Origin: a virus
Taxonomy: Duplodnaviria > Heunggongvirae > Uroviricota > Caudoviricetes > Herelleviridae
Virus record (IMG/VR): IMGVR_UViG_2974632988_000001
Location: 123,923-162,598 of that record
Reading direction: 5' to 3' (one strand)
DNA: 38,676 nt
Below, one piece after another: positions 1 to 38,676 of the stretch. The notes beneath the pieces are model-generated. The model was not told where the DNA came from. It searched no databases and saw nothing but the letters and a program-made list of their open reading frames with translations. Both the position numbers and the translations under genes were made by a program. Positions within the stretch are counted from its first letter, which is position 1; the number at the start of each line of letters is the position of its first letter.

Positions 1-395
1 ATCGTAGCAAGGTCACCTTTGTTATCGTCCTTCATCTCTAGTATTTCTGCATCCCATCCGGGAGAACCAATATTACGAGGCTGCGGCAATACATTTAAAT
101 CCTTACCCAATGTCAAAGCATAGATTTCCTCTTGGTCATACACCGCACTATTTTTTAAGCTTGCTATAAGCTCACCATCGATATCTTCACCAGAACGGAA
201 CATAATCGTATCACCCGTTGTAACAAGATGGTCTGGGTTCGTTAACTTCTCTGCTACCGTATCAACGATGTAAGGGTAACGTAAATTATTGAACTTCGCT
301 AACTCTCTCCACTGATTCGAATCACCTAAATGATGTTGAGCAATGGATTGTAGTGTGTCTCCTGCTGCTATAATCTTCTTTACATATTTAACCAC
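1..395 (-). CDS. Baseplate wedge protein (N-terminal LysM-like domain, then gp25-like region); runs off the window edge
   Basis: Not in the ORF track. My translation from GTG at 395 (SD GGAGGTG upstream, overlapping the TAG of the previous gene) gives MVKYVKKIIAAGDTLQSIAQHHLGDSNQWRELAKFNNLRYPYI..., open to position 3. GDTLQSIA...W..LA..N.L is LysM-like; position fits Herelleviridae baseplate synteny. Confidence 0.75.
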   Translation of the reverse strand, partial: MVKYVKKIIAAGDTLQSIAQHHLGDSNQWRELAKFNNLRYPYIVDTVAEKLTNPDHLVTTGDTIMFRSGEDIDGELIASLKNSAVYDQEEIYALTLGKDLNVLPQPRNIGSPGWDAEILEMKDDNKGDLAT

Positions 396-922
396 TATCT
401 CACCTCCAGTCTATCTGTTAAAATTACATCTATTTGGTTCTCTAGATATCCTAGTGACACATGTGTAATTCTAAGGGACTCTATAATCTTTCTATATCTT
501 CGAACTGTACTGAAATAATCAGCTATGTAGTTTACGTTTTCTCGGATTCTTTGGAAATCCTTTTGTGATAAGTACTGTAAGTTTGTACTTTCTGTTTCAA
601 TGCTGTATAATATTGCAAAGGATTCTAACACTACTGATGTAACCAACGTGTACATACGCGGATTATACGTAGCTAAATCACTATCCATTATCTGTCTTAC
701 TAGTGTTCTAGGGTCTATCTCAATATCAACAGTAGGTATTTGGTTCTGGTTAATCTGGTCTAATACAAGTCTTGCTACAGAAGAAAGACTAAACACGGGC
801 TTGTACAATTGTGATACATACATAGGAGCCTCGTTCATTGTATTAAACGGAATGGTACCATCTGGTAATACTGTTACGGTAGAGATAAACCGAACTAATG
901 TTGCTGGTTTTACTTGTACCAT
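395..922 (-). CDS. Baseplate-region structural protein (175 aa)
   Basis: ORF with SD (GGAGG), tightly coupled to neighbours in the baseplate operon; function from synteny only. Confidence 0.6.
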   Translation of the reverse strand: MVQVKPATLVRFISTVTVLPDGTIPFNTMNEAPMYVSQLYKPVFSLSSVARLVLDQINQNQIPTVDIEIDPRTLVRQIMDSDLATYNPRMYTLVTSVVLESFAILYSIETESTNLQYLSQKDFQRIRENVNYIADYFSTVRRYRKIIESLRITHVSLGYLENQIDVILTDRLEVR

Positions 923-923
923 T

Positions 924-1700
924 TTATGTCCACCTTCCGTAGTAGCCTATATTGAATCCTAAACCCTCCATACCGTACTGATACACGCCTTTAGATGGTG
1001 TTTGGGGGTTTAGTACTGTTCCATCTTTATCTGGTCTGTATGAGCCTCCTGTGCCTTTATTATAGATATCGTCACCGACATTACTACCGCCACCTTTTGA
1101 TGGGATGTCCCACTCGGAGCCGGGCTTGTTTGGTAAAGGAGTTGGTAAGGTTGGATATGTTGGAGATGGTCTGTAGTTACCAGTATTAGGTAATGAAGGG
1201 AATCTGTTACCTATCTCTGGATTAATAACATCTGCATCTGCTGGGTCTGACGATTTACGAATGATGATTAGTTTGATTTCGTATCTGTATAGCAGGGGAG
1301 CGTTCGCATCCTGTGTAATCGAAATACCTTCGGGAGCCAAGTGAACTACAAAGCTCTCATCATTTGTAAAGTTATGGAAATAAAAATCCTGCGATGATGT
1401 TCGACCATTACCGCCTGTCTTCGCGTAGTCTTCAATAAACGCTTTCATTTCTTTTATCTTCGTTACCCCTCTATCTTCTACTCGTCCTGTAGGGTTAAAA
1501 CCTGTTGTACCGGAGATAGTTATAGTAGGGATATCAGCTTGGAAATCCTCAATGATAATACGACTCTTTGTTTTTAAAGCCGTAGTACGATGAGGCATGC
1601 TGTGGTTCATGTTCTCTGGGTTGATAGCGAACTTAAATGTTCTACCGCCAACACTGAACGCAATCTTCTGTAATCTATTACGACCATCAGCTATTGTCAT
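924..1700 (-). CDS. Baseplate / tail-tube-initiator-like protein (258 aa) with Pro/Gly-rich C-terminal region
   Basis: SD GGAGG; N-terminal FKFAINPENM...TITISGTTG beta-rich fold typical of tube-like baseplate proteins; synteny. Confidence 0.6.
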   Translation of the reverse strand: MTIADGRNRLQKIAFSVGGRTFKFAINPENMNHSMPHRTTALKTKSRIIIEDFQADIPTITISGTTGFNPTGRVEDRGVTKIKEMKAFIEDYAKTGGNGRTSSQDFYFHNFTNDESFVVHLAPEGISITQDANAPLLYRYEIKLIIIRKSSDPADADVINPEIGNRFPSLPNTGNYRPSPTYPTLPTPLPNKPGSEWDIPSKGGGSNVGDDIYNKGTGGSYRPDKDGTVLNPQTPSKGVYQYGMEGLGFNIGYYGRWT

Positions 1701-1742
1701 GTGCGTTCCTCCGTTCTTTCATAGTTATCTTCACTCTACTAA

Positions 1743-1750
1743 TAATATAG
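1743..1750 (-). promoter_or_regulatory. Putative late promoter -10 (CTATATTA)
   Basis: Motif recurs upstream of several structural genes in this window and resembles the Twort-like late consensus TGTTATATTA. Confidence 0.55.
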
Positions 1751-1782
1751 TATTTAGACTAAAAATAACTACTAATATACCA

Positions 1783-1810
1783 AGAAAAGACGGGAGAAAA
1801 CCCCCGTCTC
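1783..1810 (-). terminator. Intrinsic terminator after the 63-aa gene
   Basis: Minus strand GACGGG-loop-CCCGTC followed by TTTTCTT. Confidence 0.75.
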
Positions 1811-1832
1811 TAATTAAACAAACATCTCTTTC

Positions 1833-2024
1833 TTATTTATGGTCTGCATCCTCGCCCTCGCGGGGTTGGTTAGCAGATTGTAACTGGGCAATTTCCTCTT
1901 CTAATTGCATCGTGTAGGCTCTTAGTTTGATAACCTCGTCAGTTAATGTATGTATAGTTTGTGACTGCTCCAAAAGTACGTACTTTGGATTTAGCGGTGC
2001 GCCTTGCGGTTGTTGGTTATTCAT
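1833..2024 (-). CDS. Small coiled-coil protein (63 aa), tail-fibre associated
   Basis: SD AGGAGG; heptad pattern IHTLTDEVIKLRAYTMQLEEEIAQLQ; has its own promoter and terminator. Confidence 0.7.
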   Translation of the reverse strand: MNNQQPQGAPLNPKYVLLEQSQTIHTLTDEVIKLRAYTMQLEEEIAQLQSANQPREGEDADHK

Positions 2025-2047
2025 CTTTAAATTCCTCCTATAATTCT

Positions 2048-2056
2048 ATTATACCA
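2048..2056 (-). promoter_or_regulatory. Extended -10 promoter (TGGTATAAT)
   Basis: Exact TGn-TATAAT a short distance upstream of the SD of the 63-aa gene. Confidence 0.6.
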
Positions 2057-2059
2057 TAA

Positions 2060-2575
2060 TTACTTATGTGGATAGATTCCACCCCATGATACTTTTACAA
2101 TTTCTTCGTGTGTAGTAGCATTTTTGATAGCCATTGCTTTCTCGTTGTACTTCATTAATTGCTGTTCTTTATGTGCGAACCCCTCCGTAGCTACCTGTAA
2201 CCACTCTTCTCTTGTATGGATTAAATACTCGCCTAAGTCTTCCGGTTTCCAGTTAACTTCTGTTATGTCCGGTTTAAGGTAAAGAAGTAACATTTTACCC
2301 AAGAAGTTAATCTGGTCATCTGTATTTGTACGATATGTATGACCATTTGTGGCTGTGAATCCTTTAGCTATATCAATTTCATAAAACTCATTCATCATAG
2401 ATAACTTAATATCTTTATGATACTGTAACACATGTTCCGGTTTTAAAGTCATCCATGAAAGACCTAGCTTCTTCGCTACATGTGCTGATAACTTGTTTTG
2501 GTAGTCTAAAGACATTTTATCGTATCCGTATAAAATCATTTCTTGTTCATAAATTGTAAGAGTATCGTATATCAT
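2060..2575 (-). CDS. Tail fibre assembly protein, DUF4376-like (171 aa)
   Basis: C-terminal GHTYRTNTDDQINF...W...EE...V.W pattern of DUF4376-type proteins; directly follows the fibre gene. Confidence 0.6.
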   Translation of the reverse strand: MIYDTLTIYEQEMILYGYDKMSLDYQNKLSAHVAKKLGLSWMTLKPEHVLQYHKDIKLSMMNEFYEIDIAKGFTATNGHTYRTNTDDQINFLGKMLLLYLKPDITEVNWKPEDLGEYLIHTREEWLQVATEGFAHKEQQLMKYNEKAMAIKNATTHEEIVKVSWGGIYPHK

Positions 2576-2587
2576 TTTCCTAGTCTC

Positions 2588-5263
2588 CTATCGTATAGTT
2601 ATTCTTCTGTCTAAGTTATCTAACTTATGTGACAGCTCTTGTATTGCTTTCCAAAGTATTGTACTCATAGCATAACTGTTAATGGATTTGTCATCGTCTC
2701 CTCTAATAATTGTTGGTGATTCGTCTACGATTAAACCTAGATGTTTCTCGACTAAATCTTCATCCTCATCCGTATAATGGTACAAGTAAGCTTTTGCAGA
2801 GTTTATAAGCGTTAATGCGCTATCCTCAAACGTCTCGATGTTCTTCTTATACTCTCTTGCTGATGGTACTGTTACGTTTTTGGCTTCAATATCCGCCCAA
2901 CCACCACCTGCCATTAAGAATTGGAATCTAGCTACGTCTCCGTTCCACTTCATTCTTCCTGCACCCATATCGAAATGAGCGTATGCGCCACCGCCGTTTT
3001 GCCAGAAGTTCCAACAGTTTAAGCCTTCATGGTATAGTTTTACACCGCCAGTCCATGCGTATATTTCTGTAGGGGCTGTAGCTCCTTTACCAATACCAGT
3101 AAGGAATCTTAGTCTATCGTCTGCATCTTTTATTGACCATGTGTTACCTGCACCTGCTGTTGATTGTCCTTTAATGTTTCCCCAAACATCCCATATAGCG
3201 CCGCCTTGTTGGAATGAGTACATATCCCCTATTAGACGAATGTTACTTGTTTGGTCGAACACAGCGAAGATAGACTTATTGTTAATCTTCAAGTTGTTAT
3301 CAAGAATACTAAAACTATCGTAATCCGCTTGATTCGTAGACCTAGCTGGTTTACCGCTCTTTAAGAAGTTTAGCCCCTGGTCTTTATTTTGAGCTGCTGT
3401 TTGGAAGTATAACGCACATAAACCGAATAAATCAGAGTTATGAGCATCGTAAGAGTACTTACCTTGCGATACCCATTGGTTCGCCTTTGCATTAATTACA
3501 CCATCTACAGATAGGCTACCTGCGATTTCAAGAGCGTTAGTTCCGCTTGGGAACTTATTAACGCCTATCGACTTCTTAGCTGTGTCGATAAACATAATAG
3601 GTGTTCCGACTGCTACTGTACTAACACTTGTAACGGAGCCTAGCACATCTGTAATCGTTAACGATACTTCCCATGCTTTTGTGTTGTCTAGCTCTACTGT
3701 CTTGTTACTAGCTGTGAAGTTAGGGAACCCAGTTAATGGTAAATCCGCTTCGCCACTCCATGCTGTTACACCGACTTGTCGATACTTAAACTTAGATGAC
3801 TTTATTAAGTTCTTATTTACACTGTTTATGCTCAACGGTGAAGCGAACCCAACTACTTTTAAGTTTGTAGTAGTTTCGAAGTTGTTTACCCTTTCTGCAA
3901 CGAAGTTATACGATGGTAACGCATACGGTAATATTAATATAGTAGAAGATGCAGAAGTCCTAAAACCCCTACTATCTATTGCAGAAACGACGATAGTAGC
4001 ATTTGTACTAACATCTACAACACCGAAGTTTAGGGTTAAGTCAGCCGTATCAGAGTAGTTGATAGATTGCACGGCACCGTTGACCGCTACTTCATATCGT
4101 GTAATCGTTGCGTAGTTTTTTGCTACAGCTTTCTTTGCAACAGGTAGTTTAACTTGTAAAGTAGACTTACCTTGAATGATGTACTGGTCATTATTTGTTA
4201 GCGCTTTCGTAGTAGGGTTTATATCTGCGTATGTAAACCCACCATCGTATGTTGGTTCACTATTGACTACGCGTAAAGTGATGTACCTATTTTGGTCTTT
4301 AGGTGCGCCATCATTTATTTCTACCCCATTGTACTTTGTACTAGCCCAAACCCTTGCTTGTCCTAATTTCTGATTCGGTACTTGCTGGTACATCTGTTTT
4401 ACTTCATCATCTGTGAATGTCATGTTAAAGTTTTTACCTACGCCTGTGAATACCTTTTTGAAACTACCAAAGTAAAACTCATATGTGTACGCGAATTGAC
4501 CGTAGTAATAATCTAACATGACAGGTACAGACTTCGTACCTATATCGAAATCAGATAAAACAGGTGTTGCAGGGGTCGCACCGTACACCCTACCTTCTTT
4601 TGTTGTGTCACCTATTACATTACCATTATACCATGTTTGGACTCGTACCCTAGCTGGTCTGTCTTCCCAGCCACCCATAGCTTGATATAAAGCTGTGTTC
4701 TCTTCTGTAGTGAATGTGAATGTTGTAGAGTCTCCTACACTACTTCTCCAAGCGATTGCAGCCCAGTTATTATTTGGTGTGTACACATCGATAGCTACGA
4801 TATGGTCAAAGGCACTTGAAGCCCTGTTAATTGTGATAGGTAAGTTTTCTAATCCTGCTGTCCAACTTACGTTTGAAGATAGTGTACTTGCCCGTGGGAT
4901 GCGGTCTAAGTCTACGTAAACAACTGCGTCATTAATGTTGAATACGTTCGTATACCCGGCTGCTCCGATACGTAAGTTCTTTGTTCCATCGGAGTTGTGA
5001 GGTACACGGAATCCACCACTTACTACTAATGTTCTTGAGTTTTGTGTAATGCTAAAGCTTGTTGTATTTACTGCTTGTTCTCCATTTACATACAATCCGA
5101 ACGTACCGTTACCGTATGTCTCGTACCCAGAGTTTGTACGGGAGAAGCGCCATTCTACTCTTACATCACTATAGTTTTCACTAGTGTACGGGGTACTGCT
5201 CCAAGTTACAGTACCCAATACGTAAGGATTACTAGTCGTGACATTAAATGAACCTGATGCCAT
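2588..5263 (-). CDS. Tail fibre/minor tail protein, DUF859-like N-terminal half with a C-terminal intramolecular chaperone (peptidase S74 family)
   Basis: C-terminal SAREYKKNIE...HLGLIVDE...INSYAMSTILWKAIQEL is the S74 autocleaving chaperone signature; N-terminal Ig-like repeats with IPRAST motif. Confidence 0.8.
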   Translation of the reverse strand: MASGSFNVTTSNPYVLGTVTWSSTPYTSENYSDVRVEWRFSRTNSGYETYGNGTFGLYVNGEQAVNTTSFSITQNSRTLVVSGGFRVPHNSDGTKNLRIGAAGYTNVFNINDAVVYVDLDRIPRASTLSSNVSWTAGLENLPITINRASSAFDHIVAIDVYTPNNNWAAIAWRSSVGDSTTFTFTTEENTALYQAMGGWEDRPARVRVQTWYNGNVIGDTTKEGRVYGATPATPVLSDFDIGTKSVPVMLDYYYGQFAYTYEFYFGSFKKVFTGVGKNFNMTFTDDEVKQMYQQVPNQKLGQARVWASTKYNGVEINDGAPKDQNRYITLRVVNSEPTYDGGFTYADINPTTKALTNNDQYIIQGKSTLQVKLPVAKKAVAKNYATITRYEVAVNGAVQSINYSDTADLTLNFGVVDVSTNATIVVSAIDSRGFRTSASSTILILPYALPSYNFVAERVNNFETTTNLKVVGFASPLSINSVNKNLIKSSKFKYRQVGVTAWSGEADLPLTGFPNFTASNKTVELDNTKAWEVSLTITDVLGSVTSVSTVAVGTPIMFIDTAKKSIGVNKFPSGTNALEIAGSLSVDGVINAKANQWVSQGKYSYDAHNSDLFGLCALYFQTAAQNKDQGLNFLKSGKPARSTNQADYDSFSILDNNLKINNKSIFAVFDQTSNIRLIGDMYSFQQGGAIWDVWGNIKGQSTAGAGNTWSIKDADDRLRFLTGIGKGATAPTEIYAWTGGVKLYHEGLNCWNFWQNGGGAYAHFDMGAGRMKWNGDVARFQFLMAGGGWADIEAKNVTVPSAREYKKNIETFEDSALTLINSAKAYLYHYTDEDEDLVEKHLGLIVDESPTIIRGDDDKSINSYAMSTILWKAIQELSHKLDNLDRRITIR

Positions 5264-5284
5264 TCTAATTTCCTCCAGTCGATT

Positions 5285-8200
5285 CTATTTAACAGTCGGT
5301 ACGAATGCCCAACCTGTTATATCTGTACTAGTGACGTCAATTATCTTGATGTTACCTAGTGTTATCTCTTTTGTTGCTTTTAACTTCTTAGTTACAGTTT
5401 CGTCACCATTTAAGTAGAACACTTTTTCGTATCCGCCATTACCGTTTTTGTAGAATCCGGCGAACTCTGACGGTGTGATTTGTGTATAACCAACTTCGGC
5501 ACCATTAGCGTCGAGCTGTGCTACACGTAAACCATTTAAGTTCATACGAACGTTTGTGTTGTATAGCTCTCCTGTTGCTAGTGTCCACTGTAAAGGAATA
5601 TCCCCTATATTTAACATTATACCAGAAACGATAGCTTCAACCTTCGAGTATGCTATGAAACAGATTGTTACAGTGTCCTCTAAAGGCGTAAATGTTAAAT
5701 ATCCTCCCTCTAAACCATTTGTCGTTTTATCGCTATTGTTATCTACTTGCTTTATCGTTACACCTGCACTATTACGTATTTGAATCCATAATCTAAATGT
5801 AGAGTCACCTACAGCTCCTTTCGTCATTTTATTTAGATAGAATCCTAAAGTGTACGGCTGGTTCGGTATAACTTTGACTGTTTGCATAATACCCTTGTCC
5901 TTGCCATCTGGTCTAAAGTAGAATCCGCTACCTAAACCTAAACTATCTAAAGCAGAGTTTGAAATAGTTTCTACAGTTGTGTTAGGTGCGTACATATTCC
6001 AGAAGTCCGTACCACTAAAACCGATGGAGTTCTTGATAGTGTTCATACCGTTTGCTGCGGAGAACTTCGCATTCCAGTCTCTAGCTGTTTGTTCTAACTG
6101 AGATTTTTCCACGAATGGAGAGAAGTCTAACTTATCTATCTCACCTTTGATACGGTCATCTACACCCTTATTAACGTTATCTAGCTCGTCTTTCGTAGCG
6201 TAGTTACCTAAATCACTAGCATCCGCTTTACTCTTAAGACCTAGCGTGTACTCCCTAGAGTTGACAACTGTGTTTGTGATAGCTTCATCAGTTATCTTTT
6301 GCTCCGCATTCGCGATACGTTTCATCATCGTTGGTACGATATAACGAGTATCCTGCGCTACTGTAGCTAAGTTTGTACCATACTTGATAGTACCTGTACG
6401 GATTGGTGGTGTCCATAACGGGTAGTACGTTGTGATGACATTAGCTTTTGGAAGTAACTCTAAGATTCCATCGAATGAAACTTCTTCTTGAATTGGGTCT
6501 ACTAGTCTATAAACGAATTGGTATGGTCTAATCGTGTTGTCTTTAATAGATGGTGATACTTCCGTTGGTGCAGTAGCTCGACCTGTTACTGCTCGGTCTA
6601 AATTCTTGTCACCTTGTGGATACCAAACCTTACCACCAGAAACATATTGACCTCCGAACTGACCGTTACACATTCTCCAACCTAAGAAGTAAGATTTAAT
6701 CTCCTCTACTGTTGGTGTGTAAGAATCGCTCCAACCAGTATCGACATCTGCTAGAGATAAATACAATTGACCTGTCGTAGCGTTTACCGCCATTTGGTCG
6801 GCTTCTGGTGTGTTACCATCTCTAGGTAGTATCTTACCATCATGTTTTACTACAATCTCTGATGCGTAAGCTATAGATGCATATGTCGCTCCGTCACCTC
6901 TAACACGTTTGAACGTTTGTTTGTTTGCGTTAGTCCAAGTTGTAGCGTTAGTTCCTCTCTCTACCTGCACCTTTCTAAACCTTAGCTTTGTATTATTTGC
7001 TGCTGCAACACGAGGGAAGTAGATACGGAAGAAAAGACCTTTAGCGTTAGCTGGGATTTTGAAAGTGTGCTTGAGTTTTTGCCATGTACCTGCTGTACCA
7101 ACATCTCCTCTTGTCTCAATCCAGTTTGTACCATCACTAATCCACGTAGACATGTAAGCCCCTGCTACATCTCCGTTAACTTCTGCGGAGAATGTGATAG
7201 TCTCACCTACGCTAAACCCGTGTAGGTTCATGTTGTAATCGCCTAGCTGATAGAACGAGTCAGAACTATCAGTACAGTTCATTATTACATAGTCCTCGTA
7301 GAAAGCTAATGTTGTACGTCCAGAACGGTTAGTCACATTATCATCAAATAGTATCGGATACTCGTTGTTACCACTAGCTTTAATGAACTTATTCACGCTA
7401 TCAGTATTCAAACCTTTAGATGAGTAAGACCACTGTTGTTGCGTATCTAGTGACTTGTCAATCCAGTATTTAACCTTAACTGGTGTACCACTTGTGTCCC
7501 AAGAGAACTTATCATTAACTGTCCCGTCACCATAGAAACTAGCTAAGATAGTTAAGTCAGTTCCACTACTGAATACCGGATTTGTAACAGGTCTAATACG
7601 GTTACCGATTGTACCCCAACCCTCTGTAGGTGCAGGAGTATAAACAGGGTTTAGGTTTTTACCTAACTCGATTTTCAAGTTAGATATTGTTAACTTACCT
7701 ACCATGTTATCGCAACGCATGTTAATGGATATGAATGTTGCTATGTTTGATGGCATAGTCAACGTAGCTTTTTCTCGACCTCTTATGTTCGTACTAGAGA
7801 ATGTTATTTTTGGTGCAACCTGCGGGTATGGGTTACTACCTTGCATATACATTGTTCCGGAAGGGTTTGCTCCTTCTATGCTCCAGTCATATGAAATCGT
7901 GAACTCCGAACCCATCAGTTCAATAGAGTTACCAGCAACGAAGCTGTAGATATTCATTGTTTGGTTAGATGCGTTCGTACCTTCTAATGTCTTAGATGTT
8001 AATGTACCAGCTACAAGGTTACGACCATTTACATACCAGCTATCTTGGTGATTACCTTCGAACTCCGGTAAACCAAGTGTTGCGATTTTTGGTGTGACTG
8101 TTACTGGATTTGTGAATGGCACAGTGTCATGATTACCCGGTGTGCTAATTGCAGCGATAGTTTTATCCGACATCTCTTGCGCTTTCTGTTCTGTGTACTG

Positions 8201-11200
8201 CTTCTGTCTGTCCTGTACTTCGATTTCGAACAGAGCATAGAAATTGTAATAGTCATTCCACTTCTGGTTCCATACCACCCTGTCTGCGATAGGTATAATC
8301 GCGCTAGAGCTTACATCCCACGGTTTAGGTGTAAAACCATTAAGGTATGCTATCAACGCTGTATAAGCGTCTCCGAGCTTCTTATAGTAAGGGCTTGTTG
8401 CAATGTCTAAACCGATGTTACGCGCTTGTTGTCGGATGGAGTATAACTTACCTTTCCCATAAGCAGGTTTATCGATTTCTGTTAATGGTACTGGGACATC
8501 TGTAGGGTTGTAATATGTGCCTGTGATATCTGCAATCCATGAACGGATTAAACTCCTTTCGAATCGAGTTAGTTTACCGTCATCCCCTAAGGCATCTACA
8601 CTTGTACGGATGTCTTTAACGTCGTTGTTAATGCCATCGATTTCTCGTTGTGTATCCTCTGGGGCTGGAACCCAGTTTACAGGAGAGTTACCTTGTACTA
8701 GGATATGACTGTTTACTTGTAGCTTTAAGTTAGCTGATGTTAAATCAGCAACCTCGAATCGAATCTTAGAACCTGCTGTATTCATTGCTGCTAACATTTT
8801 GAACGTGATGTGAAACGGCTTCCACTCTGTCGTTACTGTACCTACTGTTGTACCGCTCTTATCAGAACTTTCACAGAAGAATTGTAAAGGTCTTGTAACA
8901 CCTGTCGCTCCTGTTAGTCTAGCAAGTACACAGAACGTAACTTCGTCATTAGCAGCTACTACACCACGAGTAAATAAGTCTACACATGCGTAGTCCGCGC
9001 TACCCCAGTTAGCTGCTGTTTCAATGATGTACGTACCTTGCCATTGGTTGTTTGTTCTTGTTGCACTTTGAAGCGTCCAACCTCCACCTGTACAATCTCG
9101 TGAGTTTGTAAGTAGGTTACGAATGTTGAAGTCAAGACCATCTGCGGAGAATTGCCATTTTCCATCCATGTAAACGTATAACTTACCATCCGTCATGTTG
9201 TACCACATTGTACCTTGACGTGGGTTTACTGGTTCTGTTTTCGATACAGAGATATCCTTTAAGTTCGCTACTGTAATACTTCCTGTAGCTACTGGAGGAG
9301 TCTTGTATGAGCAGAAGAATGTAGCTCTATCTCGCACATCATTTACACTTAATCGGAATGAGTTACCAATACCTTTATGGTTGTTATTCCATGCTAAGTC
9401 TCCGGCTTGGTCTTCTGATACACGAGTCCAGATAATATCTCCGATACCTACTGTAGACGTGATATCGTCTGCACCTTTGTAAAATCTAGCAGATACTACA
9501 GAATCGATAAAGTCATTGACGAACACAGTACCATTTGTAGACGTAACCTCTACGCGATATGGTAGATTTGATAAAGCTCCATCTACTTTGTTATTTACTT
9601 TGTCTAGTTCATTTGTAAGAGCTATCTGCTCTTCCTTTGTAGCCATCTTAAGCTCTAAGTCTTGTACTTGAGATGTTAATTGCTCTGTACTAACTTTCAT
9701 GGAGATAGCATTGAATAATTGAGTGAATACAGCGCTTTGTTTCTTCATCTCTTTATTCGTGTAGTTTACTGGATTCTCTACAGCCTCTTTGATACGTTCG
9801 ACAATAGATGCTTCGATACTAGAAGTGAACACAGGTTCTATGTTAGTTAAAGCAGTTACATAGTTCGTGATAGCTGTGTTGATATCTGTCTTCTCTTGTG
9901 CTGTGATTGTGCCATCTGTGATAGATGCATCGATTACGTTATGTAATGCTTGGTGGTAACCATCTACGCGGTCTTTAGAGATTTTTAATGTGTTCTTAAG
10001 TGTATCCGATAAGAACGGGTCAGCCATAACCTCTGCGTACTTACCGTCAAGAACGGTTTTAGATGAGTCAATTGCTTGCATCTTTTTGTTTAACTCTATC
10101 TTACGTGTATCCGTTACTTTACCATCCGGGAAAGCAGAACCAACGAATGTACGTAAGTCTTCTAGAGAAGTTTTTAGAGTTGCTAGAATTGTTTTAATCT
10201 CTGCAAGTAACGCATCTTGAGCGCCTTTGATTTCGTCAAGGTCAATCTCGTATGTATTTTTCTCTACCTTTGTTTGTAGTCCACCTTCTACAGCTTTCAT
10301 AGTAATCTTCATTGTTTCGATAGTTTTATTGATTTGTCGGATAGCCTCATCGTATTCCGGGTTTGTACCGCCACCGTTGCCGCCACCGGAACCGATTGGT
10401 TTACCATCTACCATGATACCTTCTTCTGTAATCTCGAACTTATGCTTTGGATTTTGAAGAAGTACGTTACCATTCTTTAGGATTTCCATAGAAGATTGGT
10501 CGTATGATTCCTCTTCTGGATTTGTCGTATCATTTTTCTTGACAATGGAGAAACTACCGTCTGGGTTCATTTGTTGGTATGTAATACCGTGACCATTTGG
10601 ATTGCGAGTACCCATACGGAATGTACCGTCAGATTTGATGAACACTGTAAATCTATGTTTCTCGTAGATGCCTTGATGTACATAAAGGACTGTTGGAGCC
10701 TTTGGTGATTCTGGTTCAATCAGCTCTCCATTTGCATAACGAGAACTCGGTAAGTCCATGTAGTCAAATGCCTCGTCCTGTACGTATTCATTGTTTTGGT
10801 CAGTGTCAGTAACATATAAGAAGCTCTTACCAGAGAAAGTAACTTCACGGTTACCGCGACCATCCACATTTGTATATGTCATAGATGGGTATAAATTAAA
10901 TAATTGCCATAGCTCACGTTGTACACCTTCATCCGATTCATCGCCACTAGTCATAGTTGTTCTAGTAAGCATAGATTGGTTGTCAACTGCTCCATAAATA
11001 TTTAATACGATTGGGTTGTCTTTGTTACCTTCTACGAATCCGATTAGGACTTTCGAGCCTACAGTTACAAGTGTGTTTGTACCGTATACGTTACCTTGCG
11101 GTGTTCTACCACCGAATTGTATAGGTAAACGTGCAGAGTACTTACCGTTGTCGTTTGGATTCTTTGTTGTAGAATTTTTATATTTAGTAGTGATTACATC

Positions 11201-11356
11201 TACTGTGTTATATTTATAGTTAACTTTAATAACTTCCGCAAAAGAAAGGGTAACAATATTGTCACCCTCCTTATACGCTCGTTTCAATTCTTTACTTAAT
11301 TGTGATTGGAATCTCATTCCATTTAATGGTTGATATTCTGTCATAGCATTAATCAT
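5285..11356 (-). CDS. Large baseplate central spike / tail fibre (2023 aa): gp5/VgrG-like OB-fold, coiled coil, several carbohydrate-binding-like beta-sandwich modules
   Basis: N-terminal AEVIKVNY...VGSKVLIGFVEGNKDNPIVL OB-fold; repeated DG.[IL]T..E[KR] coiled-coil motifs; NLL.NS-type CBM starts (RNLLTNS, RNLVAGT, MNTIKNS). Start may be the ATG at 11344. Confidence 0.8.
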   Translation of the reverse strand: MINAMTEYQPLNGMRFQSQLSKELKRAYKEGDNIVTLSFAEVIKVNYKYNTVDVITTKYKNSTTKNPNDNGKYSARLPIQFGGRTPQGNVYGTNTLVTVGSKVLIGFVEGNKDNPIVLNIYGAVDNQSMLTRTTMTSGDESDEGVQRELWQLFNLYPSMTYTNVDGRGNREVTFSGKSFLYVTDTDQNNEYVQDEAFDYMDLPSSRYANGELIEPESPKAPTVLYVHQGIYEKHRFTVFIKSDGTFRMGTRNPNGHGITYQQMNPDGSFSIVKKNDTTNPEEESYDQSSMEILKNGNVLLQNPKHKFEITEEGIMVDGKPIGSGGGNGGGTNPEYDEAIRQINKTIETMKITMKAVEGGLQTKVEKNTYEIDLDEIKGAQDALLAEIKTILATLKTSLEDLRTFVGSAFPDGKVTDTRKIELNKKMQAIDSSKTVLDGKYAEVMADPFLSDTLKNTLKISKDRVDGYHQALHNVIDASITDGTITAQEKTDINTAITNYVTALTNIEPVFTSSIEASIVERIKEAVENPVNYTNKEMKKQSAVFTQLFNAISMKVSTEQLTSQVQDLELKMATKEEQIALTNELDKVNNKVDGALSNLPYRVEVTSTNGTVFVNDFIDSVVSARFYKGADDITSTVGIGDIIWTRVSEDQAGDLAWNNNHKGIGNSFRLSVNDVRDRATFFCSYKTPPVATGSITVANLKDISVSKTEPVNPRQGTMWYNMTDGKLYVYMDGKWQFSADGLDFNIRNLLTNSRDCTGGGWTLQSATRTNNQWQGTYIIETAANWGSADYACVDLFTRGVVAANDEVTFCVLARLTGATGVTRPLQFFCESSDKSGTTVGTVTTEWKPFHITFKMLAAMNTAGSKIRFEVADLTSANLKLQVNSHILVQGNSPVNWVPAPEDTQREIDGINNDVKDIRTSVDALGDDGKLTRFERSLIRSWIADITGTYYNPTDVPVPLTEIDKPAYGKGKLYSIRQQARNIGLDIATSPYYKKLGDAYTALIAYLNGFTPKPWDVSSSAIIPIADRVVWNQKWNDYYNFYALFEIEVQDRQKQYTEQKAQEMSDKTIAAISTPGNHDTVPFTNPVTVTPKIATLGLPEFEGNHQDSWYVNGRNLVAGTLTSKTLEGTNASNQTMNIYSFVAGNSIELMGSEFTISYDWSIEGANPSGTMYMQGSNPYPQVAPKITFSSTNIRGREKATLTMPSNIATFISINMRCDNMVGKLTISNLKIELGKNLNPVYTPAPTEGWGTIGNRIRPVTNPVFSSGTDLTILASFYGDGTVNDKFSWDTSGTPVKVKYWIDKSLDTQQQWSYSSKGLNTDSVNKFIKASGNNEYPILFDDNVTNRSGRTTLAFYEDYVIMNCTDSSDSFYQLGDYNMNLHGFSVGETITFSAEVNGDVAGAYMSTWISDGTNWIETRGDVGTAGTWQKLKHTFKIPANAKGLFFRIYFPRVAAANNTKLRFRKVQVERGTNATTWTNANKQTFKRVRGDGATYASIAYASEIVVKHDGKILPRDGNTPEADQMAVNATTGQLYLSLADVDTGWSDSYTPTVEEIKSYFLGWRMCNGQFGGQYVSGGKVWYPQGDKNLDRAVTGRATAPTEVSPSIKDNTIRPYQFVYRLVDPIQEEVSFDGILELLPKANVITTYYPLWTPPIRTGTIKYGTNLATVAQDTRYIVPTMMKRIANAEQKITDEAITNTVVNSREYTLGLKSKADASDLGNYATKDELDNVNKGVDDRIKGEIDKLDFSPFVEKSQLEQTARDWNAKFSAANGMNTIKNSIGFSGTDFWNMYAPNTTVETISNSALDSLGLGSGFYFRPDGKDKGIMQTVKVIPNQPYTLGFYLNKMTKGAVGDSTFRLWIQIRNSAGVTIKQVDNNSDKTTNGLEGGYLTFTPLEDTVTICFIAYSKVEAIVSGIMLNIGDIPLQWTLATGELYNTNVRMNLNGLRVAQLDANGAEVGYTQITPSEFAGFYKNGNGGYEKVFYLNGDETVTKKLKATKEITLGNIKIIDVTSTDITGWAFVPTVK

Positions 11357-11369
11357 CCTCCTTTTTTAT

Positions 11370-11378
11370 ATTATAACA
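11370..11378 (-). promoter_or_regulatory. Extended -10 promoter (TGTTATAAT)
   Basis: Exact motif immediately upstream of the SD AAGGAGG of the 2023-aa gene. Confidence 0.6.
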
Positions 11379-11381
11379 CGT

Positions 11382-13649
11382 TTAACCCGTAAACCTTCTT
11401 ACGTGTCCGTTAAATACCTTCTTCCAGTACGAGGTAGTCAAGTCCTCCTCATGAATACCCGGCGTACTCTGTGAACCTATAAACTTACTGTTACCAGAGT
11501 AAATACCAACGTGACCATCAGATTTATAGGTATCGAAGTAGATAATGTCACCTTCACGTAAAGCTGCGTAGGCTGCATTCTTATCTCCACCACGAGGACT
11601 TATCACTTGAAGTCGAGAATCCTTCGCAATTGTATCTGTTGTCATACCAGTGGCTCCACCATTCAATTGAACTCCATGAAGGTTATAGCACCACCAAACG
11701 AATGATGAACAGTCAATTTTAATTGGGGAATTTAAGAATGGGTTACTACCAGAACGTCCGCCACCGAATACATACACCGATGGTTTAGTTGTCATCTCTC
11801 TTGCAGTAGCTAGAGCTTGCATTGCAACAGTACCTCCGGCTCCGCCACCCATACCACCTGTAGCTCCACCGCCATTACCCATTTGTTGTTGGGCTTGTTT
11901 TGCTTTCTCGGCAAGTTGAGCAAGCGTTTCTTCGCCTAAGTATCCGCCTTTGAAGTCTTCTGATTTACCCCAGAGGTTAGTGAAACGAGATTTCCCGCTA
12001 TCTGGTAAACCTCTTGTTACTCCTAATATAGTAGAATACCCGCTAGTGAAGCTGAACTCATGCTGAACTGACTCTAGATAGAACTCCCATGTTGTTTCTT
12101 GTTCTGCATCCTCATATAATGTTCTAGTTCCTACACGATACATAGGATTACCTAGTACACGAATATCACCAGAGTAGAAGTTAGGATTCTCACAATACCA
12201 GTTATATAGTCTGTCTGTGAACGCTTTCAATTTTGTGTTATCTGCGCTCTTTTCAGAACTATTCGTCTGGTTTGTATCTCCTGTAGCTGCATTCACAATT
12301 TGCGTATATTTATCAGAGTTAAATGAACCGTCTTTTAAGGCATCTACGATGCTCGTAGTCATCGATTGTGTCATGCTAGGGTATTTAGCCTTAAGTCCAG
12401 CTTCCACCTCTGTACGGCGCTTACGCAACGTCTCTGGGTCATTATACTTGCTACTCTTGATGAACGAGTCAACTTCACTGAATGTCGGCTGCTTAACGGT
12501 ACGAGTAGCTGGTTGTGGAGCTGTCATGACTGCTGGAGTAGGTGTAGCAGTTCCTCCGCCCGGATTAGGCATAGGAGTAGGTGTACCTGTACCTCCTGTA
12601 TTTGGTAGATTTGTTAATCCACCATTGGCTGCATTGTTCCCCTGCATAGCTTTATCAGCAGACATCAGATACCTGTTTTGTGCTTCTAGTTTCTTATATC
12701 CGTATTTCTTAATAAGTTCTGGATGGAATCTAGGAAACACACCTAAATCTAAGCTGTTATATTCTAGCAAGCTAGGAGCCTGTACAATATAAACAGAAAA
12801 GGCTTCATTATCATTTTTACCGAATGATTCTTGGATTACGATATCACTCTTAAACTTGTATGTTTCTAGTGCATTCCACTTATCCGGGTCGAATGGAGTA
12901 GGACGCATAACCGCAGCACATTGACCATCTTTTGTATATTCAAAGAATAGCTCATTAAATGGTTTAGCTGTAAGGTCTTCTAAAAACTGTCGTAAGCTAC
13001 CTTGATAGTTTACGAATGGAGATGGGTCTAGTAGAGCCTCATCCTTTTCCCAACTCTCGAATCTATGCGTAAAGTAATCTTGTAATCCTTTACCATCGGC
13101 GAAAGCGTATTGAGCGTATTTGTATAGGAACCTATCCATAAGTTCATTAGAAATACTAGCCGCTGATTTACCAGAAAAGTGTAAACCGTTCTCTGTACCA
13201 TCAGGTAACCAACCCAGACCCGGAGATAGTGCCGCGAACTGCTGGATAACTCCAACTTGGAAATTGATTAATGCCTTTGTCATTGCTTGTCCGGTGATAC
13301 GATATACTAGTGTACCGTTTGCGTATTCTCCGTCTTTCTTGATGTCAGATATTAACCCAACCATGATATACGGATTATCCGGTACTTTATCTGTAACGTC
13401 AGGGAATACTTTAATTCTGATGAGGTCATTCGCATTTAAAATCTTATCCCATTTATCAACTGCTGTTACAATAAGTGAGAATGCTGGGCTATCATCGGAC
13501 ATACTATTTTTACAACTAAATGAAATGATAGCATTATCAAATGAATCACTAGATAGCTGCTTCTTCGTATCGTACGTTAGTTCATAAGAAGTGTTTTCCG
13601 TGATAAGTTGTACTTCGAATGTTGGATACCTCTTTTGAATCTGTACCAT
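11382..13649 (-). CDS. Tail lysin / baseplate hub with C-terminal NlpC/P60 peptidoglycan endopeptidase (755 aa)
   Basis: DCSSFVWW (catalytic Cys) and GHVGIY (His) at the C-terminus; N-terminal gp27-like hub region; position directly after the tape measure. Confidence 0.85.
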   Translation of the reverse strand: MVQIQKRYPTFEVQLITENTSYELTYDTKKQLSSDSFDNAIISFSCKNSMSDDSPAFSLIVTAVDKWDKILNANDLIRIKVFPDVTDKVPDNPYIMVGLISDIKKDGEYANGTLVYRITGQAMTKALINFQVGVIQQFAALSPGLGWLPDGTENGLHFSGKSAASISNELMDRFLYKYAQYAFADGKGLQDYFTHRFESWEKDEALLDPSPFVNYQGSLRQFLEDLTAKPFNELFFEYTKDGQCAAVMRPTPFDPDKWNALETYKFKSDIVIQESFGKNDNEAFSVYIVQAPSLLEYNSLDLGVFPRFHPELIKKYGYKKLEAQNRYLMSADKAMQGNNAANGGLTNLPNTGGTGTPTPMPNPGGGTATPTPAVMTAPQPATRTVKQPTFSEVDSFIKSSKYNDPETLRKRRTEVEAGLKAKYPSMTQSMTTSIVDALKDGSFNSDKYTQIVNAATGDTNQTNSSEKSADNTKLKAFTDRLYNWYCENPNFYSGDIRVLGNPMYRVGTRTLYEDAEQETTWEFYLESVQHEFSFTSGYSTILGVTRGLPDSGKSRFTNLWGKSEDFKGGYLGEETLAQLAEKAKQAQQQMGNGGGATGGMGGGAGGTVAMQALATAREMTTKPSVYVFGGGRSGSNPFLNSPIKIDCSSFVWWCYNLHGVQLNGGATGMTTDTIAKDSRLQVISPRGGDKNAAYAALREGDIIYFDTYKSDGHVGIYSGNSKFIGSQSTPGIHEEDLTTSYWKKVFNGHVRRFTG

Positions 13650-13663
13650 GTTGTTCCTCCTTT

Positions 13664-13762
13664 CTAACTAAATAACATATAACCAACTAATATCCCCATT
13701 AGGAACGGAGCTGATACACTTACTAGTAATGCAAAAATCCATTCACTTTTTGTACCTCGCAT
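13664..13762 (-). CDS. Unannotated 32-aa single-pass membrane peptide MRGTKSEWIFALLVSVSAPFLMGILVGYMLFS
   Basis: Below the ORF-track cutoff. SD AAGGAGG 7 nt before the ATG; fills the gap between tape measure and tail lysin; its TAG abuts the next SD. Confidence 0.7.
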   Translation of the reverse strand: MRGTKSEWIFALLVSVSAPFLMGILVGYMLFS

Positions 13763-13780
13763 TGTTAAACCTCCTTATTT

Positions 13781-13821
13781 AAAAAGAAGAGAGGGACGGT
13801 ACTAGACCATCACCATCTCTT
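13781..13821 (-). terminator. Intrinsic terminator overlapping the tape measure stop
   Basis: Bulged stem GATGGT/ACCGTC extended by GAGA/TCTC pairing, followed by TTCTTTTT. Confidence 0.55.
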
Positions 13822-16800
13822 TAGAATAGAAACCAAGCATATCAGAAAGGTCTTTACCGACTTTCTTCATGTCAGAAGAACTCTTAAGTTTATCTGATAC
13901 CTTCTCGTCGCCTTTAACATTGACGTTGATAGTCGCTGTCATTGTACCAGAACCGGAACCTGTAGGAGCGCCCTTCATGATACTTGCGATATTAGAAGCC
14001 CAGTCAGAGTTTGTCGCGTAACCAGCTTTATGCATTGCATCTAGAGTTGTTCTACCTTTACCGTAGTACTTCTCTGCAATCCATTTAGCTCCACCCATGA
14101 TACCGTTCTCGGCTGCGGAACCTCCGCCGTTTTTGAACTCGAAAGCACTTGAGTACGGACTGTCATCGAACGCGCCGATACCGAAGAAGTTACCTTTGTC
14201 GCGAGCAATCTTAGATGTACCCCAAGCAGATTCTTCCGCCGCGTGAGCGATTAAATAACGGGGGTCAAGACCAGTTTCTTGTCCAGCTTTTAGGAAGGTA
14301 GCACCCATGCCTCTCATCATTGAGTTTTTAGGAGCTTTAGAGTTAATCCATGCATCTAGGTCTTCTGCTGTTAATTTCGCATCAGTCATACCTAAGTCAT
14401 GTTGTGTCACGTTGCTGTTTGACCACTTCTGACCATCTGCTAGGAACTTCAATGAACCTGCTCCAGTGAAACCGTTAATACCGTTAGCTCCTCCTGCTGC
14501 ACCACCTTGAGCTGTACCCATGATACCGTTTTGAGCGCGGGCTTGAGCTAGTAATGCTTCCGCCTTTTGAAGTGCTTTTTCGTATAGAGTTAAGTTTTCT
14601 CGTTCGAACGATAAGTTGTCAGTCTTCTTAACTTCTGTACGCTGTTTGGTATTTGTATTCTCTTTGTCTACTAATTCCTTGATAGTGTTTGCGTTACCAC
14701 TTGTGTTAGGCATATTAGTAGGCATCTGGTCGGCTGCGGTGAATCCCATGCTAGTAGCCATTGGAGTAGAAGACGACATAGATGTATTTGTAGCTGCTGG
14801 GACATCACCAGAAGATGATGGAGATGCTTTAGGAGCTGGTGCGATGTTCTTTTCTTTCCCTTTATCTGGGTCGAACCATCCACCGATACTTTCACCGATA
14901 TTACTACCGAAGATAGAACCAATGATACCACCAGTTAAACCGATAGCTCCTCCGACTAATGTACCTGCACCCGGGATGATAGAACCTGCTGCTGCTCCGG
15001 CTGCTGCACCGCCTAAGATACCTCCACCGATACCGCCTATAGCACTACCTGTTGCTTTACCTTTGTCACCGGAATCTGCGGAAGATATTGAGCTAACGGC
15101 TGTTATAGCTGCAAGAGGTAGTAAAAGTTTATTGAGTCCTTTGAAAGTGACACTATTCTTTAATCCACCTTTGAACAAGTTAGGGAATTTATTCGCGTTT
15201 GCTGCGGCTGCTGCTCCACCTGCTACTGCTGCTCCTCCGGCGATTGCTTCCCCTGTACCGAAGTTAGCTAATCCACCTGCTCTAGCGCTAGGGTCGAATA
15301 ATCCTTTGAACCAGTTACCTACGCCACCTTGTGTGTAAGTTCTAGTCTCTCCACCCGGAACTACTGGAGTTGTTGGTGGTACTGCTGTTTCTGGTACGAT
15401 TAGTCCGCCCGGTGTAGTAGTATGCCCCGGTGGAACTCCTCCGCTCGGTGGTCTTGTAGAACCTCCACCCGGTGCAACAGTTCCACCGCCAGTACCTCCA
15501 GTTCCACCTCCGCCACCGTATGTACCTAGTGACCTGTTTTTAATTGCACCTGCTAATCCGAACGATGCGGCTGCGGCTAACATAGAAGCTGTAAATGCGC
15601 CTACTGCAATGATAGCTCCGTAAATAGGTGCAGGTAATCCACCTAAAGCAGCATTAGCGGCACGAACAGCTTGACCCATATCGTTAATACCTACAGCTTG
15701 TTTCGCTGTAACCGCTTCACTTTGGCTATCTGTAGCTGCACTAGATTTCTCATAGTTGCTTAAACGTTTTTTGGATTCTTTGTCACCTTCTGACTGATTG
15801 CTTTCGATAACTTTTCCTAAGTTTTCTTTACTAAGGGTACCTTTGTTGTACTCATCCATAAGACCTTTTGCTTGTTGAGTTGTAATATCAACGCCCAGTC
15901 TATCTTTAGCGAATGACATAAACGCTTCGTATTCCTTCTCTTTATCGCCACCACCGAACTGTTTAGCAATCCCAGCGATAGTATTAACGTTATCGATATC
16001 GGAAATACCTTTCTCCATCTGTTCACGTAATTTCCAGCGACCTTCTACACCTTGATATTTAGTACCTTGACCGAACGCTACACGAACAGCAGGGTCATCG
16101 AAACCTTTACGAATACCTTCATCAAGACTAGATAACATCTGACCGCCTTTTGTTCCTCCTAACGCGGAGATGCCTGTACCAGCAAGAACAGATTGTAATC
16201 CCATTGTTTGCATCATTTCTTGGTTTGTGATAGAACGTCCTTGTGTCATTCCTTGTAAGATACCATCTAAAGCTTTAAGTTGGTCTTTCTCACGACCTTC
16301 CATGCCACTCTGTTTGATAGCTCCTAAGAATGCATTCTGGAATTGTTTTGTTGAACTTCCAGTTACGCCACCACTACGATAAGCTGTGTCGAAGAACTGT
16401 TGTGTATCCTGTGCGTTGATACCAGTGGAACGGCTAAATACTGCTTGACCATTCATTGCGTCTTGTAAATCCTTACGCCCAGTATTACCTCTAGCTGTTA
16501 AATAGTTCTCTTGGAATGCTAACATGTCTACGCCATCGAAACCTAATCGGTTAGCTAGACCAGATTTCATAGCATTGTTACGAATGTCAGTTCTCCAATT
16601 TCCACCATCTGTACCAGTTTGTTGACCGATATAAACCTCGTTACCGCGCATCTCTTTACTTAAGCTACCACCTTGACTATACAACCTACCGATTGATGCG
16701 GTAACTGCTGCTGTAATAGCCATACCGATAGCGGGCGCACGTTCACTTAGCATCCCCGGAACTGTGTTTCTATCTGCTTTTTGTCGTGTACCTTGCAGAG

Positions 16801-17731
16801 ATTCATGGTAACCTTGCATGTTAGCTGTAGTTTGCTCTAAAACTTTATTAAGCTTTGTACGAGCTGTAAACTCTTGGTCTAATGCACGGATGCTATTTTG
16901 TAACTCAACACGTTTTGCCATATCAGCATTTGTAGCGTTAGGGTTTGACTCAATCGAATTAATCTGTTTCGCAAAGTCTGTTAAGTTTGTAGCGATTTCT
17001 GTTAAACGAGTTAAGTTGGCATCTTTACTATTTTTGTAAGAACCGTTAACAGTTTGATAATCTCTAGTAAAGTTAGATGCCTGTTGATGTGACATGTAAC
17101 CGGAAGCGCTTGCACGACGAGATAAACTTTCTGAACGTCTGTCAAGTTTTTTAGCTTCTTTGATTTGGTTTAGTACATCATCTAATTGACCAGAAGAAGC
17201 GTTGATATCAGAAAGAATACCTTTTACAGTTCTTCTTGCTTCATCTAGATTTTTTGTATCGACATGCATTAAACCTTTTTGTTGGTAGTTCGTACTAAAG
17301 TTCTTCGTATATGTTTGACCAAACTTAGCTAAGTTCTTTTGGTAATTTGTTGCTTTTGTATATGTACGGTCTAACTCTCGACGCTGCTCTTGCACAAATT
17401 TAAGATAGTCCTGCTTTGATTTCATGTCAACGCCAGTAACCTTCTTCATTTTGTCAGAGTCATTATTCTGGAACATGCGTTGGTTAGAACCTTTAAGACT
17501 CTTATCTAAATCTTTAAGCAAGGCTTGGAGTTTTCTATACTCTTGGGCTGCTTGCTTCGCATGTCTCATACTGTTGAGGATATCGCTATCGTTTGTAGTG
17601 TGACCGCGACTTTCTCCTTTTTTCTGGAGCCTGTCAATATCGTCCATAGCTTGCTTAACTTTATTTAAGCCCTTCATGGCTTTTTCTATATCAGCATTGA
17701 CATCAAATATAAATGTTTCTTTATTAGCCAA
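13802..17731 (-). CDS. Tape measure protein with C-terminal GH73 glucosaminidase (LytD-like) domain (1309 aa, TTG start)
   Basis: Long alpha-helical N-terminus, Gly/Ala-rich hydrophobic segments, C-terminal GLDPRYLIAHAAEESAWGTS...NFFGIGAFD (GH73); follows the chaperone genes. Confidence 0.9.
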   Translation of the reverse strand: MANKETFIFDVNADIEKAMKGLNKVKQAMDDIDRLQKKGESRGHTTNDSDILNSMRHAKQAAQEYRKLQALLKDLDKSLKGSNQRMFQNNDSDKMKKVTGVDMKSKQDYLKFVQEQRRELDRTYTKATNYQKNLAKFGQTYTKNFSTNYQQKGLMHVDTKNLDEARRTVKGILSDINASSGQLDDVLNQIKEAKKLDRRSESLSRRASASGYMSHQQASNFTRDYQTVNGSYKNSKDANLTRLTEIATNLTDFAKQINSIESNPNATNADMAKRVELQNSIRALDQEFTARTKLNKVLEQTTANMQGYHESLQGTRQKADRNTVPGMLSERAPAIGMAITAAVTASIGRLYSQGGSLSKEMRGNEVYIGQQTGTDGGNWRTDIRNNAMKSGLANRLGFDGVDMLAFQENYLTARGNTGRKDLQDAMNGQAVFSRSTGINAQDTQQFFDTAYRSGGVTGSSTKQFQNAFLGAIKQSGMEGREKDQLKALDGILQGMTQGRSITNQEMMQTMGLQSVLAGTGISALGGTKGGQMLSSLDEGIRKGFDDPAVRVAFGQGTKYQGVEGRWKLREQMEKGISDIDNVNTIAGIAKQFGGGDKEKEYEAFMSFAKDRLGVDITTQQAKGLMDEYNKGTLSKENLGKVIESNQSEGDKESKKRLSNYEKSSAATDSQSEAVTAKQAVGINDMGQAVRAANAALGGLPAPIYGAIIAVGAFTASMLAAAASFGLAGAIKNRSLGTYGGGGGTGGTGGGTVAPGGGSTRPPSGGVPPGHTTTPGGLIVPETAVPPTTPVVPGGETRTYTQGGVGNWFKGLFDPSARAGGLANFGTGEAIAGGAAVAGGAAAAANANKFPNLFKGGLKNSVTFKGLNKLLLPLAAITAVSSISSADSGDKGKATGSAIGGIGGGILGGAAAGAAAGSIIPGAGTLVGGAIGLTGGIIGSIFGSNIGESIGGWFDPDKGKEKNIAPAPKASPSSSGDVPAATNTSMSSSTPMATSMGFTAADQMPTNMPNTSGNANTIKELVDKENTNTKQRTEVKKTDNLSFERENLTLYEKALQKAEALLAQARAQNGIMGTAQGGAAGGANGINGFTGAGSLKFLADGQKWSNSNVTQHDLGMTDAKLTAEDLDAWINSKAPKNSMMRGMGATFLKAGQETGLDPRYLIAHAAEESAWGTSKIARDKGNFFGIGAFDDSPYSSAFEFKNGGGSAAENGIMGGAKWIAEKYYGKGRTTLDAMHKAGYATNSDWASNIASIMKGAPTGSGSGTMTATINVNVKGDEKVSDKLKSSSDMKKVGKDLSDMLGFYSKEMVMV

Positions 17732-17757
17732 GTTCCCTCACCATCCTTTTTACTTAA

Positions 17758-17785
17758 AGAAAAGTAGAGGGAAAATCGCCTCTAC
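17758..17785 (-). terminator. Intrinsic terminator between chaperone and tape measure genes
   Basis: GTAGAGG-8 nt-CCTCTAC followed by TTTTTCTT. Confidence 0.7.
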
Positions 17786-17790
17786 CCACT

Positions 17791-18465
17791 TTAAAGTGTT
17801 GTATATTCGTCGTCATCGTCTTCGAATAATGCAATAGCCTTGTCCATTGCTTTCTTATTCAATGCGTAATCGGACTTAGGAGCCTCACCAGCAAGCTCCC
17901 GGTCATCAACTAGACGTTTACCCTTACCGCCTCTAGAACGCTCTCTAGCAAGCTCCTCGGCTTTCTCTAGCTGTTTGTTTATGTATTGAGTTACTTCGGA
18001 TTCACGAGATGTCATGCCGCCATTTTCCAGATGCTCATTGTACTCATCCAGTCCGTCGAATCGACCCTCAAGGTTTTTAAGGTCTTCCGCTTTAGTCATA
18101 GCATTAATCTGTTCAGCAATCTTATTACCGTCGTGACCGTCTTTAAGTACGTCCCAATCACCAACATCGCGGTTCCATACTTCTTCATCGAATGATGAAT
18201 CATAATGGTCGCCATCGCCTTGTACACCTTTACGTGCGCGTTCCATTTCCCTAGCATCTTCCGCCATAGAATAAAGCATTAAGTCTATCTGGATATCGGA
18301 TAGTGCTTTAAACTCTGGACTAGTTGGGAGTATCTTAAACTCCCTCATTAATGCCCACAGATTTCGCATATAAGGAGTACGAGCTAATTGTTTTAACCCG
18401 CCGAACTGCTTTACCTTATCTACGAAAGGTTTGCATCCATGCGGAGAAATCAACCCCGATTGCAT
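17791..18465 (-). CDS. Tail assembly chaperone, downstream (GT-like) part; probably reached by +1 frameshift from the upstream ORF
   Basis: Overlaps the upstream chaperone by 50 nt in the +1 frame; no clear SD before its ATGs; immediately upstream of the tape measure. Confidence 0.75.
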   Translation of the reverse strand: MQSGLISPHGCKPFVDKVKQFGGLKQLARTPYMRNLWALMREFKILPTSPEFKALSDIQIDLMLYSMAEDAREMERARKGVQGDGDHYDSSFDEEVWNRDVGDWDVLKDGHDGNKIAEQINAMTKAEDLKNLEGRFDGLDEYNEHLENGGMTSRESEVTQYINKQLEKAEELARERSRGGKGKRLVDDRELAGEAPKSDYALNKKAMDKAIALFEDDDDEYTTL

Positions 18466-18844
18466 ATAAGATATCTAAATTGTAAATATCCTCATCCTTT
18501 TCTAAGCATTTTGGAACTTCTTTACCGCAAACTCGTAGAGATGCTAATGTTTGATATACGATTAAGTAGTACTGTGACATGTATGTATTCATTCCGCTTA
18601 AGTATCCTGCTGTCATCGCTTGGATTTTACCGACTTCGATTGCGTTAGGTGCTTTGATTGCGACTGTAAACTTCAAGTCAAATTCTGGTAAGTCATACTC
18701 TTTTCTAAATACGTCATTCTTACCTCGGATAATTCTATCTACTACCTCTCGTTGCTCTTCTTGTCTTTCTACTTCTATCTGCTCCGGCGTTTTAGCCTCT
18801 TGTAAGTGTTCAATATCTTTCTGAATATTCTGAAAATTTGTCAT
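18416..18844 (-). CDS. Tail assembly chaperone (G-like, 142 aa)
   Basis: SD AGGAGG; canonical position upstream of the tape measure. Confidence 0.8.
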   Translation of the reverse strand: MTNFQNIQKDIEHLQEAKTPEQIEVERQEEQREVVDRIIRGKNDVFRKEYDLPEFDLKFTVAIKAPNAIEVGKIQAMTAGYLSGMNTYMSQYYLIVYQTLASLRVCGKEVPKCLEKDEDIYNLDILYAIGVDFSAWMQTFRR

Positions 18845-18873
18845 GTTTATTTGCCTCCTAAGTTATCTATTAA

Positions 18874-18881
18874 TAATATAG
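18874..18881 (-). promoter_or_regulatory. Putative late promoter -10 (TGCTATATTA)
   Basis: Recurrent motif upstream of the chaperone SD. Confidence 0.6.
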
Positions 18882-18904
18882 CACTTGCTTTTCCCTATAT
18901 ATCT

Positions 18905-18913
18905 ATTATAACA
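18905..18913 (-). promoter_or_regulatory. Extended -10 promoter (TGTTATAAT)
   Basis: Exact motif just downstream of the Rok-like gene terminator. Confidence 0.5.
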
Positions 18914-18914
18914 T

Positions 18915-18944
18915 AAAAAGGACTACCCACTTGTTGGATAGCCC
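18915..18944 (-). terminator. Intrinsic terminator of the Rok-like gene
   Basis: GGGCTATCC-7 nt-GGGTAGTCC (G-U pairs) followed by TTTTT. Confidence 0.75.
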
Positions 18945-18953
18945 TCTAGTAAA

Positions 18954-19622
18954 TTACTTAACATATTGGTATAAACCATAACCTGCACTTTGAATCGTTG
19001 GCTCGTGCATCTTGATTTGTCGTAATGTTTCGTGTGGATGGTTCATTTGGATTCCTGCATCATTTAAAGCTTTAATCAAGTCTTTAGATTTCATTGGTTC
19101 TACATGCTCTTTAAGAATTACTTTAGCAAATTGAGAAACAACTTTGTTGTCATTCATTGAACCTCTCATAAGTGTCTTTCTCATTTCTAACTTATCAGGC
19201 TCAAGACCAGCAGAAGGTTTTTCTTTAGGCTTGTCCACATTAAGAGGTAGGATGTCTGGTTGCTCAATTTCGTTACATAAGTTTGTAGGTTGCGTTGGTT
19301 CTGCAATTGTTATTCCTTCTTTTTTCATGTCAGCTACTATAGATTTTAGCTCGTCCATCATTTCTGGAATGATTTTTTTGAACTCTTCTCTTGCATTTCT
19401 ATTAGCTTCTTCTACCATTTCTTGTGGAACCATTGGTCTTTCGTAAACCTCTGTTACGAATTTATCTACTGTATCAGCTTGTTCGCTCATTCTATCGATT
19501 TCGTCTAGTTCTCTTAATCTATCTAAGTTCTTTACGTACTCTGTATATAAACGAGCGCGCTCCTCTTCGATATAATTCATCATTCTTTCTATAGCTTGTC
19601 TTTCTGTAAATGTTGATGTCAT
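18954..19622 (-). CDS. Rok-like nucleoid-associated protein / xenogeneic-silencer homologue (222 aa; N-terminal oligomerisation coil, C-terminal winged helix)
   Basis: Start reassigned to ATG 19622 (SD AAGGAG). FTERQAI...RLRELD and ILKEHVEPMKSKDL...EPTIQSAGYGLY resemble B. subtilis Rok (FNEREAL...KLRELD; TLKRHNAAIKSSEL...YPEVKKPYRGQY; Rok sequence recalled from memory). Confidence 0.7.
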   Translation of the reverse strand: MTSTFTERQAIERMMNYIEEERARLYTEYVKNLDRLRELDEIDRMSEQADTVDKFVTEVYERPMVPQEMVEEANRNAREEFKKIIPEMMDELKSIVADMKKEGITIAEPTQPTNLCNEIEQPDILPLNVDKPKEKPSAGLEPDKLEMRKTLMRGSMNDNKVVSQFAKVILKEHVEPMKSKDLIKALNDAGIQMNHPHETLRQIKMHEPTIQSAGYGLYQYVK

Positions 19623-19653
19623 TTTATGCATCTCCTTGTCATTTGATAACCTT

Positions 19654-19682
19654 AGTATAATTAGGCATTTCCCAAAAGTCAA
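19654..19682 (-). promoter_or_regulatory. SigA-type early promoter of the Rok-like gene
   Basis: TTGACT-N17-TATACT. Confidence 0.8.
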
Positions 19683-19691
19683 CAAGAAAAT

Positions 19692-19722
19692 AAAAAATAG
19701 ACACGATTATTTTTCGTGTCTA
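19692..19722 (-). terminator. Intrinsic terminator of the 3D-domain gene
   Basis: TAGACACGA-loop-TCGTGTCTA followed by TTTTTT on the minus strand. Confidence 0.8.
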
Positions 19723-19734
19723 CTTAATGGTCTA

Positions 19735-20349
19735 TTAATTTAGGATTGTAACTTGTACTGTTTTTCTTCCCCAGTCACTAGAAACCTTCTTGTTTGGCAT
19801 CAATACATCGATACGATTACCTTTGATTGCACCGCCTGTATCTCCTGCGATTGCTTCTCCATAACCTTCAACATAAATACGAGAACCAAGTGGAATTACT
19901 CTAGGGTCAACTGCAACCATTTTCATACTAGGGTTTGCTGATAAGTTATGTCCCATTGCTGTTTTAACTACTCCACCATATGTACCGCCATTCTCTGCTG
20001 GGTCTGCTGTATATGCAGTAGCAACAACTGTAAGTGTTTTACCTGATGGTTTTTGAACTACAGTTTCTTTCTTAGGTTCTGCTTGAACCGGAGCTTTCGT
20101 ATGTACGACTTCTTGTGTGTTACCTTTTAGTAAAGATAATAGATTAATATTTTGTTCTGCTGTTCCTGTGTAATTACCAATTCCATAGTTAGAAGCTAAT
20201 TGACTACGGTTAGAGAAACTATGGTCTTCTCCTTTTTGGTATAGGTAATCTACTACGCTTGTCTCACTAGCTTGTGCGCTGTGACCTCCTACAAACAAGA
20301 TTCCTGTACCGATTGCTAATGTTGTTACGATATTCCTTAATGTTTTCAT
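19735..20349 (-). CDS. Secreted 3D-domain (MltA-like lytic transglycosylase; YocH/Sps-like) protein with a DUF3597-like cell-wall-binding module
   Basis: Start at ATG 20349 (SD GAGGAG). Signal peptide MKTLRNIVTTLAIGTGILFVGGHSAQA; SVVDYL...SF.NR..LA..YGI.NYTGTAEQN..LL module; 3D motif VVATAYT...VAVDPRVIPLGS.IYVEGYGEAIAGDTGGAIKGNRIDV. Confidence 0.9.
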   Translation of the reverse strand: MKTLRNIVTTLAIGTGILFVGGHSAQASETSVVDYLYQKGEDHSFSNRSQLASNYGIGNYTGTAEQNINLLSLLKGNTQEVVHTKAPVQAEPKKETVVQKPSGKTLTVVATAYTADPAENGGTYGGVVKTAMGHNLSANPSMKMVAVDPRVIPLGSRIYVEGYGEAIAGDTGGAIKGNRIDVLMPNKKVSSDWGRKTVQVTILN

Positions 20350-20394
20350 TAATTCGTTCTCCTCTACATTATATTTGTATTGCTTATACTTCTT

Positions 20395-20403
20395 AATGTA
20401 ACA
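20395..20403 (-). promoter_or_regulatory. Possible extended -10 (TGTTACATT) of the 3D gene with a poor -35 (AATGAT)
   Basis: TGn-TACATT; weak -35, consistent with activator dependence. Confidence 0.4.
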
Positions 20404-20426
20404 CAAACATACAGGAAATCATTGGA

Positions 20427-20454
20427 TGTAAAGGAATTGTAATAGTATTGTAAT
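20427..20454. promoter_or_regulatory. Triple WalR (YycF) box
   Basis: TGTAAA-N5-TGTAAT-N5-TGTAAT on the + strand; matches the consensus TGTWAH-N5-TGTWAH twice over, directly upstream of a YocH-like gene. Confidence 0.75.
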
Positions 20455-20469
20455 AAACCGTTAGTAAAC

Positions 20470-20500
20470 AAAAAAGAAAGAAGCTATATATTATAGCTCC
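20470..20500 (-). terminator. Intrinsic terminator of the three-gene early operon
   Basis: GGAGCTATA-ata-TATAGCTTC followed by TTTCTTTTTT. Confidence 0.75.
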
Positions 20501-20814
20501 TTGTAACCTTGTTTTATAGGTGTTTTATCTGGGTTTGGTTGTTCACCGTCATACGCATAAAGTTTCCATCCGAACTCCTTATTAAAAGGTTTATGGATAT
20601 GAACTAAGAAAGAATATTTATCTACTTGTACGAACATGTACGCTACATCATTACTAACAGGTCTAAATAAATGTGTACGATTTTCGAACCATAATTTTTC
20701 AAACGGTAAATCTGTAAATACATCGTCTCTTAGGAAAACATAGAATGCTTCTAATTGTAGGCGTTCTTCTTCTTTGATTTTAAAATCCTGATAGTTATCT
20801 AATAGATTAGTCAT
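20491..20814 (-). CDS. Hypothetical protein (107 aa)
   Basis: ORF coupled by an 8-nt overlap to the upstream gene. Confidence 0.65.
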   Translation of the reverse strand: MTNLLDNYQDFKIKEEERLQLEAFYVFLRDDVFTDLPFEKLWFENRTHLFRPVSNDVAYMFVQVDKYSFLVHIHKPFNKEFGWKLYAYDGEQPNPDKTPIKQGYKEL

Positions 20815-21253
20815 GATACTTCGCCCACACTGGTAAACCTAGATTAATAAAGTCTACCCCTTCTTTTCTAAATAATCCCATATCAAGTATCTTCCATTCT
20901 AGCATAATCCAATCATTTCCATATACCCCGACTCCAGTAGTTCGAGCTAATAGTTCTATCTTGTATCCCGGATACTCGGAAAATACCTCTAGCACACTAA
21001 ATTCACCTTCATCGCCAACTTCTACAATTCGATTTTCACCATTTTCTTTAGCGACATTATAATTATATTTTATAAAACTATAACTGTACTCTCTAAGTAT
21101 TCTATCTAACCGTAGTTCAAATTTCGTGTTCTGATATTCTAGTCTTTTCATAGCTGCTTCTCTTATAGCATCCTCGTATAAGCTTACTGGTTTCTCTATC
21201 GAAACGCTCTCGAAGTTTACTTTTAATTTATCAATACCCACCTTTTTATACAT
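20807..21253 (-). CDS. Hypothetical protein (148 aa)
   Basis: SD GGAGG; overlaps both neighbours by 8 nt. Confidence 0.65.
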   Translation of the reverse strand: MYKKVGIDKLKVNFESVSIEKPVSLYEDAIREAAMKRLEYQNTKFELRLDRILREYSYSFIKYNYNVAKENGENRIVEVGDEGEFSVLEVFSEYPGYKIELLARTTGVGVYGNDWIMLEWKILDMGLFRKEGVDFINLGLPVWAKYHD

Positions 21254-21524
21254 TACTCAATTCCTCCTTGATTTGTGTAATTGTAAATGTCATTCCTTTG
21301 ATGTATGTTTCGTGCTGTTCTAGATATCCTTCATCATCGTTAGTGTAGTCACAATGATATAGAAACGCTCTAATAGTGTTCGGTGTTGTTACTACCTTTA
21401 TAATGAACTCACATCCCCAACCGTCTTCTAAGTAGATAATCCCACTATCGAAGTATGTAATTTTCGCATTGCTTGGTAACAGGTTGTCCGCGATATACTT
21501 AACTAACTTAGTTGGCTTTTTCAT
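21246..21524 (-). CDS. Hypothetical protein (92 aa, start MKKPTK)
   Basis: SD AAGGAGGAG places the start at ATG 21524 rather than 21554. Confidence 0.65.
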   Translation of the reverse strand: MKKPTKLVKYIADNLLPSNAKITYFDSGIIYLEDGWGCEFIIKVVTTPNTIRAFLYHCDYTNDDEGYLEQHETYIKGMTFTITQIKEELSNV

Positions 21525-21545
21525 ATTCTCTCCTCCTTTACTTTT

Positions 21546-21573
21546 AGTATACATGCCAACTAAAAAATGTCAA
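21546..21573 (-). promoter_or_regulatory. SigA-type early promoter
   Basis: TTGACA-N16-TATACT, with a T-tract upstream. Confidence 0.7.
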
Positions 21574-21574
21574 T

Positions 21575-21599
21575 AAAAAAAGAGACTAATTATAGTCCC
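21575..21599 (-). terminator. Intrinsic terminator of the 717-aa gene
   Basis: GGGACTA-taat-TAGTCTC followed by TTTTTTT. Confidence 0.75.
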
Positions 21600-23752
21600 T
21601 AAATTTTTGTCCATTTTTGTACGCCATCGTTACCTATGCTCATTTTCCAGTTGCTACCGTCGGGTGAACGAAGTACAATACCTTTTGCTGTATCACCGAA
21701 GGATAAGTCGCCATAAACAGTGTTATCACTCTCTGTATTAACGAATGCGACTGGGTACCCATCTCCAGTTGTACCAAAGATACGATTGACACGAACAAGT
21801 GTGTTTATATTGTTAGCGCCCCAGATTGTGAATTTAAGTTTATACGTTTGTGCAGCTCTGGAAGCTACATGTAGTGAAGGTGTCTTTAATCCTGCTTGGT
21901 TTGTAAGCTGGACGTATGAGCCGCCACTAGCCGTTACACGTTCTATCTTTACATTGGTAGGAGTCTCGCCTTGACCAAACGCTATACCTACAGATTCCAT
22001 GTATGGTATTGGTTTAGCTCCAAAATCTATCTCTATAATGATTGGTGCTGCTAGAGTTGGGTTTGTCCATCTACAGAACTGCTCTTTACGAAGAGAGAAC
22101 ATACCGAAGATGTTTCCGCCTGTCTTAGCTGCGCCTATTGAAGTGACTGTGTAACGTTTATCTGCTTGTACTAGGATATCGTCTTGGTCACCTACCATTG
22201 TTTTATCTGCTGGTAGTATAGGTGTGATATCTGGTGGTGGTAACGTAGGTGTAGCTGCGTATGGCATATATGCGCGTCCACCATCTTTTGTACTTGTCAT
22301 CATGATTCTAGATATAGTAGCTACAGGTATAGGTGATGGTTTCTTAGGGTCATCTACCTTATTATTACCCCAGAACTTAATTCTAACCTTTGTACATTTA
22401 TCTGCGCCAGCCCACGGTGCTGATACGGCGTGACTCTGTGACTTGTTGTTCTTTGTCCAGTGTACGCCACCCATCCATTTATTTGATACGATATCAAACA
22501 TGTCTAACTCGTATCCTTTTGGTTGGAATCCCCACGGTGAAACGGCTGTAAGGAATGATGCATACCAACATGGGTCTGTGGATAAATCTATTTCTAAAAC
22601 AACCGGGTTTTCATATGTTACATTGGACATATTAAATGTAACTCCGGCTTCTGTGTCGAATGATAGTAGGTCTGTTAGTTCCCCGGATATAATCGGATGC
22701 GTAGATGTTTGTGTGATAGTGAATCCTCGTTTATCTCCATTTACCATCCAGTCGTCCTGATTCCCTAAGAAGTTAGGAGTGTACGGAATAGAGACAGGGA
22801 ATGCGTTAATGCGTTTATCTGATACATAGTTGTTTGGACTAGGGAATGAGTTTAAGTATCCGTCATCTACCCATGACTCTGTTAACTCTTGAGCCATAGC
22901 TGATTTTACTTCGTTGAACTTGGATGTTTTTGTAAATTCGAATGCAGGATTTGTAACTTGCATCTTATGTAAATCCCAAAAGAATCCGTCGAAATGATTC
23001 AATGCTGATTCACAGTAAATCATGCGCTTAGAACCTGCTTCTGCTTGTAGTTGTAATTGACTAAATAAGTTGCCACCAACATCACGAGGTATACTGTTAT
23101 GTCCTTCTAAATAGATACCATAATCAAAGTTCATAATTGTTATTTGGTGGAACTGGTTCGCGTTCACCCATGAAGGATGATTATTATCTGTGATAGATGG
23201 GTCTACACGTAAGTGAATACCTTTACCGATATTCGTCATTGTTATATTATTACATTTAACATTATCTATATATGAATCAGGTGTGTTTGCTTCCATGAGT
23301 ATTCCTGTACCAAGCCAACCGGAAGACTTCTGGACACCCATGATATTAATATCTTTTAGCACATGGCTTTGTTCGTAGAATTGGAATATATCTGCTGCGT
23401 TGAAGTAGAAACACGCTTTGTCATAGGAAGGGAAAGATTTTAAATCGATTGTAGCTCCTTCTACAGAAGCTAAAGGTTTCATTTGAAATATGTTAATGTT
23501 ATTTTGAGGTTTTATAATGGCGTTTGGTGCGAAGACTAGTTGTACACCTCTTGGTACTACAATTGTTTTCGATACGTTATATGTATCTCCCGGAACATAC
23601 ATGGTTTTAATGCCTGACTTTTCCATTTTCTCGAATGCTTCTTCGAATCCACTACTAGCATCATCATATCTTGTGAAAGGGGCGAAGTCTCTTAGATTGA
23701 GTCCTCTTTCATAGACAGCCGTAAAAATTGAACGCGGAGATACACCAGCCAC
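21599..23752 (-). CDS. Pectate-lyase-like right-handed beta-helix protein (putative polysaccharide depolymerase/tailspike) with two tandem beta-sandwich modules (717 aa)
   Basis: N-terminal LNLRDF...DDASSGFEEAF...MYVPGDTYNVSKTI (Pectate_lyase_3-like), Asn/Ile-rich beta-helix repeats, internal duplication, C-terminal IVLRSPDGSNWKMSIGNDG. Confidence 0.7.
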   Translation of the reverse strand: MAGVSPRSIFTAVYERGLNLRDFAPFTRYDDASSGFEEAFEKMEKSGIKTMYVPGDTYNVSKTIVVPRGVQLVFAPNAIIKPQNNINIFQMKPLASVEGATIDLKSFPSYDKACFYFNAADIFQFYEQSHVLKDINIMGVQKSSGWLGTGILMEANTPDSYIDNVKCNNITMTNIGKGIHLRVDPSITDNNHPSWVNANQFHQITIMNFDYGIYLEGHNSIPRDVGGNLFSQLQLQAEAGSKRMIYCESALNHFDGFFWDLHKMQVTNPAFEFTKTSKFNEVKSAMAQELTESWVDDGYLNSFPSPNNYVSDKRINAFPVSIPYTPNFLGNQDDWMVNGDKRGFTITQTSTHPIISGELTDLLSFDTEAGVTFNMSNVTYENPVVLEIDLSTDPCWYASFLTAVSPWGFQPKGYELDMFDIVSNKWMGGVHWTKNNKSQSHAVSAPWAGADKCTKVRIKFWGNNKVDDPKKPSPIPVATISRIMMTSTKDGGRAYMPYAATPTLPPPDITPILPADKTMVGDQDDILVQADKRYTVTSIGAAKTGGNIFGMFSLRKEQFCRWTNPTLAAPIIIEIDFGAKPIPYMESVGIAFGQGETPTNVKIERVTASGGSYVQLTNQAGLKTPSLHVASRAAQTYKLKFTIWGANNINTLVRVNRIFGTTGDGYPVAFVNTESDNTVYGDLSFGDTAKGIVLRSPDGSNWKMSIGNDGVQKWTKI

Positions 23753-23784
23753 AAAATCACCGACTTCCTCTATTATTATGATTT

Positions 23785-23814
23785 AAAAAAAAGGAGACTA
23801 AATTAATAGTCCCC
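23785..23814 (-). terminator. Intrinsic terminator of the sheath-tube operon
   Basis: GGGGACTA-ttaatt-TAGTCTCC followed by TTTTTTTT. Confidence 0.8.
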
Positions 23815-23821
23815 TTATTTG

Positions 23822-24250
23822 TTATGCGCTACGAACGTTAGCAGAAGTTAGGAAGTAGAAACGAGCTGTCTCTGAACTGATTTCACCAACGTTAACGCTT
23901 TCATTGTAGCTATCGATAGAGCAACCACGATACGCGATTACTACTTCTTGTGTCAAGTTATCATATAGTACAATGTCCATGATATCCATTTGTAAAACTT
24001 CTTCGCCTAAAGCAGCGAATCCTAGAGAAGCTAAGTTCTCTTTCTTCATTCGGAAACGTTCTACCGTTACAGAACCTTCGTAACGTAAGTATACGTGTTC
24101 CTGTGGCATGATTGAACCAATTTGGTAAACACCTTGAGTACCGAATGAACGTTCAGAGCTGATAGATTGAGCGCGGGCAATCGGAACGTTCTTAATCATG
24201 AAGTACACGGTATTTGCCGATTGGACAGTTTGGTTAGCTAAACTTGCCAT
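23822..24250 (-). CDS. Tail tube protein (142 aa, start MASLANQTVQ)
   Basis: Directly downstream of the sheath; IGRAQS-like PIARAQS...SFGTQGVYQIGSIMPQEHVYLRYEG motif of Herelleviridae tube proteins. Confidence 0.9.
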   Translation of the reverse strand: MASLANQTVQSANTVYFMIKNVPIARAQSISSERSFGTQGVYQIGSIMPQEHVYLRYEGSVTVERFRMKKENLASLGFAALGEEVLQMDIMDIVLYDNLTQEVVIAYRGCSIDSYNESVNVGEISSETARFYFLTSANVRSA

Positions 24251-24305
24251 ATATTCATTCACTCCTATTATTAAATTTTAGTAGAGGGGAACTTGTCCCC
24301 TCCGA

Positions 24306-26015
24306 TTATGCTGATAAGTGGTTATCTTTGTAAGACAGATACACGTTGATGTAGTCTAAGCCTTGTGTTGGTTGTACAGCGATGTTGATGATTGCTGTGT
24401 TACCATTGATAACTACTTGGATGTCTTCTGGGCTGTAGTTAACGATTAAGCCATCTACGTTCTTTTGGACATCTAAGAATGACTCGATACGGTTCTTGAT
24501 GATAGATGCAGAAGTGTTACGGATACGTGTTCCGATAAATTCTTCATCAAGTACAGTACGTAACTCTGTAGTTAAGAAGTCAGAAACCTCGCCTAAAGAG
24601 ATACGGTTTTGTACAGGCTCATCAATACGGTTGTATGTAGTCGGGTCAGAAACAACACGGTAAGTTGAACCTTTACGGTTACGAACGAACTCTGTCATTA
24701 CTACTCCTGATGCATCCAATTGGTCTAACTGTTCACCGATGTATTTCTTACCTAATGACTCGATGTTCATTTTCTTGTAAGTAACTGGTTCACCTACAGC
24801 TAGTCCACTTGCTAAACCAGCGATTTGAGCTGCGTACATGTAACCCGGAGCTTTGTAAACTCGACCATCAGCCATACGACGAACTACATCGTCACCGACA
24901 AGAGCGATACGAGCGTTACGGATATTCGCTTGACGTGCTTTAAGACTTTCGAATGTTTCATCGAAACCTCCACCAACGAATCCGCGTAACTGGTTACCAG
25001 CGCTAGATTCTGTACGTAAGAAGTGAGAAAGCTCTGCATGGATAGCTTCACTAGATGTTAATGGTACGATGTAGTAACCACCAACGTCTGCTACTTTAAG
25101 GAATAAGTCAGCCCAAGAAGTAGGAACCGTTCCAGTTGAACCGCCAGCTAAACTAGTTACTGGGATTGAAGCTGGAATACCTTTAGTGAAATCTACTTCA
25201 ACACTTACGTAACGGTCAGAAGCTAATGCGTTAGCTAAGTCAGCAGCGATAGCTTTGATTGGCTCCGCTTTGTCTTTTGTTAAGTCTTTAGCAGCCATAA
25301 CGTCGAAGTATTGTGTTTTAACGTTCTTATAGCCTCCTAGACCGCTCATACTAGCTTTGAAGTCTGGTAGGTTGTTGATGTCGTTGATAAGCGCGTTAAC
25401 GTCCTCAAAGATTCCTGTACCTAACTCGTAAGACTTAACCTCTGCTAATGAAGCTGTGTCAGCACCAACTTTTAAGATTAACTTCTCTGCTAGTTTAGTA
25501 GTAGAGTTTACTTTAACCTCTACGTTAGCTTTCTGTGCGCCTGTGTATTTAAGGTCGAAAATGTTACCGATGTTGTCGTATGTTTTTTCGTAACTCTCTT
25601 TTGTGAAGTAAACAGTGAATCGTTTAGAGTTTGTTAAAGCATTATCCGTTAACGCGATTTGGATGTTGTTTGCATCTACACCATATACGTTAGATGTGAA
25701 TTTCAATCCAAGATTTGTTAATGTAGCTTGTTTTGCATCGTCAACACGTAAAGCGTAAATCTTACCTGCACCGTTAAGGTTTAATGCCGGGTTCCAAGCC
25801 ATCTCGATAGCATCTACTAACTCACCACCACGGAAAGCGGTACGAGCTTGTGCTAAGTTTGTTAATTCTACTGGTTCGTTAGGTTTACCATCTAAAGCTG
25901 AACCAAGAATGATAATTGGTTTTTCACTTTGAGCGTTAGCAGAACCTAAAGCTGTTGAGTCCAAGAATACTTCGGTACGTGGACGTTTTCTGTTGAAACC
26001 ATATGAAACTGCCAT
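24306..26015 (-). CDS. Tail sheath protein (569 aa)
   Basis: MAVSYGFNRKRPRTEVFLD...GGEL.DAIEMAW N-terminus and ISLGEVSDFL...EFIGTR C-terminus of the SPO1/Twort-type sheath. Confidence 0.95.
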   Translation of the reverse strand: MAVSYGFNRKRPRTEVFLDSTALGSANAQSEKPIIILGSALDGKPNEPVELTNLAQARTAFRGGELVDAIEMAWNPALNLNGAGKIYALRVDDAKQATLTNLGLKFTSNVYGVDANNIQIALTDNALTNSKRFTVYFTKESYEKTYDNIGNIFDLKYTGAQKANVEVKVNSTTKLAEKLILKVGADTASLAEVKSYELGTGIFEDVNALINDINNLPDFKASMSGLGGYKNVKTQYFDVMAAKDLTKDKAEPIKAIAADLANALASDRYVSVEVDFTKGIPASIPVTSLAGGSTGTVPTSWADLFLKVADVGGYYIVPLTSSEAIHAELSHFLRTESSAGNQLRGFVGGGFDETFESLKARQANIRNARIALVGDDVVRRMADGRVYKAPGYMYAAQIAGLASGLAVGEPVTYKKMNIESLGKKYIGEQLDQLDASGVVMTEFVRNRKGSTYRVVSDPTTYNRIDEPVQNRISLGEVSDFLTTELRTVLDEEFIGTRIRNTSASIIKNRIESFLDVQKNVDGLIVNYSPEDIQVVINGNTAIINIAVQPTQGLDYINVYLSYKDNHLSA

Positions 26016-26043
26016 ATATGTAATCTTCCTTTCCTATGTATGA

Positions 26044-26253
26044 TTATTTTAAATTAAAGTGTTGCTTAAGTTTTTCCAAGAAAATTAGTTCATCTCTTTG
26101 GTAGTGTTGTCCATTCATTAATGCTCTGAATCCAGCCAATTGAGTATCACTTAAATCGTATAAGTGTTTCGCTGTTTGGATGAACGTATCAATGTGGACA
26201 TAAGGTGCAAGCGGCTCTACTTTTTTCTTTACTTCTTTCGCTTCCTTTTCCAC
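26044..26253 (-). CDS. Small conserved protein upstream of the sheath (69 aa)
   Basis: SD GGAGG; YVHIDTF...GFRALM motif; synteny. Confidence 0.65.
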   Translation of the reverse strand: MEKEAKEVKKKVEPLAPYVHIDTFIQTAKHLYDLSDTQLAGFRALMNGQHYQRDELIFLEKLKQHFNLK

Positions 26254-26271
26254 TATGAACCCTCCATTCTA

Positions 26272-27147
26272 TTAATTGAATTTACTATTTATTTGAAGTT
26301 CCTTAATCATATTTTCAATTGGAACGTCTAAACTATAAGATGTAACGTATTTGATGATGGTTTCGCGTCCATACAGGGTTTCTGCTTTAGCGCCACCGCC
26401 AGTGTTTTCACCTACTGGTATCTCATCTATCTGACCGAACTTAACGCCTTGTAACAGGTTGTTTGTATGCTCTTCTGCTGTGCTTCTCATATAGATGAGG
26501 ACTGCTTTAAGCAATAAATCTAGGCATCTTACTGTATTCATGTTGGTAGAGAGTACTAGAATGGAATAGTATTCCGTAGTAGTGAAACCAGAACGTACAC
26601 CGAACTCGCCTTTACGAGCTGGATTTTCTGATTCCGCCTCATACCATACAGTAAAAGGTTCTAAATTTTCTAACACTTCGTTGTAATCGAAGTACATCCG
26701 GTTACCTTTATACTCAAGTTCACCTTTGGAAAATGTAATACCCGTTACGCTATCAACTTCTGCAATAGGCTTACTAACCTCTAAATACATTTTTCCGTTC
26801 GTTTGGTCTACTTTGATTGCGGATTGTTCGGATAATAAACCTCTCGATGGAGCGCCATATGTACTTTCTTGGTTACCGATACTAGTGTGAGATTCTTCTC
26901 CCTCTCTAAGACCGATATAAATAGCTCCTCGAAGCATCTGTTTATCTTGTGGCATTGTATATACAATGGGTATTTCCGGGGGAGCCGGGTTACGTTTTTC
27001 GTCGTATACATAAGCCTTGATAAACGCTTCTCTTACGTTCGGTTGAACCTCTTTTAATAGTTCTTCTATAATATAGCGGTTCGTCAACAAATTCCCCAGA
27101 GTCGTTTCTATCTGAGTATGCAGGTATGTATCAATACTAGATAACAA
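26272..27147 (-). CDS. Neck / tail terminator-like protein (291 aa)
   Basis: SD AGGAGG; synteny in the head-tail joining cluster. Confidence 0.65.
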   Translation of the reverse strand: MLSSIDTYLHTQIETTLGNLLTNRYIIEELLKEVQPNVREAFIKAYVYDEKRNPAPPEIPIVYTMPQDKQMLRGAIYIGLREGEESHTSIGNQESTYGAPSRGLLSEQSAIKVDQTNGKMYLEVSKPIAEVDSVTGITFSKGELEYKGNRMYFDYNEVLENLEPFTVWYEAESENPARKGEFGVRSGFTTTEYYSILVLSTNMNTVRCLDLLLKAVLIYMRSTAEEHTNNLLQGVKFGQIDEIPVGENTGGGAKAETLYGRETIIKYVTSYSLDVPIENMIKELQINSKFN

Positions 27148-27169
27148 GTTTTCTCCTCCTTTCTAAGCT

Positions 27170-27802
27170 CTAAACACCATTCTTCATATTCCACTTCATA
27201 AGCCTGTTAACGTTTGATACGAAGGTTTTAGAAGTGTTATTGACAGTTACCTTACTTCTATTTACAACCCAGCTACTAGCCGGAGATTTGTCTGATACGG
27301 TACGGAATGCTACATAGTCATGTCGATTATTTCCCACTTTTATCTTCGTGATGTTCTTAGACATCGGTGTGTAGTTCAACATGCTTGCATCAGATTGTTC
27401 TCTCTTATCGTACAAGTAGTCGGATATAACTGTTTTACGTGTGTTCGGTTGGATATCAATAGCCCGTAGTTGTTCGTACATCCTACGTGACATTCCTCTT
27501 GCTTTCCTTCTGATTGGGATTGTAAGGTACCATCCACCATCCTTACTTGTTTTGCGCTTACTACTTTGTGCGAAGTAAGGCTTAAGGTCGATGACACCCA
27601 TAGAATCTAGTCGTTTTTCTGTTAACTGTAAGTACTTCGGTTTCCTTTTCATTTCCATATTCTGCGGCTTGCTCTTAATGATAGCTTCCGCCGTTTCATC
27701 GAGAACTTGGTTACCTAAATTATTTCCCAGATTGGTTAACGCCTTTTTCATTTGCGCTTGGCTCTGGAAAATCTTAGGTCTTCTATTGTTCTTCTTAGCC
27801 AT
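27170..27802 (-). CDS. Basic neck / head completion protein (210 aa)
   Basis: Lys/Arg-rich; GGWYLTIPIRR motif; synteny. Confidence 0.6.
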   Translation of the reverse strand: MAKKNNRRPKIFQSQAQMKKALTNLGNNLGNQVLDETAEAIIKSKPQNMEMKRKPKYLQLTEKRLDSMGVIDLKPYFAQSSKRKTSKDGGWYLTIPIRRKARGMSRRMYEQLRAIDIQPNTRKTVISDYLYDKREQSDASMLNYTPMSKNITKIKVGNNRHDYVAFRTVSDKSPASSWVVNRSKVTVNNTSKTFVSNVNRLMKWNMKNGV

Positions 27803-27804
27803 TA

Positions 27805-28590
27805 TTAACCAATCCCTTTGAAGAATCCGTTTAATCCATCTGTACTTGGCTTACGCTTCGCATCAATAATAGTATCTACTTCCTTATTATTTACACCTGT
27901 TTCGAAAGCTTCTTTGTCTATGAAAATATCTTCACGCTTTAGCAATGTCTTTTGAACTGCATTGTGTTGTGAGTAATCCATATCTCGTACATATCGATGT
28001 TCTTTTAACAGGTCTGCTACTAGATATCGTAAAGTGGTGTCGATATTAATCGATATATTGTGTCCTTCTAGATGCTCTTTAGGGAAGAATAGATTCTTGT
28101 TATAATCAACTGTGTAATCTTGTCCTTCTAATAATTCACCTTGCATAGAAGTAACGAACTCGATTTTCTTTACATCATAGACCATAAAGAAACCATGTTC
28201 GATTCTACGCTTGGAAGCATCAAAAATGAATGACTGTGATATAACAGCTCTAGGAACGGTTATTCTGTCACGGAATGCGACTCGTGTTGCCCGTTCTGGT
28301 GTACCAATTGCGGAGCCTGTATCGATTAAACCTAAGTCACCATTGAATACGCCTTTCTCTTGGGACTGAATCATCATACCTATTTCTTTAGCAGGTAGGT
28401 AGGCAATCCCTCTCCCGTGACAGATTTTACAGCTTTGCTGTGGTTGTCTTGTTGCTCTATCGCGGCAAGGACATAAATAAGATTTCTCCCATAACACACG
28501 TTGGGCGAAGTTGTCAATATGACTATCTAAGTCAGGTAATCTATGAGTTGCCTGTGCGGTAGCTTGCAACATATACGGTTTATCCGCCAT
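27805..28590 (-). CDS. Head closure / neck protein with CPC...CKICHG Zn-finger-like motif (261 aa)
   Basis: LCPCRD...SCKICHGRG motif; synteny. Confidence 0.65.
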   Translation of the reverse strand: MADKPYMLQATAQATHRLPDLDSHIDNFAQRVLWEKSYLCPCRDRATRQPQQSCKICHGRGIAYLPAKEIGMMIQSQEKGVFNGDLGLIDTGSAIGTPERATRVAFRDRITVPRAVISQSFIFDASKRRIEHGFFMVYDVKKIEFVTSMQGELLEGQDYTVDYNKNLFFPKEHLEGHNISINIDTTLRYLVADLLKEHRYVRDMDYSQHNAVQKTLLKREDIFIDKEAFETGVNNKEVDTIIDAKRKPSTDGLNGFFKGIG

Positions 28591-28605
28591 ACTCTACCTC
28601 CTCTC

Positions 28606-29484
28606 TTAAATAATTCCTAAGTTAACTCCATAGTAAGATTTCAATCCATCTACTAATTCTTGGATATCTCTATCTAGCTGCATGATATCGGCTGATGCTC
28701 CGCCATACATAGCAGATTGAGTTGTATCAATGTGTTGTGAAATACCATCGATACTGATGTCCATAGACGCGATACCTGCACCTACGATTAAGCGACCCCA
28801 TTGTTGGAATACTTCTTTTAAAGCAATCTTGATAATGAGTGTCCATAAGTCAGGATGCATTTCCCACGGTTGTGATACGCCTCTTCGTTTTGGTGGTAAC
28901 ATACCAGCTACATACTCTACATGGAACATCTGTGGCGCGTAGTTATTACCTACTAAATGAGGAATACCAGCAATCATGGGATAACCGGAGTAGGCTTGCG
29001 CTAAATTCATGTTCTGACCCGATTCTGACAGCATTAGAGTCGGTAACATCTCTAAGTGACCCTCTAGCTTATAAACTCTCCACCACTTCGTAGGGTAGTC
29101 GAAAACGGTTCCTCCACCATACTCTAATGTAACCTTCTCTACTTGCATGATAGGTCTTTGAGTTGGTCTGATGAACATGAAGCTTTCGAAATCATTACGA
29201 TAGTAGTCATGATGTTCGGAGTTGTATCTAGGGAGTATTACGATGTCCAACTTCTTCTCTGCTTGTGCTACAGCTTGCTCTATCTTAGATTGATAGAATG
29301 CATCCGGCATGTATTCACCAGTTCTAGGGTCAGTAACGGTAATACCAAAGTGATTCATTTTAATGGCATCTACGGTTAATCCATAGTCTTCTAGTCGGAG
29401 TTTTTCAATATCTTCTACATTGATTAGTTTCTCGTTGTTATGTTGATATTGATTTCCTCTTTCGTTATTTGTGAACATATACAA
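28606..29484 (-). CDS. Head-tail adaptor protein (292 aa)
   Basis: SIDGISQ...TTQSAMYGGASA.I motif typical of the myovirus neck adaptor; synteny after the capsid. Confidence 0.7.
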   Translation of the reverse strand: MYMFTNNERGNQYQHNNEKLINVEDIEKLRLEDYGLTVDAIKMNHFGITVTDPRTGEYMPDAFYQSKIEQAVAQAEKKLDIVILPRYNSEHHDYYRNDFESFMFIRPTQRPIMQVEKVTLEYGGGTVFDYPTKWWRVYKLEGHLEMLPTLMLSESGQNMNLAQAYSGYPMIAGIPHLVGNNYAPQMFHVEYVAGMLPPKRRGVSQPWEMHPDLWTLIIKIALKEVFQQWGRLIVGAGIASMDISIDGISQHIDTTQSAMYGGASADIMQLDRDIQELVDGLKSYYGVNLGII

Positions 29485-29496
29485 CCCTACTCCCTA

Positions 29497-29727
29497 TTAT
29501 TTTTCTTCTTTATCAGCTTTAGGTGCAGTTTTTTTAGCCGGAGCTTTCTTTGCTGGAGCTTCTTTCTTTGGTTCCGGTTTTTCTTCTACTAGAGTGAATC
29601 CTTGAACATGCGCTAAAGCTTTTTCTACTTCTGGTTTAATATCTACGGCTTCACCTTTTTCATTGAAGGTGATATCTCCATATACTGATGCTACTGTCTT
29701 TCCTGCTAATTGTTCATTTACTAACAT
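29497..29727 (-). CDS. Small virion-associated protein with Lys/Ala/Pro-rich tail (76 aa)
   Basis: SD AAGGAG; C-terminal KKEAPAKKAPAKKTAPK. Confidence 0.7.
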   Translation of the reverse strand: MLVNEQLAGKTVASVYGDITFNEKGEAVDIKPEVEKALAHVQGFTLVEEKPEPKKEAPAKKAPAKKTAPKADKEEK

Positions 29728-29760
29728 AATAAATCTCCTTTATATCGTATTTTTTGAAAT

Positions 29761-29789
29761 AAAAAGGAGCAGATTTTTTGTCTGCTCCT
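29761..29789 (-). terminator. Intrinsic terminator after the major capsid gene
   Basis: AGGAGCAGA-7 nt-TCTGCTCCT followed by TTTT. Confidence 0.8.
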
Positions 29790-29936
29790 ATTCAATTTTT
29801 TATTTAGTTGTCAAAGGACGTACACTATGATATTATCAGGTTAGGGTATGGTAGTTGTCATAGGGTTATACCGCCTCAATTAAGAGGTCGGTATGCCTAT
29901 CTAATAGAAACCCTAACTAGTTTTGGTATGTATTAA

Positions 29937-31376
29937 TTAAGGACGGTAAGTAACATCTGCTGCTAAAGCTGGGATGTACTGAACGTTCTTGATACGAACC
30001 CATTTCTTAGGAGCGTATAATGCTAATGCACCGTACCATAACACTGTGAATGTTGTAGTAGCGTTCATTTGAGCTAATGGTAACTTCATCATTGGAAGTA
30101 ACTCTAGTAAACTAATTACTTGTGGAGTTAATTCACCGATGAATACATCAGTAGTCTCAGGAATCACTTGGTTACGGTCAACGAATGTGATTACACCGTT
30201 TTCGTCAGCTTTAGAAAGTGGAACACGAGCAACTAAGAAGTAGTGTCCTGTCTCGTTACCTTGACGGTATACAGAGATGAATTGCGGTTTAGCTTGGTAT
30301 AAAGATTGAAGCTTAACTGCAAGTGATACAGAGTCAGTAGGGTTAGCTACTACTGCTGTTACTGCTTCTGATGCTAATGATTCTGCATCGTCAGAGTGTA
30401 CTACAACTTTGTAAGAATGTGTTTTGATATCCTTAACTGGGCGGAATGCGCCTTTATCGTTTACCTTAACTGTAGCAACTACAGATGCAGGAGCTTGAGG
30501 AGCGTTTGGTTCTGGAATACGGTCAACTAAGATGTTGTCGTTCTCCATGATTGTAGAACCGTGTAAGTTGATAGCACCACGAGTAGATAAGAACTGGTTG
30601 ATAGAGAATCCAGTAGAGAATCCACCAGCTTGTGATGGTTGAATTACACGTTGACGGTCTAATAGATTGTTAGTGAAATCGGCTTGCACACCAATCGGCA
30701 TAAACGCATCAGTAGCTCGTCCATAACCTTTACCTACGATTACAGCCGCTTTGTTTAAAGTAGCCTCATCTAAACGTTCACCTTTAAGGTCGATAACGTT
30801 AGTAGCTTCGTCAATAAGCTTCGTTAAACCATCAAACTCGATACCAGCTTGGTTGTCTGCTTCTGCTGCTAATGCTGCGTCACCGTAAAAGATAGCCCAC
30901 TCGATAGATTTAGCAATTACAGAGATTGCATCTTCCGTTAAGATAGTCATTGGGTCAGCGATGTTGTTAACTAAACCAGCAGCAAGTGATTGTTGCTTAG
31001 TGTCAGATAAGAACTTCATTTGAACCGTTTTTTGACGGATGTTAGGGTCATTGATAGATGCTACCCCAACCTCACGAACGAAACGAGAGTGACCTGTACG
31101 ACCATGTTGATTGAAGACTGCGTATTTAGCCACTGTTGAGTTAACTTGTTGTTTGTTAATCAACGGATAAATAGTGAAATCTCCATTTGTGAATGCAAGC
31201 ATTTTTACTTGGTCGTCTAAAAGTTCACGACGTAAAGCTGCTGCGTCATGCTGTGTATCTGGAGTAATACCAGTACCAGTTGTAAATGACTTCGAAACTA
31301 ATTCCGCTAATTCCGCTTCTGCGCCAGCAGGGAGCTTACGAGCTTCGACTTTCTGTTCTTTTTGTAATTCTGTCAT
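29937..31376 (-). CDS. Major capsid protein precursor (479 aa)
   Basis: KSFTTG.GITPDTQ.DAAALRRE.LDDQ signature of the SPO1/A511/Twort-type capsid; predicted propeptide cleavage K29|S30. Confidence 0.97.
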   Translation of the reverse strand: MTELQKEQKVEARKLPAGAEAELAELVSKSFTTGTGITPDTQHDAAALRRELLDDQVKMLAFTNGDFTIYPLINKQQVNSTVAKYAVFNQHGRTGHSRFVREVGVASINDPNIRQKTVQMKFLSDTKQQSLAAGLVNNIADPMTILTEDAISVIAKSIEWAIFYGDAALAAEADNQAGIEFDGLTKLIDEATNVIDLKGERLDEATLNKAAVIVGKGYGRATDAFMPIGVQADFTNNLLDRQRVIQPSQAGGFSTGFSINQFLSTRGAINLHGSTIMENDNILVDRIPEPNAPQAPASVVATVKVNDKGAFRPVKDIKTHSYKVVVHSDDAESLASEAVTAVVANPTDSVSLAVKLQSLYQAKPQFISVYRQGNETGHYFLVARVPLSKADENGVITFVDRNQVIPETTDVFIGELTPQVISLLELLPMMKLPLAQMNATTTFTVLWYGALALYAPKKWVRIKNVQYIPALAADVTYRP

Positions 31377-31450
31377 TTATAAATTCTTCCTTTCTAGTAT
31401 ATGTATTTTATATATTTTATTGATAACGTAATTTATCTCCCCTTAACTCT

Positions 31451-31459
31451 ATTATACCA
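31451..31459 (-). promoter_or_regulatory. Extended -10 promoter (TGGTATAAT) for the capsid gene
   Basis: Exact motif ~75 nt upstream of the start. Confidence 0.6.
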
Positions 31460-31466
31460 CAAATGG

Positions 31467-31500
31467 AAAAGGTAACTTAGGAGGAGGGAAGCTACCTTTT
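31467..31500 (-). terminator. Terminator-like hairpin between scaffold and capsid genes
   Basis: GGTAGCTT-CCCTCCTCCT-AAGTTACC followed by TTTT. Confidence 0.55.
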
Positions 31501-31523
31501 CGTATTTTTAGAGCCTACGAGTA

Positions 31524-31533
31524 TAATATAACA
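31524..31533 (-). promoter_or_regulatory. Late promoter TGTTATATTA
   Basis: Exact match to the Twort-like late promoter consensus. Confidence 0.65.
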
Positions 31534-31561
31534 CTTCTTACTTATTTTTTTCGGAAATGGA

Positions 31562-32476
31562 TTATTTACCTAAAACTTTTTTGAAGATTGCGATATCATC
31601 TTCTGTTTCGCGTCCTTCTTTGACACGGTTAACTGCGTGGAATACACGGTGGTTAGTACCTGCATCAAATTTACTAGCGATAGCGATATCTACTACTTGA
31701 GAAGTATAGTCAGCAGCTTTAAATACTTCTTCAACTACTTCCTCTTCTTTTTCGTCTCCTTCGACAAAGATATCAGCAGACTTAGCGATATACTCTACTG
31801 CTTTACCTTCTGGTTCCTCTTCTTCAACAGCAGTCATAGATTTTTCTACAACTTCCTCTTTCACTTCTTCCTCTTCCTTAACCTCAGGTTCTTTAACTTC
31901 TTCTTCCTTAGGCTCTTCCACTACTTCTTCCTTAACCTCTTCTTTCTTAAGGTTCTCGAAATGTTTAGCGATATTTTCAATCACAGGAAGGATGGATTTA
32001 GTTACTTCTTCGATAATAGAAGTACGCTGTTCTTTCAATTCAGTTTTAACGCCCTCATAAGACTTTACAACGGCTTCGAACGCAGTTAATAGTTCTGCAC
32101 CAGAAATCAATTCAGAAGCTTCTGCTGGAGCTGTAGGTGCCTCAGATTTCTTAACTTCTTCCTTGTCCTCTTTTTTATCCTTATCTTTACCTTTTTCCTT
32201 GTCCTTGCCTTTTTCTTTCTCGTCCTTCTTGTCTTCTTTGTCTTCTTTTTTCTCAGCAGACTTTTCGACAACTTCTTCCTCTTCTTCTTTAGCCTCTTCG
32301 ACTTTTTCTTCGTCTTCTTTAGCTTCTTCTTCCTTCTCTTCTGGTTCCGGAATTTTAGCCTCGGCTACAGGGGTAACGTCTTGTTCGACAGCTAGTTCCA
32401 TAGATTTTGAAACTTCTTCCTTCTCTGACATTCCCTCTAGTTCTTTCGTTAACTCAGAAATTTTTACTTGTGTCAT
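31562..32476 (-). CDS. Highly charged (Glu/Lys) scaffold-like protein (304 aa)
   Basis: Lies between protease and capsid; low-complexity E/K tracts; seven [VI]-x-K-S sites. Confidence 0.75.
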   Translation of the reverse strand: MTQVKISELTKELEGMSEKEEVSKSMELAVEQDVTPVAEAKIPEPEEKEEEAKEDEEKVEEAKEEEEEVVEKSAEKKEDKEDKKDEKEKGKDKEKGKDKDKKEDKEEVKKSEAPTAPAEASELISGAELLTAFEAVVKSYEGVKTELKEQRTSIIEEVTKSILPVIENIAKHFENLKKEEVKEEVVEEPKEEEVKEPEVKEEEEVKEEVVEKSMTAVEEEEPEGKAVEYIAKSADIFVEGDEKEEEVVEEVFKAADYTSQVVDIAIASKFDAGTNHRVFHAVNRVKEGRETEDDIAIFKKVLGK

Positions 32477-32479
32477 TAA

Positions 32480-33289
32480 TTATTGCTCCCTTCTGGATTT
32501 CGAATAAAATGTTTTTAATTTCTCTAATGCTTCATTTCTAGAATATCCTTTAGCAATCTGCAAGAATAGCATCGCGCACTCAGGAGTATTTCTATCCATC
32601 GCATCTAGGTAATCTCCTATTTTATCCCATGTTTCTTCAAACTCAGAATCACTAGATTTCTTTAAAGTCCATGTAAGATTATAAAGACTTCTAGCAAAAG
32701 ATTCCGGGCTTAATGCTCCAGCATCTAAAGCGTTTTCTGGAGAGATAGGATAACCAGCCGTAAAGGACTTCATAAAGTGTTCCCATGTTGCAAATGGGTT
32801 AGCTGGATTCGATGTTACTGCTACGTTTGTAACTTTTAACTTTTTAAGAATACGTGGGTCATCTTCGTCCCGTCCGTAACCGAACCCCTCTACAGAGAAC
32901 CCTAGTTTACGTTTGATACCGGACTTCTTAATGTTTGTTGCTAAATCCCACATAGTCTTAGCGTAAGGGTTGTCCTTGTATAGTTTACATTCAACATATA
33001 AACCAACTTCCGGGTCAACATAAGTCCCTTCTGTTGGAACTCCTATCTTGTAGAAGTCTCCTTGTTGATGTTCGTAGTTTATATATCCATGCTGCAAGAA
33101 GTAATTGATGTCGATACCAGCAGGGTCAACAATGTCATCCTGTCGGTCTAAATCACGAGTTGTTGCGTACCCACGAAGATACCAAGATTTCTCGGAAGGA
33201 GAATCGTCATTCTTTTTAATAGATTCTTCAATGTCGATTGGTACGAACATATTAAACTTACCTGTTGCTTTATCCACATATGTTTCCAA
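32480..33289 (-). CDS. Prohead protease (HK97/U35-like fold)
   Basis: LRGYAT...INYEH...LGFSVEG...VAVTSNPANP motifs. SD spacing favours the TTG at 33289 over the ATG at 33295. Confidence 0.9.
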   Translation of the reverse strand: METYVDKATGKFNMFVPIDIEESIKKNDDSPSEKSWYLRGYATTRDLDRQDDIVDPAGIDINYFLQHGYINYEHQQGDFYKIGVPTEGTYVDPEVGLYVECKLYKDNPYAKTMWDLATNIKKSGIKRKLGFSVEGFGYGRDEDDPRILKKLKVTNVAVTSNPANPFATWEHFMKSFTAGYPISPENALDAGALSPESFARSLYNLTWTLKKSSDSEFEETWDKIGDYLDAMDRNTPECAMLFLQIAKGYSRNEALEKLKTFYSKSRREQ

Positions 33290-33330
33290 CTGCATTCCTC
33301 CTTTCTAAGTGGTACGATAGTAACTGATAT

Positions 33331-33338
33331 TAATATAG
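33331..33338 (-). promoter_or_regulatory. Putative late promoter -10 (TGCTATATTA)
   Basis: Recurrent motif upstream of the protease SD, inside an 11-bp inverted repeat. Confidence 0.6.
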
Positions 33339-33361
33339 CAAAAGTACCACTTAGTCGAGGT

Positions 33362-33604
33362 TTATTTCAATTTCATTAAAGGTGCGTATCGTTTAAAGAA
33401 GCGTAAAAGTAGTTTAGAGTTTTCATAGTTGTAACTAGCCATCGCGTCTGTTGCAATACCTTCATGAATACCTAAGGTAAGTGTTAACATTGCGAATAAC
33501 TCTAATTCCACTTCGTCGTAATATTCAAGAACATCTTCGTCATAACAACGGGAATCTAGTTTACTTTTTAGCTTTTCTAGCGTCACTGTTGACTGTTTCT
33601 CCAT
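33362..33604 (-). CDS. Hypothetical acidic protein (80 aa) overlapping the portal 3' end
   Basis: SD AAGGAGG embedded in the portal coding sequence. Confidence 0.55.
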   Translation of the reverse strand: MEKQSTVTLEKLKSKLDSRCYDEDVLEYYDEVELELFAMLTLTLGIHEGIATDAMASYNYENSKLLLRFFKRYAPLMKLK

Positions 33605-35288
33605 TATTGCCTTTTCCTCCTTGCTTTGCAGAGTTGGTATTTCTAGCTCCTTTTACTTGACCATCTTTACCTACAGTCTTGTTAAAGGTACCTTTACCAT
33701 TGACATTACCGGAATCGCCGTTCATGCCTTTTTGTTGCGCTTCTGACTGCTCTTTGGTTGGTGTCTTGGTTTTAGCTGCTGCATTCGCTTGTTTGGCTTC
33801 TTGCTTCTGTAATGCGAACTGTTGCTCCATCATTTTCTCTTGCATGATTTGACCTAGACTTTGTACGTGAACACCACTATTGATTACGTCTCCACCTTCT
33901 ACTGGAGGATAGCCAAGCTTCTTACGGATATCATTAAATGTAAGACCGACTTTAGACTGTAATTCAAGAGTTTCTAAGATTTCACGTTCTGTCTGTGCGT
34001 CTCCACCAACGAATGTGAATATGTACTTGTCACCAAATTGTGAAACTATGTATTTGTTAATTGCATCCTCTAGGAACTTTAATAGAGGCTCTAATCCTTT
34101 GTCACGAGATATACGGTTCTTTTCTCGTGCGCTTGTTTCGTTTAATGTGCTACCAGAACTACCAGTAGCTCCTCCACGGTTCGGGAAGTTAATCTCCGAT
34201 GGGTCGATAGCATAGATACTACATAAAACGTTAATTAGATAGTTTAGCCATCTCTCGAACTCCATATCTCTCGATGATTGAGTCATATTGATAAACTTAA
34301 CATCTTCTGCGGATACAACCGGAATCTTCCAAGCACCGTTAATGCCACTAAACATAGTTTGCCATTCGCGACGGAATGCTTGTAAAGCGTGTCTTGATTG
34401 GTCTTGTCCAGTTTTGATGTGAAGTAATCCACGAGTCGTACCACCTTGAGCAAAGTAACGAGCATTGAATAGCTCTGTGTTCTCATGGTATTGTAAATGA
34501 TTCATTGCTAATTCTAACTCTGAATACCCATACCTACCTATAGTCATGTCAGTACGCGGGTTATGTACTTCCCAAGCCATCTCTTTTGCTTTGAAATGAG
34601 CTACTGGTCTACGGTCTAACACCTGTACGAACTTATCGACGTTATCGCCTTTAGGTTCTTTACCGTCTTCGTCAACCGCTACATAGATTGTAGAAGCATC
34701 AACAGCTTTGAATCGAGTTAGTTCGCCCTCTTTATTGTAGATTAATTCGAAGTTAATCTTGTCATAAATAAGGCGGTCACGGATAATCTTCTTAATGAAC
34801 CCACGGAAGTTATCTCGTGTGAAGTCGTCCTTAACCTTTCCGGTGTATTGCAGGAAGTCTTCTATGCGCTGGATTGCAGCTTCTTCATGTGTAGTTGGGT
34901 CTTTAAACGGGTCTTTCAATCGAACCTCGTAGCCCACACCTCTCGAACTATACCGAGCCGGACTACAGAACATTGAGACTTGGTTAACGCGGGTATTGAT
35001 GATGGCATTCACAATAATGTTCTTTCGTGACCACAACTTTAGGTTTTCTAATAGATTGTAGTTACCATCTTTTGAAGGAGCTTCCTTGTAATCAGGGTTA
35101 ATTGAGAACTGACCTAATATCGGTTCTTCGTAAGCTTTAGCTCTACCTTCTTTGGCTGTTGTACTTTTCATAATCTGCTCTTCTTCAATCTGTCGAATCA
35201 TTGTAGATATCTCAGAGTGCTTGTCCTCTGGATTCAATAACTCTAGCGGATTTGAAGGAGCTTTTTTTAGGAAATCCCAGAATCCCAT
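33561..35288 (-). CDS. Portal protein (~575 aa)
   Basis: F.QGGTTRGLLHIK...GINGAWKIPVV...DMEFERWLNYLIN...IDPSEINFPN portal motifs; SD favours ATG 35288. Confidence 0.95.
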   Translation of the reverse strand: MGFWDFLKKAPSNPLELLNPEDKHSEISTMIRQIEEEQIMKSTTAKEGRAKAYEEPILGQFSINPDYKEAPSKDGNYNLLENLKLWSRKNIIVNAIINTRVNQVSMFCSPARYSSRGVGYEVRLKDPFKDPTTHEEAAIQRIEDFLQYTGKVKDDFTRDNFRGFIKKIIRDRLIYDKINFELIYNKEGELTRFKAVDASTIYVAVDEDGKEPKGDNVDKFVQVLDRRPVAHFKAKEMAWEVHNPRTDMTIGRYGYSELELAMNHLQYHENTELFNARYFAQGGTTRGLLHIKTGQDQSRHALQAFRREWQTMFSGINGAWKIPVVSAEDVKFINMTQSSRDMEFERWLNYLINVLCSIYAIDPSEINFPNRGGATGSSGSTLNETSAREKNRISRDKGLEPLLKFLEDAINKYIVSQFGDKYIFTFVGGDAQTEREILETLELQSKVGLTFNDIRKKLGYPPVEGGDVINSGVHVQSLGQIMQEKMMEQQFALQKQEAKQANAAAKTKTPTKEQSEAQQKGMNGDSGNVNGKGTFNKTVGKDGQVKGARNTNSAKQGGKGNNGETVNSDARKAKK

Positions 35289-35308
35289 TTGCATTCCACC
35301 TTCTATTC

Positions 35309-35325
35309 AAATAAAATAGGGAATA
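35309..35325 (+). repeat. 17-bp repeat copy 1 (AAATAAAATAGGGAATA)
   Basis: Identical core to the copies at 36252, 36406 and (inverted) 37299. Confidence 0.85.
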
Positions 35326-35332
35326 TTCTGAA

Positions 35333-35605
35333 TTATCTGTATTCGAAAACCTTACGACTGTTCTTGACATCGAGATAACTTGCATAGACTATTTCCCCGT
35401 TCGCATCAATTAAGGCTACATTCTTATCTCCGGTCATATCCATGATTAATAGTTTCTCTCGGTCTATGATGGCATACACTTTCACTTTCGTTCCACCTAA
35501 GAGCCTGTAGTAACTAACCACTTCAATCCAAGTTAAACCTGTAGCTAAAAGTTGCTTTGCTTTATTCCATTTTTCATCTTTTTGATATGAGGTCAATAAA
35601 ACCAC
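35333..35605 (-). CDS. Hypothetical protein upstream of the portal (90 aa)
   Basis: ORF behind late and extended -10 promoters; synteny. Confidence 0.65.
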   Translation of the reverse strand: MVLLTSYQKDEKWNKAKQLLATGLTWIEVVSYYRLLGGTKVKVYAIIDREKLLIMDMTGDKNVALIDANGEIVYASYLDVKNSRKVFEYR

Positions 35606-35616
35606 ACCCTATTTAT

Positions 35617-35624
35617 TAATATAG
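35617..35624 (-). promoter_or_regulatory. Putative late promoter -10 (TACTATATTA)
   Basis: Recurrent motif at the head of the portal operon. Confidence 0.6.
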
Positions 35625-35663
35625 TACTAAGTAGTTGATTTTGTTGGAAATGTCCTTACTTCT

Positions 35664-35672
35664 ATTATACCA
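35664..35672 (-). promoter_or_regulatory. Extended -10 promoter (TGGTATAAT)
   Basis: Exact motif just downstream of a terminator. Confidence 0.55.
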
Positions 35673-35704
35673 TATATAAGGTATCTCCCTGTTTTCGTGG
35701 ACAT

Positions 35705-35736
35705 AAAAAATGCCCCACCACGATACGTAGTAGGGC
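35705..35736 (-). terminator. Intrinsic terminator with no upstream protein gene
   Basis: GCCCTACTAC-loop-GTGGTGGGGC (G-U pairs) followed by ATTTTTT. Confidence 0.7.
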
Positions 35737-35895
35737 GAATCCGTTTCATTTAAGAGCGTGTTAGCATAAAACGAATGAAAAGTTAAACCTATTCAAAGTG
35801 AGAAGGATAATATGCCTAACAAAACATGTATCTAAGATTTCACGAATCAGAGGAGGAGAAAACTAGATACTGATAGGTTATGGGGGAACCTATAC
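35705..35895 (-). ncRNA. Candidate ~190-nt small RNA with C-rich / anti-SD loops
   Basis: TATAAT at 35900-35905, two hairpins, terminator at the 3' end, no ORF. Confidence 0.4.
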
Positions 35896-36250
35896 TTATA
35901 TTATAACCTGTATTGAAGAAAAATACACACTAACAAGTAAAATATTTTAAAAATTCTGAATATTTATTTTAGGGTTAATTTTGACAAAGGTTTAACTCGT
36001 TTATCCGCGTATATGAGGTACCCAGCAGCCTCGTACGGCGTTCCTTCATTATCGTTAGATAAATTACATTAGAATCGTTCAATCGGCTTCTATCGGCTTC
36101 ATCTGTCCTGATGAGCTACTTGTCTTTTATTAATTAAATTTTTGGACGTAGAGTATAATAAATATAACTAAATAAAATAACTAATATTAAATATTATATA
36201 TGTAATTAAATATAAATAATAAATACACTAATAGATATAGGGAACAGTTA

Positions 36251-36271
36251 AAAATAAAATAGGGAATAGTA
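36251..36271 (+). repeat. Repeat copy 2 (AAAATAAAATAGGGAATAGTA)
   Basis: 21-nt identity to the reverse complement of 37296-37316. Confidence 0.85.
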
Positions 36272-36403
36272 TCAGGAATATTACTTATTATTTATTTAAA
36301 AATTAATACTTTAGTCAGAATAAGAATTAAGGATATGTCAGATAAACCTTGATATATAAGGGTTTCTCAAGATTAAGGTAAACCTATTTCGTCAGGAAAA
36401 AGT

Positions 36404-36424
36404 TAAAATAAAATAGGGAATAGT
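36404..36424 (+). repeat. Repeat copy 3 (TAAAATAAAATAGGGAATAGT)
   Basis: Perfect 21-bp inverted repeat with 37297-37317. Confidence 0.85.
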
Positions 36425-36507
36425 TATTTTATTAGGAATAACTTGTACTCAGAAAAGATATACTAGGTAGTGTAAGATTTGCTTTAAAAAATAATTAGGG
36501 AATGTTG

Positions 36508-36536
36508 TTGACATTTAGGAAATAAGGTGCTATTGT
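36508..36536 (+). promoter_or_regulatory. SigA-type promoter of the HTH operon
   Basis: TTGACA-N17-TATTGT with a TGn extension. Confidence 0.8.
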
Positions 36537-36580
36537 AGATGTACAACAACAAATAAAAAGAAGAGGAGTGTCAAAATAGA

Positions 36581-36868
36581 ATGGCAAAAAAAGAACGAAC
36601 ACCTAAGAGATTGAAAAAATATAGAATGGATGCAGGGTATACAACGTATTCATTAGGAGACAAGTTGGGAGTAAGTTTCTCAACAGTAAGTAACTGGGAA
36701 GGTGGACTAAAGTTCCCAAGACAAGAAAAGTTAATGGAGCTAGAAGATTTATTCAAAGTAAGCTATAGAGAATTATTCGAGGATTTAACTGATGCAGAAA
36801 ATAGGGAACTGGAGTCAAAACGATATGGTTTATTAGAAAAGAAAAATAGGGTAGCGGAGGGAAATTAA
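36581..36868 (+). CDS. XRE/Cro-family helix-turn-helix transcriptional regulator (95 aa)
   Basis: LKKYRMDAGYTTYSLGDKLGVSFSTVSNWEGGLKFP HTH_3 signature; SD GAGGAG. Confidence 0.9.
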   Translation: MAKKERTPKRLKKYRMDAGYTTYSLGDKLGVSFSTVSNWEGGLKFPRQEKLMELEDLFKVSYRELFEDLTDAENRELESKRYGLLEKKNRVAEGN

Positions 36869-37267
36869 GTGTTAGAAATAACTGATATAATTTATATGTG
36901 TAATCATGGTCTTAGGGTGAAAGTGGCAAAGGATACGAGATATAGTACGAGATTGAACTTGGATTTCTTTGACTTCGATGTACTAGATTGTATTGATGAC
37001 GATACAGAAAAACTGTGGGTCATACGAGCGATTAATGATTTTGTTGTAAAGTTTACAGTGGATGTGAATTTAAAAGAAGCTCTAGACGAGTACAAATATT
37101 ATCCGTTTGACGATTTATTGATGTTAACAGTAGAATCGATTATACAAAACAAAATAAATGACTATGAGAACGTGAACGGAATGGCTTTTTCTAAGTTACT
37201 TGGAATACACATTGCTAACTACGTACACGGTTGCGCGCTAGAATTAGAATCTGGTCGCATAAACTAA
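36869..37267 (+). CDS. Acidic hypothetical protein (132 aa, GTG start), translationally coupled to the HTH gene
   Basis: SD GGAGG; GTG directly follows the HTH stop; Asp/Glu-rich. Confidence 0.75.
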   Translation: MLEITDIIYMCNHGLRVKVAKDTRYSTRLNLDFFDFDVLDCIDDDTEKLWVIRAINDFVVKFTVDVNLKEALDEYKYYPFDDLLMLTVESIIQNKINDYENVNGMAFSKLLGIHIANYVHGCALELESGRIN

Positions 37268-37296
37268 AAAGACCAGCCTACGAAACTGGTCTTTTT
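37266..37296. terminator. Bidirectional intrinsic terminator between convergent genes
   Basis: AAAAAGACCAG-loop-CTGGTCTTTTT. Confidence 0.85.
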
Positions 37297-37317
37297 ACTA
37301 TTCCCTATTTTATTTTA
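37297..37317 (-). repeat. Repeat copy 4 (inverted)
   Basis: Reverse complement is TAAAATAAAATAGGGAATAGT. Confidence 0.85.
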
Positions 37318-37548
37318 TTTATGCGTCACCTTGAAACTTAGGATATTCTGTGCAATTACGTACAACCACTCTCCTGTCATATCTGCTTTTGTGTTAACGT
37401 GGAATACTGGCGAACGACTACCACGAACTGCGTTACCGATTACTGCTTCCGGAGTATCTGCGATTCCTGCGGTAACAAAAGCATCCTCAGGAATGTATGC
37501 GATTACTCCGTTCATTAAAGTTACTTCTACGTCTTTTTTTATTGCCAT
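37315..37548 (-). CDS. Hypothetical protein (77 aa, start MAIKK)
   Basis: SD AGGAAG; operon continuation. Confidence 0.65.
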   Translation of the reverse strand: MAIKKDVEVTLMNGVIAYIPEDAFVTAGIADTPEAVIGNAVRGSRSPVFHVNTKADMTGEWLYVIAQNILSFKVTHK

Positions 37549-37563
37549 GTTCAACTTCCTTTC

Positions 37564-37890
37564 TTATTTTTGAGATAAACTGAAAATGTAACTGATGATA
37601 CCACCTAATACAACCATAAGGGCATTCTCAACCAACGCACGTTGTTTATCCGTACCCTTCTCGCCTCTTGTTTCTAAAGTTGTTAATTTTTGCTGTAGGA
37701 GGTCAATTCGGTAGAATAGGTGGGATTGTTTTTCTTCGTTGATTGCTGCGTTTTTGTCGATGTCTCGAACGATGTCTTGAATTTCCTCTAACACCTTTCT
37801 GATGTCTTCGGATTCTTCCGCATGTTCTTTCAGTACGTTTTCGATTTCTTTTAGTCTGTACTCGAATTGTTGTTGATTAGCCATGACCAA
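37564..37890 (-). CDS. Coiled-coil protein with C-terminal transmembrane helix (XhlA-like topology, 108 aa)
   Basis: Heptad-rich N-terminus; ALMVVLGGIISYIFSL hydrophobic tail. Confidence 0.65.
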   Translation of the reverse strand: MVMANQQQFEYRLKEIENVLKEHAEESEDIRKVLEEIQDIVRDIDKNAAINEEKQSHLFYRIDLLQQKLTTLETRGEKGTDKQRALVENALMVVLGGIISYIFSLSQK

Positions 37891-37905
37891 TCCACCTTTC
37901 TTATT

Positions 37906-38268
37906 TTATCTACTGAATGCTAAGAAACTTTTACTAACTGCGCCCTTCCCTTCCGTATGTACTTTCTGTTTAGAAATCTCCTTCAATATATCCAGACTTT
38001 CCTCGTCCTCTATCTGACCATATTGAGAACATGTATTAATTCCTATTGTAACAGATTTCTCCTTATCGAAAGTTATCTGTACTCGAATCCAATCACTTTC
38101 TGGAGTTTCTAGATATTTAAATTCATAGCTATTTAATAAACTTAAAGATAACAAACGATGAATTGTATACATATGGAAACTTGTACGATGACCATTCACC
38201 ATAGTATCAATAAGTTCACATAGTTCGTTCTTTACATCCATATTACTTGGATTTCCTGCGGGAATCAT
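37906..38268 (-). CDS. Hypothetical protein (120 aa)
   Basis: SD GGAGG; overlaps the upstream gene. Confidence 0.65.
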   Translation of the reverse strand: MIPAGNPSNMDVKNELCELIDTMVNGHRTSFHMYTIHRLLSLSLLNSYEFKYLETPESDWIRVQITFDKEKSVTIGINTCSQYGQIEDEESLDILKEISKQKVHTEGKGAVSKSFLAFSR

Positions 38269-38554
38269 TTTTTCCTCCCCCTTTCTCCTTATTCGTTGTT
38301 AACGACGTAACTACAACTGTAGACATGACACCGTTTTTGAATGCTATCGTCTCGTACTTGCCACCGCTAAACAGTACGATATCTGCTATAATAGAGGTAT
38401 AGACAATTGTAATAAACATGACAGCCTTTACAGTCGGAATAATTAAGCGAAAAATAATACCTCGATGAAGAATGGAAGCAGTAATGTACGACATATAAGA
38501 CGCTACGAGGTAGAAGATTAGGGTAAAGGCAATAGACAGCACGAAATACACCAT
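38243..38554 (-). CDS. Small multi-pass membrane protein (103 aa)
   Basis: At least two hydrophobic segments; SD AGGAAGAGG. Confidence 0.65.
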   Translation of the reverse strand: MVYFVLSIAFTLIFYLVASYMSYITASILHRGIIFRLIIPTVKAVMFITIVYTSIIADIVLFSGGKYETIAFKNGVMSTVVVTSLTTNKEKGGGKNDSRRKSK

Positions 38555-38588
38555 TGTAATTACCCTCTTCCTAGAGATTTATCAGTAC

Positions 38589-38596
38589 TAATATAG
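38589..38596 (-). promoter_or_regulatory. Putative late promoter -10 (TACTATATTA)
   Basis: Recurrent motif inside a 9-bp inverted repeat. Confidence 0.5.
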
Positions 38597-38676
38597 TACT
38601 TCGTACTGATATTTTTTGGATAACTACTATATTAGGGTAGTACCAAAAAATTTCTCAAGTGGAGGTAGAGTAGCCC

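Follow-up and report, generated by a model that had tools for sequence, protein, structure and literature searches.

A diverged Rok-like protein with a changed reading head in large lytic Bacillus phages

Introduction

Rok of B. subtilis and sRok, a relative encoded on the plasmid pLS20 and on some Bacillus chromosomes, bridge DNA and dimerise via residues 1-47; sRok retains the DNA-contact residues of Rok and works together with the host Rok (PMC9757077). Rok itself is built from an N-terminal helix of the Rok_N type, a flexible linker, and a winged helix of the WH_Rok type (structures 5zux and 5zuz), which is preceded by a basic tail with R108-G109-T110 located within the stretch R105-R112. 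A set of 201 Rok homologues shows no variation at the contact residues N154, K171, and R174 and high conservation at T156, and the exchange N154D kills DNA binding in Rok (Duan et al. 2018, PMC6212790). The protein is not universal in the genus: B. anthracis, B. cereus, B. thuringiensis, B. wiedmannii, B. toyonensis, and B. megaterium are species without Rok (Duan et al., PMC6212790).

For three of the four classical families of xenogeneic silencers, namely H-NS, MvaT, and Lsr2, phage homologues or antagonists have already been described. TF1 of SPO1, a large lytic Bacillus myophage, is an HU-type nucleoid-protein homologue that is produced in the infected cell, where it acts on DNA; it has an HU fold and prefers the hydroxymethyluracil DNA of the phage. 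The Lsr2-like proteins of actinophages and the H-NS protein of phage EPV1 are full-length silencer homologues whose function is largely unknown (PMC7074111), and H-NST and gp5.5 of phage T7 represent the case of a mobile element that targets the oligomerisation domain of H-NS (PMC6936261; PMC7074111). Phage homologues of Rok are mentioned neither in a 2020 review of horizontally acquired silencers (PMC7074111) nor in a 2024 review of Rok (PMC11841835). In GenBank, 'putative repressor of ComK' and 'DNA binding protein' occur as labels in some records of such homologues, and entries in UniRef carry the name of the Pfam domain. Databases thus already register the homology, but we found no study of, and no experiment on, phage Rok homologues in the literature.

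Here, we describe a Rok-like protein (P0001) of a large lytic Bacillus phage. Judged by its sequence, what is new about this protein is that a phage-borne Rok variant combines the architecture and fold of Rok with a different reading head, an early-type promoter, and hosts that lack Rok. Like Rok, it follows a two-domain plan with a Rok_N-type helix, a flexible linker, and a WH_Rok winged helix, and an R-G-(S/T) tail that may correspond to the one of Rok lies ahead of the latter. It differs from Rok in being encoded by a phage and probably expressed from an early-class promoter, in most of the DNA-contact residues, in an N-terminal helix that is four residues shorter in register, and in an acidic linker that contains an extra helix. 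With sRok it shares the location on a mobile element, and its relatives in B. subtilis phages are sRok-sized, but sRok has kept the Rok contact residues and has a host Rok to work with, whereas the hosts of this phage have none. The Lsr2-like proteins and EPV1 H-NS are comparable as silencer homologues of phages, but they belong to other families and folds, and their hosts usually possess the cognate silencer. TF1 is likewise a nucleoid-protein homologue of a large lytic Bacillus myophage, but has the HU fold instead of a winged helix. The likeness to H-NST and T7 gp5.5 concerns the idea only: H-NST has no DNA-binding domain, whereas the phage protein keeps a full winged helix under purifying selection, and the B. 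cereus group has no host partner for it (PMC6212790; see below).

Results

The window analysed here, a stretch of 38,676 nucleotides, forms the final 38.7 kb of a virus record of 162.6 kb. The region shares 93.7% identity with the Bacillus phages Flapjack and Spock (Herelleviridae, Bastillevirinae, Bequatrovirus; host B. thuringiensis kurstaki), and by this relation the lytic phage assumed in an initial annotation of the window can be specified as a virulent myophage of the Bastillevirinae. The coding sequence of the Rok-like protein is located on the minus strand (18954..19622; 669 nt for 222 amino acids, with the stop codon counted) and starts with the ATG at 19622, nine nucleotides downstream of a ribosome-binding site, AAGGAG, that was read from the sequence (19632..19637, minus strand). 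An identical CDS length of 669 nt, the ribosome-binding site, and both flanking terminators are also found in the annotation of Spock_87 and BigBertha_87. A longer frame of 243 amino acids, starting from a TTG at 19685, was rejected as coding sequence because this TTG falls within the -35 box of the promoter. P0001 matches phrog_4665 over its full length (E = 2.6e-73), and it accounts for the only WH_Rok match in the whole phage genome. The motifs by which the gene had been recognised are all present in the protein, that is, FTERQAI (residues 5-11), RLRELD (35-40), ILKEH (169-173), MKSKDL (177-182), and GYGLY (214-218). Relative to Spock, BigBertha, and Juglone, dN/dS of the whole CDS amounts to 0.22-0.25, and by this measure the Rok-like gene is shown to be under purifying selection in the Bastillevirinae of Bacillus.

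The C-terminal part of the protein (residues 147-222; 18957..19184, minus strand) is a predicted basic DNA-binding module according to Pfam and structure matches. It consists of a tail with the invariant motif M-R-G-(S/T)-x-N-D-N (residues 152-159) that is followed by a Rok-type winged helix (159-222). Pfam WH_Rok (PF23159) matches residues 168-218 with 31.2 bits at a curated cut-off of 27.6, and the winged helix (159-220) is modelled by AF2 with a pLDDT of about 85. The structural comparison with the winged helix of Rok that had been proposed as a check gave a clear match: the top two Foldseek hits were the Rok DNA-binding-domain structures 5zuz (E = 2e-3) and then 5zux, and VIA-align placed residues 155-222 of the model on residues 115-181 of Rok in 5zuz with a Z score of 9.7 and an rmsd of 2.0 Å over 66 residues, compared to a Z score of 8.4 for the next-best winged helix. 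The module has a pI of 9.7 and a net charge of +5, and the protein as a whole is acidic (pI 5.2). Its dN/dS of 0.13-0.17 is the lowest of all P0001 domains. R153, G154, K167, K171, and K180 are invariant among the phage homologues, and K178 is nearly so. The invariant M152-R153-G154-(S/T)155 sits 16 residues before L170-K171, compared to a spacing of 19 residues in Rok; this tail has far fewer arginines, and the confidence of the model is low here.

Sequence searches of the PDB with P0001, with its C-terminal part, and with a 16-sequence profile did not find a Rok chain, and the link to Rok rests on Pfam, structure, and intermediate sequences. Regarding the latter, a phage-only profile retrieved a 'Rok-like winged helix domain-containing protein' of Bacillus sp. 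FJAT-50079 and a 'repressor of ComK' of Fictibacillus. In addition, one bridging sequence (P0177) matched the phage profile over its full length and aligned to Rok in the PDB with E = 3.6e-15. The nearest cluster in the ESM Atlas, also named 'Rok-like winged helix domain-containing protein' (score 0.88), is a lead at most. Since the direct PDB searches fail, the relationship to Rok must be remote, yet it is consistent across methods.

Residues 1-60 (19443..19622, minus strand) form a Rok_N-like helix, as indicated by an AF2 model built from 16 homologues and by a profile match. In the model, the helix comprises residues 2-60, with block-mean pLDDT values of about 73-92 for residues 1-50 and of 58 for residues 51-60; the monomer model thus shows a solitary helix of 59 residues. 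An hhalign comparison of 13 phage sequences with three cellular Rok-like N-termini yielded a probability of 95.7% and E = 9.8e-9 with a single 4-residue indel, and 24 residues of this region are invariant across the 13 phage homologues. Moreover, Pfam Rok_N (PF26513) is precomputed on Caeruleovirus-type homologues, which share 50-60% identity with P0001 at the N-terminus. The resemblance to Rok that the initial annotation had noticed at both ends of the protein is thereby borne out, by WH_Rok at one end and by hhalign at the other. By these sequence comparisons, the N-terminal helix is homologous to the N-terminal oligomerisation domain of Rok, and P0001 is a Rok relative in both domains, which belongs to a diverged subfamily rather than being a canonical Rok. 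The two domains are connected by a variable acidic linker (residues 61-146; 19185..19442, minus strand), delimited from model and alignment. It contains a second helix (67-101) and is disordered from residue 108 onwards, with a pLDDT below 50 over residues 108-156. Length and sequence of the linker differ among genera, its net charge is -8, and its dN/dS is 0.32-0.36.

To map the DNA contacts, 177 family members were aligned with MAFFT, and the alignment was anchored on the Rok sequence via PDB 5zuz. The numbering obtained reproduces K136, N154, T156, T157, K164, K171, and R174 of the published Rok study (PMC6212790). On the minus strand, N154 corresponds to H195 (19038-19040), T156 to H197 (19032-19034), K171 to S212 (18987-18989), and R174 to Y215 (18978-18980), so that the residues H, H, and Y, which a hand alignment had placed at N154, T156, and R174, are recovered in the anchored family alignment. 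T157 and K164 are replaced as well, by E198 and M205, respectively. Overall, seven of the eight winged-helix residues that contact DNA in Rok are changed in P0001, and among the mapped contacts only K136 is kept (K178). Because N154, T156, K171, and R174 are all replaced, P0001 lacks a defining feature of the Rok family.

The same alignment allowed us to follow these positions through the family. None of 38 Bastillevirinae-type sequences has Asn at Rok position 154 (Ser in 21, His in 16, Ala in one) or Thr at position 156 (Tyr in 22, His in 6, Asn in 6, Ser in 4), and position 174 is occupied by His (25), Tyr (10), Phe (2), or, in a single case, Arg. Among the 67 closest sequences, Tyr is found at position 156 in 50 and His, Phe, or Tyr at position 174 in 62. 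Distant members of the superfamily, several of which come from phage contigs of other types, have Asn at position 154 in 62 of 108 cases and Arg or Lys at position 174 in 72 of 108. Judging from this distribution, the change of the contact residues is a property of the clade and not the decay of a single gene. In the close, Bequatrovirus-type clade, H195 and E198 do not vary, and the column of position 197 ranks second in variability within the winged helix; three of the seven contact-equivalent columns are among the 12 most variable of 64 in this clade, which is suggestive, but non-significant. Since the substitutes are conserved in kind, the module is basic, and its dN/dS is low, we infer that the C-terminal module is a nucleic-acid-binding surface that has been retained, but rebuilt. 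The invariant E198 at the site of the minor-groove residue T157, together with the effect of N154D in Rok, indicates that minor-groove binding of the Rok type may be weakened or otherwise replaced.

A consensus scan identified a SigA-type promoter ahead of the gene (19654..19685, minus strand), which consists of an extended -35 element, TTGTTGACT (19685..19677), a 17-nt spacer, and the -10 element TATACT (19659..19654), and reads TTGTTGACT-TTTGGGAAATGCCTAAT-TATACT from 19685 to 19654. Its core, TTGACT-17-TATACT (19682..19654), agrees with the consensus at 10 of 12 positions. Further upstream, the gene for a 3D-domain peptidase ends in an intrinsic terminator (19695..19725, minus strand; 12-bp stem and T run), which by its predicted structure shields the Rok-like unit against read-through. 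The Rok-like gene has an intrinsic terminator of its own (18917..18947, minus strand; 13-bp stem and T run). In the promoter and terminator scan, three such sites were obtained in the region, compared to 1.0 expected. The upstream hairpin recurs in the B. cereus-group and B. megaterium phages Spock, BigBertha, Juglone, CM1, Deep Blue, and BM15, and in all six the order is upstream terminator, TTGTTGAC(T/A), 17 nt, and TATACT or TATAAT. The promoter of Goe3 matches the consensus at all positions (12/12), and that of SBSphiJ reads TTGACG-17-TATAAT. Promoter and both terminators are kept in eight other phages from four further genera, the proteins of which are about 30-85% identical. For phage Bc431v3, the elements Porf221, Torf221, and Torf222 are listed at the homologous gene (PMC3601020, Table S3). 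The monocistronic unit with a consensus SigA promoter described initially is thus a feature conserved across five genera, and the terminator assigned to it is found as the hairpin at 18947..18917, in addition to the one at 19725..19695.

The promoter belongs to a larger class. The 9-mer TTGTTGACT is present in 32 copies in the genome, compared to about 2.7 expected. Most of them are located at 27-51 kb ahead of small ORFs and others up to 94 kb; the sole copy in the last 68 kb (beyond 94 kb) is the one preceding the Rok-like gene. The copies have the common extended form AAAATAGTTGTTGACTTTTAGTAAA ... TAnAAT, and the promoter of the Rok-like gene shows all features of the class, i.e., the extended -35 element, a spacer of 17-18 nt starting with TTTT, and a TAnAAT-like -10 element. 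Other copies precede the genes for a sigma-70-family factor (Pfam Sigma70_r2/r4, phrog_351) and an Ocr-like anti-restriction protein (phrog_2568). Sigma factors and Ocr-like anti-restriction proteins are typical early functions. Because the promoter class is common to these two genes, early expression of the Rok-like gene is likely as well, and by its promoter it is probably an early gene that is parked within the late tail module. No usable transcriptome, either for phages of the Bastillevirinae or for SBSphiJ, was found in the literature.

Searches by tblastn with P0001 matched 105 phage records, and the matches listed were essentially all from large Bacillus myophages, with B. cereus, B. 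thuringiensis, B. anthracis, B. megaterium, B. pumilus, B. subtilis, and B. licheniformis among the hosts. A shorter version from B. subtilis phages (SIOphi/fHSPT3 type; 166 amino acids, pI 9.5) matched 131 records. No SPO1-type phage with a Rok-like protein was among the tblastn matches listed. The locus is constant in all records examined, which represent Bequatrovirus, Caeruleovirus, Grisebachstrassevirus, Nitunavirus, Siophivirus, and one 96-kb metagenomic contig: the Rok-like gene is located between the gene for the 3D-domain peptidase and those for the tail assembly chaperones. With the phage-only profile, 218 clusters were recovered among 1.84 billion representatives. We inspected the context of five further clusters. 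One is located in a Herelleviridae tail module (P0041), one has a lysin on one side and an antirepressor and a primase on the other (P0072), one adjoins a gene of the ANT-domain (antirepressor) family (P0090), one is part of a replication and recombination module (P0089), and one adjoins an amidase and a serine recombinase (P0186). Since all five contexts are phage-like, Rok-type proteins look common in Bacillota phages. A scan of 185,579 species genomes for patterns from the phage-clade alignment found no relatives, which is weak evidence of absence because two peptide patterns only were used. Among soil metatranscriptome contigs, relatives of the region were found at about 90% identity; ends, strand, and level were not readable from these contigs, and carry-over of DNA is possible.

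On the host side, WH_Rok matches above the cut-off were present in 76 of 401 sampled genomes of the order. Thirteen genomes of this sample have a strong nheABC-type operon, which served as proxy for the B. cereus group, and in none of them was WH_Rok found. Since the hosts are without Rok, the phage would bring this activity in rather than interfere with a host copy. With 37.7% GC, the phage is no more AT-rich than B. anthracis (35.4% GC, 64.6% AT; PMC6212790), and its DNA therefore does not stand out as unusually AT-rich, as the target of a silencer would.

Discussion

Taken together, we propose that P0001 is an early phage nucleoid-associated protein that binds and bridges DNA, and a diverged member of the Rok superfamily, and we assign a probability of roughly 60% to this reading. 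According to this proposal, host RNA polymerase with SigA would transcribe the gene right after DNA entry, alongside the early genes for the sigma factor, the Ocr-like protein, and the small ORFs. The N-terminal helix would form coiled-coil dimers or oligomers like that of Rok, and each subunit would contact DNA via the winged helix together with the tail (R153-G154-S155). The rebuilt reading head, in which N154, T156, and R174 of Rok have given way to His or Ser, to Tyr or His, and to an aromatic or imidazole residue, respectively, should then differ from that of Rok in its preference for sequence or shape. Such an oligomer could bridge or coat the host nucleoid or the phage genome and thereby lead to silencing, compaction, or organisation. 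The initial annotation had left the choice between a chromosome organiser with changed specificity and a dominant-negative counter-silencer. Each sequence element on which it was based is present, and its description of a Rok-like protein, encoded by a separate unit and carrying H/H/Y at the contact positions, stands; of its two interpretations, the chromosome organiser is plausible from the sequence data and is the one we favour, and the counter-silencer is disfavoured for the reasons given below.

Rather than coating DNA broadly, the protein could be a sequence-specific regulator, in which a dimeric winged helix would bind a few phage sites, e.g., the early promoters sharing the spacer TTTTAGTAAA, and switch the temporal programme. 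There is precedent for this within the family, since Rok was found as a repressor of a single promoter, comK (PMC11841835). The rebuilt reading head, which is partly clade-specific with the invariant H195 and the variable position 197 of the Bequatrovirus-type clade, would fit such a function, as would the unusually conserved spacer of the early promoter class, which is shared in part by the promoter of the gene itself. However, proteins of the Rok family have a micromolar affinity for DNA and show little specificity (PMC6212790), the combination of a long coiled coil and a flexible linker typically marks bridging proteins (PMC9757077), and a binding site within the promoter spacer is pure inference. 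We therefore regard a sequence-specific regulator as possible, but unlikely.

The counter-silencer would use its N-terminal helix to hetero-oligomerise with a Rok-like silencer of the host and free the phage DNA, comparable to H-NST or sRok. The homology of this helix to Rok_N, the loss of the canonical contact residues, and the existence of relatives in phages that infect B. subtilis, a Rok-bearing host, are all compatible with this idea, and sRok does heterodimerise with Rok and alter its bridging (PMC9757077). But its target is apparently missing in the hosts of this phage. The B. cereus group has no Rok (PMC6212790), in agreement with 0/13 in our nheABC-type genomes, and phages whose hosts are the Rok-less B. 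cereus, B. thuringiensis, B. anthracis, and B. megaterium have conserved the gene just as well. The presence of the gene where the host is without Rok argues for direct action on DNA as opposed to interference with a host protein. The premise of AT-rich phage DNA to be freed does not hold either, given the GC contents of phage and host. Furthermore, in contrast to the truncated H-NST, the protein has kept its C-terminal domain, which is basic and under the strongest purifying selection, and the 4-residue indel puts the register of its coiled coil out of step with Rok. In the light of this evidence, a counter-silencer is very improbable for this phage, but it is conceivable for the relatives that infect B. 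subtilis.

Equally improbable is a structural or accessory protein of tail assembly whose winged helix would serve protein-protein contacts: its place within the tail module is conserved in every member of the Bastillevirinae examined, but the gene is insulated by terminators and has an early-class promoter, the wider family is found in lysis, antirepressor, or replication neighbourhoods, the Bc431v3 table examined lists homologues from Listeria phage A511 and Enterococcus phage phiEF24C for the neighbouring chaperone genes and none for orf221, and the mass-spectrometry table examined for this phage, with 45 virion proteins, does not contain orf221, which is a weak argument against a structural role.

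Regardless of the exact mode of action, a Rok-type protein emerges as conserved and probably expressed early throughout a subfamily of large lytic Bacillus phages, which takes in SBSphiJ, a phage used in research on defence systems, and biocontrol phages of the B. cereus group. With the N-T-R triad replaced by nature, a ready-made series of variants is at hand for asking how the winged helix of Rok selects DNA. In addition, the breadth of the family in phages bears on the origin of the horizontally acquired rok of B. subtilis. As a tentative joint reading, which we would not put beyond a speculation based on sequence comparison, Rok-type proteins could be primarily a family of Bacillota phages, from which the rok gene of the B. 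subtilis group would have been domesticated, and the Bastillevirinae branch would have evolved the aromatic/imidazole reading head. Its protein, made in the first minutes of infection, might then bind to the DNA of host or phage, or bridge it, where the host lacks a silencer of its own, and thus provide a virus-delivered xenogeneic-silencer activity for takeover. Concerning other mobile elements, a tblastn search of plasmids with the 166-amino-acid homologue P0035 found no sRok of the pLS20 type; the weak matches it gave belong to other elements, including a phage-like 'plasmid' of 165 kb.

Possible domain exchange within the Rok-like gene, and its relatives

We compared the Rok-like gene with its counterpart in the close Bequatrovirus relative Spock. 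While the N-terminal domain and the variable linker (window 19185-19622) have a synonymous divergence (dS) of ~0.2, the C-terminal domain, which comprises the WH_Rok winged-helix module (window 18957-19184), reaches a dS of 0.85. This approximately fourfold higher synonymous divergence suggests a recombination breakpoint within the gene and a swapping of DNA-binding modules among phages. Contigs about 90% identical to window 18400-20400 were recovered from soil metatranscriptome assemblies of several studies, and the matching contigs end within the variable linker. Their recurrence shows that relatives of this region are common in soil, but the contigs are uninformative on its transcription.

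Other Rok-family proteins were found in unrelated phage contexts (L024/L025:8001-8576, L037:1115-1636, L035:7001-7648, and L036:3264-3839). Their neighbors are genes for ANT-domain proteins (antirepressor family), lysins, a serine recombinase, or the replication proteins RecA, RecU, and Thy1. The equivalents of Asn-154 and Arg-174 of Rok are retained in most of them. In SIOphi-type B. subtilis phages, the Rok-like homologue (region L001:2678-3501, Siophivirus fHSPT3) is a basic protein (pI 9.5) of only 166 aa, similar in size to sRok. Its gene overlaps an upstream 108-aa ORF by ATGA and lacks the promoter found ahead of the gene in other genera.

Distribution of WH_Rok in host-order genomes

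A genome sample from the order containing Lederbergia and Bacillus was screened for the winged-helix module. WH_Rok matches above the cut-off were obtained for 76 of 401 genomes, some of which harbor two or three copies. Named carriers include Lederbergia, Domibacillus, Rossellomorea, and Fictibacillus. The spread of WH_Rok thus exceeds the picture of older papers, which confined it to the B. subtilis group.

A conserved class of early-type promoters

The promoter of the Rok-like gene (window 19654-19685) belongs to a class that recurs between 27 and 94 kb of the phage genome, with the extended phage-wide form AAAATAGTTGTTGACTTTTAGTAAA-(7-8 nt)-TAnAAT. The 9-mer TTGTTGACT occurs 32 times in the genome, compared to ~2.7 expected copies. 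Conservation of the spacer between the -35 and -10 elements is unusually high, and judging from this pattern the spacer may be a binding site for a regulator. Promoters of this class also precede two genes outside the window, encoding a 291-aa protein with an Ocr-like anti-restriction N-terminal part (phrog_2568; genome positions 34704-35582, L039) and a 304-aa σ70-family factor (60721-61638, L038).

Follow-up and report, generated by a model that had tools for sequence, protein, structure and literature searches.

Organization of the 3D-domain gene locus

The window analyzed herein, a stretch of 38,676 nucleotides corresponding to positions 123,923 to 162,598 of the IMG/VR record IMGVR_UViG_2974632988_000001, originates from a Bacillus myovirus with a genome of approximately 162.6 kb and is 95% identical to the phages Flapjack and Spock (Herelleviridae, Bastillevirinae, Bequatrovirus). 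The host of the phage belongs to the B. cereus group, and the phage is a virulent member of the Bastillevirinae, as an earlier note made from the sequence alone had supposed in calling it lytic.

The open reading frame and its translation placed a gene for a 204-amino-acid 3D-domain protein on the minus strand at 19735-20349 (ATG at 20349, stop at 19735), and direct reading of the sequence located a ribosome-binding site, GAGGAG, at 20359-20364 (-), 9 nt before the ATG. Terminator-like hairpins were observed on both sides of the gene on the same strand, one upstream at 20478-20502 and the other directly past the stop codon at 19695-19725, and both are annotated as intrinsic terminators at the corresponding places in phage Spock. 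These hairpins (20502-20478 and 19725-19695) bear out the previous description of a stand-alone gene. The upstream terminator insulates the unit from the preceding genes, and the 3D gene thus constitutes its own transcription unit within the tail-gene region, where in the related phages compared it is always found between the genes for the tail tube and those for the tail chaperone.

The gene directly downstream (18954-19622, -) encodes a Rok-type winged-helix protein (PF23159, E 2.5e-7) and is furnished with a promoter of its own, the near-consensus sigma-A sequence TTGACT-17-TATACT. A Rok-like neighbor, annotated as "putative repressor of ComK", also follows the 3D gene in the B. subtilis phages phiNIT1 and 278BB001, and phage Bastille has no Rok-like gene at the position next to its 3D gene.

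Properties of the encoded protein

The predicted product begins with a Sec-type signal peptide (residues 1-27), recognized by eye from K2, R5, a hydrophobic core and the AQA sequence at 25-27 that forms an AQA-SE junction. It continues with a three-helix N-domain resembling the C-terminal part of DUF3597 (residues 29-76), which was confidently modeled by AlphaFold (AF2), a low-complexity linker (residues 77-102) that is disordered in the model, and the 3D domain (residues 103-204), modeled as a beta-barrel over residues 103-203. The Pfam 3D family (PF06725) matched residues 144-204 with a score of 76.3 bits (cut-off 23.8; E 2e-21), and the YuiC structures 4WJT and 4WLK were matched by sequence with an E-value of 2e-13. 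The match to DUF3597 (PF12200) reached 20.2 bits (E 9e-4) against a Pfam cut-off of 29.8 and covered only the C-terminal third of the profile, although a precomputed DUF3597 match is present in many homologues. Of the domain composition previously proposed, the 3D domain was therefore firmly identified and the signal peptide was apparent on inspection, whereas the DUF3597-like portion fell below the Pfam cut-off.

The residues D148, D170 and D181 were invariant across an alignment of 34 sequences and aligned with those of YuiC. The AlphaFold model had a mean pLDDT of 73.6, with values of approximately 80-92 in the 3D domain, and a Foldseek search with it retrieved YuiC (4WLK and 4WJT, E 2e-5 to 6e-5) as well as MltA, expansins and PA4485, the modeled fold being a double-psi beta-barrel like that of YuiC and MltA. 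The product is accordingly predicted to be an exported peptidoglycan-cleaving enzyme of the 3D/YuiC type, that is, an MltA-like lytic transglycosylase.

Many phage records already include an annotation of this 3D-domain gene, frequently with an incorrect name. In GenBank and RefSeq, the related genes are designated L-alanyl-D-glutamate peptidase, portal protein, endolysin, peptidase or enterotoxin, none of which fits the 3D/YuiC fold, and a practical gain of the present assignment is the correction of this widespread misnaming.

Box array and promoter upstream of the 3D gene

Three half-sites matching the WalR consensus without a mismatch, TGTAAA-N5-TGTAAT-N5-TGTAAT, were confirmed on the plus strand at 20427-20454 with 11-bp phasing, exactly as the earlier note had reported. 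They constitute two overlapping perfect matches to TGTWAH-N5-TGTWAH (PMC4168254), a consensus that holds across Bacillus, Staphylococcus and Streptococcus, with sites on either strand (PMC4168254; PMC3472324). On the gene strand the array reads ATTACA-N5-ATTACA-N5-TTTACA and spans approximately -66 to -39 from the predicted start. The chance expectation of the triple pattern was 0.04 per window even with one mismatch allowed. In the whole 162.6-kb genome, the two-box consensus was matched only four times, two of these matches being the array itself, and the full array-promoter pattern occurred once; the boxes are therefore not a general promoter word of the phage. A general phage promoter motif was rejected also with respect to the element TGTGTTACATTA, which was not enriched in the window.

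This element, a conserved sigma-A extended -10 (20394-20405, -), lies 21 bases downstream of the array and comprises TRTG at 20405-20402, one base, and the hexamer TACATT at 20400-20395, from which a start near 20388 was predicted. The spacer between array and promoter (20406-20426, -) is fixed in length and free in sequence, and separates the proximal box from the -10 hexamer by 26 nt. No -35-like hexamer was found 17 bp upstream of the extended -10, and hence the "weak -35, extended -10" promoter previously proposed is retained in its extended -10 (TGTGTTACATTA, 20405-20394) and not in its -35. Boxes that end 26 nt before a conserved -10 hexamer lacking a -35 have the geometry expected of activation, relative to the predicted start.

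Two other assignments of these elements were considered and rejected. TTTACA does not serve as a -35, since no -10 is found 17-18 nt downstream of it in any lineage. The conserved TGTTACA is also not a fourth WalR half-site: it is out of phase with the boxes, and the B. subtilis phages have TGCTAAATT there. The last element is a -10 and not a fourth box, because the B. subtilis phages carry TGTGCTAAATT at this place.

A second, clade-specific sigma-A-like promoter, TTAAGA-17-TATAAT (20368-20396, -), is located between the conserved -10 and the ribosome-binding site and would give a very short leader. It is found in Spock and BigBertha-type phages and is absent from Bastille, Bcp1, phiNIT1 and others. 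The presence of this second candidate promoter nearer the gene was counted against control by WalR, as was the number of half-sites, three being an odd count for a dimer. As for transcripts, the RNA search yielded only soil metatranscriptome contigs, each with small parts of the stretch, and essentially no reads of the phage stretch were found in the four raw RNA runs checked.

Conservation of the box-promoter module among phages

The upstream regions were read in phages of the B. cereus group (Spock, BigBertha, Bastille, Bcp1, BM15 and TsarBomba), of B. subtilis (phiNIT1, 278BB001 and SBSphiJ3) and of B. megaterium (Moonbeam, the related f2b1, whose record names S. aureus as the host, and the IMG/VR locus L006), together with P59 (Cytobacillus), Bp8p-T (B. 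pumilus) and Yucatan (B. licheniformis). These phages share a common order consisting of a terminator, three DTWACA boxes with 11-bp phasing, 23 bases, and TG-n-TA(C/A/T)ATT, from which Bp8p-T deviates solely in a degenerate third box.

The 33 distinct modules collected from phages of the Bastillevirinae, which cover at least six host groups, all have three DTWACA boxes on the gene strand and no -35, and their extended -10 takes the form TRTG-n-TA(C/A/T)ATT. The spacer is identical in length in 33 of the 33 modules while its sequence diverges, and the bases between the boxes drift as well. Within the boxes, 98 of the 99 first bases are A, G or T, matching the H of TGTWAH on the other strand, and the remaining positions are invariant save for T or A at the W position, giving the phage consensus boxes ATTACA, TTTACA and GTWACA. 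Conservation of the boxes upstream of orthologues, which the earlier note had named as a check of its proposal, was thus found across the Bastillevirinae subfamily.

We also scanned IMG/VR with a pattern that contained no protein information, namely three TWACA words, a 23-nt gap and TGNTANANT. As many as 45 of the 50 matches lay directly before this 3D gene family, within 1 kb; one of the others was cut by a contig end and four were unrelated repeats.

A different, shortened arrangement in which the boxes abut the -10 is found in Wphvirus phages, and this was counted against control by WalR. In the Wphvirus phage Nigalana (L030, approximately 1800-1900, -), two boxes are followed directly by TGTTACATTA and then TATAAT, without the 23-nt spacer and without a separate third box. 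In Spounavirinae such as CampHawk, the 3D gene resides in an operon and has no boxes. The Rok target words TACTA and AACTA, which were sought within the spacers, are not conserved.

In TsarBomba (L031) and P59 (L040), the annotated start codons are situated upstream of or inside the box-promoter module, and the annotated coding sequences are therefore over-extended at their N-termini; in both phages a downstream ATG with a ribosome-binding site yields the usual signal peptide.

Host promoters with the same layout

Since no OmpR-type DNA-binding domain was found among the phage-encoded proteins, the regulator was sought in the host, and the host-side promoter comparison rests on a CwlO-type gene promoter from the B. 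cereus group. Two genomes of this group were found to contain one perfect triple array each, located before the gene of a 401-amino-acid secreted protein with a PcsB-type coiled coil (CC_PcsB) and an NlpC/P60 domain, which is the architecture of CwlO. On the gene strand this promoter reads ATTACA-N5-TTTACA-N5-GTAACA, 23 nt and TGGTATAAA, so that the phage and host promoters agree in box number, orientation, spacing and the extended -10. When one mismatch was allowed, triple arrays in the two genomes were weakly enriched (18-22 versus 10-19 in the control), and only arrays conserved between both genomes were therefore regarded as informative. A search of 185,579 species genomes for the pattern of the host CwlO-type module gave 69 matches; 57 of these are located in front of the CwlO-type gene in species of the B. 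cereus group and Ectobacillus, as are two more on truncated contigs. Phosphorylated WalR activates both cwlO and yocH in B. subtilis (PMC13525142; PMC7299342; PMC4478028), and by analogy with cwlO the CwlO-type gene of the B. cereus group is probably controlled by WalR as well.

A first scan of host genomes with a strict pattern found no 3D gene, and the CwlO-type promoters escaped it owing to the terminal A of their -10. Its matches did include modules upstream of envelope genes, namely those of PrsA-like lipoproteins, of a single NlpC/P60 hydrolase and of SLH proteins in clostridia. Host 3D genes were nevertheless enriched for arrays, with three phased half-sites (at most two mismatches allowed) in 25 of 86 upstream regions versus 1 of 86 coding controls. 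These arrays are forward in 24 of the 25 cases, whereas the phage array is reversed, and the phage promoter is for this reason nearer to the host CwlO-type promoter than to those of host 3D genes. Simple capture of the promoter together with a host 3D gene was accordingly rejected, and the view expressed in the earlier note that the phage had kept a host input is not supported in that form.

Proposed control of the 3D gene by host WalR

Taken together, we consider it probable, at roughly 0.6, that host WalR switches on the phage 3D wall-enzyme gene through a host-style promoter. From the directly observed sequence features, their conservation, their specificity for the 3D gene and an architecture identical to that of the host promoter, we infer WalR binding and activation, as well as the timing, enzyme activity and biological role outlined below. 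Several lines of evidence point to this reading: the triple array matches exactly and has no second copy in the phage genome; phages of six host groups share the module, the spacer being constant in length but divergent in sequence; 45 of the 50 IMG/VR pattern matches precede the 3D gene family; and 98 of the 99 boxes obey the H of TGTWAH. On the host side, the only perfect array in each of the two B. cereus-group genomes precedes the CwlO-type gene in the same layout, as do 57 of the 69 matches, cwlO and yocH are WalR-activated in B. subtilis (PMC13525142; PMC7299342), and host 3D genes are enriched for arrays (25/86 versus 1/86). The lack of an OmpR-type DNA-binding domain in the phage and the match of the protein fold and three Asp residues to YuiC also argue for it. 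The earlier idea of a 3D gene wired to WalR is hence upheld as to a stand-alone, exported YocH/YuiC-like gene with consensus boxes and an activator-type promoter, and is extended by the copied layout of the host CwlO-type promoter. As a caution from cyanophages, response-regulator boxes predicted in phages frequently do not stand up to experiment, EMSA included (PMC10976474).

In the mechanism that we propose, host sigma-A RNA polymerase would read the 3D gene from the extended -10 promoter without a -35, with the three phased half-sites at approximately -66 to -39 standing in for the latter. Phosphorylated host WalR would bind the half-sites and recruit the polymerase, as is thought to occur at the identically built host CwlO-type promoter. 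Expression would then start early, require no phage factors, be independent of the phage transcription programme and scale with the wall-growth state of the host. The 3D protein would leave the cell via Sec, hold the wall by its small N-domain and nick glycan strands, its most likely role being to prime or assist lysis in the manner of the Tgl enzyme of Kayvirus.

The half-sites might instead serve another host regulator. In B. subtilis, genes activated by PhoP carry the repeat TT[A/T/C]ACA on their coding strand, and Pho-regulon promoters of Bacillus have at least four such phased TT(A/T/C)ACA repeats on that strand, reaching the -35 to -20 region. The xTTACA boxes on the gene strand of the phage resemble this repeat, and they could be Pho boxes, or sites of another OmpR-family regulator of the host, at which PhoP and not WalR activates the gene, for example upon phosphate limitation. 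Cross-talk between PhoPR and WalRK has moreover been described at yocH (PMC13403408). However, only 27 of the 99 phage boxes have T at the first position, and G is the first base of the proximal box in 28 of the 33 modules. The phage has three boxes, none of which lies in the -35 to -20 region, in contrast to the four or more repeats of the Pho type, and the promoter of the host gene pstS, the classic member of the Pho regulon, differs likewise in having four phased TTxAxA boxes (TTTACA, TTTACA, TTAAAA and TTAATA) that reach to approximately 14 nt from the -10. Furthermore, the identical host module fronts an autolysin gene and no Pho gene. Judged by its sequence, the phage module is of the CwlO kind and not of the pstS kind, and activation by PhoP appears unlikely. 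A clean Pho-type example in the B. cereus group is provided by a pstS-type gene (PBP_like_2; L289:1602-2519, +) with its promoter at L289:1500-1600.

Extended -10 promoters of the TRTG type can function without a -35 in Gram-positive bacteria. The 3D gene could hence be driven by a constitutive early promoter for which the extended -10 is sufficient, the repeats being an inherited upstream element whose regulator is absent or lost, and the Kayvirus tgl promoter is indeed active in both E. coli and S. aureus with no added factors (PMC7150955). Against this explanation, the conservation seen in the 33 modules from several genera concerns the hexamers specifically and obeys the degenerate WalR rule at each position, while the other bases drift, and the -10 hexamer TACATT is weak. 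We therefore regard purely constitutive expression as improbable, to about the same degree as activation by PhoP.

WalR itself could also act in the opposite sense, either by repressing or delaying the gene or by being titrated, in its phosphorylated form, off host promoters by replicating phage DNA. WalR is both an activator and a repressor depending on the position of its site (PMC13525142), the boxes abut the -10 in Wphvirus phages, and each genome copy would offer three high-affinity half-sites that are multiplied by replication. In most of the phages, however, the array at -66 to -39 upstream of a promoter without a -35 occupies an activator position, and the same layout is shared by the host CwlO-type gene, whose counterpart cwlO is activated in B. 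subtilis; a negative or sink function is thus doubtful, and more so than the two preceding explanations.

Recognition of the repeats by a phage-encoded DNA-binding protein, such as the Rok-like winged-helix protein encoded directly downstream and in the same neighborhood in B. subtilis phages, seems the least probable of all, given that a single promoter in 162.6 kb carries the motif, that uninfected hosts have the same module in front of a core chromosomal gene, that Bastille retains the boxes without a Rok-like neighbor, and that the phage has no OmpR-type domain.

If the 3D gene is activated by host WalR as proposed, this would connect WalRK with the control of phage genes, for which no earlier example was found in the literature searched. 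WalRK is the sole essential two-component system in Bacillus, Staphylococcus and their relatives, and reports on wall growth. Such control would also explain why the 3D gene is insulated by terminators inside the late tail operon. As for the further consequences envisaged in the earlier note, waking dormant neighbors and tuning lysis to host physiology are speculation. In its fullest form, in which the subfamily would read WalRK as a growth-state sensor and the secreted 3D enzyme would free muropeptides that wake dormant or sporulated neighbors in an Rpf-like manner via PrkC, thereby enlarging the pool of infectable hosts, the idea is very unlikely.

Comparison with known systems

YocH carries a pair of LysM domains at its N-terminus, whereas the N-terminal module of the phage protein is a single small three-helix domain. 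Otherwise, the phage protein has the three Asp residues and the YuiC/MltA fold in common with YocH and YuiC, the 3D-domain "stationary phase survival" proteins of B. subtilis (4WJT, 4WLK and 4WLI); it is likewise predicted to be exported, and yocH is directly activated by WalR. The phage gene differs from these in residing in a virulent phage and in having reversed boxes, those of most host 3D genes being forward. The host CwlO-type promoter resembles that of the phage in its three DTWACA boxes (ATTACA, TTTACA and GTAACA), 11-bp phasing, 23-nt spacing and TRTG-type extended -10, but its gene encodes a D,L-endopeptidase, an enzyme of another class, and its -10 is TATAAA in place of the TACATT of the phage.

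The Tgl of Kayvirus is, like the 3D protein as characterized in silico, an additional muralytic enzyme with a signal peptide that is encoded by a virulent phage of the Herelleviridae (PMC7150955). It is related to the host WalR-regulon autolysins IsaA and SceD, is expressed from an early-type promoter by the host polymerase, and brings about lysis only after the membrane has been de-energized (PMC7150955). This precedent suggests, by analogy, that the 3D protein is an accessory lysis enzyme made early and secreted. The two systems nonetheless differ in enzyme family, Tgl being likened in that paper to IsaA and SceD and not to 3D-domain proteins, and in host genus; tgl is located near the lysis genes, whereas the 3D gene is situated outside a lysis module, between the genes for the tail tube and the tail chaperone, and no WalR boxes are described for tgl in PMC7150955.

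A lytic phage placing sites of a host OmpR/PhoB-family regulator before its own genes has been described for cyanophages (PMC10976474 and the P-SSM2 pstS work cited therein), and control of the 3D gene by WalR, if true, would be the Gram-positive counterpart of this use of host PhoBR. The systems differ in regulator (PhoB versus WalR), in signal (phosphate versus wall homeostasis) and in output (nutrient uptake versus wall hydrolysis), and the cyanophage link is backed by EMSA and expression data whereas that of the 3D gene comes from sequence comparison.

Further occurrences of WalR-type arrays

Geobacillus phage GR1 (L044), which encodes an integrase and is not classified in Herelleviridae, has a 3D gene with a perfect forward TGTAAT-N5-TGTAAT approximately 10 nt upstream of TTTACA-17-ATAAAT, and WalR-type boxes at phage 3D genes are hence not limited to the Bastillevirinae.

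In the B. cereus group, a second triple array with one mismatch was observed at L269:1627-1654, oriented in the opposite direction and 100 nt beyond the array of the CwlO-type promoter. It is followed approximately 24 nt on by TAGAAT, with no ORF of at least 50 amino acids after it on that strand within the locus, and this array could provide the CwlO-type gene with a second WalR site or serve as a small-RNA promoter. B. cereus-group genomes (L285:1567-2772, +; L008; L018) also encode a fusion of the CC_PcsB coiled coil to a 3D domain, a CwlO-like architecture in which 3D replaces NlpC/P60, and the forward triple array of this gene ends 10 nt before the -10.

A recurrent clostridial module (L196, L201, L208, L227, L254 and L256) consists of three DTWACA boxes, 3-4 nt, TTGACA, 17 nt and a TG-extended -10. 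In those cases in which an ORF comes after it, the product is often an SLH or other secreted protein (L181, L200, L215 and L233), and the module may represent a WalR-type promoter class of clostridia. In four species comprising Mesobacillus species and Bacillus dakarensis (L182, L183, L212 and L229), a module of the phage type, with three reversed boxes, 23 nt and TG-n-TAnAAT, precedes a SurA_N/PrsA-like lipoprotein gene. Finally, a 274-bp contig filed under Xenorhabdus santafensis (L301) contains a module of approximately 60 bases identical to the CwlO-type promoter of the B. cereus group, and is probably a contaminant.
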